Source: an uncultured Gemmatimonadaceae bacterium (GTDB lineage: Bacteria; Gemmatimonadota; Gemmatimonadetes; Gemmatimonadales; Gemmatimonadaceae). From it: a stretch of DNA of 64,000 nt. The notes beneath the pieces were generated by a model. That model saw nothing but the letters and a program-made list of their open reading frames with translations. It did no database searches and had not been told where the DNA came from. Each line of letters opens with the position of its first letter. Within the stretch, counting starts at the first letter, position 1. Of this stretch, positions 1-64,000 are shown one piece after another. Where the stretch lies: assembly GCA_963817955.1 (NCBI GenBank), contig CAWFQK010000005.1, positions 128,001 through 192,000 of the forward strand, given 5' to 3'. The position numbers were made by a program, and so were the translations under genes.

Positions 1-2276
1 TCCGGCCCCTACCGCAGCTTCGCGATCCCGGCAACCTCATGCTCGTCGCGGAACAGCCGGCATCGGACCGGTCGCAGCGCGCCTCCGTCACGGCCGGCAC
101 GTTTGCCGATCTGCGCGAGCTTCGGCAGTTCGCGGCGGTCGGCGCACTCGCCAACTGGACGGCCAACGTCGCCGGCTTCGACATTCCGGAGCGCGTCGAC
201 GCCGCGCGGGTCAGCACGGACTTCTTCAAGATGACCGGCCGTTCGGCCGCGGTGGGCCGCACGTTCACCGAGGACGACATCCGGGACGATCGGCGCGTCG
301 TCGTCCTATCGCACGGCTTGTGGCAGCGCCGTTTCGGCGGCGATTCTCGCGTGATCGGCTCAACCGTGCGCATCAACGGCGAAGACCACCAGGTCATCGG
401 CGTCATGCCCGACGACTTCATCTTTCCCGCCGGGACGGAACTGTGGGCGCCGCTCGCGCTCTCGCCTGACGCCGCCGCCGACCGCACGGCGCGCTCGCTC
501 TTCGTGATTGCCCGGCGCGCATCCGGCGTCACACCCGACGGCGCCGCGGCCGCGGTGCGACTGCTCGGCGACCGCATTGCGGCCGATCACCCGGACACGC
601 ACAAAGGCTGGGTCCTCCGTGCGCAGCCGGCCGAGGAGTTCTTTGGCGCCGGACCGCGCCCGTTCATGCTCGTCATGCTCGCCGCGGTGGTGTTCCTCCT
701 GTTGATCGCCTGCGCCAACGTGGCCAACCTGCTCCTGGTGCGCGCCTCGGCCCGACGTCGCGAAATGGGACTGCGCGTCGCGTTGGGCGCCACGCGAGGC
801 CGGCTGGTGATCCAGCTTCTCACTGAAAGCATGCTGCTCGCGCTGGCCGGCGGCGCCGCCGGAATCGTGCTGTCCTGGTTCGGCGTCAAGGCCACCGCGG
901 CGACAGTTCCCCTCGAGGTACAGCGGTACATCCCCGGGTTCGGCGCGATCAAGCTCGACTATCATGCGATGGTCATAGCGGCGGCGGTATCGATGCTGGC
1001 CGGTGTGGCGTTCGGGCTCGTGCCGGCGCTCTCCGGCTCTGCGGTTGACCTGAACTCTGCCCTGAAGGACTCTGGCCGGTCCGAGTCCCGGCGGTCGCGT
1101 CTGCGTGCGTTTCGCAGTGCTCTGGTCTCGGGCGAGATCGCGCTGGCGCTCATGCTGGTCGCCGGGGCGTCGCTGATGGCGACGACGTTCCGGCGCCTCG
1201 CGGTGAGTGATCCCGGATTCCGCACGTCGAACGTGCTCACGGCAAAGCTCACACTGCCCGAGGCCGACTTCCCGCGCGACAGCGCCGTGGTCCAATTCTG
1301 GGACCAGCTCCGCGAGTCGCTTGCCGCACAGCCCGCGATCTCCGCCGCCGAGATCACCAGCGTTCTCCCGATGTCGTGGAACGATCAGCGCATGAGCCTC
1401 TATCCGGACGGAGAGAAGCCGGAGAAGCCGGAGAACGCACCGGTCGTCGGATTCCGGCGCGTCTCGTCTGGATATCTCGGTGCGCTTGGCGTGCCGCAGC
1501 TCCAGGGTCGTTCGCTCACGGACGACGATCGATCGGATTCGCCGCTCGTGGTCGTACTGAGCGAAACAGCGGCGCACCGGCTCTTCAAGGGACGTGAGGC
1601 CATTGGCAAGCGTTTGGTGATCCGTGACCGGCCGGCCACCGTGGTCGGAATCGTGCGCGACGTGCGTGCGAACACGCTCACATCCGACTCACCGACGTTC
1701 GTGGTGTACGCGCCCATGTCGCAATGGCCGTCGCGCACGGCGTCAGTGGTGCTGCGCGTAGCGGCGGGCGACCCGACGGCTCAGACGGCGGCGCTGCAGC
1801 GCGTGATCGGGCGCGAGGATCCGCGGCTGGCCGCCGGAGAAATCTCCACGATGAAACGCGTAGTGGAGACGGTCACCTCGCCGCAATCCGCTACCGCACA
1901 GGTGCTCTTGGCATCGGCGTTCATCGCGCTGATCCTGGCGGCCGTTGGCACGTACGGCGTCATGGCCTACACCATGGCGCGGCGGACGCACGAGATCGGT
2001 GTGCGCATGGCGCTCGGCGCATCCTCGGGCATGATCGTTCGCATGATGCTCGGCGGTGCCGCGCGGATGGCAGGGATCGGCGTAGCGATTGGCCTGCTGG
2101 GAGCGGTGGCGTTGGGACGTTCGATGCAGGCTATCCTGGTCGACACCAACCCGGCCGATCCGACGATCCTCGCCATCGCCGCGTCGCTCTTGGGGGCGAT
2201 CGCGCTCACGGCGGGGTGGCTGCCGACCCGCCGTGCGACTCGCGTGAATCCCGTGACGGCGCTGCGAGCGGATTGA
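1..2276 (+). CDS. ADOP/MacB-like duplicated ABC permease, 5'-truncated by the window edge
   Basis: The frame is open from base 3 (RPLPQLRDPGNL). Motifs LLIACANVANLLL, RRREMGLRVALGA, RRTHEIGVRMALGA and C-terminal VNPVTALRAD. Confidence 0.92.
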   Translation, partial: RPLPQLRDPGNLMLVAEQPASDRSQRASVTAGTFADLRELRQFAAVGALANWTANVAGFDIPERVDAARVSTDFFKMTGRSAAVGRTFTEDDIRDDRRVVVLSHGLWQRRFGGDSRVIGSTVRINGEDHQVIGVMPDDFIFPAGTELWAPLALSPDAAADRTARSLFVIARRASGVTPDGAAAAVRLLGDRIAADHPDTHKGWVLRAQPAEEFFGAGPRPFMLVMLAAVVFLLLIACANVANLLLVRASARRREMGLRVALGATRGRLVIQLLTESMLLALAGGAAGIVLSWFGVKATAATVPLEVQRYIPGFGAIKLDYHAMVIAAAVSMLAGVAFGLVPALSGSAVDLNSALKDSGRSESRRSRLRAFRSALVSGEIALALMLVAGASLMATTFRRLAVSDPGFRTSNVLTAKLTLPEADFPRDSAVVQFWDQLRESLAAQPAISAAEITSVLPMSWNDQRMSLYPDGEKPEKPENAPVVGFRRVSSGYLGALGVPQLQGRSLTDDDRSDSPLVVVLSETAAHRLFKGREAIGKRLVIRDRPATVVGIVRDVRANTLTSDSPTFVVYAPMSQWPSRTASVVLRVAAGDPTAQTAALQRVIGREDPRLAAGEISTMKRVVETVTSPQSATAQVLLASAFIALILAAVGTYGVMAYTMARRTHEIGVRMALGASSGMIVRMMLGGAARMAGIGVAIGLLGAVALGRSMQAILVDTNPADPTILAIAASLLGAIALTAGWLPTRRATRVNPVTALRAD

Positions 2277-2304
2277 AGACGATCTCGGCCCGACCATCCC
2301 AAGA

Positions 2305-2349
2305 ACACCAAGCGGCCGCCGGCGAATGTTGCCGGCGGCCGCTTGGTGT
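2305..2349. terminator. Long hairpin between convergent genes
   Basis: Perfect 19-bp inverted repeat ACACCAAGCGGCCGCCGGC / GCCGGCGGCCGCTTGGTGT. Confidence 0.7.
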
Positions 2350-2408
2350 ATCGCGCCTTACATCGCCGACCGCGGTAGGCTTTAAAGAAGGCGCACGTCG
2401 CCCCCCCA

Positions 2409-3386
2409 TCACCCGCCGTGCCCCGTCCCCGGTCCGCCACTCGTCCGACCCGCAATTCGATCCCCTACCGCCGCAATGAGGATCACCACGCCCAGCGCAA
2501 TCTTCTGCACGTATGGGTCGACGTTCGCCAGATTCAGCCCGTTGGTGAGCACGCCAATGAACAGTGTGCCCCACACGGTGCCGGCAATGGTCCCCCGCCC
2601 ACCCGCCAGCGATGTGCCGCCCACCACCACGGCGGCAATCACGTCCAGCTCGTACTGAAGCCCCGAGTTGGGCACGCCGGCCCCCAGCCGCGACGCCAGC
2701 GTGAATCCGCCAAGACCGGCCACCAGTCCATTCAGCGCATACACGGTCCAGAGCACGCGCTGCGTGCTCACGCCGGCCAGCCACGACGCCTCCGCGTTGC
2801 CGCCCGTGGCATACACGCGGCGGCCGAACACGGTGCGATTGAGCACGAACGCGCCCACCGCGGTCACCACGACGAACACGTACACCGGCGCCGGAATTCC
2901 CAGCGGCACGGCGCGGCCCAGCGCGCCAAATGACGGCGGCAGGTTGCCAATGCTGCGGCCACTCGACACGATGAACGCGATCCCCCGCGCAATGGTCAGC
3001 ATGGCCAGCGTGGCCACGAACGGCTGTACGCGCAGATACGCCACGAACGTCCCGTTCATCACGCCGGTGGTGAGGCCCACGGCCAGCGCCGTGATCGCGG
3101 CGGCCGTAGCCGGCGCACCCGGCACCGCGGCCGCCGCCATCGCGCTCGCGGTGCCGGTGAGCGCCACCACCGATCCCACGGACAGGTCTATGCCACCGGT
3201 GAGGATCACCGCCGTCATGCCCACCGCCAGAATGCCCGTCACCGCGATGCTCAACGCAATGTTGACCAAGTTGCCCACGGTGCCAAACCCCGGCGCGATG
3301 GCGGCGAAGATCGCCGCCTCCACAATGGTCGCCCCCACCAGCGCGTAGTCGGCGGCGCGCTGCCAACGGGCCTTGGGCACGCTCAT
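2409..3386 (-). CDS. Monosaccharide ABC transporter permease (RbsC family)
   Basis: GGIDLSVGS, GRRVYATGGN, YELDVIAAVVVGGTSLAGGRG. Start placed at ATG 3386 (MSVPKA). Confidence 0.93.
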   Translation of the reverse strand: MSVPKARWQRAADYALVGATIVEAAIFAAIAPGFGTVGNLVNIALSIAVTGILAVGMTAVILTGGIDLSVGSVVALTGTASAMAAAAVPGAPATAAAITALAVGLTTGVMNGTFVAYLRVQPFVATLAMLTIARGIAFIVSSGRSIGNLPPSFGALGRAVPLGIPAPVYVFVVVTAVGAFVLNRTVFGRRVYATGGNAEASWLAGVSTQRVLWTVYALNGLVAGLGGFTLASRLGAGVPNSGLQYELDVIAAVVVGGTSLAGGRGTIAGTVWGTLFIGVLTNGLNLANVDPYVQKIALGVVILIAAVGDRIAGRTSGGPGTGHGG

Positions 3387-3396
3387 TCGTAAACGC

Positions 3397-4878
3397 TCAT
3401 TGCACGGTCCCCAGCATGAGTGACGCCACGCGCTCCGGCGTGGCCTCGGCACGGCTCAGGGTAGCCGCCACGCGGCCGTTGCGCATGACCACCACACGGT
3501 CGGACATCCCCAGCGCCTCCGGCAGATCCGACGAGATCACCAGCAGCGCCGCCCCGTCGTCGGCCAGACGGCGCATGAGCGCATAGATCTCCGCCTTGGC
3601 GCCCACGTCGATGCCGCGCGTGGGCTCGTCGAACAGGATGATCCGCGAGCCGGCCAACATCCATCTCGCCAGCACCACTTTCTGTTGATTGCCACCAGAC
3701 AACTGACCCGCCAGCGTGGCGATGGACGGCGCCCGAACGCTGAGCGCTTCGGTCCAGTGCGACACCGCGGCCCGCTCACGGTGGCCATCTATCACACCGG
3801 CGCGCGCGAACCGCGTGAGCGACGCGATCGACACGTTGTCGCGAATGGCGGCAATGAGCACCAGGCCCTGCCGCTTGCGATCTTCGGGCAGCAGCGCCAC
3901 GCCGGCATCGATAGCCTCGCGCGGCGAACGCGGCGCGTAGGGCGCGCCGTCCAGCAGCATCCGTCCGCTGGTGAGCGGCGCAGCGCCGGCAATGGCGCGG
4001 GCCAGCTCGGTGCGTCCCGATCCCACCAGGCCTACCACACCCACAATCTCGCCGCGGCAAAGCGACACGCTCGCGTCGCGCACGGGTCCAGAACACAGGC
4101 CCTCGAGCCGCAGCAGCTCCGGTCCCTGCTCGCCGCGCGCCGCCGGATACCCCGCCGCGAGTTCGCGGCCAATCATGAACCGCACGATGTCGTTTCGCCC
4201 TAGCTCCCTCGCCGGCCCGCTCGCCACCACGCGGCCGTCGCGCAGCACGGTCACGTGATCGGCCAGCCGCGCGATATCGTCGAGCCGGTGGGACACGTAC
4301 ACAATGGCCACGCCCGCCGCGCGCAGTTGCTCCACCACGGCGAACAACGCTTCCACTTCCTCCTGCGCCAGAATGGCCGTGGGCTCGTCCATGATCACCA
4401 CGCGCGCGTCGGCCGCCACGGCCTTGGCAATCTCGGTCATCTGACGCGCCGCCAGCGAGAGCTCGCCCACTCGCGCGTCGGTGGCCAACGACGTCTGTCC
4501 CAGCCGGTCGAGCACCGCTCGCGTGCGCTCGGCCAGCCGTGCGCGATCCACCACTCCCGCCCGCGACGGCTCAGCGCCCAACAGCACGTTCTCGGCCACG
4601 GTCATGTCCGGGACCAGCGTCAACTCCTGGTGGATCATCCGGATGCCGCGCGCCTGCGCATCGCGCGGCGAACGGAATCGAACCGGCGCGCCGTCTATGG
4701 CCAGCGCGCCCGCATCGGGCGACACGGCGCCGGCGAGCGTATGCATGAGCGTCGACTTGCCGGCGCCATTTTCGCCGGCCACGGCGTGCACCTGGCCGCC
4801 GCGAATCTCAATGCTCACGTCATTCAGCGCGAGCACGCCCGGGTACCGCTTCTCGAGTCCCACCGCCGACAGCTGCAC
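3397..4878 (-). CDS. Monosaccharide ABC transporter ATP-binding protein with two NBDs (RbsA family)
   Basis: GENGAGKST, DEPTA, LSGGNQQKV, DEPTRGIDVGAK. Confidence 0.95.
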   Translation of the reverse strand: MQLSAVGLEKRYPGVLALNDVSIEIRGGQVHAVAGENGAGKSTLMHTLAGAVSPDAGALAIDGAPVRFRSPRDAQARGIRMIHQELTLVPDMTVAENVLLGAEPSRAGVVDRARLAERTRAVLDRLGQTSLATDARVGELSLAARQMTEIAKAVAADARVVIMDEPTAILAQEEVEALFAVVEQLRAAGVAIVYVSHRLDDIARLADHVTVLRDGRVVASGPARELGRNDIVRFMIGRELAAGYPAARGEQGPELLRLEGLCSGPVRDASVSLCRGEIVGVVGLVGSGRTELARAIAGAAPLTSGRMLLDGAPYAPRSPREAIDAGVALLPEDRKRQGLVLIAAIRDNVSIASLTRFARAGVIDGHRERAAVSHWTEALSVRAPSIATLAGQLSGGNQQKVVLARWMLAGSRIILFDEPTRGIDVGAKAEIYALMRRLADDGAALLVISSDLPEALGMSDRVVVMRNGRVAATLSRAEATPERVASLMLGTVQ

Positions 4879-4899
4879 GCCCGGTCTCGCTCGCCTCCC

Positions 4900-5871
4900 T
4901 CAGCGCGGCGCAGGATTTAGAGAATCCTTACCGGGCGCCGCGGCGGCGGCCTGCGAGTCCACCATCGTGACCGGTACGGCCACGCTGGCCGCCGGCGTCT
5001 GGCCGCCCAGGTACGCGGCAATGGCGTCAATGGTCTTTTGTCCGATGAGCGCCGGCTGTTGCGCCACATCGGCCCGGAGCGCCGTACCGCCGAGAATGGC
5101 GCGCCGCGCCTCAGGCCCTGCGTCATAGCCCACGATCACCGCATGGCTCTTGTGCGCTTGAACGGAGGCCAGCGTGCCCAGCGCCGCCTCGTCGTTGATG
5201 GCGAAGATGGCACGCACGTTGGGGTGCGCCTGGAGCAGGTCGTCGGCGGCGCGGAGCGACCGGTCGCGCACCCCGGCGCCCTCGAGTTGCGCCGCGAGCA
5301 CGAGCCTGGGATGCGTCGCCAGCCCTTGCGCGAAACCCCGCTGGCGATCGATGGTGGTTTGCACGTCGTTCTCACCAATCACGCCCACCTCTCCGCTGTC
5401 GCCGAGCGCCTTGGCAATGAACTCGGCCGCAAGGCGTCCGCCCTCCACGTTGTCCGACGCGACGTGCGACACCACCGATCCGCCCTGGGCGGCAATGTCG
5501 GCGGTGAACACCGGGATCTTCGCCGCGTTGGCGCGCTCGATGGCCGGCCCAATGCCGCGCGTGTCCACCGGGCACACCACGATGGCGTCCACGTGCTGCA
5601 CCACGAAGTTGTCTATCTGCGCCTGCTGCTTGGCCAGGTCCCGGTCGCCCGACGTCACCAGCACCCGATACCCGCGCGCGGCAGCGGCGGCGCGCAATCC
5701 GCCTTCGAGCTCGCGGTAGAACTCGTCCTCCCGCGTGAGCAGCGTGATGCCAATGGTCTTGGATGCGCTGGCCCCGCGGCCGCACCCCGTGCCGGCAAGG
5801 CCGAGCGCGAGCGGAAGCAGAGCGGTGAGCAGCCGCGTGGAGGCGCGGCGGAGCGTGGGAGTTGACTTCAC
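4900..5871 (-). CDS. Sugar ABC transporter substrate-binding lipoprotein (RbsB family)
   Basis: Lipobox-like LAGTGC; VASDNVEGGRLAAE, IFAINDEAALG, VGYDA. Confidence 0.9.
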   Translation of the reverse strand: MKSTPTLRRASTRLLTALLPLALGLAGTGCGRGASASKTIGITLLTREDEFYRELEGGLRAAAAARGYRVLVTSGDRDLAKQQAQIDNFVVQHVDAIVVCPVDTRGIGPAIERANAAKIPVFTADIAAQGGSVVSHVASDNVEGGRLAAEFIAKALGDSGEVGVIGENDVQTTIDRQRGFAQGLATHPRLVLAAQLEGAGVRDRSLRAADDLLQAHPNVRAIFAINDEAALGTLASVQAHKSHAVIVGYDAGPEARRAILGGTALRADVAQQPALIGQKTIDAIAAYLGGQTPAASVAVPVTMVDSQAAAAAPGKDSLNPAPR

Positions 5872-6001
5872 GGGAGATCTCTGGATGACAGTCTGGGTGG
5901 CGGCACGAAATGGGCCGCTGCAAGCTTCGCACGTCGCCGCGCGGTCTGCAAGCGATTAGCCTTCGAGTGACGAACGGCAATCTTTCTCGGAGACGCGTAC
6001 C

Positions 6002-9000
6002 ATGCGACGGTTTGCAGTGGGCCCCCTGGCTGTCCTCTTCCTCGCCGGCGCGGTCGTCACGCCCCTCGGCGCGCAGCGCGACGTGACGACGACACCGACG
6101 ATTTACGCCGTCGGCTACGCCCACCTCGACACCGAGTGGCGGTGGGAGTACCCGCAGACCATTCGCGACTATCTCGCCCGCACGATGAGCGACAACTTCG
6201 CGCTGTTCGAGAAATATCCCGACTACGTGTTCAACTTCTCGGGCGCCAACCGCTACCGCCTCATGAAGGAGTACTATCCGGCGGACTACGCGCGGGTCAC
6301 CGCCTACGTACGCCAGGGTCGCTGGTTTCCCGCCGGGTCGTCCATGGAAGAGGGCGACGTGAACGCCCCGTCGGCCGAGGCCATCATTCGGCAAATCCTG
6401 TACGGCAATGACTATTTTCGAAAGGACTTCGGAATCGCCAGCGCCGAGTACATGCTCCCCGATTGCTTCGGCTTTCCCTGGTCGCTGCCGAGCATTCTCG
6501 CATACAGCGGAGTGAAGGGCTTCTCCACGCAGAAGTTGGTGTGGGGATCGTCCGTGCCCGATCAGCCCACCACGCCGTATGGAATGGAAGGCAAAGGCGT
6601 TCCCTTCAACTTTGGCACCTGGGTGGGACCCGATGGCCAGGGCGTGCTGGCGGCGCTCAACCCGGGCAGCTACAGCAGCCGCGTGGGCTACGATCTGAGT
6701 CGCGCCGACGCGCGCGACTCCACGGCACGTCCGGCGCCGCCGCACACCTGGCTCGAGCGTCTCCAGGAGAACAAGCAGAAGCTCGGTCTCATGGCCGACT
6801 ACAAGTATTACGGAACCGGCGACGTGGGCGGCGCGCCCAGCGATTCGTCCATCATGTTCATTCAGCGGGCCGTGAGAGACACCGGCGGGCCAGTCAAGGT
6901 GATCTCGGCGCGCGCCGATCAGTTCTTCCTCGACATCACGCCCGCTCAGGCGGCGCGCCTGCCGCGCTACGCTGGCGAGATGGAGTTGCAGAACCATTCC
7001 GCTGGTTCGCTCACGTCTCAGGCATACCTCAAGCGCTGGATCCACGAAGATGAGCTACTCGCCGGGGCGGCCGAACAGGCGTCGGTGAGCGCCGCCCTCG
7101 TGGGCGCCCGTGCGTACCCCATGCAGCGGCTCACCGACGCGTGGACGCTCATGATGGGCAACGATTTTCACGACATTGCCGCCGGCACCGCCACGCCCAA
7201 GGCTTACGAGTACGCGTGGAACGACGCCGTCATTGCCATGAATCAGATGTCGGGCGTGATCACCGACGCGACCAGCGGCCTGGCATCGGCGATGAACACC
7301 AACGCGACCGGAACGCCGGTGGTCGTCTACAATTCATTGAATGTGCCGCGCGCCGACGTGGTGGAGGCCACCGTCGCCATGGGCGGCGCGGCCCCAGCGG
7401 CGGTTCGTGTGATAGGGCCCGACGGCCGAGCCGTGCCGGCACAGCTCGAGCGCTCGGCGAATGGACGGACCAAGGTCGTCTTCCTCGCGTCGGCGCCCTC
7501 GGCCGGCTCCGCCGTGTACGACGTTCGCCCGGCCACGGCCGCGGCCGCGGCAGGAGAGCTGCACGTGAGCAACCACTCGCTGGAGAACGCCCGCTATCGC
7601 GTGGCCATCGACGGCAACGGCGACATCTCCAGCATTTTCGACAAGAAGTACAATAAAGAACTGCTCGCGGCGCCCATGCGCCTTGCGATCAAGGATGACA
7701 CGCCGGAGCAGTGGCCGGCGTGGAACATGGACTGGACCGACGAAATCAAGGCGCCCCGCGCATACGTGGCGGGCACGCCGGTCATCAGCGTTTCTGAAAA
7801 CGGGCCCGCGCGCGTGGCCGTCACCATCGCGCGGCAGAAGGACAGTTCGACCTTCGTGCAGACCGTGCGTCTCGCCGCCGGGGACGCCGGCAACCGCGTG
7901 GAGGTGCACGCGTCCATCGACTGGCACGAGCCGAACGCCGCGCTCAAGGTGCTGTTCCCGCTCACCGTGTCGAACGACAGCGCCACCTACAATTGGGACG
8001 TCGGCACCATCAAGCGCGGAACGGCGTACGACCGCAAGTTCGAGGTCCCGTCGCATCAGTTCATCGACCTCACCGACAAGAGCGGCGCGTATGGCGTGAC
8101 CATCCTCACCGAGAAGAAGAACGGTTCCGACAAGCGCGACGACCACACCATTGGCCTCACCCTGCTGCTCACACCCGGCATCAGCGCCGGCGGCCGCGGC
8201 TACGCCGATGAGTCGTCGCAGGACTGGGGGCATCACGAGCTGGTGTACGGCATTGCGGGCCATGCGGGCGACTATCGCGCCGCGGGCACCGATTGGCAGG
8301 CGTGGCGCCTCGACGCGCCGCTCATGAGCTTCACCGCGCCCAAGCACGGCGGAGCGCTGGGCAAGCAGTTCTCGCTGGTGCGCGTGTCGAACCCGCGCGT
8401 GCGCGTACTCGGGTTCAAGCGCGCCGAGCAATCACAGGAATACATCGTTCGCGTGGTGGAGCTCGACGGCAAGCCGCAGCGGAACGTGCGCCTATCGTTT
8501 GCCGCGCCCGTTGCCAGCGCGCGCGAGGTGAACGGCCAGGAACAGCCACTCCCCGGCGCGGCGACCATTGCCGGCGGTGCGCTCGTCACCCTGCTCGAAC
8601 CTTTCCGCGTACGCAGTTGGGCCGTTACGTTCGGTGCTCCATCGGCGCATGCGCGCTCGCTCGCTTCACAGTCCGTGGCGCTTCCGTACGATCTCGCTAC
8701 GGCGACCACCGACGGCATGCATTCGACGGGCGGCTTCAACGCGAGCGGTGAAGCGCTGCCCGCCGAGATGTTGCCGAGGACTCTGGCGTTCGACGGCGTC
8801 ACCTTCACGCTGGCGCCGGCGAGCAGCGGCGCGGCCAACGCCGTGGTGGCGCGCGGGCAGACGCTGACCCTCCCTGCCGGCCGGCACAGCCGCGTGTACG
8901 TGCTTGCCGCCTCGGCCAACGGCGACCGGACCGCCACGTTCCGCGCCGGCGCCACGCCCGAGGACCTCACCATTCAGGATTGGGGCGGCTACGTGGGCCA

Positions 9001-9472
9001 GTGGGACAACCGCCGGTGGACGCACGTGAACCCGACCGCCGCCGAGATCGCGCAGGCTCAGGCGCAGGCCGCGCAGCGGCAGGCCCAACTGCGCGTGCGC
9101 ATCGACTCGCTGGCACGTGCGGGAGGCGACACCACCGCGCTCGCGGCGCAGTTACGTCGGGCGGCGGCGGGACGCGGCGCGCCGCGCGGCCACGAGGAGT
9201 ATGCGGGCCTCACGCCGGCGTTCATCAAGCCGGCGTCCATCGCCTGGTACGCCTCGCACAAACACACCGCCCAGGGCGCGAATGAATTTTACGACTACTC
9301 ATACCTGTTTGCGTATGCGATCGACCTACCGCCAGGGGCGACCACCCTCACCTTGCCCAACGATGACGCCATTCGGGTGTTGGCCGTGACGGTGGTGGAC
9401 GGGCCGGCGGGGGTGGTTCCGGCGGCAGCGCTGCATGATGTGGTGGGAGGTCGGGCGGCGGGCCAGCGGTAA
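6002..9472 (+). CDS. Secreted GH38 alpha-mannosidase
   Basis: Signal peptide; AHLDTEWRW Zn motif, LPDCFG nucleophile motif, YGTGDVGG, NDFHDI. Confidence 0.92.
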   Translation: MRRFAVGPLAVLFLAGAVVTPLGAQRDVTTTPTIYAVGYAHLDTEWRWEYPQTIRDYLARTMSDNFALFEKYPDYVFNFSGANRYRLMKEYYPADYARVTAYVRQGRWFPAGSSMEEGDVNAPSAEAIIRQILYGNDYFRKDFGIASAEYMLPDCFGFPWSLPSILAYSGVKGFSTQKLVWGSSVPDQPTTPYGMEGKGVPFNFGTWVGPDGQGVLAALNPGSYSSRVGYDLSRADARDSTARPAPPHTWLERLQENKQKLGLMADYKYYGTGDVGGAPSDSSIMFIQRAVRDTGGPVKVISARADQFFLDITPAQAARLPRYAGEMELQNHSAGSLTSQAYLKRWIHEDELLAGAAEQASVSAALVGARAYPMQRLTDAWTLMMGNDFHDIAAGTATPKAYEYAWNDAVIAMNQMSGVITDATSGLASAMNTNATGTPVVVYNSLNVPRADVVEATVAMGGAAPAAVRVIGPDGRAVPAQLERSANGRTKVVFLASAPSAGSAVYDVRPATAAAAAGELHVSNHSLENARYRVAIDGNGDISSIFDKKYNKELLAAPMRLAIKDDTPEQWPAWNMDWTDEIKAPRAYVAGTPVISVSENGPARVAVTIARQKDSSTFVQTVRLAAGDAGNRVEVHASIDWHEPNAALKVLFPLTVSNDSATYNWDVGTIKRGTAYDRKFEVPSHQFIDLTDKSGAYGVTILTEKKNGSDKRDDHTIGLTLLLTPGISAGGRGYADESSQDWGHHELVYGIAGHAGDYRAAGTDWQAWRLDAPLMSFTAPKHGGALGKQFSLVRVSNPRVRVLGFKRAEQSQEYIVRVVELDGKPQRNVRLSFAAPVASAREVNGQEQPLPGAATIAGGALVTLLEPFRVRSWAVTFGAPSAHARSLASQSVALPYDLATATTDGMHSTGGFNASGEALPAEMLPRTLAFDGVTFTLAPASSGAANAVVARGQTLTLPAGRHSRVYVLAASANGDRTATFRAGATPEDLTIQDWGGYVGQWDNRRWTHVNPTAAEIAQAQAQAAQRQAQLRVRIDSLARAGGDTTALAAQLRRAAAGRGAPRGHEEYAGLTPAFIKPASIAWYASHKHTAQGANEFYDYSYLFAYAIDLPPGATTLTLPNDDAIRVLAVTVVDGPAGVVPAAALHDVVGGRAAGQR

Positions 9473-9494
9473 AGGTGAGGCGGTTCGCCTGACA

Positions 9495-11690
<2,196 letters not shown>

Positions 11691-11868
11691 TGACTTGGGA
11701 GTCCCGATGGTGGACGCACCGTCGTGCGGCGGACAGCGACTCGCGATGCCGCGGGCCGCTGCCTGACGCTATTGCTGGAGACGCGCGGCGTAAAGGGAGT
11801 TACGGCTGAGCGCGGTGTGGGGGGCGGAGGATTCGGGGGGGGGATGCAGCGCTCGGGAAAGCGAGGCG

Positions 11869-11904
11869 TACGCCATTGACGTGTATACGCCTTTGGCGTA
11901 CTAT
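11869..11904 (+). promoter_or_regulatory. Sigma70-type promoter of the TA operon with overlapping operator palindromes
   Basis: TTGACG (11876-81), 17-bp spacer, TACTAT (11899-904), ATG 7 nt later. Palindrome TACGCC-ttt-GGCGTA (11886-900) and an imperfect copy TACGCC-att-GACGTG (11869-83). Confidence 0.8.
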
Positions 11905-11911
11905 GTTTGTC

Positions 11912-12223
11912 ATGGAACTGATTGAGACGTCGATCTTCACGAAACAGGTGCAAGCGGCGCTTTCGGACGAGGAGTACCGGGCCTTTCAGCTTCATCTCAT
12001 CCTTCGCCCCGACGTCGGACCGGTCATTCCGGGCTCGGGTGGGCTTCGCAAAGTGCGATGGCAACTCGCCGGCCGCGGAAAACGGGGCGGCGCGCGGGTG
12101 ATTTACTATTGGCGAACGGCGCAGAATCAGATCGTTCTCCTGTTTCTCTACCCGAAGAACGTCCGAGCGACGTTGACGCCCACTGAGCTGAAGACGTTGC
12201 GGGAGCTCGTCGGCGATGAATGA
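11912..12223 (+). CDS. higB: RelE/HigB-family toxin
   Basis: IETSIFTK, IPGSGGLRKVRW, GRGKRGGARVIYY, LFLYPKN; toxin-first gene order. Confidence 0.88.
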   Translation: MELIETSIFTKQVQAALSDEEYRAFQLHLILRPDVGPVIPGSGGLRKVRWQLAGRGKRGGARVIYYWRTAQNQIVLLFLYPKNVRATLTPTELKTLRELVGDE

Positions 12224-12240
12224 CCTAACTGGAGGGAAGC

Positions 12241-12582
12241 ATGCGCAAGGAACTCTTTGACCAACTCGTGGCGAGCGTGAAGGAGATGAAGGAGATCCAG
12301 GCCGGTCGACGGACGCCCGCGCGCGTCACGCGGGTTGAGGACCTCGTGGCACAGGGGACTCCAGACGTCGCCGCCCTGCGGGCCCGATTTCGCCTCAGCC
12401 AGGCGAAGTTCGCTGCGCTACTTGGGATCAGCGTCGACACGCTACAGAACTGGGAGCAGCACCGACGGCAGCCAGACGGCCCGGCGAAAGTGTTGCTTCG
12501 TGTGGCGGCGGCACATCCCGAGGCGCTTTTGTCGGTCGCCCAACCCACACGAAAGTCGCGGACGAAACGAACCGCTGCTTAG
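12241..12582 (+). CDS. higA: HigA-type XRE helix-turn-helix antitoxin
   Basis: LSQAKFAALLGISVDTLQNWEQHRRQPDGPAKVLL; GGAGG RBS; directly downstream of the toxin. Confidence 0.88.
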   Translation: MRKELFDQLVASVKEMKEIQAGRRTPARVTRVEDLVAQGTPDVAALRARFRLSQAKFAALLGISVDTLQNWEQHRRQPDGPAKVLLRVAAAHPEALLSVAQPTRKSRTKRTAA

Positions 12583-12730
12583 TGGCGAGATCGCGCGCGA
12601 TAACCTGTCGAATCGATCGAAGCCGGCAGTGTCTGCGTCCAGGGCTCGCCCACTGAGAAACTGACCCACAAACTGACCACTTCGCCAAAACGCAAAGAGC
12701 CCGGCAGCACATAACGTGTTGCCGGGCTCT

Positions 12731-12775
12731 CAGTTGCCCCTCCTAGGCTCGAACTAGGACTCTCCTGATCCAGAG
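12731..12775 (-). repeat. att-like duplication of the tRNA-Gln 3' half (45 bp)
   Basis: CAGTTGCCCCTCCTAGGCTCGAACTAGGACTCTCCTGATCCAGAG is identical to 21270-21314; identity ends at the anticodon loop. Confidence 0.95.
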
Positions 12776-12894
12776 AGCGAAAAGAGCGTCGCGCTCGCGA
12801 TCCACTGCACGATCGTGGACTGGTGGCGTGCGAGCGATCGGCGCAGCTTCAGCATCGACATGCGTCCCACACCTCCTCTGCTGCTGTGATGAAG

Positions 12895-12927
12895 CGCGGG
12901 ATGGGCGACGGCCTCGCCCACCCCGCG
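12895..12927 (-). terminator. Hairpin after the PepSY gene
   Basis: Imperfect inverted repeat CGCGGGATGGGCGA...TCGCCCACCCCGCG just past the stop codon. Confidence 0.5.
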
Positions 12928-12933
12928 GCGGAG

Positions 12934-13323
12934 TTACATCCCGCTCTTCTTCTTCGTGGCCTTTTCGGCCTTGGCCTCGCCATGCTCCGACGCCGGCGAT
13001 TCGTGCTCGGTGTTGACCACCGCGCCGGTCTTCGCGTTGACGTTCACCTCTTCGATGCCAGACTTCCCCGGCACCTTGAGCTCGTACGAGTAGATGAGCC
13101 GGCCGCCCTCGTTCTCGAGCTCGACCGCCTGAATGGTGGCGTTCGGGATGCGGGCCGCGGCCGTCTTCGCCGCGTCTGCTTCGGGCACCGTTGCCTGCTT
13201 GACGAGCTTGGCCGGCAGGTCGCGCTTGTATTTGGGCGTCGGGCCCTGCGCAGCCAACGTCGCGAGCGCCGCGGTCGTGATGACGCCTGCGGTAATCAGA
13301 ACGTGCTTTATCGAACGAGCCAT
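12934..13323 (-). CDS. Exported PepSY-domain protein
   Basis: Signal peptide; AVELENEGGRLIYSYEL...EVNVNAKTGAVV; AGGAG RBS before ATG 13323. Confidence 0.88.
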   Translation of the reverse strand: MARSIKHVLITAGVITTAALATLAAQGPTPKYKRDLPAKLVKQATVPEADAAKTAAARIPNATIQAVELENEGGRLIYSYELKVPGKSGIEEVNVNAKTGAVVNTEHESPASEHGEAKAEKATKKKSGM

Positions 13324-13431
13324 AATAGTGCTCTCCTGCTTGGGATAGCGCCGCCTCTGTAGATGCGCAGCGGGAGTACGGCTGACGAAACGAGTGGTCG
13401 TCTGCGCACGGATGTAAGCTGGCAACTGCTA

Positions 13432-13451
13432 CCTGAACGCAGCCTAAACGC
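13432..13451 (-). promoter_or_regulatory. Putative OmpR-family tandem binding site upstream of the PepSY gene
   Basis: Direct repeat CCTGAACGC-AG-CCTAAACGC with 11-bp period, next to an OmpR-family regulator. Confidence 0.4.
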
Positions 13452-13467
13452 TGCTCGTGCGCGACTC

Positions 13468-14907
13468 CTACTCGCCGGCCGGCAGCCCCAACACGAACAC
13501 CGTGCCGGTCTCATCCGAGCGCGCGAGCTCGAGCGTGCCGCCGTGTGCCTCCGCGATCCATCGGGCGATGGAGAGGCCGAGTCCAGCGCCGCTCGTGACC
13601 ATATCACTATCGTGCGACCGTGCGGCGTCGCCGCGCACGAAACGATTGAAGATCGTCGGTTGGAGATCGCGCGGGATGGCCGGGCCGCGATTCTCTACCT
13701 CAATCCGATATGCTCCATCTCGGGGCGAGAGGCGCACGTCCACCGATTGGCGCGGCGCCGAGTGCTTGATCGCGTTATCGAGCAGGTTGATCAGGAGGCG
13801 GTGCAGGAGTGCCTCATCGCCAACGAACGGCGCCTCGCCAGGCGTGGCGAGGGCGATCTCCACTGCGCGGGCGTCGGCCAACGAGCGGACCTGCCGGACG
13901 CACTCCGCGACGAGCTCGTCGAGATACAGGGGCGCACGTCGGAGCGGCAGCTCGCCTGCATCGGCGCGGGAAAGAAAGAACAGATCGTCGACGATGCGTT
14001 GCAGGCGAACCGCCGCGGCGCGTACGACGACCAGCGCGTCCTCGTATTCCGCCGCGGTGCGCGGCGTTCGCGACAACGCCAGCGTCGCCTCGTTCTTCAC
14101 CACCGCGACTGGCGTCCGCAACTCGTGCGAGGCATCGGCCATGAACTGTCGCTGCTGCGCGAACGCCTGCTCGAGCCGCGCGAGCAGGCCGTTGATCACC
14201 GCCGCCAGCTGTCCCACCTCGTCGTCGGAGCGCCCGAACGGCACGCGCTCGCTCAGGTTGCTTGCCCCGATTCGCGCCGTGGCGTCGCGGACTCGCACCA
14301 TGGGCGCAAGGCTACGGCGCGCGAGCAACCAGCCGCCGAGCCAGGCGAGGAGCAACGCCACCGGGATCGCGATCGCGATCGCCGTGCGCGCTTCACCGAG
14401 GGTTTCCACGTCGTCGTGTATCGACGTCGCCGCGGCGATTGTGAACGACCCGTCGCGCATGCGCAACGGCGCCAGCGCGACGCGGTATCCGCCCTCCTCG
14501 TCGGGCAACGTCGTAGTCATCTCTCGCGCGATTGGCGCCGACGCGAACTCCGCGCCGAGGCGCCGCGCGTCGAACGGCGGCTCGGAGTCTGTGTTCGCTG
14601 ATAGCCGCGACGGCGGAATGCTCGCCGCGACCACACGGCCCGCGGCGTCGAACACGACGAACGCGATCGTCCGAAAGCGCATCTCATGCAGCACCTCGTC
14701 GGCGGCGCCTCGCGTCAACGACTGTCTGCCGCGCTCGGCGAGCAACTCCGTACGGAGATCCGACAGCGCGTCGCGCAGCGCCGCGTCCGTTCGCGTGCGC
14801 GTCGCGTACACGACGAACGTGTACGCGCCCGCCGTCACGGTTACGAGGAGCACGGCCAGAACCGCCGTGTGCCAGAGCGCGAGGCGCGCGCGAACCGACG
14901 CGAACAT
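13468..14907 (-). CDS. HAMP-domain sensor histidine kinase (CusS/QseC-like)
   Basis: Two TM segments, HAMP, FMADASHELRTP, NLLDNAIKH, GAGLGLSIA; start overlaps the regulator stop (TGATG). Confidence 0.92.
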   Translation of the reverse strand: MFASVRARLALWHTAVLAVLLVTVTAGAYTFVVYATRTRTDAALRDALSDLRTELLAERGRQSLTRGAADEVLHEMRFRTIAFVVFDAAGRVVAASIPPSRLSANTDSEPPFDARRLGAEFASAPIAREMTTTLPDEEGGYRVALAPLRMRDGSFTIAAATSIHDDVETLGEARTAIAIAIPVALLLAWLGGWLLARRSLAPMVRVRDATARIGASNLSERVPFGRSDDEVGQLAAVINGLLARLEQAFAQQRQFMADASHELRTPVAVVKNEATLALSRTPRTAAEYEDALVVVRAAAVRLQRIVDDLFFLSRADAGELPLRRAPLYLDELVAECVRQVRSLADARAVEIALATPGEAPFVGDEALLHRLLINLLDNAIKHSAPRQSVDVRLSPRDGAYRIEVENRGPAIPRDLQPTIFNRFVRGDAARSHDSDMVTSGAGLGLSIARWIAEAHGGTLELARSDETGTVFVLGLPAGE

Positions 14908-15608
14908 CACCACGTACCGTCGCCGTGGGCCCGGTCCTCGAGCTCGGCGAGCATGTACCCGGCACCGCGGCGCGTATGGATGAGCGGATGGTCCGTGCCA
15001 CCATCCACCTTCCTCCGCAAGCGACCGATGTACACTTCGAGCGCGTTGGAAAAGGGGTCGTGATTCTCGTCCCACACGTGTGCCGTGATGTCCGCGCGGC
15101 TCACGACTTCGCCGGCATGGCGCGCCAGATACTCGAGCATCGCGTACTCGCGCGTCGTGAGTGCAATCGGTCTGCCTCCGCGCGCGGCGGTCTGGCTCCG
15201 TGTGTCCACCGTGAGATCGCCGACGGCGAGCATCTCGGGCACGACCGTGTGTCCGCGGCGGAGCAGCGCCCGAATGCGCGCCAGGAGCTCGTCGAGCTCG
15301 AACGGTTTCGTGAGGTAGTCGTCGGCGCCCGCATCCAGCCCAGCGACCTTGTCGCGAATCGTGTCGCGCGCGGTGAGCATCAGGATCGGCGTACGGATGT
15401 CGCGTGCCCTCAGCGCCCGCGCGACTTCGAGGCCGTTGCGCGCCGGCAGGGCCACGTCGAGCACGATCGCATCGTACTCGTTGAGGACCGCCTGGAGCAT
15501 GGCGGTGTCGCCGTCTCGGGCGACGTCCACGGCATAGGCATTCTCTCGCAGCGCCTTCGCCAGCGAACGGGCGAGAAGCGCGTCATCTTCAGCGATGAGC
15601 ACGCGCAT
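14907..15608 (-). CDS. OmpR-family response regulator
   Basis: MRVLIAEDD, LDVALP, GLDAGADDYLTKPF, IHTRRGAGY. Confidence 0.95.
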   Translation of the reverse strand: MRVLIAEDDALLARSLAKALRENAYAVDVARDGDTAMLQAVLNEYDAIVLDVALPARNGLEVARALRARDIRTPILMLTARDTIRDKVAGLDAGADDYLTKPFELDELLARIRALLRRGHTVVPEMLAVGDLTVDTRSQTAARGGRPIALTTREYAMLEYLARHAGEVVSRADITAHVWDENHDPFSNALEVYIGRLRRKVDGGTDHPLIHTRRGAGYMLAELEDRAHGDGTW

Positions 15609-15757
15609 GGGTGAACGCCGCCTCCGCTACGTCTCGCCAGCGACGACTCATAAAAGTCATTGGATGCCGAATGGTGATGGTTGCGATTCGGCCGAGCGAG
15701 CGCCCGACGTGTCGCAACGTACCAATCCGTACCTGACGGCAGGCTAACAGCGAGCGT

Positions 15758-18700
15758 CTACGCATTGCCGAGTCGTCCGTGCGGATCGAGCAGCAGATAC
15801 AATCCCGGAAGCGCAAGCAACACGATCGGACCGGAGAGGACAAAGCCGCCGATGACGGCGATCGCGAGAGGTTGCATGAGCTGCGCACCAGAGCCCAGCG
15901 CGAGCGCGAGAGGCGCCAGCGCGAAGGCTGTCGCGAGAATCGTCATGGCCACTGGCCGCAGGCGGCGACGGGCCGCCTCGGACCACGCCTCGTACGGGGA
16001 TCGCCCGGCTTGCAAGGACAGCTTGGCCTCGTGGATCACGAAGATCGCATTCTCGCCCACGATGCCAACCATCATGATGGCGCCGACGTAGCTCGAGATG
16101 TTGAGACTCTGGCCGGTGAGCACCAGCGAACCGAGGACGCCAGCCAGCACCGACATCGCGCACAGCGCCACGACGATGGGCGCACGCCAATCGCCGAACT
16201 CGAAGAGCACGATCACGCCGACGAGCACGAGGCCCGAGAGCAGCACGTAGAGCAGACTACGGAACGACTGCTGTTGCTGCTCGTACAGTCCACCGTATTC
16301 GACCGTCATCCCGGGGCCGAGATGCGCGCTCTGCTGCACCGCGCGGCGTACGTCGCCCATTGCGCTGCCGAGGTCTCGGCCCTCGAGCCGTGCGGTGATC
16401 CCGAAGTACGTCTTCAGGTTCTCGCGATCGATCTCGACTTCCGGCGCACCGGTCCGTACGTCGGCCACCATGGCGACGGATACGAGACCGGCCGCCGGCG
16501 GTTTGGCGCGAATCTTCAGCGCCGCGAGCGATTCGGCTGGCGGCGCAAACACGCGCAGGTCATACACGCGGTCGCCGATCTGCACCGTGTCAGCCACCGT
16601 GCCGCTCACCGCGGGTTCGATCGCATCGTGAATGTCTTGCGTTGTGAGCCCGTACGCGGCCGCGGCTCCCGGCTTCACAGCGATCGTCAGCGCAGGACCC
16701 GCGATCGTCAGCCCGTTGAAGACGTCGGCCACACCCGGGACCTTGCCGACCGCGTCGGCCACGCGGCTCACGGTCTTCTCGAGCACCTGCTCCTGATCGC
16801 CGAAGATCTTCACATCGATCGGCTGCGGAGCGCCGCCCGTGAGATCGCCAATGTTGTCCTCGAGCAATTGCCCGAAATCGGTGGCGATCGCCGGTTCCAC
16901 GGCGGCGATGCGGCTGCGCAGATCCTCGATCACGGCGTCGATGTCCCGCCGCTGCTTCTTCGGCTTGAGCTTGATGACGTAGTCGCCGGTGTTGGGCTCG
17001 GTGATGAAGAATCCGAGCTGCGCCCCGGTACGCCGCGAATAGGTCGCGACGTCCGGAATGCTCATGATGACACGCTCGGCCTGCCGTAGCATCTCGTCCG
17101 TCTCGGCGAGCGACGTCCCCGGCGGTGTATGGTAGTCGAGAATGATGGATCCCTCATCCATGTGCGGCAGAAAGTCGGTGGCGATGTGGCCGTAGAGGAC
17201 ATAGGCGATGACTATCAGTACGACGACGGCTGCTGCCGGGATCACGCCGTATCCGACGACGACCCCAACGACTCGGCGGTAGAGGCGGTCGGCTCCCAAG
17301 ACGAGGGCGCGCGCCCATCGGCCCGCGCGTGGAGCCGGCGTATCCGGGAGCGAGCTGCGTGGCGCGACCGGCGCGTTGGGCACGAATGTCGTCACGGCGA
17401 CGGGTACGACGAGGAGCGCGATGAAAAACGAGACGACCAGCGTGATCGCCATCGTCAGCGCGAGCGGCTTGAAGAACGCGCCGACGACGCCGGACAACAG
17501 CGCGAACGGCAACAGAATCACCGTCGTCGCCAGACTGGAGTTGACGAGCGCGGGCAGGAGCGCACGGATGCTCGTCCCGGCCGGATCCCGGGAAGCCTCG
17601 CCGACGTCGCGCCCGTGGTGTTCGATGTCCTCGATCACGACGATTGCATCGTCTGCGATGAGGCCCAGCGCCGCCGCGACGCCCGCGAGCGTCATGAGAT
17701 TGATCGTCTGATTCAGCACGCTGAGGAACAGCGCGACGATTGCGATTGTGAGCGGAATCGCCACCACGGCGATGAGCGTCAGGCGCCAATTGCGCAGGAA
17801 CACGAGCAGCACGAGCGCCGCGAGGCCCACGCCGATCAGGATCGCGTCGCGCGTGCCGTTGACCGAATCAGAGACGAATCGCGCCTGGTCATAGAAATTG
17901 ATCCACTGCACGCCGCGGGGCAGCAGCTGCGGCTGATCGCGAAACAGTTGGGCGACCGCGGCGGCGATGGCAACCGTGTTCGCCGCCGGTTGGCGAATGA
18001 CGTTGACGAGAACGGCCGGATGGCCATTCGCCGTCGTGCGGATGTACGACGTCTGGTCCGCGACGGTGATCGTCCCGAGCTGGCCAAGGGTCGCGGCCGG
18101 CCCATTGTCGGCCGGCACGGAGAGCCGCGCGATCTCGTCGGTCCCGGTGACATGTCCATCGACGAGCGTCAAGTACAACTCGTGATTGCGCTCGATGAGG
18201 CCCGCGGACTGGACCGTGTTCTCCTTTGTGATCGCGGTGATCACGTCGGTTGCCGTCAGTCGACGTGCATCGAGCGCGCGATGATCCAGGCGCAATTGGA
18301 ACTCGCGCCGTCCCCCGCCCTGGATCTGTACCTGCGACACGCCGGGGATGCGAACGAGCGCGGGCTTGAGTGTGTACTGCGCGAAGTCGTAGAGCTGCGC
18401 CATCGTCTCCCGGTCGGAGATGAGCGCGTAGCCCTGAATCGGAAACACCGCGGGGTTCATCCACTCGACCTCGATCGTTGTCTCGTTCGGGAGAGCGGGC
18501 CGAACGCGCTGCGTCTCCGCTTCGATGCGCTGGACTGCCACGACCATGTCGGTCCCCCAGGAGAACTGCGCGTCGATCTCGCTCGATCCGCGCGACGTCG
18601 TCGAGCGCACCGACTGGATGCCCGGCACGCGCAGCATCGCCTCCTCGAGCGGCCTCGTCACGGTGGCCATCATGAGAGCCGCCGGTTCCTCGCCGACGTC

Positions 18701-18847
18701 CGCGATGACGCGCACGAGCGGAAACGTCACCGATGGAAAGATCGAGGACGGCAGACCGATGACCTTGTAGACGCCGGCAGCGGCGAGGATGGCGAGGAGC
18801 AGGAAGACGCCGACAATGCGGCGCCGCGCGACGTCGATCAGCTTCAT
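15758..18847 (-). CDS. RND efflux permease (AcrB/CusA superfamily)
   Basis: About 1029 aa; GLIADDAIVVIE, FKPLA, RRLRPVAMT, MQPLAIAVIGG; ATGA overlap with the adaptor gene. Confidence 0.93.
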   Translation of the reverse strand: MKLIDVARRRIVGVFLLLAILAAAGVYKVIGLPSSIFPSVTFPLVRVIADVGEEPAALMMATVTRPLEEAMLRVPGIQSVRSTTSRGSSEIDAQFSWGTDMVVAVQRIEAETQRVRPALPNETTIEVEWMNPAVFPIQGYALISDRETMAQLYDFAQYTLKPALVRIPGVSQVQIQGGGRREFQLRLDHRALDARRLTATDVITAITKENTVQSAGLIERNHELYLTLVDGHVTGTDEIARLSVPADNGPAATLGQLGTITVADQTSYIRTTANGHPAVLVNVIRQPAANTVAIAAAVAQLFRDQPQLLPRGVQWINFYDQARFVSDSVNGTRDAILIGVGLAALVLLVFLRNWRLTLIAVVAIPLTIAIVALFLSVLNQTINLMTLAGVAAALGLIADDAIVVIEDIEHHGRDVGEASRDPAGTSIRALLPALVNSSLATTVILLPFALLSGVVGAFFKPLALTMAITLVVSFFIALLVVPVAVTTFVPNAPVAPRSSLPDTPAPRAGRWARALVLGADRLYRRVVGVVVGYGVIPAAAVVVLIVIAYVLYGHIATDFLPHMDEGSIILDYHTPPGTSLAETDEMLRQAERVIMSIPDVATYSRRTGAQLGFFITEPNTGDYVIKLKPKKQRRDIDAVIEDLRSRIAAVEPAIATDFGQLLEDNIGDLTGGAPQPIDVKIFGDQEQVLEKTVSRVADAVGKVPGVADVFNGLTIAGPALTIAVKPGAAAAYGLTTQDIHDAIEPAVSGTVADTVQIGDRVYDLRVFAPPAESLAALKIRAKPPAAGLVSVAMVADVRTGAPEVEIDRENLKTYFGITARLEGRDLGSAMGDVRRAVQQSAHLGPGMTVEYGGLYEQQQQSFRSLLYVLLSGLVLVGVIVLFEFGDWRAPIVVALCAMSVLAGVLGSLVLTGQSLNISSYVGAIMMVGIVGENAIFVIHEAKLSLQAGRSPYEAWSEAARRRLRPVAMTILATAFALAPLALALGSGAQLMQPLAIAVIGGFVLSGPIVLLALPGLYLLLDPHGRLGNA

Positions 18848-19842
18848 TCGACAACTCGTGACCCATCCGGCAACCCAACCTGCCCGGACGTGATCACGCG
18901 TTGCCCGACCGTGAGCCTTGGCGCGATGATCTCCGCCCACATCGAGTCGACTATTCCCGGGGACACGCGCACCCAATGCGCCCGGTTGTCCGCGCTGACA
19001 ACCGCGATTTGCGTGACGCCGGTGATGTCGTCACGCAGTAGGGCGGCTTTCGGCACCGTCGGCACGTTCACGTGCTGATTCACAACGATGTCGGCGGAGC
19101 CGAACAGGCCTACGGTCACCGGAATGGACGGCGGCTCGAAATCGAGCCGCACGCGCATGGCGGCGGTCGAGCCGGTATCGGAGGGGACGACGCCCTGCAC
19201 GCGCGCGGGAATCCAGCCGAACCGCGCGGTCAGCGCGACGCGCGCTCGTTGACCCGCGTGGACGTACGCGAGATCACCCTGCGATATGTCCGCGAAGAAC
19301 AGCATCTGCCCGGTCACCGCGAGGCTGATCAGGCTGTCGCCCTGCACGACGCGCTCTCCCGTCGATGCCGCGCGCGCAATCACCACGCCACGCTTCGCGA
19401 CAGTCAGCGGCGTGAGCACCAGGTTCGCCTCTGCCACCTGCAGTGCCCGTTCGGCGTCACTCCGCTCGGCCGCGGTGCGCGCCCCGAGCAGCATCGCGCG
19501 CGCACCGCGGAGTGCGGCGTCGCTGTTCTCGGCCATGATGGTGCCGACCGACTGTCCGGCACTGACCACGTCACCGACGTTGGCCGTGAGCGCCGTGAGC
19601 ACACCGTTGAACGGTGCGCGCACGCGTTCGTCGTCGAGCACGTCGGTCTCGCCCGGTCCGCTGACCGTCTCCTCCAGGGTTCGCAGCGTCACAGGCGCCA
19701 TCGTCACGGGCGTCGAGCCAGTGTCCGCCGCCGTGCCCGGATCGCTCGTTGTGCCCATCGAGTGACCCGGATTCTTGTTGCCGGACCCGCACGCCACGCA
19801 CCACGCGATCGCGACCGCCGACCCGATGTTGCGGATGATCAC
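18844..19842 (-). CDS. RND periplasmic adaptor (MFP) lipoprotein
   Basis: CVACG lipobox-like, VRAPFNG lipoyl motif, TVPKAAL, GQRVITSGQVGL; GTGA overlap with the TolC gene. Confidence 0.9.
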   Translation of the reverse strand: MIIRNIGSAVAIAWCVACGSGNKNPGHSMGTTSDPGTAADTGSTPVTMAPVTLRTLEETVSGPGETDVLDDERVRAPFNGVLTALTANVGDVVSAGQSVGTIMAENSDAALRGARAMLLGARTAAERSDAERALQVAEANLVLTPLTVAKRGVVIARAASTGERVVQGDSLISLAVTGQMLFFADISQGDLAYVHAGQRARVALTARFGWIPARVQGVVPSDTGSTAAMRVRLDFEPPSIPVTVGLFGSADIVVNQHVNVPTVPKAALLRDDITGVTQIAVVSADNRAHWVRVSPGIVDSMWAEIIAPRLTVGQRVITSGQVGLPDGSRVVE

Positions 19843-21101
19843 GGAGTTCCCCAGCGGATGAACCGCGCTTCGGCTTGCTCGTAGTCGCGCGTGGCATCTG
19901 CTTCGGCGATTTGCGCCTCGACCCATGCGGTGTACGCGTCGAGCACATCGAGCGCGGTGCCGACGCCGCCCCGATACATGCTCTCGGCCTGCAGATAGGA
20001 GTCCCGCGCGATCGGGACTGTTCGCGTGCGAAGCTGAACGATTCGATACAAGTCATCGAGTTGCTCGACCGCGCGCGACCATTCCAGCTGTGCCTGGCGG
20101 CGGACCACGACGGCTGAATCCGCCGCTTGCCGCACGGCGAGTTGCGCTTGTGCCAGTCGCGCCTTGAAGACACCGGCGTCCCAGAGCGGCCACGTGAACC
20201 ACAACGTCAGCTCCGCGCCGCCGCCGCTTCCGGAGTTGAGCCCGGTGCCGGCGCTCGAGTTGCCCAAGGTCGGCAGCCATCCGATGTCGCCGGTGACCGA
20301 CAGCTGCGGGAGGCGATCCGCGCGCGCGATCGCCACACTGGCACGCGCCGCCGCGGCCAACGCGTCGGCTTGCGCGACATCGGGAACGGTGAGCCATGGC
20401 GCGCCCATGCTCACGCGGATCGGCGTCGGCGCAGGCAATGGCTCGAGGGCCAGGGGTTCGCGCGGTGGCCGCCCCATCAAGTCGTTCAGGTCGACCTGCG
20501 CTTCATCGAACGCGCGCTCCGCATCAGCGATGTCGGCCTCCTGGGACGCGACACGTGCCCGTGTGCGCAAGACGTCGCTCGTGACGCCTTGCCCGGCCGC
20601 CTGCCGTGCTTCGATCAGCAACAGGTAGGCGCGGAGCCGATCGAGACTCGAGCGCCTGATCTCGATCGTGCGTTGTGCGTCGAGCCCATCGGCAAACCGG
20701 AGTCGCACGCCCAGGTCGACGTCCTTCTGCGTGACGCGATACCCCGCCGCCGCGGCTCGCGCGATGTGCTCGGCGTTCGTCTGGTTGGCGCGCATCCGGC
20801 CTCCGTCAAAAAGCGTATCTGCGCCGATCGCCTGGAGCCGTGCGTCGCCCGACGTATATGCCCGCGGGGCGCCATCGTGCGCGTCGCCATCGAGGATCAA
20901 ACGCGGTTTGCGTCGCGCCTGCGCCTCGCGAAGCTGTTGAAGCGCGATCGACACATTCAGCGCCGCGATGGGCAGGTGGGCGTTCGCCGCCCGTGCCGCG
21001 CGCAAGGCGTCGTCCAGCGTCAGCGTCGTCTGCTGCGCTGCTGCATGGCGCGACGCGAGCGACGCTGCCACTAGCACGATCACCGCCGTTCGTCGTATCA
21101 T
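19839..21101 (-). CDS. TolC-family outer-membrane efflux protein
   Basis: Signal peptide; LTLDDALRAA, LFDGG, PLWDAG, YRGGVGTALDVLDA. Confidence 0.9.
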   Translation of the reverse strand: MIRRTAVIVLVAASLASRHAAAQQTTLTLDDALRAARAANAHLPIAALNVSIALQQLREAQARRKPRLILDGDAHDGAPRAYTSGDARLQAIGADTLFDGGRMRANQTNAEHIARAAAAGYRVTQKDVDLGVRLRFADGLDAQRTIEIRRSSLDRLRAYLLLIEARQAAGQGVTSDVLRTRARVASQEADIADAERAFDEAQVDLNDLMGRPPREPLALEPLPAPTPIRVSMGAPWLTVPDVAQADALAAAARASVAIARADRLPQLSVTGDIGWLPTLGNSSAGTGLNSGSGGGAELTLWFTWPLWDAGVFKARLAQAQLAVRQAADSAVVVRRQAQLEWSRAVEQLDDLYRIVQLRTRTVPIARDSYLQAESMYRGGVGTALDVLDAYTAWVEAQIAEADATRDYEQAEARFIRWGTP

Positions 21102-21272
21102 CGAGGCCGGTTCGGGTCGACAGATTCTCTTTCGAATCCCAAGCTCGATGCAGACACCGCGCCGACGAGCAGAATGTCATGTGCGCGACAGGTAGCACTG
21201 CTCGACCGCGGTGGGGCGCGCACGCAAACGCCCCGCACCACCGAAGTGATGCAGGGCGTTGATCTTACGCAG

Positions 21273-21345
21273 TTGCCCCTCCTAGGCTCGAACTAGGACT
21301 CTCCTGATCCAGAGTCAGGCGTGTTGCCAGTTACACCAAGGGGCA
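21273..21345 (-). tRNA. tRNA-Gln (anticodon CTG), CCA not encoded
   Basis: TGCCCCT/AGGGGCA acceptor stem, CCTGA-ctCTGga-TCAGG anticodon arm, GTTCGAG T-loop. Confidence 0.97.
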
Positions 21346-21383
21346 GTTTTCCCAGATTTGTGCCGGTTCTCCCGAACCCCTTG

Positions 21384-21412
21384 ATTATAGTTTGAGGGGG
21401 ACGGGCGATCAA
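21384..21412 (-). promoter_or_regulatory. Sigma70-type promoter of tRNA-Gln
   Basis: Minus strand TTGATC, 17 bp, TATAAT. Confidence 0.8.
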
Positions 21413-21483
21413 CCCCGACTCACCGCTCCACATGGGCCGCCCAGCCGTCGAACGCACGCCGTAACCCCAGCAGCGACTTTCAT

Positions 21484-22812
21484 TTGCAGATATCGCGCTC
21501 GACCGCTCCCGCGCGGATCCTCCGTGCGACTGTCGCCGCCTTCCTCCTCACAGGGATCGGCGCCTGCGCCGACTCCCTGCGCGGCGTTGGCGGCAGCCCC
21601 GCGGCCGCGGCCGACCATGCCGATCAACTGTTCGACGCCTTCGCCACGCGGTTCAACGCGGTCGAGATCGGACCACACTACAATATCGCTCGGGTCCGGC
21701 TGGCAGAGTCGGCCCTCGTGCCATCGCGCATCTTCAACGATACGGCGATCTGGGTTTCCCGTCCGTCGGCCGGCATCCGACTGCTCTATGTGAGCGGAAC
21801 CCTCGTGGACGGTCACTACCACTTGGACTCCCGCCCGCTGCTGAACTCGCCGGCCCGACCGGGCGACACTCGCCATACCATCGCGCTCGAGCAGCTCGCC
21901 TCGTCAGGCTACCGCTGGGACACCAGGGTGGACTTCGCCCTCGGCGCGGCGAGCGCCGACGGTATTGGCAATCTGATATTAGACCTGTTGAAAGCACCGG
22001 AGGGCCGCAGCGAGCGCGAGCTGCGCGAGGACTACCGGTCCACCGTGCCGCGCGCCGCCGCGGCGTTCGGCCGGGGCTTCTCCGTCGATTCGCTGCGCGT
22101 CACGCCAGGCGGCGCCGGAACGACCACGGTCGCCGTGACGCTCGGCTACCATCCCGAGCTCATGCGCGCCACCTACCCGTTGCTGGCGCAATACCTGGAC
22201 AAGTATCTCGGACCGGCACGGTATCGCTTCACGCTGTCCGACCCGGCCGGCGCCGTGCTCTTCGACATCGTGGGACGTGATCGCCAATTCACGGCGCGTT
22301 ACCGCCTGCAGCAGGGGAAGCTGACGTCGCTCTACGGTCTGCCGCACCCGTGGCCCGATAGCCTCGTCCTGACGTCCGACCTGTCGCTCAAGGTGAAGAT
22401 GTTCACGGTTGGCTACCATGGCCTCGTGACTGACTTCGTGGTCTCCAACACGGGACACGAGCGCGCCTGGACGATCAACGCGCGCCAGGAACCGAAGTGG
22501 GACCTCCCGCTCATCACCGAACGGCTCATTCGATCCCCGCTCCACCGGCCCTTCGACGGCGCAGGCTCCATCTTGCGGCTCGCGGTGCGGGATAGCGCCG
22601 GGCAGCAGACGGTGTTCTCGCGGCGCACGCGCTTCGACGTCCAGGAAAGCCCCATCGTGCGCTTCCTCGGGTCGCTCGCGTCGCACGCGATCGGCGATCT
22701 CGACACTCGCGTCGAAGTCGAGGAGGACCGTTTCATTCGCGAGGGCTTCTCGGCGCTCCAGGCGGATGTGCGCGCCCTGGGCATCCACTGGCGGGCCGCC
22801 GACCAGAAATAG
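21484..22812 (+). CDS. Hypothetical lipoprotein
   Basis: Long ORF with lipobox-like IGAC; no recognised domain; start codon uncertain. Confidence 0.7.
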   Translation: MQISRSTAPARILRATVAAFLLTGIGACADSLRGVGGSPAAAADHADQLFDAFATRFNAVEIGPHYNIARVRLAESALVPSRIFNDTAIWVSRPSAGIRLLYVSGTLVDGHYHLDSRPLLNSPARPGDTRHTIALEQLASSGYRWDTRVDFALGAASADGIGNLILDLLKAPEGRSERELREDYRSTVPRAAAAFGRGFSVDSLRVTPGGAGTTTVAVTLGYHPELMRATYPLLAQYLDKYLGPARYRFTLSDPAGAVLFDIVGRDRQFTARYRLQQGKLTSLYGLPHPWPDSLVLTSDLSLKVKMFTVGYHGLVTDFVVSNTGHERAWTINARQEPKWDLPLITERLIRSPLHRPFDGAGSILRLAVRDSAGQQTVFSRRTRFDVQESPIVRFLGSLASHAIGDLDTRVEVEEDRFIREGFSALQADVRALGIHWRAADQK

Positions 22813-22847
22813 AGAACGCCACGAAGCGTTAGCTCGTGGCGTTCTTT
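22813..22847. terminator. Hairpin between the lipoprotein gene and tRNA-Ala
   Basis: AGAACGCCACGA / TCGTGGCGTTCT 12-bp stem with a short T run. Confidence 0.6.
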
Positions 22848-22981
22848 GAACCGGGAGGCATCTCGCCGGATCTGCTCGCGCACCGTCATTGGAACTCTGC
22901 GTCCTACCGAACGGCGGCGGGCACATCCCATTTGGCGAGAAGTGTGCCGAACCGATGAATCTTCGCAGCGTGACGCTGCCA

Positions 22982-23054
22982 TGGAGCTGACCGGGATCGA
23001 ACCGGTGACCTCTGCAGTGCGATTGCAGCGCTCTCCCAGCTGAGCTACAGCCCC
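22982..23054 (-). tRNA. tRNA-Ala (anticodon CGC), CCA not encoded
   Basis: GGGGCTG/CAGCTCC acceptor stem with G3:U70, CTGCA-atCGCac-TGCAG arm, GTTCGATC T-loop. Confidence 0.97.
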
Positions 23055-23075
23055 TCGACCAATCGTCGTACAAGG

Positions 23076-23143
23076 AAAAAGCCCCGCCAAGGCGGGGCCA
23101 CTCCCGACTCCACAAGATTAAGGGACGCAGGAAGGAGAAGCAA
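23076..23143 (-). promoter_or_regulatory. tRNA-Ala promoter followed by a terminator-like leader hairpin
   Basis: Minus strand TTGCTT, 17 bp, TAATCT (23143-23115); then GCCCCGCC-TT-GGCGGGGC-TTTTT (23098-23076). Confidence 0.65.
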
Positions 23144-23254
23144 GATCTACACGGGCGCGCAACTGCTGGGATCGCACAACAGCTTGTTTACATCACGCAC
23201 CATCGCGACCTTGATCCCGCACGCTCCACAGCCTCAAGCCCGCCTCGCATAATC

Positions 23255-24211
23255 ATGTTCTCCGACCTCCGCGCCACCGATGTTCTCGCCGCCGCCCATC
23301 GGATCAGGCCGCTCATCAAACACACACCATTGCTGCGCAGCGACGCGCTGAGCACCATTTGCAAGGGCGACGTCTACCTCAAGCTCGAGAATCAGCAAAC
23401 GACGGGGTCGTTCAAGTTGCGTGGCGCACTGAACGTTCTGTCCACGCTCCCCGCCGCGGTGCGCTCACGCGGGGTGGTCGCGTCATCGGCCGGAAATCAC
23501 GGGCTGGGCGTGGCGTACGCCGCCAAGCATTTCGGCGTCGCCGCCACGATCTTCGTACCAAGCACAGCCCCTGCGGTAAAGCGCGACGGCATTCGCGCCC
23601 TCGGGGCGACGATCGACACGACGCAGCCGGACTACGACGCCGCGATGGTCGCGGCCAAGACGTTCGCCGTCGACCATGGGTCCACGTTCATCAACCCTTG
23701 CCTGGGCGACATGCTGCTCGCCGGCCAGGGAACGGTGGCTCTCGAGATCTTCGAGGAGTTGCCCGACCTCGCCACGCTGGTGCTCAACGTGGGCGGTGGA
23801 GGACTACTCGGCGGATGCGGCACGCTCGCTCGCGCCGTCGCACCCGCGGTGCAGATCATTGGCGCACAGAGCGAGTACACCAACGCCATGACCGTGTCGC
23901 TCGCCGAGGGACGCGTGGTGGACATCGACAACCGGCCAACGCTCGCCGACGGACTCGCCGGCCAGATCGATGACGAAGCGCTCGACATCGGCCAGCACAC
24001 GCTCGACGAGATCATCACGCTGAGTGAAGAGGAGATCGCGTCGACGATTGCCTGGATCTGGACGGAGCATCACCAGCGCGTCGAGGGCGCGGGCGCCTGT
24101 GCCGTGGGCGCGGTGCGGAACCGGAAAGTCACGATCCGCACGCCGGCAGCGATAGTCGTCAGCGGCGGCAATATCGATGCGGCGAAGTTCGAGAAGATCG
24201 TGAACCGCTGA
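23255..24211 (+). CDS. PLP-dependent threonine/serine dehydratase, short form without regulatory domain
   Basis: LKLENQQTTGSFKLRGA, SAGNHG, VGGGGL, VSGGNID. Confidence 0.92.
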   Translation: MFSDLRATDVLAAAHRIRPLIKHTPLLRSDALSTICKGDVYLKLENQQTTGSFKLRGALNVLSTLPAAVRSRGVVASSAGNHGLGVAYAAKHFGVAATIFVPSTAPAVKRDGIRALGATIDTTQPDYDAAMVAAKTFAVDHGSTFINPCLGDMLLAGQGTVALEIFEELPDLATLVLNVGGGGLLGGCGTLARAVAPAVQIIGAQSEYTNAMTVSLAEGRVVDIDNRPTLADGLAGQIDDEALDIGQHTLDEIITLSEEEIASTIAWIWTEHHQRVEGAGACAVGAVRNRKVTIRTPAAIVVSGGNIDAAKFEKIVNR

Positions 24212-24233
24212 TCGTCAGATCAGAGCACGCCAG

Positions 24234-24266
24234 GAGCCTCGGGACACGTCAGGTGTCCCGAGGCTC
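24234..24266. terminator. Hairpin between convergent genes
   Basis: 14-bp stem GAGCCTCGGGACAC / GTGTCCCGAGGCTC. Confidence 0.7.
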
Positions 24267-24287
24267 TCTATCGTACGGCCCTCGATC

Positions 24288-24842
24288 TCAACGGCCGAAC
24301 GAACGATCGCGGTCCGGTCGGTTCTCAGCGCCGAGCGGCGCGTTGCTGCCGCCTAACGGATGCGGATGGCGCGCGCCCTCGCTCTGATTGTCGATCGCCA
24401 CCTGCCGTTCCTGCGCGGTTGAGCGGGTGTTCTGGAAGGTTCCTTCCAGTTCGCTGCCCGAGCCACCGGTGTTCACCGGCGATGCACTGCGGCCGCGCGA
24501 CTGTCCGCGCGCCTCGCCACCGCGACGGCCTATGGCGGCCATGTGCTCGCGATTGCGACTCACCGCCATACCACCTTTGCGGCCAGCTTCGCGCGCCTCG
24601 CCCGAATCGAATTCGTGCGCGGTGCCTTTGGCATGCGCCGCTCTTCCACCCTTGCTGGCAATTTCCTTCTGCTTCCCACGATCCATCGACGCGAACCCGC
24701 GGTTGCTCCGGGAGCGCGCCTGAGCGCCACCCTGCGAGCCACTCTGCCGCGCGGTATCGTTCGACGTGTCACGATGTCCGGCGCGATCGCTGTGTACACC
24801 AGACGTCGTGATCCGATCGTCGCTACCCGGTCTGTTCGGCAT
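24288..24842 (-). CDS. KGG-repeat general stress protein (YciG/GsiB-like)
   Basis: RGFASMD..KQKEIASKGG, EAREAGRKGG, HMAAIGRRGG; AGGAGG RBS before ATG 24842. Confidence 0.88.
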   Translation of the reverse strand: MPNRPGSDDRITTSGVHSDRAGHRDTSNDTARQSGSQGGAQARSRSNRGFASMDRGKQKEIASKGGRAAHAKGTAHEFDSGEAREAGRKGGMAVSRNREHMAAIGRRGGEARGQSRGRSASPVNTGGSGSELEGTFQNTRSTAQERQVAIDNQSEGARHPHPLGGSNAPLGAENRPDRDRSFGR

Positions 24843-24957
24843 CCTGCTCCTCCTAGAGATTTGGCGCGTTCCGCGGTGGACGTGCAGTCCCGCACCTGCG
24901 TTCGGGTTCGACGCCATGTGCCCCAAGGCCCCCCCGGGCCATTGCGACCTGATGGTG

Positions 24958-24973
24958 TGCAAACTGCTTGCCG
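24958..24973 (-). promoter_or_regulatory. Putative sigma54 (-24/-12) promoter of the KGG gene
   Basis: Minus strand CGGCAAGCAGTTTGCA has GG-N10-GC spacing and TTGC. Confidence 0.5.
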
Positions 24974-25278
24974 TGCCGTGGCCGGTTGCACGAACAACCG
25001 CGCATCGGCCTGTCGTCAGCCCGCTACTGCTCCTTCTCCTAGCAAACTCAGTACCTCGACGGGAGAACTCACTTCGAGATCGTGTCGACAATGCCTCGAC
25101 AGATTCCCGTATGTGTTGCTTGCATGCAGCAGAGCTCACCCGAATGTTGATCGACGCGAACAACTCCACCGTGGCCTACGTCACCGATGGGACATTGTCC
25201 GTCACTGCATGGTGAACCGCTCCAGCGCCAACCCAGGATGGGCAAAAACGGTTCCAGGTGACCGCTATATTCCCCGCC

Positions 25279-26211
25279 ATGTCGCTGAGCATTCGCCTCC
25301 TCGGAACATCCGCCTCCAGGCCGACAGTCGAGCGCAACGTCTCCTCCCTCGCCATCCACCGCGCGGGTGAGACGCTGATGTTCGATTGCGGCGAGGGCAC
25401 CCAGCGCCAAATGATGCGCTACGGGATTTCCTTCGCGCTCGAGGACATCTTCTTCACGCACATGCACGCCGACCATCTGCTCGGCGTGATTGGTCTGATC
25501 CGTACGATGGCGCTGCAAGGCCGCACGGAGCGGCTCCGCCTGTGGGGACCGCGCGGATCGATCCGCGTGTTGAAGCGGGCGGAGAGTTTCGGCTTCGAGC
25601 GACCCACGTTTCCCGTCGAGATCCTCGAGGTGGAAGCGGAGCAGCGCATCGAGCGTGGCGGATACGCAATCGCGGCGTTCCCCGTGGAGCACCGCGGCTC
25701 CGCGTCGCTCGGCTACGCGCTCGTGGAGGAAGATCGCAAGGGCCGCTTCAATCCCGATGTGGCGCGTGAGCTAGGAATTCCCGAGGGGCCGCTGTGGGGC
25801 AAGATCCATCGCGGCGAAGCAATCACGCTGGATGACGGTCGCGTGATCGAGTCATCGGTGCTCGTCGGGCCGGCACGCCCCGGACGCACGGTGGTGATCA
25901 CCGGCGACACGCGTCCCTGCGCGGCAACGATCGAGGCGGCACGCGACGCCGATCTCCTGGTGCACGAAGCGACGTTCGGCGACGAGGAAGCAGAACGCGC
26001 CATCGAGACAGGACACTCCACGGCGCGCGAGGCGGCGCAGGTCGCACGCGAGGCCGGCGTCCTCCGGCTCATCCTCACCCATTTCTCGGCGCGGTATTCG
26101 CGCGATTCCTTGGTGCTGGACCGCGAGGCACGTCAAGTGTTTTCGGAACTGGTCATCGGGAAAGACGGCATGGAGATCGACGTGCCGTTTCGCGATGCGG
26201 ACAGCGAGTGA
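25279..26211 (+). CDS. rnz: Ribonuclease Z
   Basis: LGTS, FDCGEGTQRQ, THMHADH, GIPEGP exosite, GDTRP, HEATF, GHST, THFSARY. Confidence 0.96.
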   Translation: MSLSIRLLGTSASRPTVERNVSSLAIHRAGETLMFDCGEGTQRQMMRYGISFALEDIFFTHMHADHLLGVIGLIRTMALQGRTERLRLWGPRGSIRVLKRAESFGFERPTFPVEILEVEAEQRIERGGYAIAAFPVEHRGSASLGYALVEEDRKGRFNPDVARELGIPEGPLWGKIHRGEAITLDDGRVIESSVLVGPARPGRTVVITGDTRPCAATIEAARDADLLVHEATFGDEEAERAIETGHSTAREAAQVAREAGVLRLILTHFSARYSRDSLVLDREARQVFSELVIGKDGMEIDVPFRDADSE

Positions 26212-26238
26212 GGCGGCCGTACCACACGCCTCCCTGCT

Positions 26239-26529
26239 CTACCCGTTCGACGCCACCGCCGGCAGAAACGGATCCGGCCGCGAAATCCGCATCGAGCGGC
26301 GGTACAGCTTCGCCAGATCGTCCGGGGTCAATCCGTCGAGAACCTTCTTTTTCGACAGATGCGACGTGACGCTGCGGGCTTCGGGGCCCGTGCTGATGAA
26401 CCAGTTGTAGCGATCGAGCCGCGAGCTTCCGGTTTGCCGATTGCGGAAGATCACCATCGCGTTGCTCGAGCCGGCAAGATCGACGTCGACGGACCAGGTG
26501 ATGCCGTCGGGAGAGCGCCAGGTTTTCAT
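26239..26529 (-). CDS. Small hypothetical protein
   Basis: 96-aa ORF from ATG 26529 with a protein-like composition; co-oriented with the upstream genes. Confidence 0.6.
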   Translation of the reverse strand: MKTWRSPDGITWSVDVDLAGSSNAMVIFRNRQTGSSRLDRYNWFISTGPEARSVTSHLSKKKVLDGLTPDDLAKLYRRSMRISRPDPFLPAVASNG

Positions 26530-26652
26530 TGCGTGAGCAGTAGGTTCGTGAACATGCGTGGTGGATTGCCAGACAACAATCTCTGGATGCGGCTGCCCAG
26601 CAGCATAGCTCAAATTAACAGGGGCTGAGGTGCGCCAACTCACAACCATGTG

Positions 26653-27144
26653 CTATCCCTGCTTTCTGCTCTTCTCCGCCTCTCGCTCCCCCAACCGCAG
26701 GCGCCGGCGCTCCTGTGCCGCATGGAACCGGCGCAGCTCGTCCGGCGTTTCGGGCGTCAGGGGCGGCACTTCGATTGGCCGGCCGTTCCGGTCGACGGCA
26801 ACAAAGGTCAGATAGCACGAGTTGGTGTGCCGGCGGTTTCCCGTCATCAGCTCTTCCGCTTCGACGCGGATACCCACCTCCATGGACGTGCGTCCCGCAT
26901 AGTTCACGCTGGCCTTCATCAGGACCAGGTCACCCAGGTGAATGGGCTCGCGGAAATCCACGCGGTCGATCGACGCGGTGACCACGGCGGCGCGGCAGTG
27001 CCTGAACGCCGCGATCGCCGCGCATTTGTCCATCATGGAGAGCACCACTCCGCCAAACACATGGCCCAGGTTGTTGGCATGCTCGGGCATCATGAGTTCG
27101 GACGTCTCGTGCTGGCTTTCGCGTACGGTCTTGGGTGGGAGCAT
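26653..27144 (-). CDS. Acyl-CoA thioesterase (hotdog fold, YciA family)
   Basis: PEHANNLGHVFGG, VVTASIDRVDF, GRTSMEVG, FVAVD. Confidence 0.93.
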   Translation of the reverse strand: MLPPKTVRESQHETSELMMPEHANNLGHVFGGVVLSMMDKCAAIAAFRHCRAAVVTASIDRVDFREPIHLGDLVLMKASVNYAGRTSMEVGIRVEAEELMTGNRRHTNSCYLTFVAVDRNGRPIEVPPLTPETPDELRRFHAAQERRRLRLGEREAEKSRKQG

Positions 27145-28318
27145 GACTGGTGAAGAAGAGAGGTGCCGTCGCCGAGCGGGCAGATGCCACTCGTGAGTTC
27201 TGATCGTACGTCGCTGCCTCATCGAAAGCGCGGGCGAGCGCGCGGCGTTCGGCGTCGCCCACCGGCGGCTGGTCGAGCCATTCAATGCGACGGAGCGGCG
27301 CCTGAACGGTGGCGATCGGCCACTCGTGTTTGGATGAATCGGAGATCGATACCCGTGCGTTCTCCTGCGCCGAATCATACCGCGCAATCACACGATATCG
27401 CCTGTGGTCCCAGACGTCGTTGCCGGCACTGTCGGCACGGGCAAGTCCGGGGCGTGACTCGCTCCACCACGGGACCGAGTCGCCACGCAGCGGCTCGAGC
27501 TCCAGCACGTTCCCCGCGGCACCCTCACCCTGGCCGGGAACGCCAAACATTATCGCGGGCCGATCGCCGTCCGCCGAGACCGTGAAGCTGCGCGGGTCGA
27601 ACCGTGCGCGCTCGACTGCGTCGGCTGCTCGGCGATCGTCTCCGACCAGCTCGGGTCGTTTTCGGGCGATGGAATCACGCTCCGATTCGAACGCGCCGCG
27701 TCCCGAGACAATGAGACGCTGGCCTGCGTCCATGCCGAACAGATCGGTGGCAAGACGGGCCTTGCCCGACCGCAGATCGACGACACCGCGGCGTGTCGAG
27801 TGCCAGGGACGGCGACCGGGAAGATCGACGTCTACATGGTATTCATACGAGACGTACGGACCGAACACTTCCAGAATCTCGACCTCAGCCGTTGCCGTCG
27901 TACTCGGGTTCGCTTGGCCTTCCTCGTCCGGCTCTAGCGGACGTTCATCGGGATGCGCCCGGGCATATGCGACGGCAATGCGCTGAACGGTGGTATCGGC
28001 AAAGATCAGGGTGCTGTCGCCAGTGAGCAGATCTCGGCGGTACAGACGTTCTCCCACGAGCTGGGCATCGTCGTACGACTGGTCGTCGTCGCTGGCGAAC
28101 AACTCGTAGAACCGGCCGTCGTAGCGCGCCAGCGTCAACGGCGCACCGCGCACGCGCATGTGTCCGGCGGTGGTCGTCACCCAGAAGGTGGAGTCCACGC
28201 TGCTGAGCAGGAACTCGGCGACAGGCGGTGGCGCGGAGGTCGTGGGACGCGTGCCGGAACATGCGGCGAGCACCATCGACGCGGCGCACGCGGCCCGGCG
28301 TACGCGGGAAGCTTGCAT
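26930..28318 (-). CDS. Hypothetical lipoprotein; 3' end overlaps the thioesterase gene
   Basis: LAAC lipobox; TATATT lies 7 nt before ATG 28318. Confidence 0.7.
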   Translation of the reverse strand: MQASRVRRAACAASMVLAACSGTRPTTSAPPPVAEFLLSSVDSTFWVTTTAGHMRVRGAPLTLARYDGRFYELFASDDDQSYDDAQLVGERLYRRDLLTGDSTLIFADTTVQRIAVAYARAHPDERPLEPDEEGQANPSTTATAEVEILEVFGPYVSYEYHVDVDLPGRRPWHSTRRGVVDLRSGKARLATDLFGMDAGQRLIVSGRGAFESERDSIARKRPELVGDDRRAADAVERARFDPRSFTVSADGDRPAIMFGVPGQGEGAAGNVLELEPLRGDSVPWWSESRPGLARADSAGNDVWDHRRYRVIARYDSAQENARVSISDSSKHEWPIATVQAPLRRIEWLDQPPVGDAERRALARAFDEAATYDQNSRVASARSATAPLFFTSHAPTQDRTRKPARDVRTHDARACQQPGPCVWRSGALHDGQMRGDRGVQALPRRRGHRVDRPRGFPRAHSPG

Positions 28319-28395
28319 GCTGGCAAATATACTGCGTGGAGAGACGCCCGAGTGGTCATTACATTCCTCGCACTCCTCTCCCATACAGCCGATCC

Positions 28396-29559
28396 ATGCT
28401 CGCATTTCGTCGGTCGCTCTTCGCGCTCATTGCCGTTGCTGCCTGCACCGCCTCGGCTGAGCATGCTGCCCAACCCTTGGCCAGCTCCGCTGGTGGTACG
28501 CCGCCGGTGTCGGCACGAATCACCGCGACGAGCGCGGGCGAGGTCGCCCAAACGGCGCCGACGGTGGTGCGCGCGCTGTACCTGAACCGATGGGCATCGC
28601 AGAGCAAGCGGCGCATGGCCAAGGTGATCGCCACGGCCGACGAGACGGAGATCAACGCCTTCGTGATCGACATGAAGGACGAGTTCGGATTGAACTACAA
28701 CACGTCGAACCCGGACTTCGCCAAGAACGCAGGGGTGGCGAACAAGATCAGGAACGTCGCGGCGCTGCTCGATACGCTGAAGGCGCACAAGATCTTCGCT
28801 ATCGCGCGCATCGTCGTATTCAAGGATTCCGTCACCGCGCGCGTGCACCCCGAGTGGACCATCCGGCGCACCGACAACTCGGTGTGGCGGGACAAGAAAG
28901 GGCTCGCCTGGGTGAATCCATATCATCGCGAGCTCTGGGAATACAACATCGGAGTAGCCGAGGAGTTGGTGAAGCTCGGATTCGGCGAGATCCAGTTCGA
29001 CTACATTCGCTTTCCCGAGCCGTACGCGAGCTTACCAGCGCAGGTGTTTCCCGGTGCGAACGGCATGTCGAAGCCGGACGCATTGGCGGCGTACCTCAAG
29101 GAAGCCAAGACGCGGCTCAACAAGCTGAACGTACGCTCCACGGCCGATGTCTTCGGCCTGGTGACCACGGTGGGCGGTCCGCTCGAGGTGGGACAGTACT
29201 GGGAGAAGATCTCACCGGTGGTGGACGTCGTTCTGCCCATGGTGTACCCATCGCACTATCCGCATGGCGAGCTGGGTATCGCGAACCCGAACGCCGAGCC
29301 GTACAAGGTCATCTTCACGTCGATCTCGCGCGCGCGGGAGCGGGATAAGAAACTTGGCATCACGGAACCTGAGCACATTCGGCCGTGGCTGCAGGCGTTC
29401 ACGCTCGGCAAGCCGGAGTACGGCGCGGAGCAGCTCGAGGCGGAGAAGAAGGCGGTGTACGACGCGGGGTACGATGGGTGGGTGATGTGGAACCCGGGGT
29501 CGATTTACGACGTGTACATGCCGGCGTTGGAGAAGACGTTGGTGACGCGGAAGCGGTAA
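28396..29559 (+). CDS. Putative glycoside hydrolase lipoprotein (DUF4015-like)
   Basis: VAAC lipobox; VIDMKD, IARIVVFKD, GFGEIQFDYIRFP, PMVYPSHY, RPWLQAF. Confidence 0.88.
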   Translation: MLAFRRSLFALIAVAACTASAEHAAQPLASSAGGTPPVSARITATSAGEVAQTAPTVVRALYLNRWASQSKRRMAKVIATADETEINAFVIDMKDEFGLNYNTSNPDFAKNAGVANKIRNVAALLDTLKAHKIFAIARIVVFKDSVTARVHPEWTIRRTDNSVWRDKKGLAWVNPYHRELWEYNIGVAEELVKLGFGEIQFDYIRFPEPYASLPAQVFPGANGMSKPDALAAYLKEAKTRLNKLNVRSTADVFGLVTTVGGPLEVGQYWEKISPVVDVVLPMVYPSHYPHGELGIANPNAEPYKVIFTSISRARERDKKLGITEPEHIRPWLQAFTLGKPEYGAEQLEAEKKAVYDAGYDGWVMWNPGSIYDVYMPALEKTLVTRKR

Positions 29560-29585
29560 GGGCGCACGTTGTCGCCTGAGCGGAG

Positions 29586-29619
29586 CGTTGTCATCCTGAG
29601 CGGAGCGAAGGATCTCCAT
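29586..29619 (+). repeat. REP-like intergenic repeat (GTCATCCTGAGC family), copy 1
   Basis: CGTTGTCATCCTGAGCGGAGCGAAGGATCTCCAT; 33/34 identical to the reverse complement of 63881-63914. Confidence 0.85.
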
Positions 29620-29662
29620 AGGCTGCAGCAGCAACGCCCACCCACCCCCATCAGAGGCGCAC

Positions 29663-30049
29663 ATGAAGCGAGTCACTGGCATCGGCGGCATCTTCTTCAA
29701 GGCGAAGGATGCACCGGCGATGCAGGCTTGGTACAAGCGCCATCTCGGCATCGATGTCCAGGAGTGGGGCGGTACCGCGTTCACCTGGACCGACTCAGAT
29801 GGCAAGCCCACGGGCGGAACGACCGTCTGGTCGGTTGCTCCGGAGGAGAGCAAGCAGTTTGCTCCCAGCACGGCCTCGTTCATGGTCAACTACCGCGTTG
29901 AGGACCTTTACGCTTTGGTCACGGCGCTCAGAGCGGAGGGCTGCAACGTCCTCGACAAGATCGATGACTCGGAGTACGGCAAGTTTGCCTGGGTCATCGA
30001 TCCGGAGGGAAACAAGGTTGAGTTGTGGCAGCCGCCGGCTGGTCAATAA
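29663..30049 (+). CDS. VOC/glyoxalase-family protein
   Basis: MKRVTGIGGIFFK, FMVNYRV, YGKFAWVIDPEGNKVELWQP. Confidence 0.93.
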   Translation: MKRVTGIGGIFFKAKDAPAMQAWYKRHLGIDVQEWGGTAFTWTDSDGKPTGGTTVWSVAPEESKQFAPSTASFMVNYRVEDLYALVTALRAEGCNVLDKIDDSEYGKFAWVIDPEGNKVELWQPPAGQ

Positions 30050-30050
30050 G

Positions 30051-30110
30051 GGGACACGGGACACGGGCGGGGACACTCACAACGCACAACTCACAACTGG
30101 AAACTCGAAC
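30051..30110. repeat. Heptamer repeat cluster
   Basis: GGGACAC x3, then TCACAAC GCACAAC TCACAAC TGGAAAC. Confidence 0.7.
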
Positions 30111-30184
30111 CTCGCCGACCGGTGGGCCGACCGCTACGGAGCCGCCAGCGACATCCAGCCGCTCAAGACCCGGAGTCCAATTGC

Positions 30185-31837
30185 TCACTCCAGCTGCCCG
30201 CCTCGCTCGCGGTACCATGCCGCCGTCTCCCGTGCATCACATACGACAGCGTCCGGGAATCCCCCCAGGGCAAGGATCGCGATCGCGTTCGTGCTGACGG
30301 ACGTACCCTCGTGGAGAAGATATTCAAAGGAGAGTTGGCCATTCCGCACCTCCTCCCGGAAGTGGAATGGCAGGTACTGCGGCAGCAGCTTCACAAGATC
30401 CATGTCATGAGTGGCGACGATGACCAGATCTCCCTCGCGGTCGAGGTGGGCGAGCACCGCCTTCGCCGCGGCAACACGCTCGATGGAATTCGTCCCCCGA
30501 AACAGCTCGTCGATCAGGATCAAGCGTGAGTCAGCGCCCGTCGAGGTGAGGAGCGACGCGACCGCATTGACCTCCGCGCGGTAATAGCTCGTCCCTTCGA
30601 TCAGGCTGTCCACGCGGCCAATCAACGTCAGCACTGCGAGGACCGGTGCCTCCCAGCTGTCCGCGAAGACGGTGTGGAGAGACTGGGCGAGAATGGCGTT
30701 GACGCCAACGCTACGGAGAAACGTGGACTTGCCCGACATGTTGGAGCCGGTGACGAGCATGCTGCGCCCCTCGATGTCCAACGTGCTGCCGACCGGATTG
30801 GAGAGCAGGGGATGAGAAAGCCCTGAGAATGCGAGCCGCCGTGCACCGTTGGGGCAGAACGTCGGCCTGCACCAGCGCGCCTCCTCCAGGCGTAGCGTCG
30901 CCACGGATTGTAGCACGTCGAGCTCACCGATCGCTTCGTACGCTTCCCGAATCGTATGCTGCCCTGCGCGAATGGACGTGGCGCTCAATGCGTACGAGGA
31001 GACGTCGATCAGAAACAGTAGGTTCAGATACTCGTATAACATTCCGCCTAGCGTGTGTCTGTCCGGCTCGAACGCGAGCCAGGTGGCACCGCGTCCAATC
31101 CACTGCAGCCGCGGGACTGCACGCCGAAGCGTCTCGGTGCGAGAATTGAGCTCGGGCGCGCCCAGCGAGCCAAGGGCTCGGCACGCCTTCAGCAGCGTCG
31201 GAAGCATCCGCATCGCCGGCAGTGCAAATTCGATCGGCGGACGCACGGCCGCCCGGACGTAGGCGTTGACGAGCATCATGGCGACCACAGCCAGGATCGC
31301 CTGTGGGAACCAGAACATGGCGGCGAAACTGCCAAGCCCGAACACACTGAGAAGTGGATAGACCGCTGGCCAGCGCAGGGGAATGGCGTCCATTCCCTGA
31401 AACAGCCGGCGCAGCGCACTGGCGCCTTCATCGGCCAGTGGCGACAGCCTCGATCGTATCGACCGCCTCAGCTCGTGCTCGCCAATCAGCCGATTAACGC
31501 AGATCTCGAAGTGCTCCAGAGACGCGATCGTGTGGTCGGATCGCCTGAGTCGGGCGTACAGCAGATGCTGGCCCGGCCAGCTCGCCGTGCGATCGAGGCG
31601 TTGATAGACCGCATCCATGTCGAGATCGATCCACGCACTCTCGGGATGCGCGGCGGGTGGCGGACTGATCGAGGTGAAGTAAAGCGCGACGTCCGCCATG
31701 TCATGCACGCGGTCGACGTCATGCTCTTTTCGTCGGCGGAGCGCCAGCGTCATCCCGATGGCCCGGATTCCGAAGGACACGACGATGAACAGAAACAGGG
31801 CGCCGACGAGAAGGGGCGCGGAGCCGAGGTGCGTCAT
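30185..31837 (-). CDS. Membrane-anchored MutS-related ATPase (domain V only)
   Basis: TGSNMSGKSTFLR, SYYRAEV, LIDELFRGTN, VATHD; N-terminal and central TM segments. Confidence 0.88.
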   Translation of the reverse strand: MTHLGSAPLLVGALFLFIVVSFGIRAIGMTLALRRRKEHDVDRVHDMADVALYFTSISPPPAAHPESAWIDLDMDAVYQRLDRTASWPGQHLLYARLRRSDHTIASLEHFEICVNRLIGEHELRRSIRSRLSPLADEGASALRRLFQGMDAIPLRWPAVYPLLSVFGLGSFAAMFWFPQAILAVVAMMLVNAYVRAAVRPPIEFALPAMRMLPTLLKACRALGSLGAPELNSRTETLRRAVPRLQWIGRGATWLAFEPDRHTLGGMLYEYLNLLFLIDVSSYALSATSIRAGQHTIREAYEAIGELDVLQSVATLRLEEARWCRPTFCPNGARRLAFSGLSHPLLSNPVGSTLDIEGRSMLVTGSNMSGKSTFLRSVGVNAILAQSLHTVFADSWEAPVLAVLTLIGRVDSLIEGTSYYRAEVNAVASLLTSTGADSRLILIDELFRGTNSIERVAAAKAVLAHLDREGDLVIVATHDMDLVKLLPQYLPFHFREEVRNGQLSFEYLLHEGTSVSTNAIAILALGGFPDAVVCDARETAAWYRERGGQLE

Positions 31838-31889
31838 GCTTGCCAGAGCCGCGCGGCCGTACCCCTGCGCACCTCGACCGCCTTCCGCA

Positions 31890-33143
31890 CTACCGCTGTA
31901 CCCTCCGCACCCCGTCGATCAACCGCTCGACTTCATCCTCGCTCGTGTAACAACTGCACCCCACTCTGAGCAATCCATCCGGCACGAGCCCCAGCCGCTG
32001 GACGACAGTGCTGGCGTAGAAATCTCCGTTCGACACGAACACCCCGCGTTGGGCCAGCGCGACCGCGATGTCGTCGGTCTTGTAGCCGCGGAGGGTGAAT
32101 GACAGCGTGGGGGTGCGCGGCGCATCTGGCTTGGGGCCGTACAGCGTCAGGCCGTCTATTTCGCTCAGTCCTGCCCACAGCCGCGTGAATAGCGCCATGC
32201 TGCGGTCGTGCAGTGTCGTGTACGTGGTGCGCAACGCCGCTCGGCGCGTGGCGGTGGGCTGATTGGACAGCGAGGCGAGGAATTCCACCGCGGCTGCTGC
32301 GCCGACGATGCCTTCGTGATTCTGCGTGCCGGTCTCGAGTCGCTCCGGCGATTCCTGCGGCGCCGGCTCGAGTCGTGGCGCGTCGAGGGCTTCGATCAGA
32401 TCGCGCTTGCCCCACAATATTCCAATATGTGGACCATAAAACTTGTACGCCGAACACGCCAGGAAGTCGGCGCCGAGTGCCTGCACGTCGATGAGGGCGT
32501 GCGGCGCGTAGTGGACGGCGTCGACGAACACCCGCGCACCCACCGCGTGCGCCAGCGCAGCGGCACGCGCGACGTCGCTGATCGTGCCGAGTGCATTCGA
32601 AGCGGCACCGATCGCCAGCACCTTGGTGCGCGGCGTGATCGCCGCTTCCAGATCGGTCCAATCGTGCACGCCGTCCCGCGTCAGCATCTTCACCATGCGG
32701 ACGGTGACGCCGCGCTCCTGCTCGATTGCTCTCCACGGCGCAACGTTGCCGTGGTGATCGAGCTCGGTGATCACGATCTCGTCTCCCGGTCCGAGCTCGC
32801 GACCGATGGCGCGCGCCAGATGGAAGGTGAGCGTCGTCATGTTCTGCCCGAACGCAATCTCCTCCGGGCGGCCGTTCACGAAATCCGCGAGCGTGGCACG
32901 TGCGCTGGCGAGCAGCGCATCGGTCTCCTCGCTCGTGGGATACTTCCAATGGGTGTTGGCGTTGTGATGATAGAGATAGTCCGTCATCGCTTCGGCCACA
33001 CGTCGCGGCACCTGCGTGCCGCCCGGTCCGTCGAAGTACGCCACGGGATATCCAGCATACAGGCGCGTCAACGCCGGGAACTGATCGCGAATGTCCTGCA
33101 CCGTGGCCACGCCGGTGGCGGCCGGATCGATGGTCGTCGTCAT
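31890..33143 (-). CDS. Cysteine desulfurase-like class V aminotransferase
   Basis: YFDGPGGTQVP, LDHHGN, VDAVHYAPH, CSAYKFYGPH, ETGT; lacks the SufS RxGHHC motif (SNGDFYA instead). Confidence 0.9.
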   Translation of the reverse strand: MTTTIDPAATGVATVQDIRDQFPALTRLYAGYPVAYFDGPGGTQVPRRVAEAMTDYLYHHNANTHWKYPTSEETDALLASARATLADFVNGRPEEIAFGQNMTTLTFHLARAIGRELGPGDEIVITELDHHGNVAPWRAIEQERGVTVRMVKMLTRDGVHDWTDLEAAITPRTKVLAIGAASNALGTISDVARAAALAHAVGARVFVDAVHYAPHALIDVQALGADFLACSAYKFYGPHIGILWGKRDLIEALDAPRLEPAPQESPERLETGTQNHEGIVGAAAAVEFLASLSNQPTATRRAALRTTYTTLHDRSMALFTRLWAGLSEIDGLTLYGPKPDAPRTPTLSFTLRGYKTDDIAVALAQRGVFVSNGDFYASTVVQRLGLVPDGLLRVGCSCYTSEDEVERLIDGVRRVQR

Positions 33144-34027
33144 GCGATTTCCACTCCTGCCCATTGTTCAATCATCTTCACGGCTTCGACGTGGTCCGCC
33201 ACTTCACCGAGCTCGCCGCGTGCGATGCGGAACAGGTCGGCCGCGAGTTGCATCATGGGTGCGGGCACGCGATTCTCCCGCGCCACGTCGGCGGCAATAC
33301 CGATGTCCTTCTCCAGTAGCGCGAGCCTGAAGGTGCGCGGGAAGGCACGCGTGAGGACGCGTTCCGGAAAGAGATTCATCGACGTGTTCGATCGGCCGCT
33401 CGACGAGTTGATGACGTCGAGCGCCAACGCCGGGCTTACGCCGGCCTTGACGAGCGTCGCCATCCCCTCTGCCGTTGTGAGAATATGAACAGCAAGGAAA
33501 GCGTTGTTCACCGCCTTGACGGCGTCGCCCGCACCGATGTCGCCGCAGTGCACGATCTTCTGCGCGAAGGTCACGAGCACGGGTCGCACGCGATCGAGCA
33601 CCGCGGCATCCCCACCGACCATGACGGTGAGCGCGCCCTTCTCCGCCCCAACCACGCCACCGCTCACCGGCGCATCGATGTAGTCCACCCCGTGCGCGGC
33701 CAACGTCGCGTGAATCGCGCGGGAGGTGGCCGGGTCGCCCGACGTGCAGTCGACGAGCGTGCTGCCCGGTTTCATGGTGGCGAGCAGACCGTCGGGTCCG
33801 TCGAGTAAACTCTGCACGTCTCTGGAGACAGGCAGACAGGTGATGACGACATCGGCGTCGCGCGCCGCGTCGGCGGGAGTGACTGCCTGTTTGGCGCCGC
33901 TGTCACGGGCGAAGTCGGCGGCCCGGCTTGCGGTGCGGTTCCAGACGACGAGCGGAAGGCCGGCGGCGGCAATGCGCGTCGCCATTGGGCGCCCGATGGC
34001 GCCGAGTCCGAGGAAGGCGATATTCAT
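33140..34027 (-). CDS. 3-hydroxyisobutyrate-dehydrogenase-family NAD(P) oxidoreductase
   Basis: AFLGLGAIG, WNRT, DAPVSGG, KAVNN, LLEKD. Confidence 0.93.
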   Translation of the reverse strand: MNIAFLGLGAIGRPMATRIAAAGLPLVVWNRTASRAADFARDSGAKQAVTPADAARDADVVITCLPVSRDVQSLLDGPDGLLATMKPGSTLVDCTSGDPATSRAIHATLAAHGVDYIDAPVSGGVVGAEKGALTVMVGGDAAVLDRVRPVLVTFAQKIVHCGDIGAGDAVKAVNNAFLAVHILTTAEGMATLVKAGVSPALALDVINSSSGRSNTSMNLFPERVLTRAFPRTFRLALLEKDIGIAADVARENRVPAPMMQLAADLFRIARGELGEVADHVEAVKMIEQWAGVEIA

Positions 34028-34061
34028 GCGACACAAGCTACCGCGTCGCTAACTTTCGCGC
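34028..34061. promoter_or_regulatory. Compact bidirectional leaderless promoter
   Basis: Minus TAGCTT lies 7 nt before ATG 34027 and plus TAACTT lies 6 nt before ATG 34062; only 34 bp between the genes; no RBS. Confidence 0.65.
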
Positions 34062-34292
34062 ATGATTACTCGAGTCAAAATCCAGGGCATGAGCTGCCAG
34101 CACTGCGTCCGCGCCGTCTTCACCGCGCTGACGGCGGTGGCCGGCATCACGCGGGCCGACGTCACCGTCGGCGCGGCATCGGTGGAGCACGATGGGCAAG
34201 TCACGTTGGCGCAGCTGAAGGATGCCATCGAGGTGGCGGGCTTCAGCGTCGTCGAAGAGGACACGAACCGGCGAGAGCTGCCGATCGCGTAG
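34062..34292 (+). CDS. Heavy-metal-associated (CopZ-like) chaperone
   Basis: GMSCQHC motif, AIEVAGF; 76 aa. Confidence 0.9.
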   Translation: MITRVKIQGMSCQHCVRAVFTALTAVAGITRADVTVGAASVEHDGQVTLAQLKDAIEVAGFSVVEEDTNRRELPIA

Positions 34293-34303
34293 TAAGCGTT
34301 CGG

Positions 34304-34329
34304 AGCCTGGGCGGCGACTAGCCCAGGCT
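34304..34329. terminator. Hairpin between convergent genes
   Basis: AGCCTGGGC / GCCCAGGCT. Confidence 0.55.
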
Positions 34330-34339
34330 GGCAATCACG

Positions 34340-35020
34340 CTACTTCGGCGCCATCAGCTTGGCAAAGCAGATCCCGACTTTGAGCGGCGGCAGCGAGGCG
34401 TCCTCGCGCCGCAGATCGGCGTGGGCGGAATCCTCCATCGGCATCAGCTCGACCTTCCCGGCCGCGTTCACCCGGAACTGCGTGCCGTAGATCTGCTTCC
34501 GGTTCGACGCGAGTCGCATGTGATCCTCGAGCACCGCGACATCCGCGGCCGGCGACTCCGCGGGGCCCGCCTCCATCATGCGGTGTAGCGTCGCGCGACC
34601 GAGTGCGGTATCGCGCAGCGCGAGGAGATACACCGCGTGGACGCCGGCTGGCCCGACGACGCTTCGCGTCGGCCATGCTGAGCCGCGCTGCGCCGCGAGC
34701 GCGAGGAGCGCGGACGACACCGAATCGGCGCCCGGTCCGGCGTCGCCAGCGCGATGGTCGAACAGTATACCGAGCTGCGGCGGCACTCCGAGCTCGCCGG
34801 CCGCGGCGCGCAACAGCGACGCGCGCATGGCGTCGTCAGACCAATCGTGCTTCGACTCGGCGAACCATTCGTTCTGCTTTGCTGGCCAGGGCGCCGTGGC
34901 GGTGACGTGGCAGGCGGCCATGAGCTGCTTTGTCGTCTTGGACGGCGACTTGGTTTGCGCGCCGAGCGGAAGGGCCAGCACGAGCGCGGCAACGGCGGCC
35001 AACGAACGGTGTGCGCTCAT
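34340..35020 (-). CDS. Exported DUF6624-like protein
   Basis: Signal peptide; WPTRSVVG, A.LEDHMR...KQIYGTQF, DLRR...LPPL; ATGA overlap with the upstream gene. Confidence 0.75.
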   Translation of the reverse strand: MSAHRSLAAVAALVLALPLGAQTKSPSKTTKQLMAACHVTATAPWPAKQNEWFAESKHDWSDDAMRASLLRAAAGELGVPPQLGILFDHRAGDAGPGADSVSSALLALAAQRGSAWPTRSVVGPAGVHAVYLLALRDTALGRATLHRMMEAGPAESPAADVAVLEDHMRLASNRKQIYGTQFRVNAAGKVELMPMEDSAHADLRREDASLPPLKVGICFAKLMAPK

Positions 35021-35758
35021 TTGGCCGCCGGCGTCACGGTGAAGTCGTCGAACTCGATCATGCTGTCGGTCTTCGACCACACGCCGATCTTGCCGGATAC
35101 CGCCTCGGGCAGCGTGTATTCGAGCAGCAGCTTGCCGTCGAGATAGCTCTGCAGCGCGGTGCCGTGCACGCTGATCTTGATCGTGTGCCACGTGCCGAGC
35201 TCCAGCGGCACGAGCTCCGTTCCGCGCTTCACGAACTTTCGCACGCCGTTGTTGAACGTCCACAGCACGAGGTTGTCCTCGGTGCCGTTGTACCGCACGG
35301 TGAAGTAGTCGCCGTTCGGCTTCACGTTGAACAGGATGCCGGCGCAGCGGTCGAGCGTGCCGCCTACCATCTGAAAGCGCACGGTGATGTCGCCGCCGGT
35401 GAAGTTGTCGAGACCCTTGTACACGGCGATCGGATAGTACGCAAACGCCTTGATGCTCTCTATGAACTCCTCGTTGCGCGCGCCGTACAACTCGCGCGCC
35501 TTGTCGGCGAGCCCGCCCGCCGGCTGGCCGCGCTTCCACACGCGGCCATCGATGAACAACACGTTGCGGCGCGCTTCGCGCGAGATCACCCAGCTCCCCA
35601 CCATTGGCGCGAAGGTCTTTGGCTCACGGCCGGCAGTCTCGCCGGCAAAGCTCACGCGCGTCGTCGCGGCCGGCCGCGGCCTTCGCCTGCGCGCCGGCCG
35701 GAACCGCCGCCGCCAGGAGAGCAATGCTCACGATGTTCCTCACGACCGACATTCTCAT
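35017..35758 (-). pseudogene. Exported ConA-like/beta-sandwich protein with a one-base frameshift near 35660-35690
   Basis: The signal peptide (MRMSVVRNIVSIALLAAAVPAGAQ) is in one frame and the body (RVSFAGE...SGKIGVWSKTDSMIEFDDF) in another; total span 742 nt = 3n+1. Confidence 0.7.
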
Positions 35759-37131
35759 TCTCTCAACCTTGCGGATTGCACGCGCGTGATGCGCGGACGG
35801 TGGATGATCCACCACGCGCCGATGACGATCAACGGCCAAATGACGAAGAACACCCACGGCGCGGCGGCGGCGCGCGCCGTGAGCGGATACCCCGAATACG
35901 CCGGCTCGTTCACCGGCGTTGGCGCCTGGCGGCCGGCGAGATCGTAGATGGTCTCGAGCACGATTTCAGGCGTCGCCGAGCGGTTCATTGCGCGCTTGCC
36001 CCCAAGCTCGTACCAGATCTCGCCGTAATGGCTGCTCGGCTTCTCGAACAATCCGCTCCGGCTCGTCGATGCGTACGTCACGGTCACGCTGCGCATCGTA
36101 CGCCGCAGCTTCGCCAGCACGTCGCGATCGAGATCGACGAGCCGCGGATCCTCGGCGGCGAGATACACCGTGACGTTTAGCGGCTGCCGAATCTCGCGTA
36201 GCGCGGCCTCGTCGGCGCGCGCGAACGAGTTGCGCCGGTCCTCGCTCACGTCACGGCTGGCGCGAATGTGCCCGAACGCCACGCACGCGGCCGTCGCCGT
36301 GGCAACGACGACCAGCGCGTCGCGTACGCGGCGGCGCGTCGTCCGGCCCTCCTGCAGCCACACCGCGGCGAGCGCGAGGCCGGCGCCGCCGAGCGCGAGG
36401 AGCACGAGGACGGTGGCGACGCGAAGCTCGCCGTGCTCGAACACCCGAAGCGCCGCCGACGGCGTGTACGCGGCGACGGCTTCGATCACGCCGCCGCGCG
36501 CCGCGGCCACGTAGTCGAGCGCCCAGGTGCCGAGGGTGACGGTGAGCGCGATGATCGCGGCACTGGCCGCGCTCGCCGCGAGCGCGCCCGCCGCCGAGCC
36601 AACGCCGATCGTGAGGACGCCGCGCAGGAGATGGCCGAGCAGCACCGTCGCCGTCTCCGGCGCGTAGAGATGTCCACCCATGCCGCGCCAAACCCACAGC
36701 GCGATCGCGCCCACCACGCCGGCGGCCATCCAGCCGACGAGCAGCGCGATCGCTTTGGCGACGATCACGAGCGTGAACGACACCGGCTGTTGGAGCGTGA
36801 GCATGAGCGCACCCGTCTGCTTCTCGACAGCGACCAGCCGAATGACGACGAACGGAAAGAGCAGCGTCGCAGCCAAGTCGTACGCGCCGAACGTCGGTAC
36901 CACTATTCCCTCGAGCGGCCGGAGCCCTGCCGACAGCGCGGCCGGACCGCCGCCCGCGCCGCTCGCCTCCGCGTAGATCGCGGTGGATGTCATGAACGCG
37001 TGCCCCACGAGCGCGCCGATGACGAGCAGCAGCAGCCAGTACGATCGCGAGGCCGCGAGCTCGCGCAGCTCCTTGGCGAGCAGCCAGCGGAACGGCGAGC
37101 GCGCGGCGGCGCGCGTGTCAGGTGAGCGCAA
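35755..37131 (-). CDS. ABC-2-type permease fused to a Gld-like extracytoplasmic domain
   Basis: LLAKELREL, EKQTG, DVSEDRRNSF; TTG start after GAGGAGG. Confidence 0.82.
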   Translation of the reverse strand: MRSPDTRAAARSPFRWLLAKELRELAASRSYWLLLLVIGALVGHAFMTSTAIYAEASGAGGGPAALSAGLRPLEGIVVPTFGAYDLAATLLFPFVVIRLVAVEKQTGALMLTLQQPVSFTLVIVAKAIALLVGWMAAGVVGAIALWVWRGMGGHLYAPETATVLLGHLLRGVLTIGVGSAAGALAASAASAAIIALTVTLGTWALDYVAAARGGVIEAVAAYTPSAALRVFEHGELRVATVLVLLALGGAGLALAAVWLQEGRTTRRRVRDALVVVATATAACVAFGHIRASRDVSEDRRNSFARADEAALREIRQPLNVTVYLAAEDPRLVDLDRDVLAKLRRTMRSVTVTYASTSRSGLFEKPSSHYGEIWYELGGKRAMNRSATPEIVLETIYDLAGRQAPTPVNEPAYSGYPLTARAAAAPWVFFVIWPLIVIGAWWIIHRPRITRVQSARLRE

Positions 37132-37870
37132 GGAATACCTCCTCGAGCCCGCCACCAACGCCGGCCTTGGCGCGCAACTCATCGAGCGTTCCCTCACCGA
37201 CGATTCGGCCGCCGCTGAGCAGCACGAGCCGATCGCAGATGCGCGCGGCGTCGCCCAGTTGATGGATCGACAGAAACAGCGTGCGTCCGCTCGCGGCATG
37301 CGCGCGAAGCACCGCCATCACGTCACGTGTCTGCCGCAGGTCGAGGCCGTCGAACGGCTCGTCGAGCATGAGCAGCGGCTGCGGCGTCATCAATCCAATG
37401 GCAAGCAGCACGCGGCGATGCTCGCCCTTGGACAGATTGCCCATCTGAGCGCCGAGCAGCGGGTCGAGGTCCAGGGCGCGCACCACGTCGTTCTGGGTAG
37501 CCTGGTCTGCGCCGTGAACGCCGGCGATGAAGCGCAGCACCCACCACACCGGCTGCTGCGGCCAGGGCCGGATCCCGTCCGGCACGAAGTAGAGCGCGTG
37601 CTTGCGATCGGCGAGTGTGAGCGGAGAGCCGGCGGCAAGGACGTCCCCAGCCGTCGCGGGCGTCATGCCGGCGATGCAGCGGAACAGCGTGGTCTTGCCG
37701 GAGCCATTGGGGCCGATCAGGCCGAGAATCTCTCCGGGCCGCACGGACAGGCTGGCGTCGCGCAACGCCCAGTACGCGCCGTAACGCTTCGCCAATCGAT
37801 GGATTTGCAGCTCAGCGGGCCGGGCGGCCGAGAAGGGATTCGTCGCAAGCGCGGCGTCAGGAAGAGTCAT
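37118..37870 (-). CDS. ABC transporter ATP-binding protein
   Basis: GPNGSGKTT, LSKGE, LDEPFDGLD, SIHQL. Confidence 0.92.
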   Translation of the reverse strand: MTLPDAALATNPFSAARPAELQIHRLAKRYGAYWALRDASLSVRPGEILGLIGPNGSGKTTLFRCIAGMTPATAGDVLAAGSPLTLADRKHALYFVPDGIRPWPQQPVWWVLRFIAGVHGADQATQNDVVRALDLDPLLGAQMGNLSKGEHRRVLLAIGLMTPQPLLMLDEPFDGLDLRQTRDVMAVLRAHAASGRTLFLSIHQLGDAARICDRLVLLSGGRIVGEGTLDELRAKAGVGGGLEEVFLALT

Positions 37871-38040
37871 CGATACGTATTCTCGCCTCGTGATCGGCCC
37901 GCGGCAACCGTCGGTCGTTGCGATTCTTTCGCCTGGCATGCGGACGTCAACGCGGCGCTCGCGCCGGACGTAGACATGTAGCGGCGGCTGCCAACTCACG
38001 CCCAGTCAACCGCGCCCGAATCTCTCGCCTCAAGTCCACC

Positions 38041-40362
38041 ATGTCTTCCCTCATCCGGTTCGCGGTCGCGGCGCTCGCTGTCGCGTCGGCGGCGCACGCG
38101 CAATCCGTGGGCAGCGTCCACGGCACGATCACCAACGCGCAGACGCACGCCCCGATCATCGGTGCGCGCATCGCCATCGTGACGCCGGAACGTGTCGCGA
38201 TCAGCGGCGCGCACGGCGGCTATACCCTGCGCGACGTTCCCGCCGGCACGTACGTGGTGACGACGACCGCGATGGGCCGCCGCCCGGATACGTCGCGAGT
38301 CACCGTGAACGGGGGCGAGTCGGTCACGCTCGATGTCGCGCTCAATCAGGGATCGCTCATGCTCTCGAGCGTCATCGTTTCGGCGACACGCACGCCGACC
38401 GAGGCGAGCAAGGTGGCGTCGACGGTGAGCGTGCTCACGCCAGAGCACGTACAGGCGAGCCCGGCGCGCGAGGCGCAAGACCTGTTGCGCGAGATCCCGA
38501 GCGTCGAACTGCCGCGTACGAGCAGCCTCGTTGGCGGCACGGCGCAGATCGTATCGATTCGGGGCGTGGACGAAGGGCGCACCGCGGTGCTGTTCGACGG
38601 CGTGCCGGTGAATGATGCGTGGGGCGAGTGGATCGATTGGGGCCGCGTGCCGAAATCGATGCTCGATCGCGTGGAAGTCGTCGAGGGCGGAACGTCGAGC
38701 CTCTACGGCAACGGTGCGATGGGCGGCGTGATCTCGTTCTTCTCGCGGCCACTCTCGCCCGGTGCCGCGGACCTGCAGGTCGACGGCGGCAGCCGCGACG
38801 CGCGCCACATGTACGCGGCGGGCAGCGTGCCGGTGTTCGGCGCGTTGACGGCAAACGTGACCGGAGACTACCAGGAGAAGGGCGGCTACAATATGATCGA
38901 CCCCGCCCATCGTGGACCCATCGACATGACGTCGGACGTGATCCAGCGCAACGCGTACTTGCGGCTCAATTACGCGCCGTCGTCCTCGTGGTCGGCATTC
39001 GCCACGGGCCATCTGTTCGGCGATTCGCGCGGACTCGGGACGCCGCTCACGTTCGCCAACCGCGATCAGCGGAACCTCGACCTCGGACTTACGCACGGCG
39101 AGTCGAGCACCGGCCTGCTCTCCGTGCGCGCGTGGGATGGCCGTCAAATTGAAGACCAGCGGTCGTCGGCCATTCGCTCGGCGACGCTGCGCAATGCGGA
39201 AGACAGCAGCCTCACCGCGGAAATTCCCAGCCACGATTGGGGCGGCTCGGCACAATGGACGCGCGGCGGACTGTTCGGGCTCGAGTCGTTCAGCGTTGGC
39301 GGCGACTATCGCCGCATGAGCGGCGACTACAACGAGGTCGACTTCAGCACGACCTGCCCCGGCGCAAGCTGCGGCTCGGTCGCGCGGCGCGTATCGTCTG
39401 GTGGCGAGCAGAGCCTGAGCGGCGTGTTCGCGCAGGCGATTGCCGCGCCAATCTCTCCGCTCCGCGTGGAGCTGAGCGCGCGGGTGGACCAGTGGAACAA
39501 CGACAACGGCCACTCGCTCGACGCGGCCGCGGGCAATACGACGTATGCGGATAAGCACAAGACGGCGTTCTCGCCGCGACTGGGCGCACGCTACCAGCTC
39601 TTCTCCACCTTCTCGCTGCGCGGCGCGGTGTACAAGGCGTTCCGTGCGCCAAACCTCGCCGAGCTGTACCGCAAGCAGATCAGCACGACGTCGATCACTG
39701 TCCCGAACCCCGACCTCAGCCCCGAGAACGCACTCGGCCGTGAAGCCGGCTTCGACTGGCAACCGCTCGATTGGGTGCAGATGACCGGCACGTACTACGT
39801 CGCCGAGTACAACGACTTCAACGTTCCCGTAACGCTGACGACGAACAAGCCCGCGGCGTGCGGTGCGATCGCGACCTGCCGCGAGCGATTGAACATCAAC
39901 GCATCGCGCAGCCAGGGTGCCGAGAGCTCGATCGCGCTCCGGCCGATCCAGCAGCTCTTCGTCAGCGCGGCCGTGAGCTACGACGACGACCGCCAGCAGT
40001 CCGGCTTGCCGGCCGGGACGACGGACGCGACGAAGCCGCACATCAATCGCGTGCCGTCGCCCAAGCAGACGATCCGCGCATCGTGGACGTCCGCGCTGCT
40101 CGGCGAGTGGACGGCGGTCTGGCGCCACGAAGGCCGGACGACGACGCTCGGCGGATTGGGACTCGACCCGTACACGTTGGTTGACGCCAACGTTCAGCGT
40201 GAGATCGTTTCGGGACTCCGCGCGTTCGTGTCGGTCGAGAACCTTGGCAACGTGCAGTACCAGGTGAACATCGCGGGCGCGGGAACGGCGTCGAATCCGT
40301 ACATCGTGTCGCAGGGTTTGCCGCGGACGGTGAGAGCAGGCGTGGAAGCGTTCAGATTCTAA
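38041..40362 (+). CDS. TonB-dependent receptor
   Basis: Signal peptide, carboxypeptidase-regulatory domain, VIVSATRT, RVEVVEG..SSLYGNGAMGGVI, FRAPNLAELY, terminal F. Confidence 0.93.
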   Translation: MSSLIRFAVAALAVASAAHAQSVGSVHGTITNAQTHAPIIGARIAIVTPERVAISGAHGGYTLRDVPAGTYVVTTTAMGRRPDTSRVTVNGGESVTLDVALNQGSLMLSSVIVSATRTPTEASKVASTVSVLTPEHVQASPAREAQDLLREIPSVELPRTSSLVGGTAQIVSIRGVDEGRTAVLFDGVPVNDAWGEWIDWGRVPKSMLDRVEVVEGGTSSLYGNGAMGGVISFFSRPLSPGAADLQVDGGSRDARHMYAAGSVPVFGALTANVTGDYQEKGGYNMIDPAHRGPIDMTSDVIQRNAYLRLNYAPSSSWSAFATGHLFGDSRGLGTPLTFANRDQRNLDLGLTHGESSTGLLSVRAWDGRQIEDQRSSAIRSATLRNAEDSSLTAEIPSHDWGGSAQWTRGGLFGLESFSVGGDYRRMSGDYNEVDFSTTCPGASCGSVARRVSSGGEQSLSGVFAQAIAAPISPLRVELSARVDQWNNDNGHSLDAAAGNTTYADKHKTAFSPRLGARYQLFSTFSLRGAVYKAFRAPNLAELYRKQISTTSITVPNPDLSPENALGREAGFDWQPLDWVQMTGTYYVAEYNDFNVPVTLTTNKPAACGAIATCRERLNINASRSQGAESSIALRPIQQLFVSAAVSYDDDRQQSGLPAGTTDATKPHINRVPSPKQTIRASWTSALLGEWTAVWRHEGRTTTLGGLGLDPYTLVDANVQREIVSGLRAFVSVENLGNVQYQVNIAGAGTASNPYIVSQGLPRTVRAGVEAFRF

Positions 40363-40407
40363 CTGGCATGGAGTAGCTCGGTCCGAGCAGTTAGCCCGGG
40401 CCGGCCG

Positions 40408-42993
40408 TTACATGGACATCCAGTACGATCCCTTGATCAGGAACACGTTCGCTGGATGTCCGGCCCGCAACTCGGCCAGCCCGGAGGGCATGGCTCGCGC
40501 ACGAGCGGCGTCTTCCTCATCCAACGTCCGCTCCTGCGCCCACACGAAGTAGAGTGTTGAGCCCGGGCGGTACTCCCATCGCACAACGGTGTTGGAGCGG
40601 TACTGTTTGTAGTCGAACGCGCCGGGATCGCCTCCATTGAAGGGCGTGTAGCGGTCGCGCCACTGGTCGGCGCGCGGATCGGCTACCTGCAGCCAGTCGG
40701 AATAGTTGCCACGCGTCGCGAAGGGTGCGGCGTAGATCTGGAGCGACAGGTTGGGTGTCGCGGTCACACCAATGCGCATGGTCAGCGAGCGGCTGGTCTG
40801 GTTCAGGCTTGCCACGGTGTAGTGCGTGGTGTCAACGCCGATCACACCGTAATTGCCGGCGAACTGCGCCGCGTTCACGCTGCGGCCAAAGTTGTACGAC
40901 ACGCTTCCCGTCAAACGGCTCGTCATGCGAAAATCAGCCGACGGTCCGCCATTCCAGCCGTACGAGCGGCCGCCATCGCCGCGATTCCAGTTGGCATTCA
41001 GGTACGGAATGAGCGGCCACCGCGGATCGCCCTGGAGCGACATCCAGCCCCAGTTCGACGGCTCCTGACGCACCGCGGGTCCGCCGCGTGTGCAGAGGTC
41101 GCAGTACGACGTTCCCGCGGCGTTCACTCCTTCGCCGGCGTGCAGCCACATGCTGTTCTTGAATTCCAAGTGGGCATTCACGTTGCCGCCAAGGTCGAGA
41201 CGTGTGCCGTCCCACGACCAGTTCGTCCACTGGTTGAGGTTCACGCTCCAGGAGCGGTAGCCGGCGGCCGGGGTGTTTTTATGAAACTGGAACCAGAGGA
41301 ACTGGTTCCTGGCGTTGGCACGCGACAGGAACCCCACATCGTTGACCTCGAATCCGGGCGACAACAACTGGTAGCCGGTGCTGAACAGCGTCGAACCGCC
41401 GCCACGCTTCGCGAGCATGATCTGCGCCGAATAGCCGTCGAGACTCGTCCGCGTCGAATCAAAGGCGATGTTGTCGTCGGGACGCTGGTAGTTGTGGACC
41501 CCGCTGAGCTGCGTGAGCGCGATCGCGCCCGGGGAGCCCTGCACCAGGCTGTGGGCGTAGTAACCCGACAGCTCGAAGTTGCGTTGCAGGAACTGATGGC
41601 GGAAATCGAGTCCGCCCGCGTACGCATTCGATCGCAGATAGTCGCGCGACCACTCGTCGAGGTTGCGACGGACGCTCGTGACCATGACGCCAACGCCGCT
41701 CGCGCCCTGGCGGAAGTCGCGTTGCAAGCGCCCCACGAAGTAGTTCGTCTGCGGCTCGATCGTCTGGTTGCCCGGCGCGATCTCGCGCTGCGTGACCGCG
41801 TCGAGCACGCCCACCGACACGCCATTGCTCAACCGGCCCGTCAACTTGGTCGCCCCAAGGATGGTGGAGGACATGGCGTTCGACGGATCGGCGTACGTGC
41901 CGGCGAGCTGCGGGCTCCGACCAATGCGGCGCGAGTAGAACAACCCGGAGCACTGGTTGTCGCTGCAGTTGAGATCGAAACGAAACAGCCCCTGTCCCTC
42001 GAGGAAGAACGGGCGCTGCTCGGGAAAGAACGTCTCGAATGCCGACAGGTTGAGCACCGACGGATCGGCCTCCACCTGGCCGAAGTCCGGGTTCACCGTT
42101 GCGTCCACGGTGAGGTTGGAGGTGACGCCGTACTTCACGTCCGCTCCCATCGTTGCTTGGCTGCGCTGTGACCAGCCGATGGTTGCTGGCGCGTTGAAGG
42201 TCTTCGCGACGCTGTACGGTGCGACCTCGAGCCGCCGCGGCGACGTGATCCCGTCAATGCCCTCGAGATCGCCGAGTTGTGAGGACAACGCATTCTTCCC
42301 GCGCGAGTAGACAGGCCACGAGTAGCGTTCGTTGAATCGCGCCACATCGCGCCAGATGCCGAACCCGAAGGTGTGCGTGGAGCCGCCGGCGAACCGCAGT
42401 TGATTCAACGGGACACGGTATTCGGCAACCCAGCCAAGCGAATCGATGCGTGTCGCGACCTCCCACACGCCGTCCCACGACCCGTCCTCCTCGACGTCGT
42501 TGAGCATGGCATAGTCGCGCTTGACGCCCACCGGATTGACGGCAAGCTCGACGCCCGTTCGCCGGTCGTGGTAGCCGTCGATCATGATCTTCAGCCAATC
42601 CGATTGGGTGCGAACGTCGTGACGGCTGAGCAGCGCCACGATACTGTCGGGGTGCGGGTCGAAGGCGCGCACCAGCACATAGAGATTGTGCTCGTCATAG
42701 GCGACGCGGGCTTCGGTACGGAAGCGCGGGTCGCCATTCTCCACGGGACTGAAGCTCCGGAAGGCATCTATGACTTGGGCGGTGGCCCACACGGCGTCGT
42801 CCCCCTTCCCGTCGATCACCGGCGGCTTGACGGCATGCGCGGCCACCGCAATGGTTGCCGAGCTCACACGCGACACCGGCGGCGGTGCGGCGCCGGTTCC
42901 CATGGTGACAATCTCTTGCTGAGCGGCCAGCACGGAGGGGGCAAAGCACAGAACAGCGGCGAGGCCGCGAACGAGGCGGGGCGAGAGGGGCAT
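40408..42993 (-). CDS. CBM9-like sugar-binding domain plus DUF5916 outer-membrane barrel protein
   Basis: PVIDG..DD.VW, TVNPDFGQVEAD, EQRPFFLEG, FYSRRIG, RWEYRPGSTLY, KGSYW. Confidence 0.88.
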   Translation of the reverse strand: MPLSPRLVRGLAAVLCFAPSVLAAQQEIVTMGTGAAPPPVSRVSSATIAVAAHAVKPPVIDGKGDDAVWATAQVIDAFRSFSPVENGDPRFRTEARVAYDEHNLYVLVRAFDPHPDSIVALLSRHDVRTQSDWLKIMIDGYHDRRTGVELAVNPVGVKRDYAMLNDVEEDGSWDGVWEVATRIDSLGWVAEYRVPLNQLRFAGGSTHTFGFGIWRDVARFNERYSWPVYSRGKNALSSQLGDLEGIDGITSPRRLEVAPYSVAKTFNAPATIGWSQRSQATMGADVKYGVTSNLTVDATVNPDFGQVEADPSVLNLSAFETFFPEQRPFFLEGQGLFRFDLNCSDNQCSGLFYSRRIGRSPQLAGTYADPSNAMSSTILGATKLTGRLSNGVSVGVLDAVTQREIAPGNQTIEPQTNYFVGRLQRDFRQGASGVGVMVTSVRRNLDEWSRDYLRSNAYAGGLDFRHQFLQRNFELSGYYAHSLVQGSPGAIALTQLSGVHNYQRPDDNIAFDSTRTSLDGYSAQIMLAKRGGGSTLFSTGYQLLSPGFEVNDVGFLSRANARNQFLWFQFHKNTPAAGYRSWSVNLNQWTNWSWDGTRLDLGGNVNAHLEFKNSMWLHAGEGVNAAGTSYCDLCTRGGPAVRQEPSNWGWMSLQGDPRWPLIPYLNANWNRGDGGRSYGWNGGPSADFRMTSRLTGSVSYNFGRSVNAAQFAGNYGVIGVDTTHYTVASLNQTSRSLTMRIGVTATPNLSLQIYAAPFATRGNYSDWLQVADPRADQWRDRYTPFNGGDPGAFDYKQYRSNTVVRWEYRPGSTLYFVWAQERTLDEEDAARARAMPSGLAELRAGHPANVFLIKGSYWMSM

Positions 42994-43054
42994 GACCCTG
43001 AGACACCGGGCGGGGCGGAATGGTTGGGAGATGGGACACGGGACAACGGGAGCC

Positions 43055-43082
43055 TGTCATCCTGAGCGAAGCGAAGGATCTC
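43055..43082 (+). repeat. REP-like intergenic repeat, copy 2
   Basis: TGTCATCCTGAGCGAAGCGAAGGATCTC, preceded by GGGACAC-GGGACAAC heptamers. Confidence 0.82.
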
Positions 43083-43099
43083 TGTGAGAGATAGAACAG

Positions 43100-43347
43100 C
43101 TTTTTAACGCGGAGGACGCAGAGAACTGCAGGAGAACTGCAGAGGACCGTGAAGGATTGTCTCGCCTGGGAGTCTTGGATGATGCCGTCGTGACGCTCGG
43201 AGTCGCGCAGCCGAGAGATGGGATCATCTGAGTGATGGGATCAAGAGATGGGATCATCCGACTGGTGAATTGCCTCTCGCGTTCCACCTCCAGACGCTTC
43301 CCTCTTGCAGTTCTCTTGCAGTTCTCTGCGTCCTCTGCGTTAAAAAG
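43100..43347. mobile_element. MITE-like relic with ~45-bp imperfect inverted ends and a probable GxxExxY gene remnant
   Basis: CTTTTTAACGCGGAGGACGCAGAGAACTGCAGGAGAACTGCA pairs with TGCAGTTCTCTTGCAGTTCTCTGCGTCCTCTGCGTTAAAAAG; the interior encodes RDGIIRLVN. Confidence 0.7.
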
Positions 43348-43477
43348 ACGGCAACGGACACGGCCACGATCCCCAACAACGCTCGCCCCACGCCGCCCGT
43401 TATTATCAGAGGCGTCGCGCACCCCCCGCGCGACTGACTACACGCTCCTGAGTACACATCACGTCAATGGAGGCGGG

Positions 43478-45286
43478 ATGACCCTGCGGTCGCGGACTAT
43501 CGTATCGACCCTCGCCATCCTCTGCGCGGCCGGCGCCGCGCAGGCGCAACGCAACAAGAAAGACGTGCAGGAATTCACGAAGCAGGGGCTGGTCATCGTG
43601 AATTTCACGCCGGGCACTAGCGCCGATTTCCGGCTCGGGCGGAAGGCGGCCGATGCCGTCCGCGGGCGGGTCGACAAGTTGGTCAATCATCGCGAGGTGG
43701 AGGTCGTCGACGGCGGAGAGGTTCGCTACCAGCTCGAGAAGGCCGGCTACAATCCCGACACCGCCTACGGCGCGAGCGGGATCCGCGCGATTGGCCGGTT
43801 CATGCGCGCCGACGAATTCGTCATCGCGTCGGTGTCGAATCAGGGCGGGGTGTTTCGCCTGAGCGGTCAGCTCGCGCTGCTCCGCGACGAGAAGCTGCGT
43901 CAACCGCTGCCGGACGCCACGTCGCCAAAGTTGGACTCCGCCGCGCAACTGTTCGCGCGGTCGCTCGCCGGCGCACGTTCCCAACTCGTCTATGAGCGCC
44001 GGTGCGAGAACGCGCTGCGTGAAGGTAGTGCGGCGCGCGCGATCGCAGCCGCACGCGAGGGCATTGCGGCGTTCCCGATGTCGACGATCGCGCGCACCTG
44101 TCTCGTGTGGGCTTTGCGCCAGAACGGCACGCCCGCGACCGAGGTGCTCGCCGTGGCACGCGAGATCCTGGCCGTCGATTCGATCAGTACGCACGCCATC
44201 GAAGCCGCTGCCGTTTCGCTCGACTCGCTCAAGCGCCGAGACGAGGCCGCGGACATGTGGTTCCGCCTCGCGGCCACGGATTCGTCGGACATGGGCGTCG
44301 CCACGCGCGTGATATACTCGCTCCTCGATGGCGGCAATGCTCGGCGCGCAGAACCATATGTCGACCGACTGTCCGCGGAGCATCCCGACGACATACAGTT
44401 GCTGCGCCAAGCGTGGCGTGCGGCATATGAAACGAAGCACTGGACGCACGCCATCGCCGCGGGTGAAGCGCTGCTGGCACGCGATTCAGTGGCACGCTCC
44501 GATTCCGTGTTCTATCTGCGGCTGGCGACCGCCTATCACTCCGGCAACAAACCATACAAGGCCATCGAGACGCTGGCGCACGGCGTGGGGTCGTTCCCCA
44601 ATGACAGCCGGCTCTATTCCCTGTACACGCAATACATCAGGGCCGAGGCAGACACAGTCGTTCCGCGCGGAATCGCGCTGTTTCCACGAAGTGCCGACCT
44701 CGTCGCGATCAACGCGAAGGATCTCCGCGCGCGCGGCAAGATCGCGGAGTCGCTCGACGCCACCAAACAGGCCGTGGCGCTGGACTCGACGATGACGCAG
44801 GGACGACTGATGGTGGCACAGCTCGAGATAGAACTCGGCCGGCCCGACACCGCGCTCGCCACGTTGCACGTAGCCGTAGCCGGCGGCGAGGATCGGACGC
44901 TCGTCTCGCAGTTCGCGCTGTCGAAGGGCAACACGCTCTATCGCGCAGCCAATGCGACGAAGAGCTCGGCTGATTTCAGTCTGGCTCTGCGCTTCCTGAA
45001 CTACTCCGACTCGCTGCTGTCCACCCCGCAGTCAAAGTTCCTGTCGGGCGCTGCCGCACTCGGCGTTGCCCAGTCGGCCCTGACCGAAGCATCGAAGACA
45101 AAAGACAAGACGGAGGGATGCCGACTCTCTCAACTCGGTTCGGACATGCTGCCGACGGCGCGCAGCGGATTGCAGGCCGGTCAGGAGATGTTCGGCGATG
45201 CGGCAAAGCAATCGCTGGATTATCTCGAGCAATTCGAGCCGTACGTTCGGCAGGCGCTGGCGGGCTACTGCAAAGCGGGGATCTAA
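43478..45286 (+). CDS. Exported TPR-like alpha-helical repeat protein
   Basis: GGAGG RBS, signal peptide, repeated TPR-like helices. Confidence 0.78.
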   Translation: MTLRSRTIVSTLAILCAAGAAQAQRNKKDVQEFTKQGLVIVNFTPGTSADFRLGRKAADAVRGRVDKLVNHREVEVVDGGEVRYQLEKAGYNPDTAYGASGIRAIGRFMRADEFVIASVSNQGGVFRLSGQLALLRDEKLRQPLPDATSPKLDSAAQLFARSLAGARSQLVYERRCENALREGSAARAIAAAREGIAAFPMSTIARTCLVWALRQNGTPATEVLAVAREILAVDSISTHAIEAAAVSLDSLKRRDEAADMWFRLAATDSSDMGVATRVIYSLLDGGNARRAEPYVDRLSAEHPDDIQLLRQAWRAAYETKHWTHAIAAGEALLARDSVARSDSVFYLRLATAYHSGNKPYKAIETLAHGVGSFPNDSRLYSLYTQYIRAEADTVVPRGIALFPRSADLVAINAKDLRARGKIAESLDATKQAVALDSTMTQGRLMVAQLEIELGRPDTALATLHVAVAGGEDRTLVSQFALSKGNTLYRAANATKSSADFSLALRFLNYSDSLLSTPQSKFLSGAAALGVAQSALTEASKTKDKTEGCRLSQLGSDMLPTARSGLQAGQEMFGDAAKQSLDYLEQFEPYVRQALAGYCKAGI

Positions 45287-45331
45287 TGGGCGCGTCGTGA
45301 AACATTGGAGTAAGTTTTCAATGTCCAGCGC

Positions 45332-46522
45332 ATGGAGCCCCTGGTGTCCCAATCCGGCGATGTCGAGAAGGAAACGGAATCGATAGCGCAACAACTGGCA
45401 GCGTTCGCTTCCGGGCTGTACCAGCCGGATGTTACGATCAGCACGTTCCTGGACTCCCTTGCTGAAGCCGTCATTGTCGTAAACAAATTTGGAACGGTAC
45501 TGTTCGTCAATGCTCGGACGGAGGCGATGTTCGGGTACGAACGAAGGGACATGGTTGGAAAGCCCCATGACATGATCCTTCCTCAACGCGTGCGCGATAT
45601 TCACAAGACGCACATGGCGGGGTTCTTTGCCGCCCCCAGAATACGACCGATGGGTGTGGGGCTCGAGCTCGCCGGACTGCGCCGGGATGGAACCGAGTTT
45701 CCTGTTGAGATCAGCCTGAGCTTTGTCCAGACGGCCGACGACCTGTTCGTGGTAGCCTTCGTCAGCGACATCACACTTCGCAAACAAGCTGATCGAATGC
45801 TCCATGACCGGAATCAGGAGCTCGAGGCGTTCGCCCACACCTTGGCCCACGATATCAAGAACTCCGTGGGGGTGATGACGGGGTTCGGTAGGCTTCTCGA
45901 CGGTTCGATCGGGGAATTGGCGCCAGACGAGATGGCTGATGCGGCACAGCGCATGGTCAAGACCGGCGAGAAGCTCAGCCACATCGTCGACGGGCTACTG
46001 CTGTTTGCCACGATCGGCAGGGATGACATCAGCGTGAAACCACTCGCGATGTCGCCGATCGTCGCTTCGGCAATCGAGCGTGTCCGCGGTGTGAGCGAGG
46101 AACGGCAAGCCGAGATCGTCAAGCCCGACGCATTTCCAGCCGCGCTTGGATATGAGAGCTGGGTGGAAGAAATCTGGTTCAACTACATCAGCAACGCGGT
46201 CAAGTATGGCGGGACACCGCCAAGGATCGAACTCGGCGGGGCGGAGCGCGAAGACGGTTGTGCGACGTTCTGGGTCAAGGACAACGGGCCTGGGATCGAT
46301 CCCGGGCAACAGGCCGACATCTTTGAGAGCTACAAGTCACGCAAGGAGAAGTCGCAGCAGGGGTATGGTTTAGGATTGTCGATAGTAAAACGTATAGTTG
46401 AGAAGCTCAATGGAACGGTCGACGTCCAGAACGCACCGGGGGGCGGCGGCCTGTTTTCCTTCAGCCTTCCTCTTGCGATGACGCGGCCGGTGGATTGCGC
46501 TCCAGGGACGCAGGCCTATTAG
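45332..46522 (+). CDS. Cytoplasmic PAS sensor histidine kinase (orphan)
   Basis: PAS/PAC (RRDGTEFPVEISLS), AHDIKN, NYISNAVKY, DNGPGI, GYGLGLSIV. Confidence 0.9.
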   Translation: MEPLVSQSGDVEKETESIAQQLAAFASGLYQPDVTISTFLDSLAEAVIVVNKFGTVLFVNARTEAMFGYERRDMVGKPHDMILPQRVRDIHKTHMAGFFAAPRIRPMGVGLELAGLRRDGTEFPVEISLSFVQTADDLFVVAFVSDITLRKQADRMLHDRNQELEAFAHTLAHDIKNSVGVMTGFGRLLDGSIGELAPDEMADAAQRMVKTGEKLSHIVDGLLLFATIGRDDISVKPLAMSPIVASAIERVRGVSEERQAEIVKPDAFPAALGYESWVEEIWFNYISNAVKYGGTPPRIELGGAEREDGCATFWVKDNGPGIDPGQQADIFESYKSRKEKSQQGYGLGLSIVKRIVEKLNGTVDVQNAPGGGGLFSFSLPLAMTRPVDCAPGTQAY

Positions 46523-46533
46523 TAGAGCGCGTC

Positions 46534-48456
46534 CTACCGCGTTCCAACCCCGGCGAGATGATCCGACGTCTGCGACAATCCCGCGCCCTCGGCGTGTTCA
46601 TCCTCGATCGGGTTGATGATTCCGGTCTCCAGCCAGGCGTGATCGCCCCGCATGACTTGTTGCGCCACGCCGTACATCTGCGCGTCGTAGCTGCCATAGA
46701 AGTCCTCGAATAGCCGCTCCACGCGCACCCGCGCCGCGCGGCAAAAGAGATCGGCCAGCGTCGCGGCCTCTTCGTTCCCCTGCTTGAGCAGCATGCGCGC
46801 GCGCACGCAGGAGGCCGCGATGGCGAACAACTCGGACCCGATGTCCACGGCACGGAACAATACGAGTTGGCGCCGCTCGAGCTTGGGGCCGAGTCGGACC
46901 ATGGCGTGGAAGATTGCGCGGCCCAGCTTGCGCGTGTGTCGCTCGGCAAATCGCATGTGTTTCGCCAATGGGCCGAACTCGCCGAAGGTGCCGGGCAACT
47001 GGCCCTTCCCTACCCAGCGGCTGGGATACCACGCAGGATAGAACTTCAACACGCGGCGGAGTGCTGCCGTCTTCTCGCGCTTGGACGCTTCCTTGTCCAC
47101 CAACGCGAATGCCGTCTTGAAGTGGTAGTCCACTGCTTCGCGGGCAATGAACAGGCGCATGATCTCCGACGAACCCTCGAAGATCAGATTGATGCGCGAA
47201 TCGCGCATGATACGCTCGATCGGGATGGGGCGTTCGCCGCGGGCGCGGAGCGAGTCGGCGGTCTCATAGCCTCGTCCGCCACGGATCTGCAGCGCATCGT
47301 CCACAATGCGCCATCCGTGCTCCGAGTTGTACATCTTGGCAATCGCCGCCTCCAGGCGAATGTCATAGTGTCCTCGCTCGGCGAGTCCAACAGCAAGCCC
47401 GGCGATCGATTCCATGGCATACGTGTTCGCCGCCATCATGGCGACCTTCTGCGCCACTGCTTCGTGCTTGCCGATTGGCGCACCCCACTGCACACGCTCG
47501 CTGGCCCACGTGCGCGACGCTTGGAGCAGCGCCTTGCTGCCCCCCGCGACGCTGGCCGGCAGGGTGAGCCGCCCGGTGTTCAACGTGATGAGCGCGAGCT
47601 TGAGGCCCTTGCCCTCGCCCCACAAGATGTTCTCGCGCGGCACGCGCACGTTCGTGAACCGCAGGACGCCGTTCTCGAGGGCCTTGAGACCCATGAACCG
47701 ACAGCGGTGCACCACCTCGAAGCCGGGCGACGATGCTTCGACGATGAACGCCGTGATCTGCTTGCGCGACTTGCCGTTCACGACCACATCCGGCGTGCGC
47801 GCCATGACCACGAGCAGCTCGGCGCGTGTGCCGTTCGTACACCAGAGTTTCTCGCCGTTCAACGTGAAGTACTTACCGTCGGGGCTTGGCTCGGCGGACG
47901 TATGCATGTTTGCCGGATCGGAGCCCGCGTCGACCTCGGTGAGCGCGAACGCACTGATGGCGCCCTTCGCGAGGCGCGGAAAGAACTTCCGTTTCTGCTC
48001 CGGCGTGCCGAACAATTTCAACGGCTGCGGTAATCCAATGGATTGATGGGCCGAGAGCAGCGCGGTGAGCGAGCCGTCCTTCGAGGTCACCATCGCCATT
48101 GCTTTGACGTAGCTCGCGTACGACAAGCCGAGGCCACCGTACTCCGTGGGAATCTTGATCCCGAACGCGCCCATGTCGCGCAGCTCCTGCACATACGGCT
48201 CGGGAATCTCACCGGTACGATCGATCATGTCCGAATCGACACGCTCCAGGAAGGCGGCGAGCGTGTCCAGGAAGGGCTGCGCGCGCGCTGCGTCGTCGGC
48301 GTCCTCCTCCGGATGCGGATGAATGAGATCGAGCCGGAATCGGCCGAGGAACAGCTCGCGGACGAAACTCGGTCCCGACCATTCGCTCTCGCGGGCGGCT
48401 TCAGCGACGTCGCGGGCTTCCTTCTCGGAAGCGAGGCCAGCCGATTGCTGTGACAT
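46534..48456 (-). CDS. Acyl-CoA dehydrogenase (VLCAD/ACAD9-like)
   Basis: AHQSIG, AFALTE..AGSD, LNGEKLWCTNG, LNTGRL, GGRGY, RINLIFEGSSEI. Confidence 0.95.
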   Translation of the reverse strand: MSQQSAGLASEKEARDVAEAARESEWSGPSFVRELFLGRFRLDLIHPHPEEDADDAARAQPFLDTLAAFLERVDSDMIDRTGEIPEPYVQELRDMGAFGIKIPTEYGGLGLSYASYVKAMAMVTSKDGSLTALLSAHQSIGLPQPLKLFGTPEQKRKFFPRLAKGAISAFALTEVDAGSDPANMHTSAEPSPDGKYFTLNGEKLWCTNGTRAELLVVMARTPDVVVNGKSRKQITAFIVEASSPGFEVVHRCRFMGLKALENGVLRFTNVRVPRENILWGEGKGLKLALITLNTGRLTLPASVAGGSKALLQASRTWASERVQWGAPIGKHEAVAQKVAMMAANTYAMESIAGLAVGLAERGHYDIRLEAAIAKMYNSEHGWRIVDDALQIRGGRGYETADSLRARGERPIPIERIMRDSRINLIFEGSSEIMRLFIAREAVDYHFKTAFALVDKEASKREKTAALRRVLKFYPAWYPSRWVGKGQLPGTFGEFGPLAKHMRFAERHTRKLGRAIFHAMVRLGPKLERRQLVLFRAVDIGSELFAIAASCVRARMLLKQGNEEAATLADLFCRAARVRVERLFEDFYGSYDAQMYGVAQQVMRGDHAWLETGIINPIEDEHAEGAGLSQTSDHLAGVGTR

Positions 48457-48710
48457 GGGACACTCACTGAAAGGCGTACCGATGCACACACTGTAGGGTC
48501 GGCGATGTCGCTGCCGTGACCCTACTTCGACCGGGCAGGAACGATGCATCCTCCGCGCCGCTCTAACCTCAACGAGGTCCGTTTACTCGCCGATGGGCTG
48601 GCTGACTGGCTTATGGCCCGCTGTCCTTTCACGTCGTTGACTGCGTTGATCCTGGTGGTGACCGCACCACTGGCTGTGCCGCGGCCGGCCATGGTCCTGA
48701 TTCCAGCGGT

Positions 48711-49130
48711 AGTCGCCGATTTGGCAGTAGTAGTGGTGCGGCGACGCCGGTGGGGGCGCCAATCACGCCCGTGGACTCGTCAATCACACCCGGAGGGGAT
48801 GTGAACGCGCCCGTAACTCGACCAATCGGGCCTGCTATGTCGCCGAACGTTGCTGTAACTCGCCCGGTCGGCAAAAGAGCCGGGCGAATCGGGCCCGTAG
48901 CCCGGCTGATCGGGCCCGTAGACCTCCCGTAGCGCATCGTAACGGCGCCGATCGACGCCGTAGGTGCTCCGAACGACTCCGGTATCCGCCGAATCGGCAG
49001 AGGAGGGCGACCAAACGAGGTGTTAGAGCAACCCAGCGAGGCGATAGAGCAACCCAGCGGGGGGGTAGAGCAACCCAACGCACCCGTAGACCGGGTGAAC
49101 GCACCGGTAGACCACCTGAGACGACTGATA
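48711..49130. repeat. Degenerate 21-bp tandem array (18 clear units at 48753-49130 plus about 2 decayed units)
   Basis: Units stay in register without indels, e.g. GCCCGGCTGATCGGGCCCGTA, GAGCAACCCAACGCACCCGTA, GACCGGGTGAACGCACCGGTA. Confidence 0.85.
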
Positions 49131-49134
49131 TTGA

Positions 49135-49162
49135 AACGGGCCTGCCGGATGGCAGGCCCGTT
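49135..49162 (-). terminator. Perfect 12-bp hairpin between the hypothetical gene and the array
   Basis: AACGGGCCTGCC-ggat-GGCAGGCCCGTT; weak U-tract. Confidence 0.7.
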
Positions 49163-49185
49163 CCAGTTGTTACACCAACTGTTCG

Positions 49186-49932
49186 TTACGCGGCGGCAGC
49201 CAGGGGCGGTGCCGTGCCGGCCTGAGAACCAACCGCGGTGGTGTTCGCGGTTGTATTGGCGGCAGCGACATCGACGAGCGATGTCGTATCCGGACGAACG
49301 CCCTTCTTGACGACGTGCATCGCGTTCTTCCACGATGCGAGCTTCGCTGGATCGTCGCGCAAGACGCGGCAGAACGCCACGTCCAGCGCCTGGATCGCCT
49401 TCCTGGCTTTCGCCAGTACGGCCGGAATGTCATTCGTTGCCTCGACCGAATCGGCGCGCGACTGATCGCGGATTTCGATCGCCTGCTTCAGTAGCGCCGC
49501 CTGCTGGCGGAGGCCTGCCACGAAGTCCAACGACACGCCGTACTGCACCAGCATCGGCTGATTCTGCTCGCCGATGTTGGCCATTGCTTCCGCCGAACGC
49601 ATCAACTTCTCATTCGATGACGCTCGGTCCGGCACGCGCAACGACGCGCGCAATTCAGGCGTGCGCGTCAGCACAGACCGCGCAACCTTCGCCAAGGGCG
49701 ACAGGTGATGCACCCGCAACTCCTGCCGGAGATCCTTGACGTTGGCATGCGCACCGGCGATGACGCGTTGCGCCTGCGCCTGCCGCACCCCCAACGCGAC
49801 CATCGACGCCGCGGCGTCGTGTACGGCTTGTACCTGCGGCTGCACTTCGGACGGCACGAGTGTCGCATTCGCGACGACCCACGCGCCGACCCGCTGCGTT
49901 GCCTCGAACACTCTTTCCTCTGTTTTCTGCAT
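49186..49932 (-). CDS. Hypothetical predicted all-alpha protein (248 aa)
   Basis: Amphipathic helical pattern, no signal peptide or TM segment; HHLSPLAKVAR and DDPAKLASWKNA segments; Ala/Thr-rich tail. Confidence 0.8.
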   Translation of the reverse strand: MQKTEERVFEATQRVGAWVVANATLVPSEVQPQVQAVHDAAASMVALGVRQAQAQRVIAGAHANVKDLRQELRVHHLSPLAKVARSVLTRTPELRASLRVPDRASSNEKLMRSAEAMANIGEQNQPMLVQYGVSLDFVAGLRQQAALLKQAIEIRDQSRADSVEATNDIPAVLAKARKAIQALDVAFCRVLRDDPAKLASWKNAMHVVKKGVRPDTTSLVDVAAANTTANTTAVGSQAGTAPPLAAAA

Positions 49933-50709
49933 GACAGTTCCATGGTTAAGAGACACTAGGACCAACGGTGAACACATCGTCGTAATTGGAATCCATTCCG
50001 GGATTCACGAGCGGTGTGTGGGTGTCTCCGGGACTGCGCGGCAGCGAGCGCGAAAAGGTCGCCCCTCGAGTGGCGACATTCCTGCGGTCAGATGCCACGG
50101 TGGGACGTGTGCGGGTCCCTCCGTGTGTCGGCTTAGGCCGCGGGGGTGCACTCGTGGTCGTGGATCCGGCGGCCCCGTGTCGCGAAGCGACAGCGTGCCG
50201 CCTTGCTGCGTGTGCTGCAGTCCTGCTAGTGCAACCGAATTACCGGTCCTGCAACTAGTGCTGCCGAGACATCACACAGCAGGGTCGAAAGCCTCTTCGT
50301 CCGTGGCCATCGGAAACGCTCGTTTTGGATTAGAGCGTTGCTCGACCCAATGCTTGGGGTGGCGAGCCCCGAGGGGTACCAATTAAAAGGGGTACCCCAC
50401 GAATGCGCAAGGGGGCGGGGGGGGGGGGGGTAGCAAGAATCGGTATTGGGTCAGTCTGATTGCAACAGAGATATTCAGGGCTCATCTTCTCACGGCGGGG
50501 GCGCTTGACGACCGAACTACCGGGCGAGTTCGTCGACAAACTTCTCGCGCTCACTCCAGGGGATCGGAATGATCTTGTACTCCAGAAGGGCACTTGTAAC
50601 GGATGCCAGGGTCGGATGCTCCTGATCATTCAGGATCGCGAAGAAGCGTGACTCCTCGCTGCGTGCACCCTTCGTCTCGATCCAACGACAGGCGAGCAGC
50701 GGTGATGAC

Positions 50710-51174
50710 GTGGATGACTCCCGCCGTATTCCACGTCGGCGACCAATCAATGCGATGGCCGGTCACGCTGATCGCGCGCGAAGTGTGTCGCCCCTGATGC
50801 TCGCCTCGCGCTCCGATCGCCTCTTTGGCCAGTTGATCGACGGACTGGTGGGCGCCGCACCCATGCTTGTCACCGTCGGCCTGTCGTGGCTCATCGGCGG
50901 GTTGGCTATCCCGTTTCTGCTCGGCGCTGTCGCCTGGTCGGCCTTCTATTACCTGTTCGCCGATGGGTTCTCGGAAGGTCAAAGCATCGGCAAGCGATGG
51001 CTCGGTTCGCACGTCGTCAGCGTCGAGACGGGTGCGCCGTGCACCTTCGGCCAGTCATTCGTTCGCAATTCCCTGCTGGCGATCCTCGGACCGATCGACT
51101 GGGTCTTCATCTTCGGCGAGCGCCGCCAACGCCTGGGCGACAAAGCTGCGGGGACAATCGTCGTCGAGGATTAG
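50710..51174 (+). CDS. RDD-family membrane protein (start may be 50797)
   Basis: R...LID, GQSIGKR, SFVRN, RQRLGDKAAGTIVV. Confidence 0.88.
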   Translation: MDDSRRIPRRRPINAMAGHADRARSVSPLMLASRSDRLFGQLIDGLVGAAPMLVTVGLSWLIGGLAIPFLLGAVAWSAFYYLFADGFSEGQSIGKRWLGSHVVSVETGAPCTFGQSFVRNSLLAILGPIDWVFIFGERRQRLGDKAAGTIVVED

Positions 51175-51210
51175 GAATGCGTGCCTGAGTGAAGTATTCA
51201 GCATCGATCC

Positions 51211-52095
51211 GTGGGCCAACGTGCTCGATTCGTTAGATCGTGCAACGATCATCGTCCGGTGACGCAGAGAATATTTGCATCCTTCATCAGGTCACGGTTG
51301 CGAGCCAGGGGCTGGGTGCCATCGAAGAGCGATGTACAGGAATCGCGTGTCACGTCGTCCCCGCCGTCGGAGACGCCGCTGGCGCCCGTATCCGATGGCG
51401 AGCTGAGTAGGGCTGAACTACTGGCTTGGCTGGGCGTGCGCCGCCACAATCGCTTCTTGCCTGGCGAGGGAGCGTGGATGACGCTGGGGCAGTGTTTCCT
51501 CACTGCGTGGATGTCGTGGCGCTGGCCTCCGTTGGCTGTCGGGTTCGGCGCCCTGCTCGCCTGGTCAAAAGTCGAAGGGGATAATCATGTCGCGCGCATG
51601 TTTCTCGATCCGCTGGCTGATCGGCCACGAAGCGAGGTCCTCCCGATTCGAGCGTTTCAGAGCGCCAGCTTCTTCATTGCATACTTCGGAGGCGGCGTCA
51701 CGGCGTTTCGGTGGTTGCTGGGAACATTCATGCAGGAGCCCGATCGCGTCAAAGGCGCGTTCATCGTACCCATGACTAACGTGAGCGCCCTCCACATTAT
51801 TCTCGCAGCAATGATGGCGCTCAGCGTTTACAACATCCTCGTCCGCCCGGTTCGCGAGGCGTCCTATGCCGCGCGCTCCACAGCGGGACCTATTCGGCGA
51901 CGCGTATTGTCGACCGCCGCCGGGTTGATGAACCGGTTGCTTCCGATCCCGGCGGGCGTGGCGTTTGCACGCCTGTTGCCAAGCTCCGCACACGTCGGGC
52001 CGCTCATTGCCGCGGCGGCAGCGATGACGGCCGTGTATCTGTTCTCCTGGTTCGGCGCCGGACGTGCTGTCTTTCGATTTCCTAACAAGGCATAG
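51211..52095 (+). CDS. Hypothetical membrane protein (start uncertain)
   Basis: Long ORF with several hydrophobic segments. Confidence 0.5.
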   Translation: MGQRARFVRSCNDHRPVTQRIFASFIRSRLRARGWVPSKSDVQESRVTSSPPSETPLAPVSDGELSRAELLAWLGVRRHNRFLPGEGAWMTLGQCFLTAWMSWRWPPLAVGFGALLAWSKVEGDNHVARMFLDPLADRPRSEVLPIRAFQSASFFIAYFGGGVTAFRWLLGTFMQEPDRVKGAFIVPMTNVSALHIILAAMMALSVYNILVRPVREASYAARSTAGPIRRRVLSTAAGLMNRLLPIPAGVAFARLLPSSAHVGPLIAAAAAMTAVYLFSWFGAGRAVFRFPNKA

Positions 52096-52292
52096 AACGC
52101 ACCTCCGTAAGCGTTCTTATGGGCCACCCCTGTGCCGAAGGGATTGCCGCGGCGCTCCGAGCTGGGATACCGGAGGCCGACGAAATAGCGATTGGCGGCA
52201 TCTGGTAAACGCTCAACGTTCCGCGCCGGAGCTTGTCATGACCGATTGGTTCATCCTATTCTTTGATTGACATTTTCCGTGAGATTGATGCC

Positions 52293-52571
52293 ATGATGAG
52301 TAGTCCGCCGATGTGGTTGGCCGTTGTGCTCGGAGGCGTGCTGAACCCACTTCTTTGCTGGTGGGTGGTGGGCGCCAGGCGGCACCGCGCTCCGCTCCTT
52401 CTGCCGGCCGCGATGATCGTGGTGGGACCCTTGGAAGCCGGCCTCGGCATGGCACTATCTGGGCATGGAGTCTTCAACTGGTACCTCACGGTAGGCGCCC
52501 TCGGCTGCATCGCGCTTCGCCCGCGTTGGATGCGTGCTTCGGCGCCGAGCGGGGCGCGTCCAGACGCCTAG
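52293..52571 (+). CDS. Small hypothetical membrane protein
   Basis: 92 aa with three hydrophobic segments. Confidence 0.45.
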   Translation: MMSSPPMWLAVVLGGVLNPLLCWWVVGARRHRAPLLLPAAMIVVGPLEAGLGMALSGHGVFNWYLTVGALGCIALRPRWMRASAPSGARPDA

Positions 52572-52619
52572 GCGTTGAAGGCGTCGAGTCGCGTGTCCGT
52601 GCGAGACCCGCGCGCGGAG

Positions 52620-53120
52620 ATGCATGCGCTCCTGAGCGGCGGCGATCGCCGGAGCATCGCGGGTTCCAAACGTGTGCGCGCCATGATCGAGTCACAGCCG
52701 CGGCTCGTCGGCCTCCTGGCCGAGCTCACCTCTGATGAGGATTCCATGGTTGTTATGCGTGCAGTCGACTTGCTCGAGAAGCTGGCGCACGATCACCAGG
52801 ACTGGGTCGAACCACACAAGCGGCTCTTCATCGGCCCGCTGGCCGACGGCGATAGATGGGAGGTACGCTTGCAGATCGTTCGTGCCCTGCCACTGTTCCA
52901 TTGGACGCCTGCACAGATGCGACGGGTGGAGGCCATTCTCATCGGCAACCTGTCGCATCCGCAGACATTCGTGCGAGCATGGGCGCTCGACAGCCTCGCG
53001 CGAATCGCCGAGGGCCGGCCGCCGATCCGCCGAATCGTCGCCCGGGAGCTCGCCGCGTTCGAGACGTCGACGAGTAAGGCACTCCAGGCGCGGGCGCGTT
53101 GCATTCGCGAACGCATGTAG
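52620..53120 (+). CDS. HEAT-repeat-like hypothetical protein
   Basis: LSGGDRRSI, VVMRAVDLLEK, WEVRLQIVRALP, FVRAWALDSLA. Confidence 0.7.
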   Translation: MHALLSGGDRRSIAGSKRVRAMIESQPRLVGLLAELTSDEDSMVVMRAVDLLEKLAHDHQDWVEPHKRLFIGPLADGDRWEVRLQIVRALPLFHWTPAQMRRVEAILIGNLSHPQTFVRAWALDSLARIAEGRPPIRRIVARELAAFETSTSKALQARARCIRERM

Positions 53121-53388
53121 TGCGCGGAAGAGGATGCGGCCCGGCTCATCGTCTGCGCGCGCCTGCCGGCGGTCTGCGTGCCGCTGGCTCTTCGTCTGCT
53201 TGTGTGATACTATTGGCATCGGTGGTGTTCTCGAGATTGCGTGGAACTCCTTGTTGAGATCCACGTAAGCGAACTCGGATATCATTCTGTGTGGCAAGTT
53301 GCTGGCGTACGTGCCATCTCTTGAGGAAATCGCGGATTTCATTCAAGGCGCAATGATAATGGATCTCGAGTGGCGGCCAGCCGGCTGG

Positions 53389-54153
53389 ATGCGACACCGA
53401 CGGTGTCGTGCGCGATGGGTCGGTGGGATGATGACCTGCGCGCTGCTGGTGGCTGCACCACAGGCGGGCGGACAAGCGAAGGCGAATGCGCATGGATCGG
53501 TCGTGCTCGTCTCCGTCGCCGACGCGGCGAACGGTGCGTTCATCGAGCACGCCCAGGTGCAGCTGCCCGAGGTGCGCAGAGCGGCCGTCACCGACTGGCG
53601 TGGCGAGGCTCACGTCGATGCACTGCCGCGGGGAGCGTACCGGATCGACGTTCGCGCCCTGGGATACTCGGCAAGCAGTATCCAGCTCAGTGTGCGTGAG
53701 GACACCGTCTGGGTGCTGTTTCAGCTCCAGCGCGTCCCGGTTCGCCTCGACTCGGTGCGCGTCATGGCGACGACGCCCGTCTCCCCTCAGCTGGCCGAGT
53801 ACGAACAGCGGCGGCGGATGGGCATTGGTCGCTTTCTCCCCGAGTCGTTACTCGCGCGCAACGGCGACCAGCGTCTCTCGATCGTGCTGGCCACACGCAT
53901 TCCTGGGCTCTTGGCTGGCACCCGCGGACTGGTCGCCCTCGATCCGTCCGGCATCTCCGGCGGTGGCTTAGGGTGCGGGGTCAATATGTACCTTGATGGC
54001 TTCCTCATTGCGGATCTCAGCTCGACCCTGGACGAAATTCGGCCTCGCGATCTCGCCGGCATCGAGGTGTACTCTCGGGCGAGTGCACCGCCAGCGTATC
54101 GACCGACGGGGAACTACTGTCGCGTGATCCTGCTCTGGACGAAGTGGTGGTAG
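53389..54153 (+). CDS. Exported carboxypeptidase-regulatory-like plus TonB-plug-like protein without a barrel
   Basis: TDWRG, VRALGY, LDSVRV, RRRMGIGRF, C...YLDG, LAGIEVY, CRVILLWTK. Confidence 0.78.
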   Translation: MRHRRCRARWVGGMMTCALLVAAPQAGGQAKANAHGSVVLVSVADAANGAFIEHAQVQLPEVRRAAVTDWRGEAHVDALPRGAYRIDVRALGYSASSIQLSVREDTVWVLFQLQRVPVRLDSVRVMATTPVSPQLAEYEQRRRMGIGRFLPESLLARNGDQRLSIVLATRIPGLLAGTRGLVALDPSGISGGGLGCGVNMYLDGFLIADLSSTLDEIRPRDLAGIEVYSRASAPPAYRPTGNYCRVILLWTKWW

Positions 54154-54184
54154 ATCGCGGAAAGGAGCAATACTGACATCGCTC

Positions 54185-55000
54185 ATGTCACTATGCAGGC
54201 CGGCTATCGTTTCGTGGCACACGTCGCGGCACGCGCGGTCGCGCCGCGGTGCCCTGGCACTCTCGGCGATGCTCGGCGTATCAGGGTCCCAGCTGCTCGT
54301 TCCTCGTCTGCTGGCACAAACGGGCGCCGCGCGCGCACACACCGCGGCACTGGTTGGTCGCGTCCAGGACATTGCTGGTGCGCCGCTCTCGGGCTCAGCG
54401 ATAACCATAACCGGTGAGAAGCCGGTCATAGCCGATGATTCCGGTGAATTTCGAATCGTGTACCATGGGACTGAGATTGCCCCGGTCGTCGTGATTCGTC
54501 TCGGATATCAGCCGGTAAGTTTTTCGATACAGCTTCCCGCGGATTCGACCGTTTTCATCGCGATTCGCATGACGCCAATCGCGAATCAACTCCCCGCAGT
54601 CCTGACGACGGCTGAGCGAAACGAGCCCCTTCTCGCCACCACCGGGTTTTTCGACCGGAGACGGCACGAGGCGTTTGGCAGTTTCCTGACGCCGGACGCG
54701 ATCGCGCGGCTGCCCTTTCAACACCCGGCCCAGTTTCTCCTGGAAGTCCCGGGGATGGAGATCCGGAAGCGACCTCATGATCCCGGGTACGACATCCGCG
54801 GCCCAGCGGCATGTTATGTGGTCTTCGTGGACGGCACGTTCACGAACCTGGGGCTGGAGGACGCCGTGAACGTATCCCAGGTATATGCGATCGAGGTGTA
54901 CACTCGAGCAACGTTTGTCCCCGCCCGGTTTCAGGCACCGATGCGCGAACAGGTGTGCGGCGCGATCGCGGTATGGACGTCAAAGTACCGATTCCGCTAG
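54185..55000 (+). CDS. Exported carboxypeptidase-regulatory-like plus TonB-plug-like protein, paralog of the previous gene
   Basis: GRVQD..GAPL, RLGY, GFFDRRR..FGSFL, CYVVFVDG, AIEVY, CGAIAVWT. Confidence 0.78.
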   Translation: MSLCRPAIVSWHTSRHARSRRGALALSAMLGVSGSQLLVPRLLAQTGAARAHTAALVGRVQDIAGAPLSGSAITITGEKPVIADDSGEFRIVYHGTEIAPVVVIRLGYQPVSFSIQLPADSTVFIAIRMTPIANQLPAVLTTAERNEPLLATTGFFDRRRHEAFGSFLTPDAIARLPFQHPAQFLLEVPGMEIRKRPHDPGYDIRGPAACYVVFVDGTFTNLGLEDAVNVSQVYAIEVYTRATFVPARFQAPMREQVCGAIAVWTSKYRFR

Positions 55001-55254
55001 CACGGGTGTCGTCCTACTCAATCACACGTCCTCGTTCGTGATCAGATCGGTGAAATAGGCGGACATCGTCGCCGCGCGTGAACGCCGCGCCCGAGTTCTC
55101 GCCGATTTGCCGCCGAAGACTGGAAGGCGGACTGCGAGAAATGGAAAGCCCGCAGGTATGTCGGGGTCGTACGGGCGACGGGAGGAACTCGGTCCTGATC
55201 TCGCGCGGCTGATCGTCGCCAACGGTGCGCTGTCGCGCGCGCACATGGGGACTC

Positions 55255-55300
55255 TTGACATCTTGAACCGGTGAGCTAGTGTCCTAGTTCCACTAGGACA
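55255..55300 (+). promoter_or_regulatory. Promoter and YtrA-type operator
   Basis: TTGACA (55255-60), 16 bp, TAGTGT; perfect inverted repeat TGTCCTAGT-tcc-ACTAGGACA (55280-55300) 2 nt before the ATG. Confidence 0.8.
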
Positions 55301-55302
55301 GT

Positions 55303-55728
55303 ATGTCACTGACCATCTCCATCCAAACCGGCACCACGGTCTCGATCTATCGACAGATTGTCGAGCAGATCTGCGCCGCCGCGTTAGCCGGCCAGTTCCG
55401 CGACGATGAACCGCTACCCAGCGTGCGGGGACTCGCCGAGCAATTGGTGATCAATCCCAATACGGTCTCCCGCGCCTACGGAGAGCTGGTGCGCGAGGGG
55501 ATCCTCGAGGCGCGACCGGGACGCGGGATGTTCATCGCGCACCGTCGTCAGATCTATAGCTCGTCCGAGCGCGCGCGACGCATGGAACAGGCGGTGACGT
55601 CGCTCATGTCCGAAGGATTCATGCTTGGATTCACGCCGGAACAGATCGTCGAACACGTCGCGGCCAGAACGAAGACGCATGCACCATCGAAGTCCCTCAA
55701 GTCAAACCCGAAGGGAGGCACGCGATGA
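55303..55728 (+). CDS. GntR-family regulator, YtrA subfamily
   Basis: IYRQIVEQI, LPSVRGLA, INPNTVSRAY, GRGMF; short C-terminal domain; precedes an ABC ATPase. Confidence 0.93.
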   Translation: MSLTISIQTGTTVSIYRQIVEQICAAALAGQFRDDEPLPSVRGLAEQLVINPNTVSRAYGELVREGILEARPGRGMFIAHRRQIYSSSERARRMEQAVTSLMSEGFMLGFTPEQIVEHVAARTKTHAPSKSLKSNPKGGTR

Positions 55729-56681
55729 ATTCCGGTTCTGTCATAGAGACGCAAGGACTGACGCGCTACTTCGGGTCGAGGATAGTCGTCGACCAACTGA
55801 CGCTGTCCGTGCCTCGCGGGAGCGTGTTCGCGTTCATCGGGCGCAATGGCTCCGGCAAGACGACAACGATTCGCATGCTGCTCGGACTGCTGGATCCGAC
55901 GCGCGGGACGTCGGAGGTCCTCGGCCATGACAGCCGGCACCTCTCGCCGGATGTGATCGCGCGAATCGGGTACATGTCGGAGTCGCACACGCTGTATGAC
56001 TCCATGACCGTGCGGCAATCCGGTGCGTATCAAGCGCGATTCTACCCACGGTGGAACGCACGCGTATTCGACTCCGTCGTCGGGCATTTTCATCTGCGCC
56101 CCACTGCGAAGGCCGGTGATCTCTCGCGCGGCGAGCGCGCCGGACTCTCCCTCGCGATCACGTTGGCGCCGGAACCCGAGCTACTCATTCTCGACGACCC
56201 CGGTATCGGGCTCGATCCCGTCGCCAGGCGCTCGTTACTCGAGTCGATGATATACATCACGCGCGACTCCGACCGCACGATCTTCTTCTCGTCACACCTG
56301 CTCGACGATGTCGAGCGCGTGGCCGACCACATCGCGATTCTCGACCGGAGCGTGCTGCGAGTGCTCTGCCCGGTGGACATGTTTCGCGCCGCCATTCGAG
56401 AGTTCACGCTGCACTTCGCCGACGTGACGGCCGTCCCGGCAACGCTCCCTCCGCTGCGCGGGTTGCTGCGCGTCAAGCGATCCGGTGCAGACGTCGCGCT
56501 GACCGTTGCCGCGGCGGACGACGCAACGCGGCGCGACCTTGGTCAACTCGGCGCGGCCAGGGTGGACGAGAATGAGGTCGGGCTGAACGAGGCGGTCGTC
56601 GGCTACCTGGGTGACCGCGGCGAGCAAGGATTCTTTCTCGACGACGCACCGCCAACCGCGCCGGCGAGAGGTGTCGCATGA
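55725..56681 (+). CDS. ABC transporter ATP-binding protein (YtrB-like)
   Basis: GRNGSGKTT, LSRGE, LILDDP, SSHLL. Confidence 0.92.
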   Translation: MNSGSVIETQGLTRYFGSRIVVDQLTLSVPRGSVFAFIGRNGSGKTTTIRMLLGLLDPTRGTSEVLGHDSRHLSPDVIARIGYMSESHTLYDSMTVRQSGAYQARFYPRWNARVFDSVVGHFHLRPTAKAGDLSRGERAGLSLAITLAPEPELLILDDPGIGLDPVARRSLLESMIYITRDSDRTIFFSSHLLDDVERVADHIAILDRSVLRVLCPVDMFRAAIREFTLHFADVTAVPATLPPLRGLLRVKRSGADVALTVAAADDATRRDLGQLGAARVDENEVGLNEAVVGYLGDRGEQGFFLDDAPPTAPARGVA

Positions 56682-58837
56682 GCTCTCCCGCCGCGGCGTC
56701 ACCTCAGAGCAGCGCGCTCCTTCCGGCGATCGTTCTCAAAGAGATGCGCGACCGTCTCAAGACCGCGTTCGTGTGTCTCGCGATCGTCGTCGTCGGCCAG
56801 CTCATCTCGCTCGGCTTTCAGAGGATGATGGAGTCATCTGGCGTGTATTTCGTAGGGTCGGGATCTCTGTTCTCGTTCTCGATCTTCACGCTGACGAGCG
56901 CACTGAGCGGGCTGATCATCGGGCGCGCGCTGATCGTGCATGAGAATCGCGGTGACCGCTGGGGCTTTCTCGCGCACCGGCCGGTACATCGTTCGACGCT
57001 GTTCTTTGGGAAGGCGGTCGCAGGCGCGTTGCTCTATCTGGCTGCGACGGGAATCCCGCTCGCATTCGCGACCGCGTGGATGGCGGCGCCGGGAAGTCGC
57101 CCTGTGCCGTGGGACTCGAGCATGGCGCTGCCCGGCGTCGCAGACATGCTGTGCGGCTTGGTCTATTTGCTCGCGGCAATGCTGGTCAGCATGCGCGAAG
57201 CAAGATGGTATGGGAGCCGGTTCCTTCCGTTGGGTGCCGCGATCGCGTGCACGGGAGTCGTACTTGAAGTCTCGTATTTCTGGCAAGCGCTCGCGATTGT
57301 GTTGCTTGGAATGGTCGTCGTCGGAACAGCGGCGCTGACGACGTTCGCCAGCGGCGGCCAGTACAAACCGCTCTCGCGTTGGGGTCGCGCGACGCTAGGA
57401 CTCACCATCGTGCCGGGTTTGGTGCTCGCCGGCACTTTCGTCATCGCCGTCACCGCGCTCACCGCGTTTTCCCGCAAGGCGACGCGCAACGGTGTCAGAT
57501 CAACCGACTACGTGATCGCCAGCGACGGGTCGATCGTGCAGCGGGTGGAGCTCCATGATCTCTTCGCTCAAACGACACGAGTCTTGGCAGTGAAGGACCT
57601 GCACGGGCGCGCAGTCGAGCAGTACCAAGACTCAGCCGCGCGTGAAAAATTGACAGCGGGCGTGATCGCGACGCCTGCGTTGAAACTGCATCCGGATAAT
57701 CCGGGCACCCTCGAGTCTATGTTGAGCGGCTATCGGGGCACGTACGACCTATTCGTTCAACTGTCGTCGTCGCCACCGGCACCGAGCGAGCTGTCTTGGT
57801 ACTTCGTGCGCCGGCTAGGCTTGATCGCTGCGTACAACAATCGCTCGGCGAGGTTGATCGGCTGGATGGGGCCCGACGGATTCAGCCCGGGTGAGGCGCG
57901 CCCGGCGCATCGATTCGAGGGCGCGCTCCGACCGACTTCCGAGTATGGCTACATCCAGCCAGTGCTCGCGTTTCCGAGCGCGGTCTATCGGTTGGATCTC
58001 CGCCAGCGGGGCATCCGAAAGGTGTTCACGCCATCGGCCCGGGAGACGGTGCTCGGTGCCGCGACATCGGGTGATAGCACCGCGGCGATGGCGGTATACG
58101 GACCTCGCGCGAAGTTCGACGCCATCGCGACCAACACGAGCGTCCATGTGCAGGCGCCGGACGGCACCGCGGAACTCAGTGTTGCCCGGGATTCCGGCGA
58201 CAGCGCCAGCGCAACAGTCACGGTTTCACGCGCGCTGCTCGCCGCTGGCACGCCGACTTTCTTCTGGTACTCGTCGTCATACCGGCCCTTCATCCAAGGC
58301 GAGCCGAGAACGCCTGCCGGACATGTCAAGGCATTCAATGACGAAAACAAGCTCGTCGCCCAAGTCGCGATTCCGCGCGACACCGAGCCGGAAGCGGAAT
58401 CTCGAGTGACTGCTGAAGACGTATTCTCGGCGGCGACAGTATCTGTGACGTGGCGATTCGCGCGTCGCGTCTATTACGCGTATCGTCGTCCGAGTGGATT
58501 TCCCGCCGCAGGCCAACGCAAATGGCAACAGTCTGACGTTGTTGACTGGTCCGTCTCTGCGATGACCTCGTTACTCGCCGCCGCGTTGACGTTCGGCCTC
58601 GGTGGCATCTTTGCATTCGACCGGAACCGCCGGCTGCTGTGGGGAGCGCTCGGATTCGTGTTAGGTCCGCTTGGTGTGCTCCTGATGCTCTCGCTCATCG
58701 ACTGGCCGGTGCGTGAGCCATGCCCCTCGTGCGGGAAGAAGCGAGTCGTTACGCGAGCGAGGTGTGAGCACTGCGATGCGCCGTTCTCGCCGCCGGCGTT
58801 GGATGGAACCGAGATCTTCGAGACGGCGGTTGCGTAG
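56678..58837 (+). CDS. ABC-2-type membrane protein with a large soluble domain and C-terminal Zn ribbon
   Basis: LKEMR, WGFLAHRP, multiple TM segments, CPSC...CEHC. Confidence 0.8.
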   Translation: MSSPAAASPQSSALLPAIVLKEMRDRLKTAFVCLAIVVVGQLISLGFQRMMESSGVYFVGSGSLFSFSIFTLTSALSGLIIGRALIVHENRGDRWGFLAHRPVHRSTLFFGKAVAGALLYLAATGIPLAFATAWMAAPGSRPVPWDSSMALPGVADMLCGLVYLLAAMLVSMREARWYGSRFLPLGAAIACTGVVLEVSYFWQALAIVLLGMVVVGTAALTTFASGGQYKPLSRWGRATLGLTIVPGLVLAGTFVIAVTALTAFSRKATRNGVRSTDYVIASDGSIVQRVELHDLFAQTTRVLAVKDLHGRAVEQYQDSAAREKLTAGVIATPALKLHPDNPGTLESMLSGYRGTYDLFVQLSSSPPAPSELSWYFVRRLGLIAAYNNRSARLIGWMGPDGFSPGEARPAHRFEGALRPTSEYGYIQPVLAFPSAVYRLDLRQRGIRKVFTPSARETVLGAATSGDSTAAMAVYGPRAKFDAIATNTSVHVQAPDGTAELSVARDSGDSASATVTVSRALLAAGTPTFFWYSSSYRPFIQGEPRTPAGHVKAFNDENKLVAQVAIPRDTEPEAESRVTAEDVFSAATVSVTWRFARRVYYAYRRPSGFPAAGQRKWQQSDVVDWSVSAMTSLLAAALTFGLGGIFAFDRNRRLLWGALGFVLGPLGVLLMLSLIDWPVREPCPSCGKKRVVTRARCEHCDAPFSPPALDGTEIFETAVA

Positions 58838-58927
58838 GCCATGGTTCGAAGAGTGTCTCAGTGGACGCTCAGTGTTTGCGGTCGTGGGGTTGGATCCCAG
58901 TCAATGTCACCTACGCAGGAGAGTCGA

Positions 58928-59893
58928 ATGACACGCACCTGGAGCCCGCGAGTTGCGGCTCGAGATTTCATTGCTGTACCCGCATTGATCCTATGGGCGG
59001 CTCTGAGCGGCGCGACGGCTCCGTACACCACTGCGCCTGGGATGACATACACAATCCATGGTACGACCGTGCCCAACGGCAGCGGGCCTATGGCGACCGC
59101 GATGGAGGCGCAGCGCTCGGACTGGACCGGAGTGGTCGTCTTTTCTGACGGACGAGGGCGCATGGACATCGTCGAGGGTGCATCGCGCCCCATGTTCGAG
59201 AAGGGTGACTACGTCCTGTTCGACGCCACCGATTTCATCGTCGTGAAGCCCGAAGCGCGGAACTTCTTCGGCTTTCATCCCGACCAGGCAATGCGCGCAA
59301 TTGCGGCGTTCGGCCCGAAGATCGCCATCAGCAACACAAAAGTGTCGCTCGATACCCTCGGCGCTGGCGAGGCATTGGACGGCCATCCAACACAGCACTA
59401 CCGTTTGAATGCCAGCTATACGATGACCATGGATATGAGCGCCCTAGGAGAAATGCCAGACGGAATGGCGCCGCCTCCAATGGATGCAGAGATGTCGATG
59501 GAGTACTGGTTTGCCGACATCCCCAATTTCCCACCGAATCCGTTCGTGAAGATGGCCTCAGGCATGGCCTCAGGCGAGCCGACTGTCGGAGCAGGATTCA
59601 TGAGCGCCCTCACGAACAGTCTATCCGCTGCACGGGATGGGATGCCTGTTAGCAAGGCACCCCTCAAGACGACGGCCTCGACGCGCATCTCCGCCGGTCC
59701 GGGAATGACGAGCGGGACCGACAATACGGTCGTGATCACTGGGGTCAAGGAGACGAGCGTAGACATGGCGCGGCTCCTCCTTCCCGACGGGTATACCGAG
59801 ACCCAGATGGCCGGGCTGGAAAACATGCCCGGCGCTGCACCTCTGTCGAAGGACAGCGGCGCGAAATGGCGTGCTAGGCCGACCAGCCGGTAG
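58928..59893 (+). CDS. Exported hypothetical protein (DUF4412-like beta-rich)
   Basis: AGGAG RBS, signal-like N-terminus, GRGRMDI, GEALDGHPTQHYR, LPDGY. Confidence 0.65.
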   Translation: MTRTWSPRVAARDFIAVPALILWAALSGATAPYTTAPGMTYTIHGTTVPNGSGPMATAMEAQRSDWTGVVVFSDGRGRMDIVEGASRPMFEKGDYVLFDATDFIVVKPEARNFFGFHPDQAMRAIAAFGPKIAISNTKVSLDTLGAGEALDGHPTQHYRLNASYTMTMDMSALGEMPDGMAPPPMDAEMSMEYWFADIPNFPPNPFVKMASGMASGEPTVGAGFMSALTNSLSAARDGMPVSKAPLKTTASTRISAGPGMTSGTDNTVVITGVKETSVDMARLLLPDGYTETQMAGLENMPGAAPLSKDSGAKWRARPTSR

Positions 59894-59934
59894 AAGCAGC
59901 ATCGCGATCGAGATGTTGCGATAGCGCATAACCA

Positions 59935-61872
59935 TCAGCCACTGCTTGGTGGACGATGCCCCTTGGTGGTCACGACGATCGCGCCGTTCGCCGCAGCGGA
60001 ATCATGCGTGAGCCGCATTGCCGCCGCCGGCACGATGCGCTGGACATTGACTATCGTGTCCGCGTGCCCCATCAGCGCCATCATGTCTTCGAATCGCCGC
60101 ACGGCGCCGTCGATGAGGATCACGGGCTTGTGTTCGAGTGTGGCCCAGAGCTCCGCCGTTATGGCCCAGCCGCCGCCAGGCAGGTCGCCAAGGTGCTCGA
60201 TGTCCGGCTGGGGCCGGGGCGGGGGCGGCGGCGGCGTGAGCGGCGTCTTTCTCACACTCACGCGGTGCCCAAAGTCCGTCGGGCCGCCGCGGCCCGGGCG
60301 CAGCGTCAGCACGTGAATGGAGACGCCATGAGGCGGCAACATCTCGGGCGTGAGGAAGATCTCATCGTCGCGCTGGAACGCGTGCGGGTCCGCCCCGAGG
60401 AATGGGTCATCCGGCGCCGTTCCGCTGAGCGAGTCATATGTGAACTCGCGCGGCAGCACGGTGCGCATGCCGAGCACGGAGCGTGTCGGAATCTGGCTCG
60501 CGAACAACGTGTCCTGATCGGCCTGAAACGTCGCCCGCTCAGCGGCGACCCGTACGTTGTCGCTCGCAGGCGCGCTATTTCCGTAGCGGTACGCCCCGAA
60601 GTCGAACGGAAACGGCGCGTCCGTGGTGTCGGCTCCAATATCCGTGCGCGGGCGCGCGGCGGCGCTCACGATGCGGCCGTCGCTGCTCAGGTAGAACGAG
60701 ACGAACGCCAGCGACGTGTCACCGGTGAGCACGCGCGGATAGTATCGCGCGAGCGCGGCGCGGAGCCATGCAGTGCCCGCGGCATCCACCGTATCGATGC
60801 GCACGACGCGCGGATAGTACTGCTGCTGCGCGATCGCCGCCCGTGCAAACTGCGCCGGTAGCGGCGCGGACTCCGGCGCCGTACCCCGGGGCGACGGCGC
60901 CGAGCACGCGATTGCGACGCAGAGCGACGCGGCAGCCGCGAGGGCAAGGGCGGGAAGCAGCCGGCGCGGCGCGCGCGCGGCGCTCATCGCGAGAATGCGC
61001 TGCTCGAGCAGCGACCGCCGCTCGACGAACGCCGGGGCGAGCATCGTCATCGCCTGCATGCGTTCGCCGGCGTCGACCAGGACCGTTGCGTACGCACGCG
61101 CATCGCCCTCGCGCGCGAGCACGCGCGCGTCGCAGTCGATCTCGGTGGCGAGCCGCAGGCGCCCGAGCTGCCACCACAGCGCCACGTTCCATGGACACAG
61201 CGCCGCGGTACACCCGCACGCGGCAAGGAGCAGCGTGTCGCGAGCGCGACGGTGCTCCGTTTCGTGCCGAAGGATGAGATCGAGCGACACGGCCTCCGCC
61301 GAAAGTGCCCAAGCGGGCAGGACGATCTCGGGACGAAACACCCCGATTACAGCGGGACCGAAATCCTCGGCGACGAGTACCGGCGTGCCGAGCACTTCGC
61401 GCCGCGACCAGGTCCGGCGACGCCGGCCAAGGCCAGCGGACGAATGCACGATGAACGCGAGCGTCAGCAACCCGCCGGCCAGCCATGCAACGAGCAGCGC
61501 GCGATCGAGCGCGGGCGTCGACGGCACGGACACGGAGTACGCGCGACTCGCGCGTGAGGCGACAGGAAAGCGCGGCGGCAGCGCGGCGCTCGTGTCTGTG
61601 GACGGCACAACGTTGAGCGAAAGCGCCGGCCCGCGCGCGACGATCGTGACACGACCGCGTGCCGCCGCCGGTGCGGTCGGGGCGGTCGGGGCCAGCGCAC
61701 GTACCGCGAGGGCGAGCGGCAGGACCAGAGTCGCCCCCAGCGACGCCGCCCATAGCGCGCGACTCGCCAACCATGTAAGGCGAAGCGCTCGCGCCGCGCG
61801 CTCGACGGCGAGCGCCGCGAGGCCGAAGAGCGCGCCGAGCAGCGACGCGTACACCATCCAGGCGGCGATCAT
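59935..61872 (-). CDS. BlaR1/M56-family metallopeptidase with a C-terminal plug-like domain
   Basis: GPAVIG..RPEIVLP, HETEH (HExxH), PWN..LWW, EIDCDARVL, C-terminal AANGAIVVTTK. Confidence 0.9.
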   Translation of the reverse strand: MIAAWMVYASLLGALFGLAALAVERAARALRLTWLASRALWAASLGATLVLPLALAVRALAPTAPTAPAAARGRVTIVARGPALSLNVVPSTDTSAALPPRFPVASRASRAYSVSVPSTPALDRALLVAWLAGGLLTLAFIVHSSAGLGRRRRTWSRREVLGTPVLVAEDFGPAVIGVFRPEIVLPAWALSAEAVSLDLILRHETEHRRARDTLLLAACGCTAALCPWNVALWWQLGRLRLATEIDCDARVLAREGDARAYATVLVDAGERMQAMTMLAPAFVERRSLLEQRILAMSAARAPRRLLPALALAAAASLCVAIACSAPSPRGTAPESAPLPAQFARAAIAQQQYYPRVVRIDTVDAAGTAWLRAALARYYPRVLTGDTSLAFVSFYLSSDGRIVSAAARPRTDIGADTTDAPFPFDFGAYRYGNSAPASDNVRVAAERATFQADQDTLFASQIPTRSVLGMRTVLPREFTYDSLSGTAPDDPFLGADPHAFQRDDEIFLTPEMLPPHGVSIHVLTLRPGRGGPTDFGHRVSVRKTPLTPPPPPPRPQPDIEHLGDLPGGGWAITAELWATLEHKPVILIDGAVRRFEDMMALMGHADTIVNVQRIVPAAAMRLTHDSAAANGAIVVTTKGHRPPSSG

Positions 61873-62243
61873 GTGTCGTCCTCGCGCAGGCGTTGGTCGA
61901 TCAGCGTTCGGAGCTTTCGCAGATCGGCGGGTGTGAGCCGGCGGTCGGAGACGAGCTTGGCGAGCGCCAGCTCGGACGATCCGCCGAACAGCGTGCCGAC
62001 GAGCGTGGCCAGCGCACCGCGTTGCACGACTTCCTGCTTGATGCGCGGATGAAAGCGATATGCACGACCCTCGGGCACGGCGCGCAGGTAGCCCTTGGCC
62101 AGCATGGTACGCATGAGTGAAAGCACCGTGGTGTACGCAAGGTCGTCCAGGAGTTGGTCACGCACTTCGGCGACGGTGCCGTCGCCGAGCTCCCAGAGAA
62201 TGGCGATGATCTCGAGCTCACGTGGGGTGAGTGTGACGGGCAT
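61869..62243 (-). CDS. BlaI/MecI/CopY-family repressor
   Basis: LTPRELEIIAILW, LAYTTVLSLM, KGYL, LFGGS. Confidence 0.93.
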   Translation of the reverse strand: MPVTLTPRELEIIAILWELGDGTVAEVRDQLLDDLAYTTVLSLMRTMLAKGYLRAVPEGRAYRFHPRIKQEVVQRGALATLVGTLFGGSSELALAKLVSDRRLTPADLRKLRTLIDQRLREDDT

Positions 62244-62262
62244 GCACGTCCTCGTGTGTTGT

Positions 62263-62328
62263 TACCAGTCGACTAGTAGTCACCAAACTGGGGCGGCGGC
62301 GGTCGATTGTCAACTAGTCGACTAGTAG
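62263..62328 (-). promoter_or_regulatory. Promoter with two palindromic BlaI-type operators
   Basis: ACTAGTCGACTAGT (62313-26, perfect) and ACCAGTCGACTAGT (62264-77) flank minus-strand TTGACA (62313-08), 17 bp, CAGTTT. Confidence 0.75.
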
Positions 62329-62597
62329 CGGTCCGTCCGGACGCGGCAATGCGGCCAACCGCTTCGGTCCAGTGCGCCTCACGCGCCGAAGCTGCGGACG
62401 CCGGCTACAGCGCTACGACTTGCTCGAGGAGAGCAGCCTCCTCGGCCGACGTCGCACGCGGCGATAGCCAGCGGTGTGCGACAACGCATCGCCTCCGGGT
62501 GATCTGCGCGTTTGTGGCGTCGAAAGCTTTCCTTGATGGTGTCGTGCTGCAGTCGGCGTCGAGCAGAGTGGTCGCGACCATCAATACGAGTCGGGTC

Positions 62598-63194
62598 TCA
62601 CTCTCGATCCGACTGCCCGTTCCCGCTTCCATCCGCGATCTTCGCCGCCGCGTGATCGTGCCGGCGATTCACTCGTAGTTTAACAGTCTGTGAACGCCAT
62701 ACGCGGTTGCGCGGACCGTCATTGCCGATCGACCTGTTCGGAAGCGAACGCGGAGCACTTCGCAACGTCGGCTCCAACTCGATGCGTGTAGCAAACCACG
62801 CTCCACGAAGCACGATGGCATTCGTACCGACAGGGACATTGCAATCGGTAGTACCGCTCGCAACGCGCCAGTCGTCCGACAAGCGACCTCGATATTGGCA
62901 ACTGCCGAGGGAAAACCGGACGGAATCACCGTGCACCCGCCCATCGGTCGCGGCGAGATCACTGAGCGTATCCTGGCAACTTCGCATTACATGTGTAGCT
63001 GTTCCCGTCATCACATCGCCCGTTTGCTCGAACCGGAGCTGAACGGCCCCGGAGCATGGGACGCGCAATGCGGGAGTGCGGAGGGTATCGACGAGCCGCC
63101 ACGCGCCCGCCACAGTCATTGCCTGGTGTTGCGCATGCGCGCCGACGGATCCGACGACGCTGATGAGAATGGCGACCAGGGGTGCGTTACGCAT
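62598..63194 (-). CDS. Exported hypothetical beta-rich protein, 3' end possibly degraded
   Basis: Signal peptide, VAGAWR, four Cys; the C-terminus looks out of frame. Confidence 0.5.
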   Translation of the reverse strand: MRNAPLVAILISVVGSVGAHAQHQAMTVAGAWRLVDTLRTPALRVPCSGAVQLRFEQTGDVMTGTATHVMRSCQDTLSDLAATDGRVHGDSVRFSLGSCQYRGRLSDDWRVASGTTDCNVPVGTNAIVLRGAWFATRIELEPTLRSAPRSLPNRSIGNDGPRNRVWRSQTVKLRVNRRHDHAAAKIADGSGNGQSDRE

Positions 63195-63447
63195 GGGATG
63201 GACGCTCCGAGTGAACATTTCCGCGGTGATGATGTGTCCTTGCGTTGCTCACGACCAGGGATCGTGACCACCCCGGACGACTGCACTCGGTGTACACCTA
63301 CGACGACTTCAGTCCGGCCGCGATTTGCGGATGTGCAAGCGTTGCCTTGGTCCTGACACCGGCGCTGCTCACCGTGTGGAGGGTGTCTCCCGCGGAAGTA
63401 TTACGAGCAAACACATAGCGCTTCGTCGGCGGAACCGACTGAGCCCA

Positions 63448-63849
63448 CTACTGCTTGTGGCAGTCGGTGCAGGTCGCCGGCACCGTCTTGCCCGCGGCGG
63501 CTTCCTTGTTGTGGCAATCGAAGCACACGCCCGTCTTGGCCGCGGTGTGGTGGAAGGCGTTGCGAAGATTCGTCACCATCGGGGCAACTGGCTCTGCGAC
63601 ATGGCAGGTGCCGCACTTCTGTTGCGGCGCCGTGTACGGGTGTTCCGGGCGTGACTCGTGGTGGCATGCCGTACACTCGGACGCCTTCGCGTGCTTGGCG
63701 TGCGTGAACGTGACCGTCCCGAACTTGGGAGTGTACGTCACCGTTTCCGGTCCAGGCGCTATAGGAGCTGGCTGCTGCGCCGGTAGTTGTTTCGAGAACG
63801 CCGCCGCGATGCAGAGCGCGGTGGCGAGCGTGAGAACGCGATGTGGCAT
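63448..63849 (-). CDS. Tetraheme cytochrome c3-family protein
   Basis: Signal peptide; VTFTHAKH, CTACHH, CGTCH, AFHH, CFDCH, CTDCH. Confidence 0.9.
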   Translation of the reverse strand: MPHRVLTLATALCIAAAFSKQLPAQQPAPIAPGPETVTYTPKFGTVTFTHAKHAKASECTACHHESRPEHPYTAPQQKCGTCHVAEPVAPMVTNLRNAFHHTAAKTGVCFDCHNKEAAAGKTVPATCTDCHKQ

Positions 63850-63880
63850 GATCCGCCAAGTGACGAGTGCGACGTACTGG

Positions 63881-63914
63881 ATGGAGACCCTTCGCTCCGC
63901 TCAGGATGACAACG
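63881..63914 (-). repeat. REP-like intergenic repeat, copy 3 (inverted)
   Basis: ATGGAGACCCTTCGCTCCGCTCAGGATGACAACG. Confidence 0.85.
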
Positions 63915-64000
63915 GCTGTCCACCACTATATGCCGCCGGTGTTGTTCAGCGGATAGGAAGGATGCCCGGCGTACGTCCGGCGCGAGGCGACCCGTTCATC

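Follow-up and report, generated by a model that had tools for sequence, protein, structure and literature searches.

This locus raises the question of whether the gene for a nameless helical protein and the array of 21-bp units beside it belong together, and of what such a pairing might be. The window, a stretch of 64,000 nucleotides from an uncultured Gemmatimonadaceae bacterium, carries one such pair, and in this work we describe the locus as one copy of a widespread and undescribed gene-plus-repeat cassette of soil Gemmatimonadota. From sequence comparison, the window copy belongs to a divergent, species-specific lineage in which the array lies after the gene's terminator hairpin. Gemmatimonadota are among the most abundant soil bacteria, and to our knowledge almost nothing is known of their genome organisation; the arrays examined here are tied to a nameless protein family with thousands of variants, and no description of such 21-bp arrays was found in the literature, as far as titles and the openings of abstracts convey.

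All of the features given in the preliminary description (array, gene, hairpin, G run, inverted repeat and structured upstream region) are present in the window. The gene for the 248-aa protein (49186..49932, minus strand) has the GC pattern of real genes in this genome, with 0.74-0.86 at third and 0.38-0.50 at second codon positions, and its start is backed by alignment with relatives. A GC-rich hairpin (49132..49165, minus strand; inverted repeat I1) separates its stop codon from the array; the arms, 49132-49146 and 49151-49165, lie 4 nt apart and are 93% complementary over 15 nt, and the perfect 12-bp stem reported earlier falls inside them, with the array beginning a few bases beyond. This hairpin probably serves the gene as its terminator and could work in either direction; a simple terminator scan did not flag it because its T run is short, and the single Rfam 15 match within 48000-51000 lies at this hairpin and scores 24.3 bits against a gathering score of 137. 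On the other side of the gene lies a single-copy region with several hairpins (49933..50410, minus strand), which is presumed to be its promoter and 5' leader. The stretch 49933-50440 (508 nt) folds more stably than shuffled sequence (z = -3.0) and has no Rfam match, and a second copy of the upstream region is absent both from the genome and from 30 genomes of the genus. The region (49933..50410) shows no lag-21 signal and is unlike the conserved 5' flank of canonical cassettes, and neither the window region nor cassette L008 yielded a sigma-70-like promoter. Within it, an 11-nt inverted repeat, CGAGGGGTACC / GGTACCCCACG, with a 10-nt spacer (pair I7), occupies 50370-50380 / 50391-50401, and the outer limit of the single-copy region is marked by a G run of 20 bases (50411..50430, plus strand, 89% G) that appears on the strand of the gene as a run of C. 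At the window locus, CGTGAGGACGCGCA, a hairpin motif from the leaders of some subfamilies, occurs no more than expected by chance. The neighbours are an acyl-CoA dehydrogenase, a DUF1829 fragment and an RDD protein; that the module is foreign to them is supported, in that array and gene are both missing upstream of the orthologous acyl-CoA dehydrogenase in 12 relatives. In tblastx comparisons, similarity to the relatives' dehydrogenase loci stops within ~48540-48660, around the spacer (48550..48739) that leads from the array to the start region of the dehydrogenase.

The array itself (48740..49129, minus strand) comprises about 19 degenerate units with a minus-strand consensus of approximately GCTCTACGGGCCCGATCGGCC. 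Lag identity across 48710-49130 is 0.52 at 21, 0.46 at 42 and 0.45 at 63, and at most 0.34 at all remaining lags from 1 to 70. The units run in register from 49129 down to ~48740 without a shift of phase, and although neighbouring units are ~48% divergent, there are no small indels in 390 bp. Because the units are so degenerate, Tandem Repeats Finder returned just three short period-21 pieces (48744-48792, 48878-48921 and 49016-49077). The array has no 7-bp periodicity (0.20 at both lag 7 and lag 14, against a background of ~0.26), and units of its family, type B, carry AT-rich patches every ~10.5 bp (second harmonic share 0.34). Type B numbers 4-5 copies in the genome; genome comparison places others at C1:191699-192281, C2:413020-413514 and C4:1152437-1152768. 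Hairpin and array are conserved together in the C1 and C2 copies, and in three of the four other copies both are kept while the gene is reduced to its last ~45 codons or less, leaving the window with the single intact gene of this lineage and no donor copies. The array gaps between the C5 and C1 copies are two, both internal and both of whole 21-bp units, and the similarity of the window to other type-B copies stops at ~48714-48775. Array RNA folds with z of about -3 on either strand, so that folding does not tell the strands apart; position-weight-matrix comparison of the window array with upstream arrays gives 0.11-0.39 in either orientation, and AT skew hints that its plus strand corresponds to the type-A sense strand. 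The window array is non-coding: its GC content by codon phase is unlike that of genes, unit conservation is flat over the three phases, mismatches between copies are spread 21/29/24 by phase (p = 0.52), and sister arrays contain stops within sense frames.

The 248-aa protein, as modelled by AlphaFold2 (mean pLDDT 83.1, dropping under 50 in the tail 211-248), is predicted to consist of a basic three-helix-bundle core (1-210) and a disordered Ala/Pro/Thr-rich tail. Profile searching recovered 4,407 cluster representatives at E<=0.001, and alignment places the window protein as a divergent member of this large uncharacterised Gemmatimonadota family, its two closest relatives being 45% and 43% identical. 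The pI of its core is 9.8, and among 136 members the helical core has a median pI of 10.1 and a net charge of +7. About 20 family copies occur in the genome, most of them broken, and a search of a wider collection of genome contigs with the window protein as single query returned no relative. The earlier judgement that the protein is an orphan was borne out, in that it falls into no known family. Pfam, PHROGs and PADLOC gave no match for it, nor did Pfam or PADLOC for 9 of its relatives, and NCBIfam gave one sub-threshold hit, to the PQLLE family (16.8 bits; cut-off 80). Fold searches of the PDB by Foldseek and by VIA-align and of BFVD gave no match at E<=0.001, and the best Z of 10.7 lies in the generic helical-bundle range, the search tool advising a level of about 13 for helical proteins. 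The PDB sequence profile search gave a chance match (E 0.92), and ESM Atlas returned unnamed Gemmatimonadota clusters. No ribbon-helix-helix or helix-turn-helix domain was found by Pfam or among the top fold-search rows, the latter result not excluding one. A homodimer prediction for residues 1-210 gave no verdict either way (score 0.00).

Comparison of the family's loci defines a canonical cassette of ~2.1 kb with a single gene. In the direction of the gene it consists of a short heptamer run, an AT-rich conserved flank, the 21-bp array (0.3-1.5 kb), a GC hairpin, a ribosome-binding site and start codon, the gene, and a 34-nt palindromic hairpin. The heptamer run, (GGGACAC)n, abuts the 5' edge, and the GC hairpin before the gene is a textbook terminator in some copies. 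Approximately 23 type-A cassettes share the 5' flank (78-96% identical), the array family and the 3' palindrome, with intact genes in only 4. In 8 of 30 leaders a strong hairpin in sense orientation, with a T run after it, precedes the start codon by 23-82 nt, and weak terminator-like sites occur antisense in 7 of the 30.

The coupling of gene and array is real and old. Seventeen lag-21 regions touch a family member in the genome, 16 on its 5' side and the window's on its 3' side. Across ten related genomes of the genus, which are not independent samples, an array lies upstream at 21 of 39 homologous loci and downstream at 1, and 18 of the 39 have none by our threshold; among controls, none of 78 distal flanks passed the threshold and, of 3,000 random 870-nt genome stretches, 64 did. 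The preliminary description had pointed to helical genes followed by 21-bp arrays in other bacteria, and had staked the unity of gene and array on periodicity downstream of homologues; with such periodicity at a single locus, the proposed order does not hold and, taken to the letter, the check goes against it. What stands of the claim is that the two travel together at the level of the family, the array usually upstream. Another family of the same order has an upstream array at 2 of 5 evaluable loci. Inspection downstream of seven type-A arrays revealed decayed genes at five and a leader alone at two, the decayed genes including those at 477907, 659038 and 1204303, which genome-wide family matching had missed. 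At the same place, paralogues sharing only 26-31% identity have arrays whose units fall into six unrelated families, and upstream arrays occur in nearly all clades of the protein tree. Of the relatives' upstream arrays, 19 of 21 are rich in C and poor in G on the gene strand, which suggests that the relevant property belongs to one strand, perhaps at the level of RNA, and is not purely one of the duplex. Four short metagenome contigs encode relatives 27-30% identical, with no array in the 330-610 nt available upstream; short-read contigs may end at arrays and so show none. The 21-bp arrays probably break short-read assemblies, which may be why the family is found mainly in better-assembled genomes.

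The period extends well beyond these loci. The 4.5-Mb genome contains 73 regions of period 21 (28.7 kb), compared with 5 for period 20 and 0 for period 22, so that about 0.6% of it consists of repeats of exactly 21 bp. The arrays number 10-70 units, and in the harmonic analysis those other than the window's had 14-73. The period is conserved and the unit sequence is not. Some array families have a 7-bp sub-period (harmonic share up to 0.61), and a motif common to all families was considered and dropped: among the 32 arrays examined, any one 5-mer is frequent in at most 5, and GANTC is sparse, at 0.17 per unit against a background of 0.08. Many arrays are orphans without a gene, such as that between convergent genes at C5:41655-42218. 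Gaps between pairs of cassettes are exact multiples of 21 in 18 of 55 cases and single bases in 21 of 55, array and flank being pooled; the tally is no more than suggestive of unit gain and loss.

The reading that we favour, tentatively and at somewhat less than even chances, takes the arrays to be binding lattices with a step of two helical turns, which the adjacent basic protein reads. Each 21-bp unit would correspond to two turns of B-DNA and to one binding register; the protein would coat its own array, as DNA or possibly as transcribed leader RNA, with all copies on one helix face so that binding could be cooperative. The cassette, multiplying and decaying in the manner of a selfish element, might thereby regulate itself or be silenced. 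Such a role is consistent with the position of the array beside family members, on the 5' side almost throughout, with an old linkage in which unit families turn over at a fixed place, with the retention of period over sequence, and with a non-coding array in a cassette whose sole gene encodes a basic helical core. Against it, the predicted fold has no recognised DNA- or RNA-binding motif and matches generic bundles, many arrays persist without a gene, three of four other type-B copies pair an array with a gene remnant, nearly half of the homologous loci have no array by our threshold, and the C-rich gene strand suggests that the relevant property is strand-specific, perhaps at the RNA level. 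If the protein does read the lattice, the cassette would represent a new DNA- or RNA-binding fold together with a new self-contained regulatory or selfish module. A more far-reaching and rather doubtful version is that these are an unrecognised class of Gemmatimonadota chromosomal cassettes, each pairing a small basic three-helix-bundle protein with its own 21-bp lattice, on which it polymerises into a chromatin-like or RNP filament that silences, insulates or propagates the cassette, with protein and unit sequence co-diversifying into mutually exclusive specificities. Were such co-diversifying recognition true, it would amount to a new nucleic-acid-binding fold that recognises a repeat register, in thousands of variants.

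If, on the other hand, the protein does not read the lattice, some host factor must enforce the two-helical-turn period. An unlikely alternative along these lines would have a host factor, and not the adjacent protein, read the arrays as cis-regulatory leaders or upstream lattices, with the helical gene as just the regulated cargo; candidates would be Rho, loaded onto a long C-rich transcript, or a protein of the response-regulator type that binds once per two helical turns. The C-rich, G-poor gene strand of the relatives' upstream arrays fits this proposal, as do the sense hairpins with T runs in 8 of 30 leaders, the existence of orphan arrays, and the two-turn spacing of weak activator sites, which is reportedly known in bacteria (PMC7250471). 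However, no motif is common to the array families and a single host factor would need to recognise unrelated units, just the helical gene is carried along when the cassette copies itself, weak terminator-like sites are about as common antisense, and the window array comes after its gene.

We also consider it improbable that the arrays are functionless, self-renewing minisatellites of a lineage prone to tandem-repeat growth at hairpin-rich gene ends, in which copying of units passes on the 21-bp period and whole-cassette duplication alone accounts for the link to the gene family. Neutral drift should generate periods of 20 and 22, which are rare or missing beside the 73 regions of period 21. 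The place beside the start codon is kept among paralogues 26-31% identical and in two families of the order even as the unit sequence is fully replaced, and the window units have diverged by about half without one small indel. What speaks for a minisatellite origin are the gaps between copies that are exact multiples of 21, the broken state of most cassette genes, the persistence of orphan arrays, and the 7-bp sub-period of some families, as if they were built from heptamers.

Lower still in probability is the possibility that arrays and conserved flanks serve as recombination handles for exchange between intact and silent gene copies, giving cassette-based variation. Trypanosome VSG genes, which have 70-bp repeats upstream, provide the comparison, and the weak top fold matches of the window protein are trypanosome three-helix-bundle surface receptors (4e40, Z 9.5; 5vtl, TM 0.43-0.50); the ~23 type-A cassettes with shared flank, array family and palindrome but four intact genes would suit such a store of variants. 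These fold matches fall within the generic helical-bundle range, however, and a surface role is unsupported because inspection by eye of the aligned N-termini revealed no signal peptide or anchor. Neither an expression site nor a recombinase was identified, and the type-B lineage has one intact gene and no donor copies.

That the cassette is a type III toxin-antitoxin-like pair, in which a repeat RNA neutralises a protein encoded after a terminator, is very improbable, even though the canonical order of flank, repeats, hairpin or terminator and gene on one strand recalls it. The likeness drawn in the preliminary description breaks down over unit length, unit number and toxin family: the units are 21 nt, degenerate and present in tens per array, and the protein, a predicted all-helical bundle, matches neither ToxN/AbiQ-type nor other defence families. 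Moreover, the order is reversed in the window, and in most copies the array persists beside a pseudogene. Finally, it is scarcely credible that the array descends by decay from an ordinary gene for a heptad-repeat protein, an alternative raised earlier to which a period divisible by three, a minus-strand frame (48629-49333) open across the entire array and a mildly high-low-high GC over codon positions 1-3 of plus-strand frame 0 lend some colour: a fitting start or ribosome-binding site and a Pfam match are absent, neither unit conservation nor inter-copy substitutions show codon-position bias, the plus frame has a stop within the array as sister arrays do in their sense frames, periods 18 and 24 are rare genome-wide (4 and 2 regions), and indels are whole 21-bp units rather than multiples of 3 bp.

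Set beside known systems, the cassette shares single features with several. Type III toxin-antitoxin loci (ToxIN, CptIN, TenpIN) consist of a few near-identical repeats of ~35-45 nt, a terminator and then the toxin gene, and canonical cassettes have the same succession on one strand; they differ in having tens of degenerate units (~19 in the window), in a protein without a ToxN/AbiQ, CptN or TenpN match and with a predicted all-helical fold, and, in the window, in an array downstream of the gene, upstream placement being confined to other family members. Iterons, the 17-22-bp direct repeats that accompany Rep initiators, have a similar unit length and likewise form direct repeats whose specificity would co-vary with an adjacent gene. 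The protein and its neighbours lack a Rep, helicase or primase domain, in contrast to iteron systems, and the arrays, which are far longer, lie scattered along the chromosome, with no replicon or island context seen. A further likeness is to the partition centromeres of parC/ParR systems, with units of 11 bp in R1 and 20 bp in pSK41, where helically phased tandem direct repeats adjoin the gene for a small protein and the repeat sequence differs between related systems. At our locus, too, phased repeats of period 21 abut the gene for a candidate binding protein. Unlike parC/ParR, no gene for a ParM/ParA/TubZ-type NTPase adjoins, the cassette holding one gene; 20-70 chromosomal copies per genome replace one per replicon; and the arrays reach 70 units, with most genes decayed. 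The helical protein, a long three-helix bundle in the model, has no ribbon-helix-helix or helix-turn-helix domain by Pfam, and such a domain may yet have escaped the top rows of the fold searches. Short intergenic tandem repeats, including heptamers, have reportedly been described in Xanthomonas, Nostoc and Gemmatimonadota, and these resemble the present arrays as fast-evolving tandem repeats at gene ends, in the (GGGACAC)n run at the cassette edge, and in the 7-bp sub-period of some array families. Their units measure 5-11 nt, whereas the window array has a lag-7 identity of 0.20, and the arrays described here are tied to one gene family with a period fixed at 21.

All elements described in the preliminary description of the window locus (gene, hairpin, phased 21-bp array, G run, palindrome and structured upstream region) are present. 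The gene for the 248-aa helical protein runs on the minus strand from 49932 down to 49186, and a GC hairpin (minus strand; arms 49132-49146 and 49151-49165) stands directly 3' of it; a few bases past the hairpin begins an array of ~19 units of 21 bp, in a single register throughout, that extends to ~48740. Across 48710-49130 the share of matching bases 21 apart (lag-21 identity) is 0.52, with 0.46 at lag 42, 0.45 at lag 63 and no more than 0.34 at all other lags up to 70; because the units are degenerate, Tandem Repeats Finder picks up only three short pieces of the array. A G run (50411-50430) and an inverted repeat (50370-50401) were also located, and the 508-nt region 5' of the gene has a better fold than shuffled sequences do (z = -3.0) and no Rfam match. 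The sole terminator-like site from a consensus scan of the region lies inside the array (48881-48897, minus strand), where a single unit has drifted to a hairpin and T run, with a 5-bp stem then CTCTTTTGC. The 77-aa reading frame at 50517-50750 (minus strand) resembles the C-terminal portion of DUF1829 alone (E 2.5e-10, covering positions 38-87 of the 87 in the profile); it is probably a fragmentary gene on the margin of the accessory patch.

Across the source genome (G000; contigs denoted C), the conserved feature of such arrays is their period, not their sequence. A lag-21 scan returned 55 regions (34.5 kb), a few of them plain trinucleotide runs, and a genome-wide scan over every period between 8 and 45 assigned 73 regions (28.7 kb) to period 21, five to period 20 and none to period 22. 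Period 17, the second commonest (15 regions, 4.0 kb), represents a second, smaller class of tandem array, and 14 regions are periodic at 42 bp only, as two-unit higher-order repeats. In all-against-all BLAST the arrays form six families by sequence, with 23, 5, 4, 4, 2 and 2 members, plus three singletons, and unit profiles correlate only weakly between families.

The commonest kind, type A (23 arrays), takes the form of a repeated unit of ~2.1 kb, which in gene direction comprises a (GGGACAC)n run, an AT-rich flank (78-96% identity among copies), a 21-bp array of 0.3-1.5 kb, a hairpin, a ribosome-binding site with ATG, the helical family gene and a perfect 34-nt palindrome. In the type-A cassette L008 (C4:1539518-1543228), where the heptamer run adjoins the 5' edge as in other type-A cassettes, the hairpin is a 9-bp stem then a T run. 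A GGGACAC run also lies at the 5' edge of an orphan array, immediately past a stop codon (C5:41642-41683); the orphan array at C5:41655-42218 occupies the entire gap between two convergent genes and changes abruptly between two 21-bp unit types, the second with seven identical copies. The longest arrays, of 72-73 units, belong to type-A cassettes at C4:765585-767263 and C4:1120339-1121968; the same non-cassette sequence stands immediately past the leader (the stretch between array and start codon) in both, and a larger segment with a gene-less cassette has apparently been duplicated.

Family loci number ~20 in this genome, many truncated or frameshifted, and only four type-A genes are intact. 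Downstream of seven type-A arrays inspected, a decayed gene was found in five and only a leader in two; three of the five decayed genes lie in regions without a gene match in the lag-21 scan. Of the lag-21 regions, 17 adjoin a gene of the family; in 16 of these the array is 5' of the gene, and in the window alone it is 3'. Paralogues 26-31% identical to the window protein each carry a different array family in the same 5' position. In paralogues ~27-30% identical, the leader hairpin retains CGTGAGGACGCGCA, which covers the loop and some of the stem, and this sequence persists at the end of an orphan array (sites at C1:442524-442537, C4:1266087-1266100 and C6:89344-89357, and also locus L081). 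With one mismatch allowed, the pattern occurs 45 times in the genome versus 14 for a reversed control; possibly it is an RNA motif related to a protein or to the ribosome.

Of 24 other genomes of the genus, 13 have the family; in two other families of the order, 4/8 and 0/8 genomes do. It is mostly missing from fragmented assemblies, and disruption of assembly by arrays may be the reason; array counts from short-read assemblies are probably under-reported. Calling an array where lag-21 identity over 126 nt reached 0.5 or more within 900 nt (cut-offs of our own setting), we sampled 40 loci from ten genomes, 39 with a scorable gene; 21 have an upstream array and one a downstream array, counts that are non-independent trials since the sampled genomes are kin. 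By the same criterion, none of 78 distal flanks of these loci scored, and 64 of 3,000 segments drawn at random from this genome did. Nearly every clade of a maximum-likelihood tree has upstream arrays, which also occur at two of five evaluable loci in a more distant family of the order. The pairing of gene and array that had been proposed from the window therefore recurs both here and among relatives, whereas the suggested rule that the array follows the gene is reversed, downstream periodicity being the exception in both samples.

The copy in the window forms a lineage of its own, type B. C1:191699-192281 repeats its array, hairpin and last ~100 nt of gene at 78% identity, C2:413020-413514 holds a further occurrence of hairpin and array, and C4:1152437-1152768 holds pieces of the module; the window gene body and its upstream region are single copy in the genome. 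In C1 the copy starts where a co-oriented zinc-peptidase-like gene (motif judged by eye) has its stop codon; in C2 it is flanked by a short co-oriented reading frame on the upstream side and, downstream, by the end of a gene on the opposite strand. Downstream genes differ among the copies, which rules out that the type-B array is a 5' element belonging to one downstream gene common to them all. No DNA match was found in 30 other genomes of the genus, and in twelve relatives the array and the helical gene are each missing 5' of the acyl-CoA dehydrogenase orthologue, in keeping with the earlier view that the module is not linked to that gene. Type-B units carry two AT-rich patches ~10.5 bp apart, a spacing that agrees with expectation for sites on one helix face.

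Pfam, PHROGs and PADLOC give no match for the helical protein, NCBIfam gives only one below threshold, and none of 28 further relatives exceeds the Pfam cut-off. AlphaFold2, from an alignment of ten sequences, predicts a confident long helical bundle (mean pLDDT 83.1), with residues 211-248 disordered and Ala/Pro/Thr-rich; fold searches returned generic helical bundles only (best Foldseek E 0.09, best VIA Z 10.7). A profile search of 1.84 billion representatives retrieved 4,407 proteins at E<=0.001 and 739 at E<=1e-30; among the 150 matches listed, nearly all are ~230-260 aa with a common starting methionine. In the ESM Atlas the protein falls among unnamed Gemmatimonadota clusters, and in the maximum-likelihood tree it and two metagenome proteins sit on a long branch. 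Strong basicity marks the helical core, whose median pI is 10.1 and median net charge +7 over 136 members.

Four features are hard to explain by drift: a period of exactly 21, with 20 and 22 near absent; free replacement of the unit sequence; an array kept beside one family since before its divergence to ~27% identity; and a cassette without other content. These fit a lattice of binding registers, and we tentatively favor, at somewhat less than even confidence, a reading in which each two-turn 21-bp unit would act as one register and the adjacent basic protein would be the candidate reader, although orphan arrays and a fold without a known nucleic-acid-binding motif count against this protein as reader. 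In 19 of 21 upstream arrays C outweighs G on the gene strand, and in 8 of 30 leaders a good terminator stands immediately 5' of the start codon; both are consistent with reading at the RNA level or by a host factor, which we consider unlikely, and to the same degree we doubt that the arrays are a functionless, self-renewing minisatellite. It is quite improbable that they serve cassette recombination, and more so that the cassette is a type III toxin-antitoxin-like pair; the loose likeness drawn earlier fails on the length and number of units, on the protein family, and on the order, which is reversed in the window copy. The window array is non-coding, as had been supposed: the codon-position GC of real genes in this genome, shared by the helical gene (third position 0.74-0.86, second 0.38-0.50), is absent from it, no three-base rhythm was found in conservation over the 21 unit positions, and against the closest genomic copy mismatches are even across phases (21/29/24, p = 0.52) and the two gaps inside the array are each exactly 21 bp. 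A single minus-strand frame is open through the array, as a decayed heptad gene might leave, but it has no Pfam match and neither conservation nor mismatches carry a codon-phase signal, so that such an origin is almost certainly wrong.

Like the lattice cassette proposed here, partition centromeres with their binding proteins and iterons with Rep place phased repeats beside the gene of their reader; the cassette differs from both in having no NTPase, Rep or replicon context. ToxIN-type systems have repeats, terminator and gene order in common with canonical cassettes, and part from them in the respects already named. The heptamer repeats of the phylum share the intergenic habitat of the 21-bp arrays but have a different period, and a literature search at the level of titles and abstract listings returned no description of such arrays. 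On these comparisons we rate the gene-plus-lattice cassette, with the function that we infer for it, as falling outside the described kinds.
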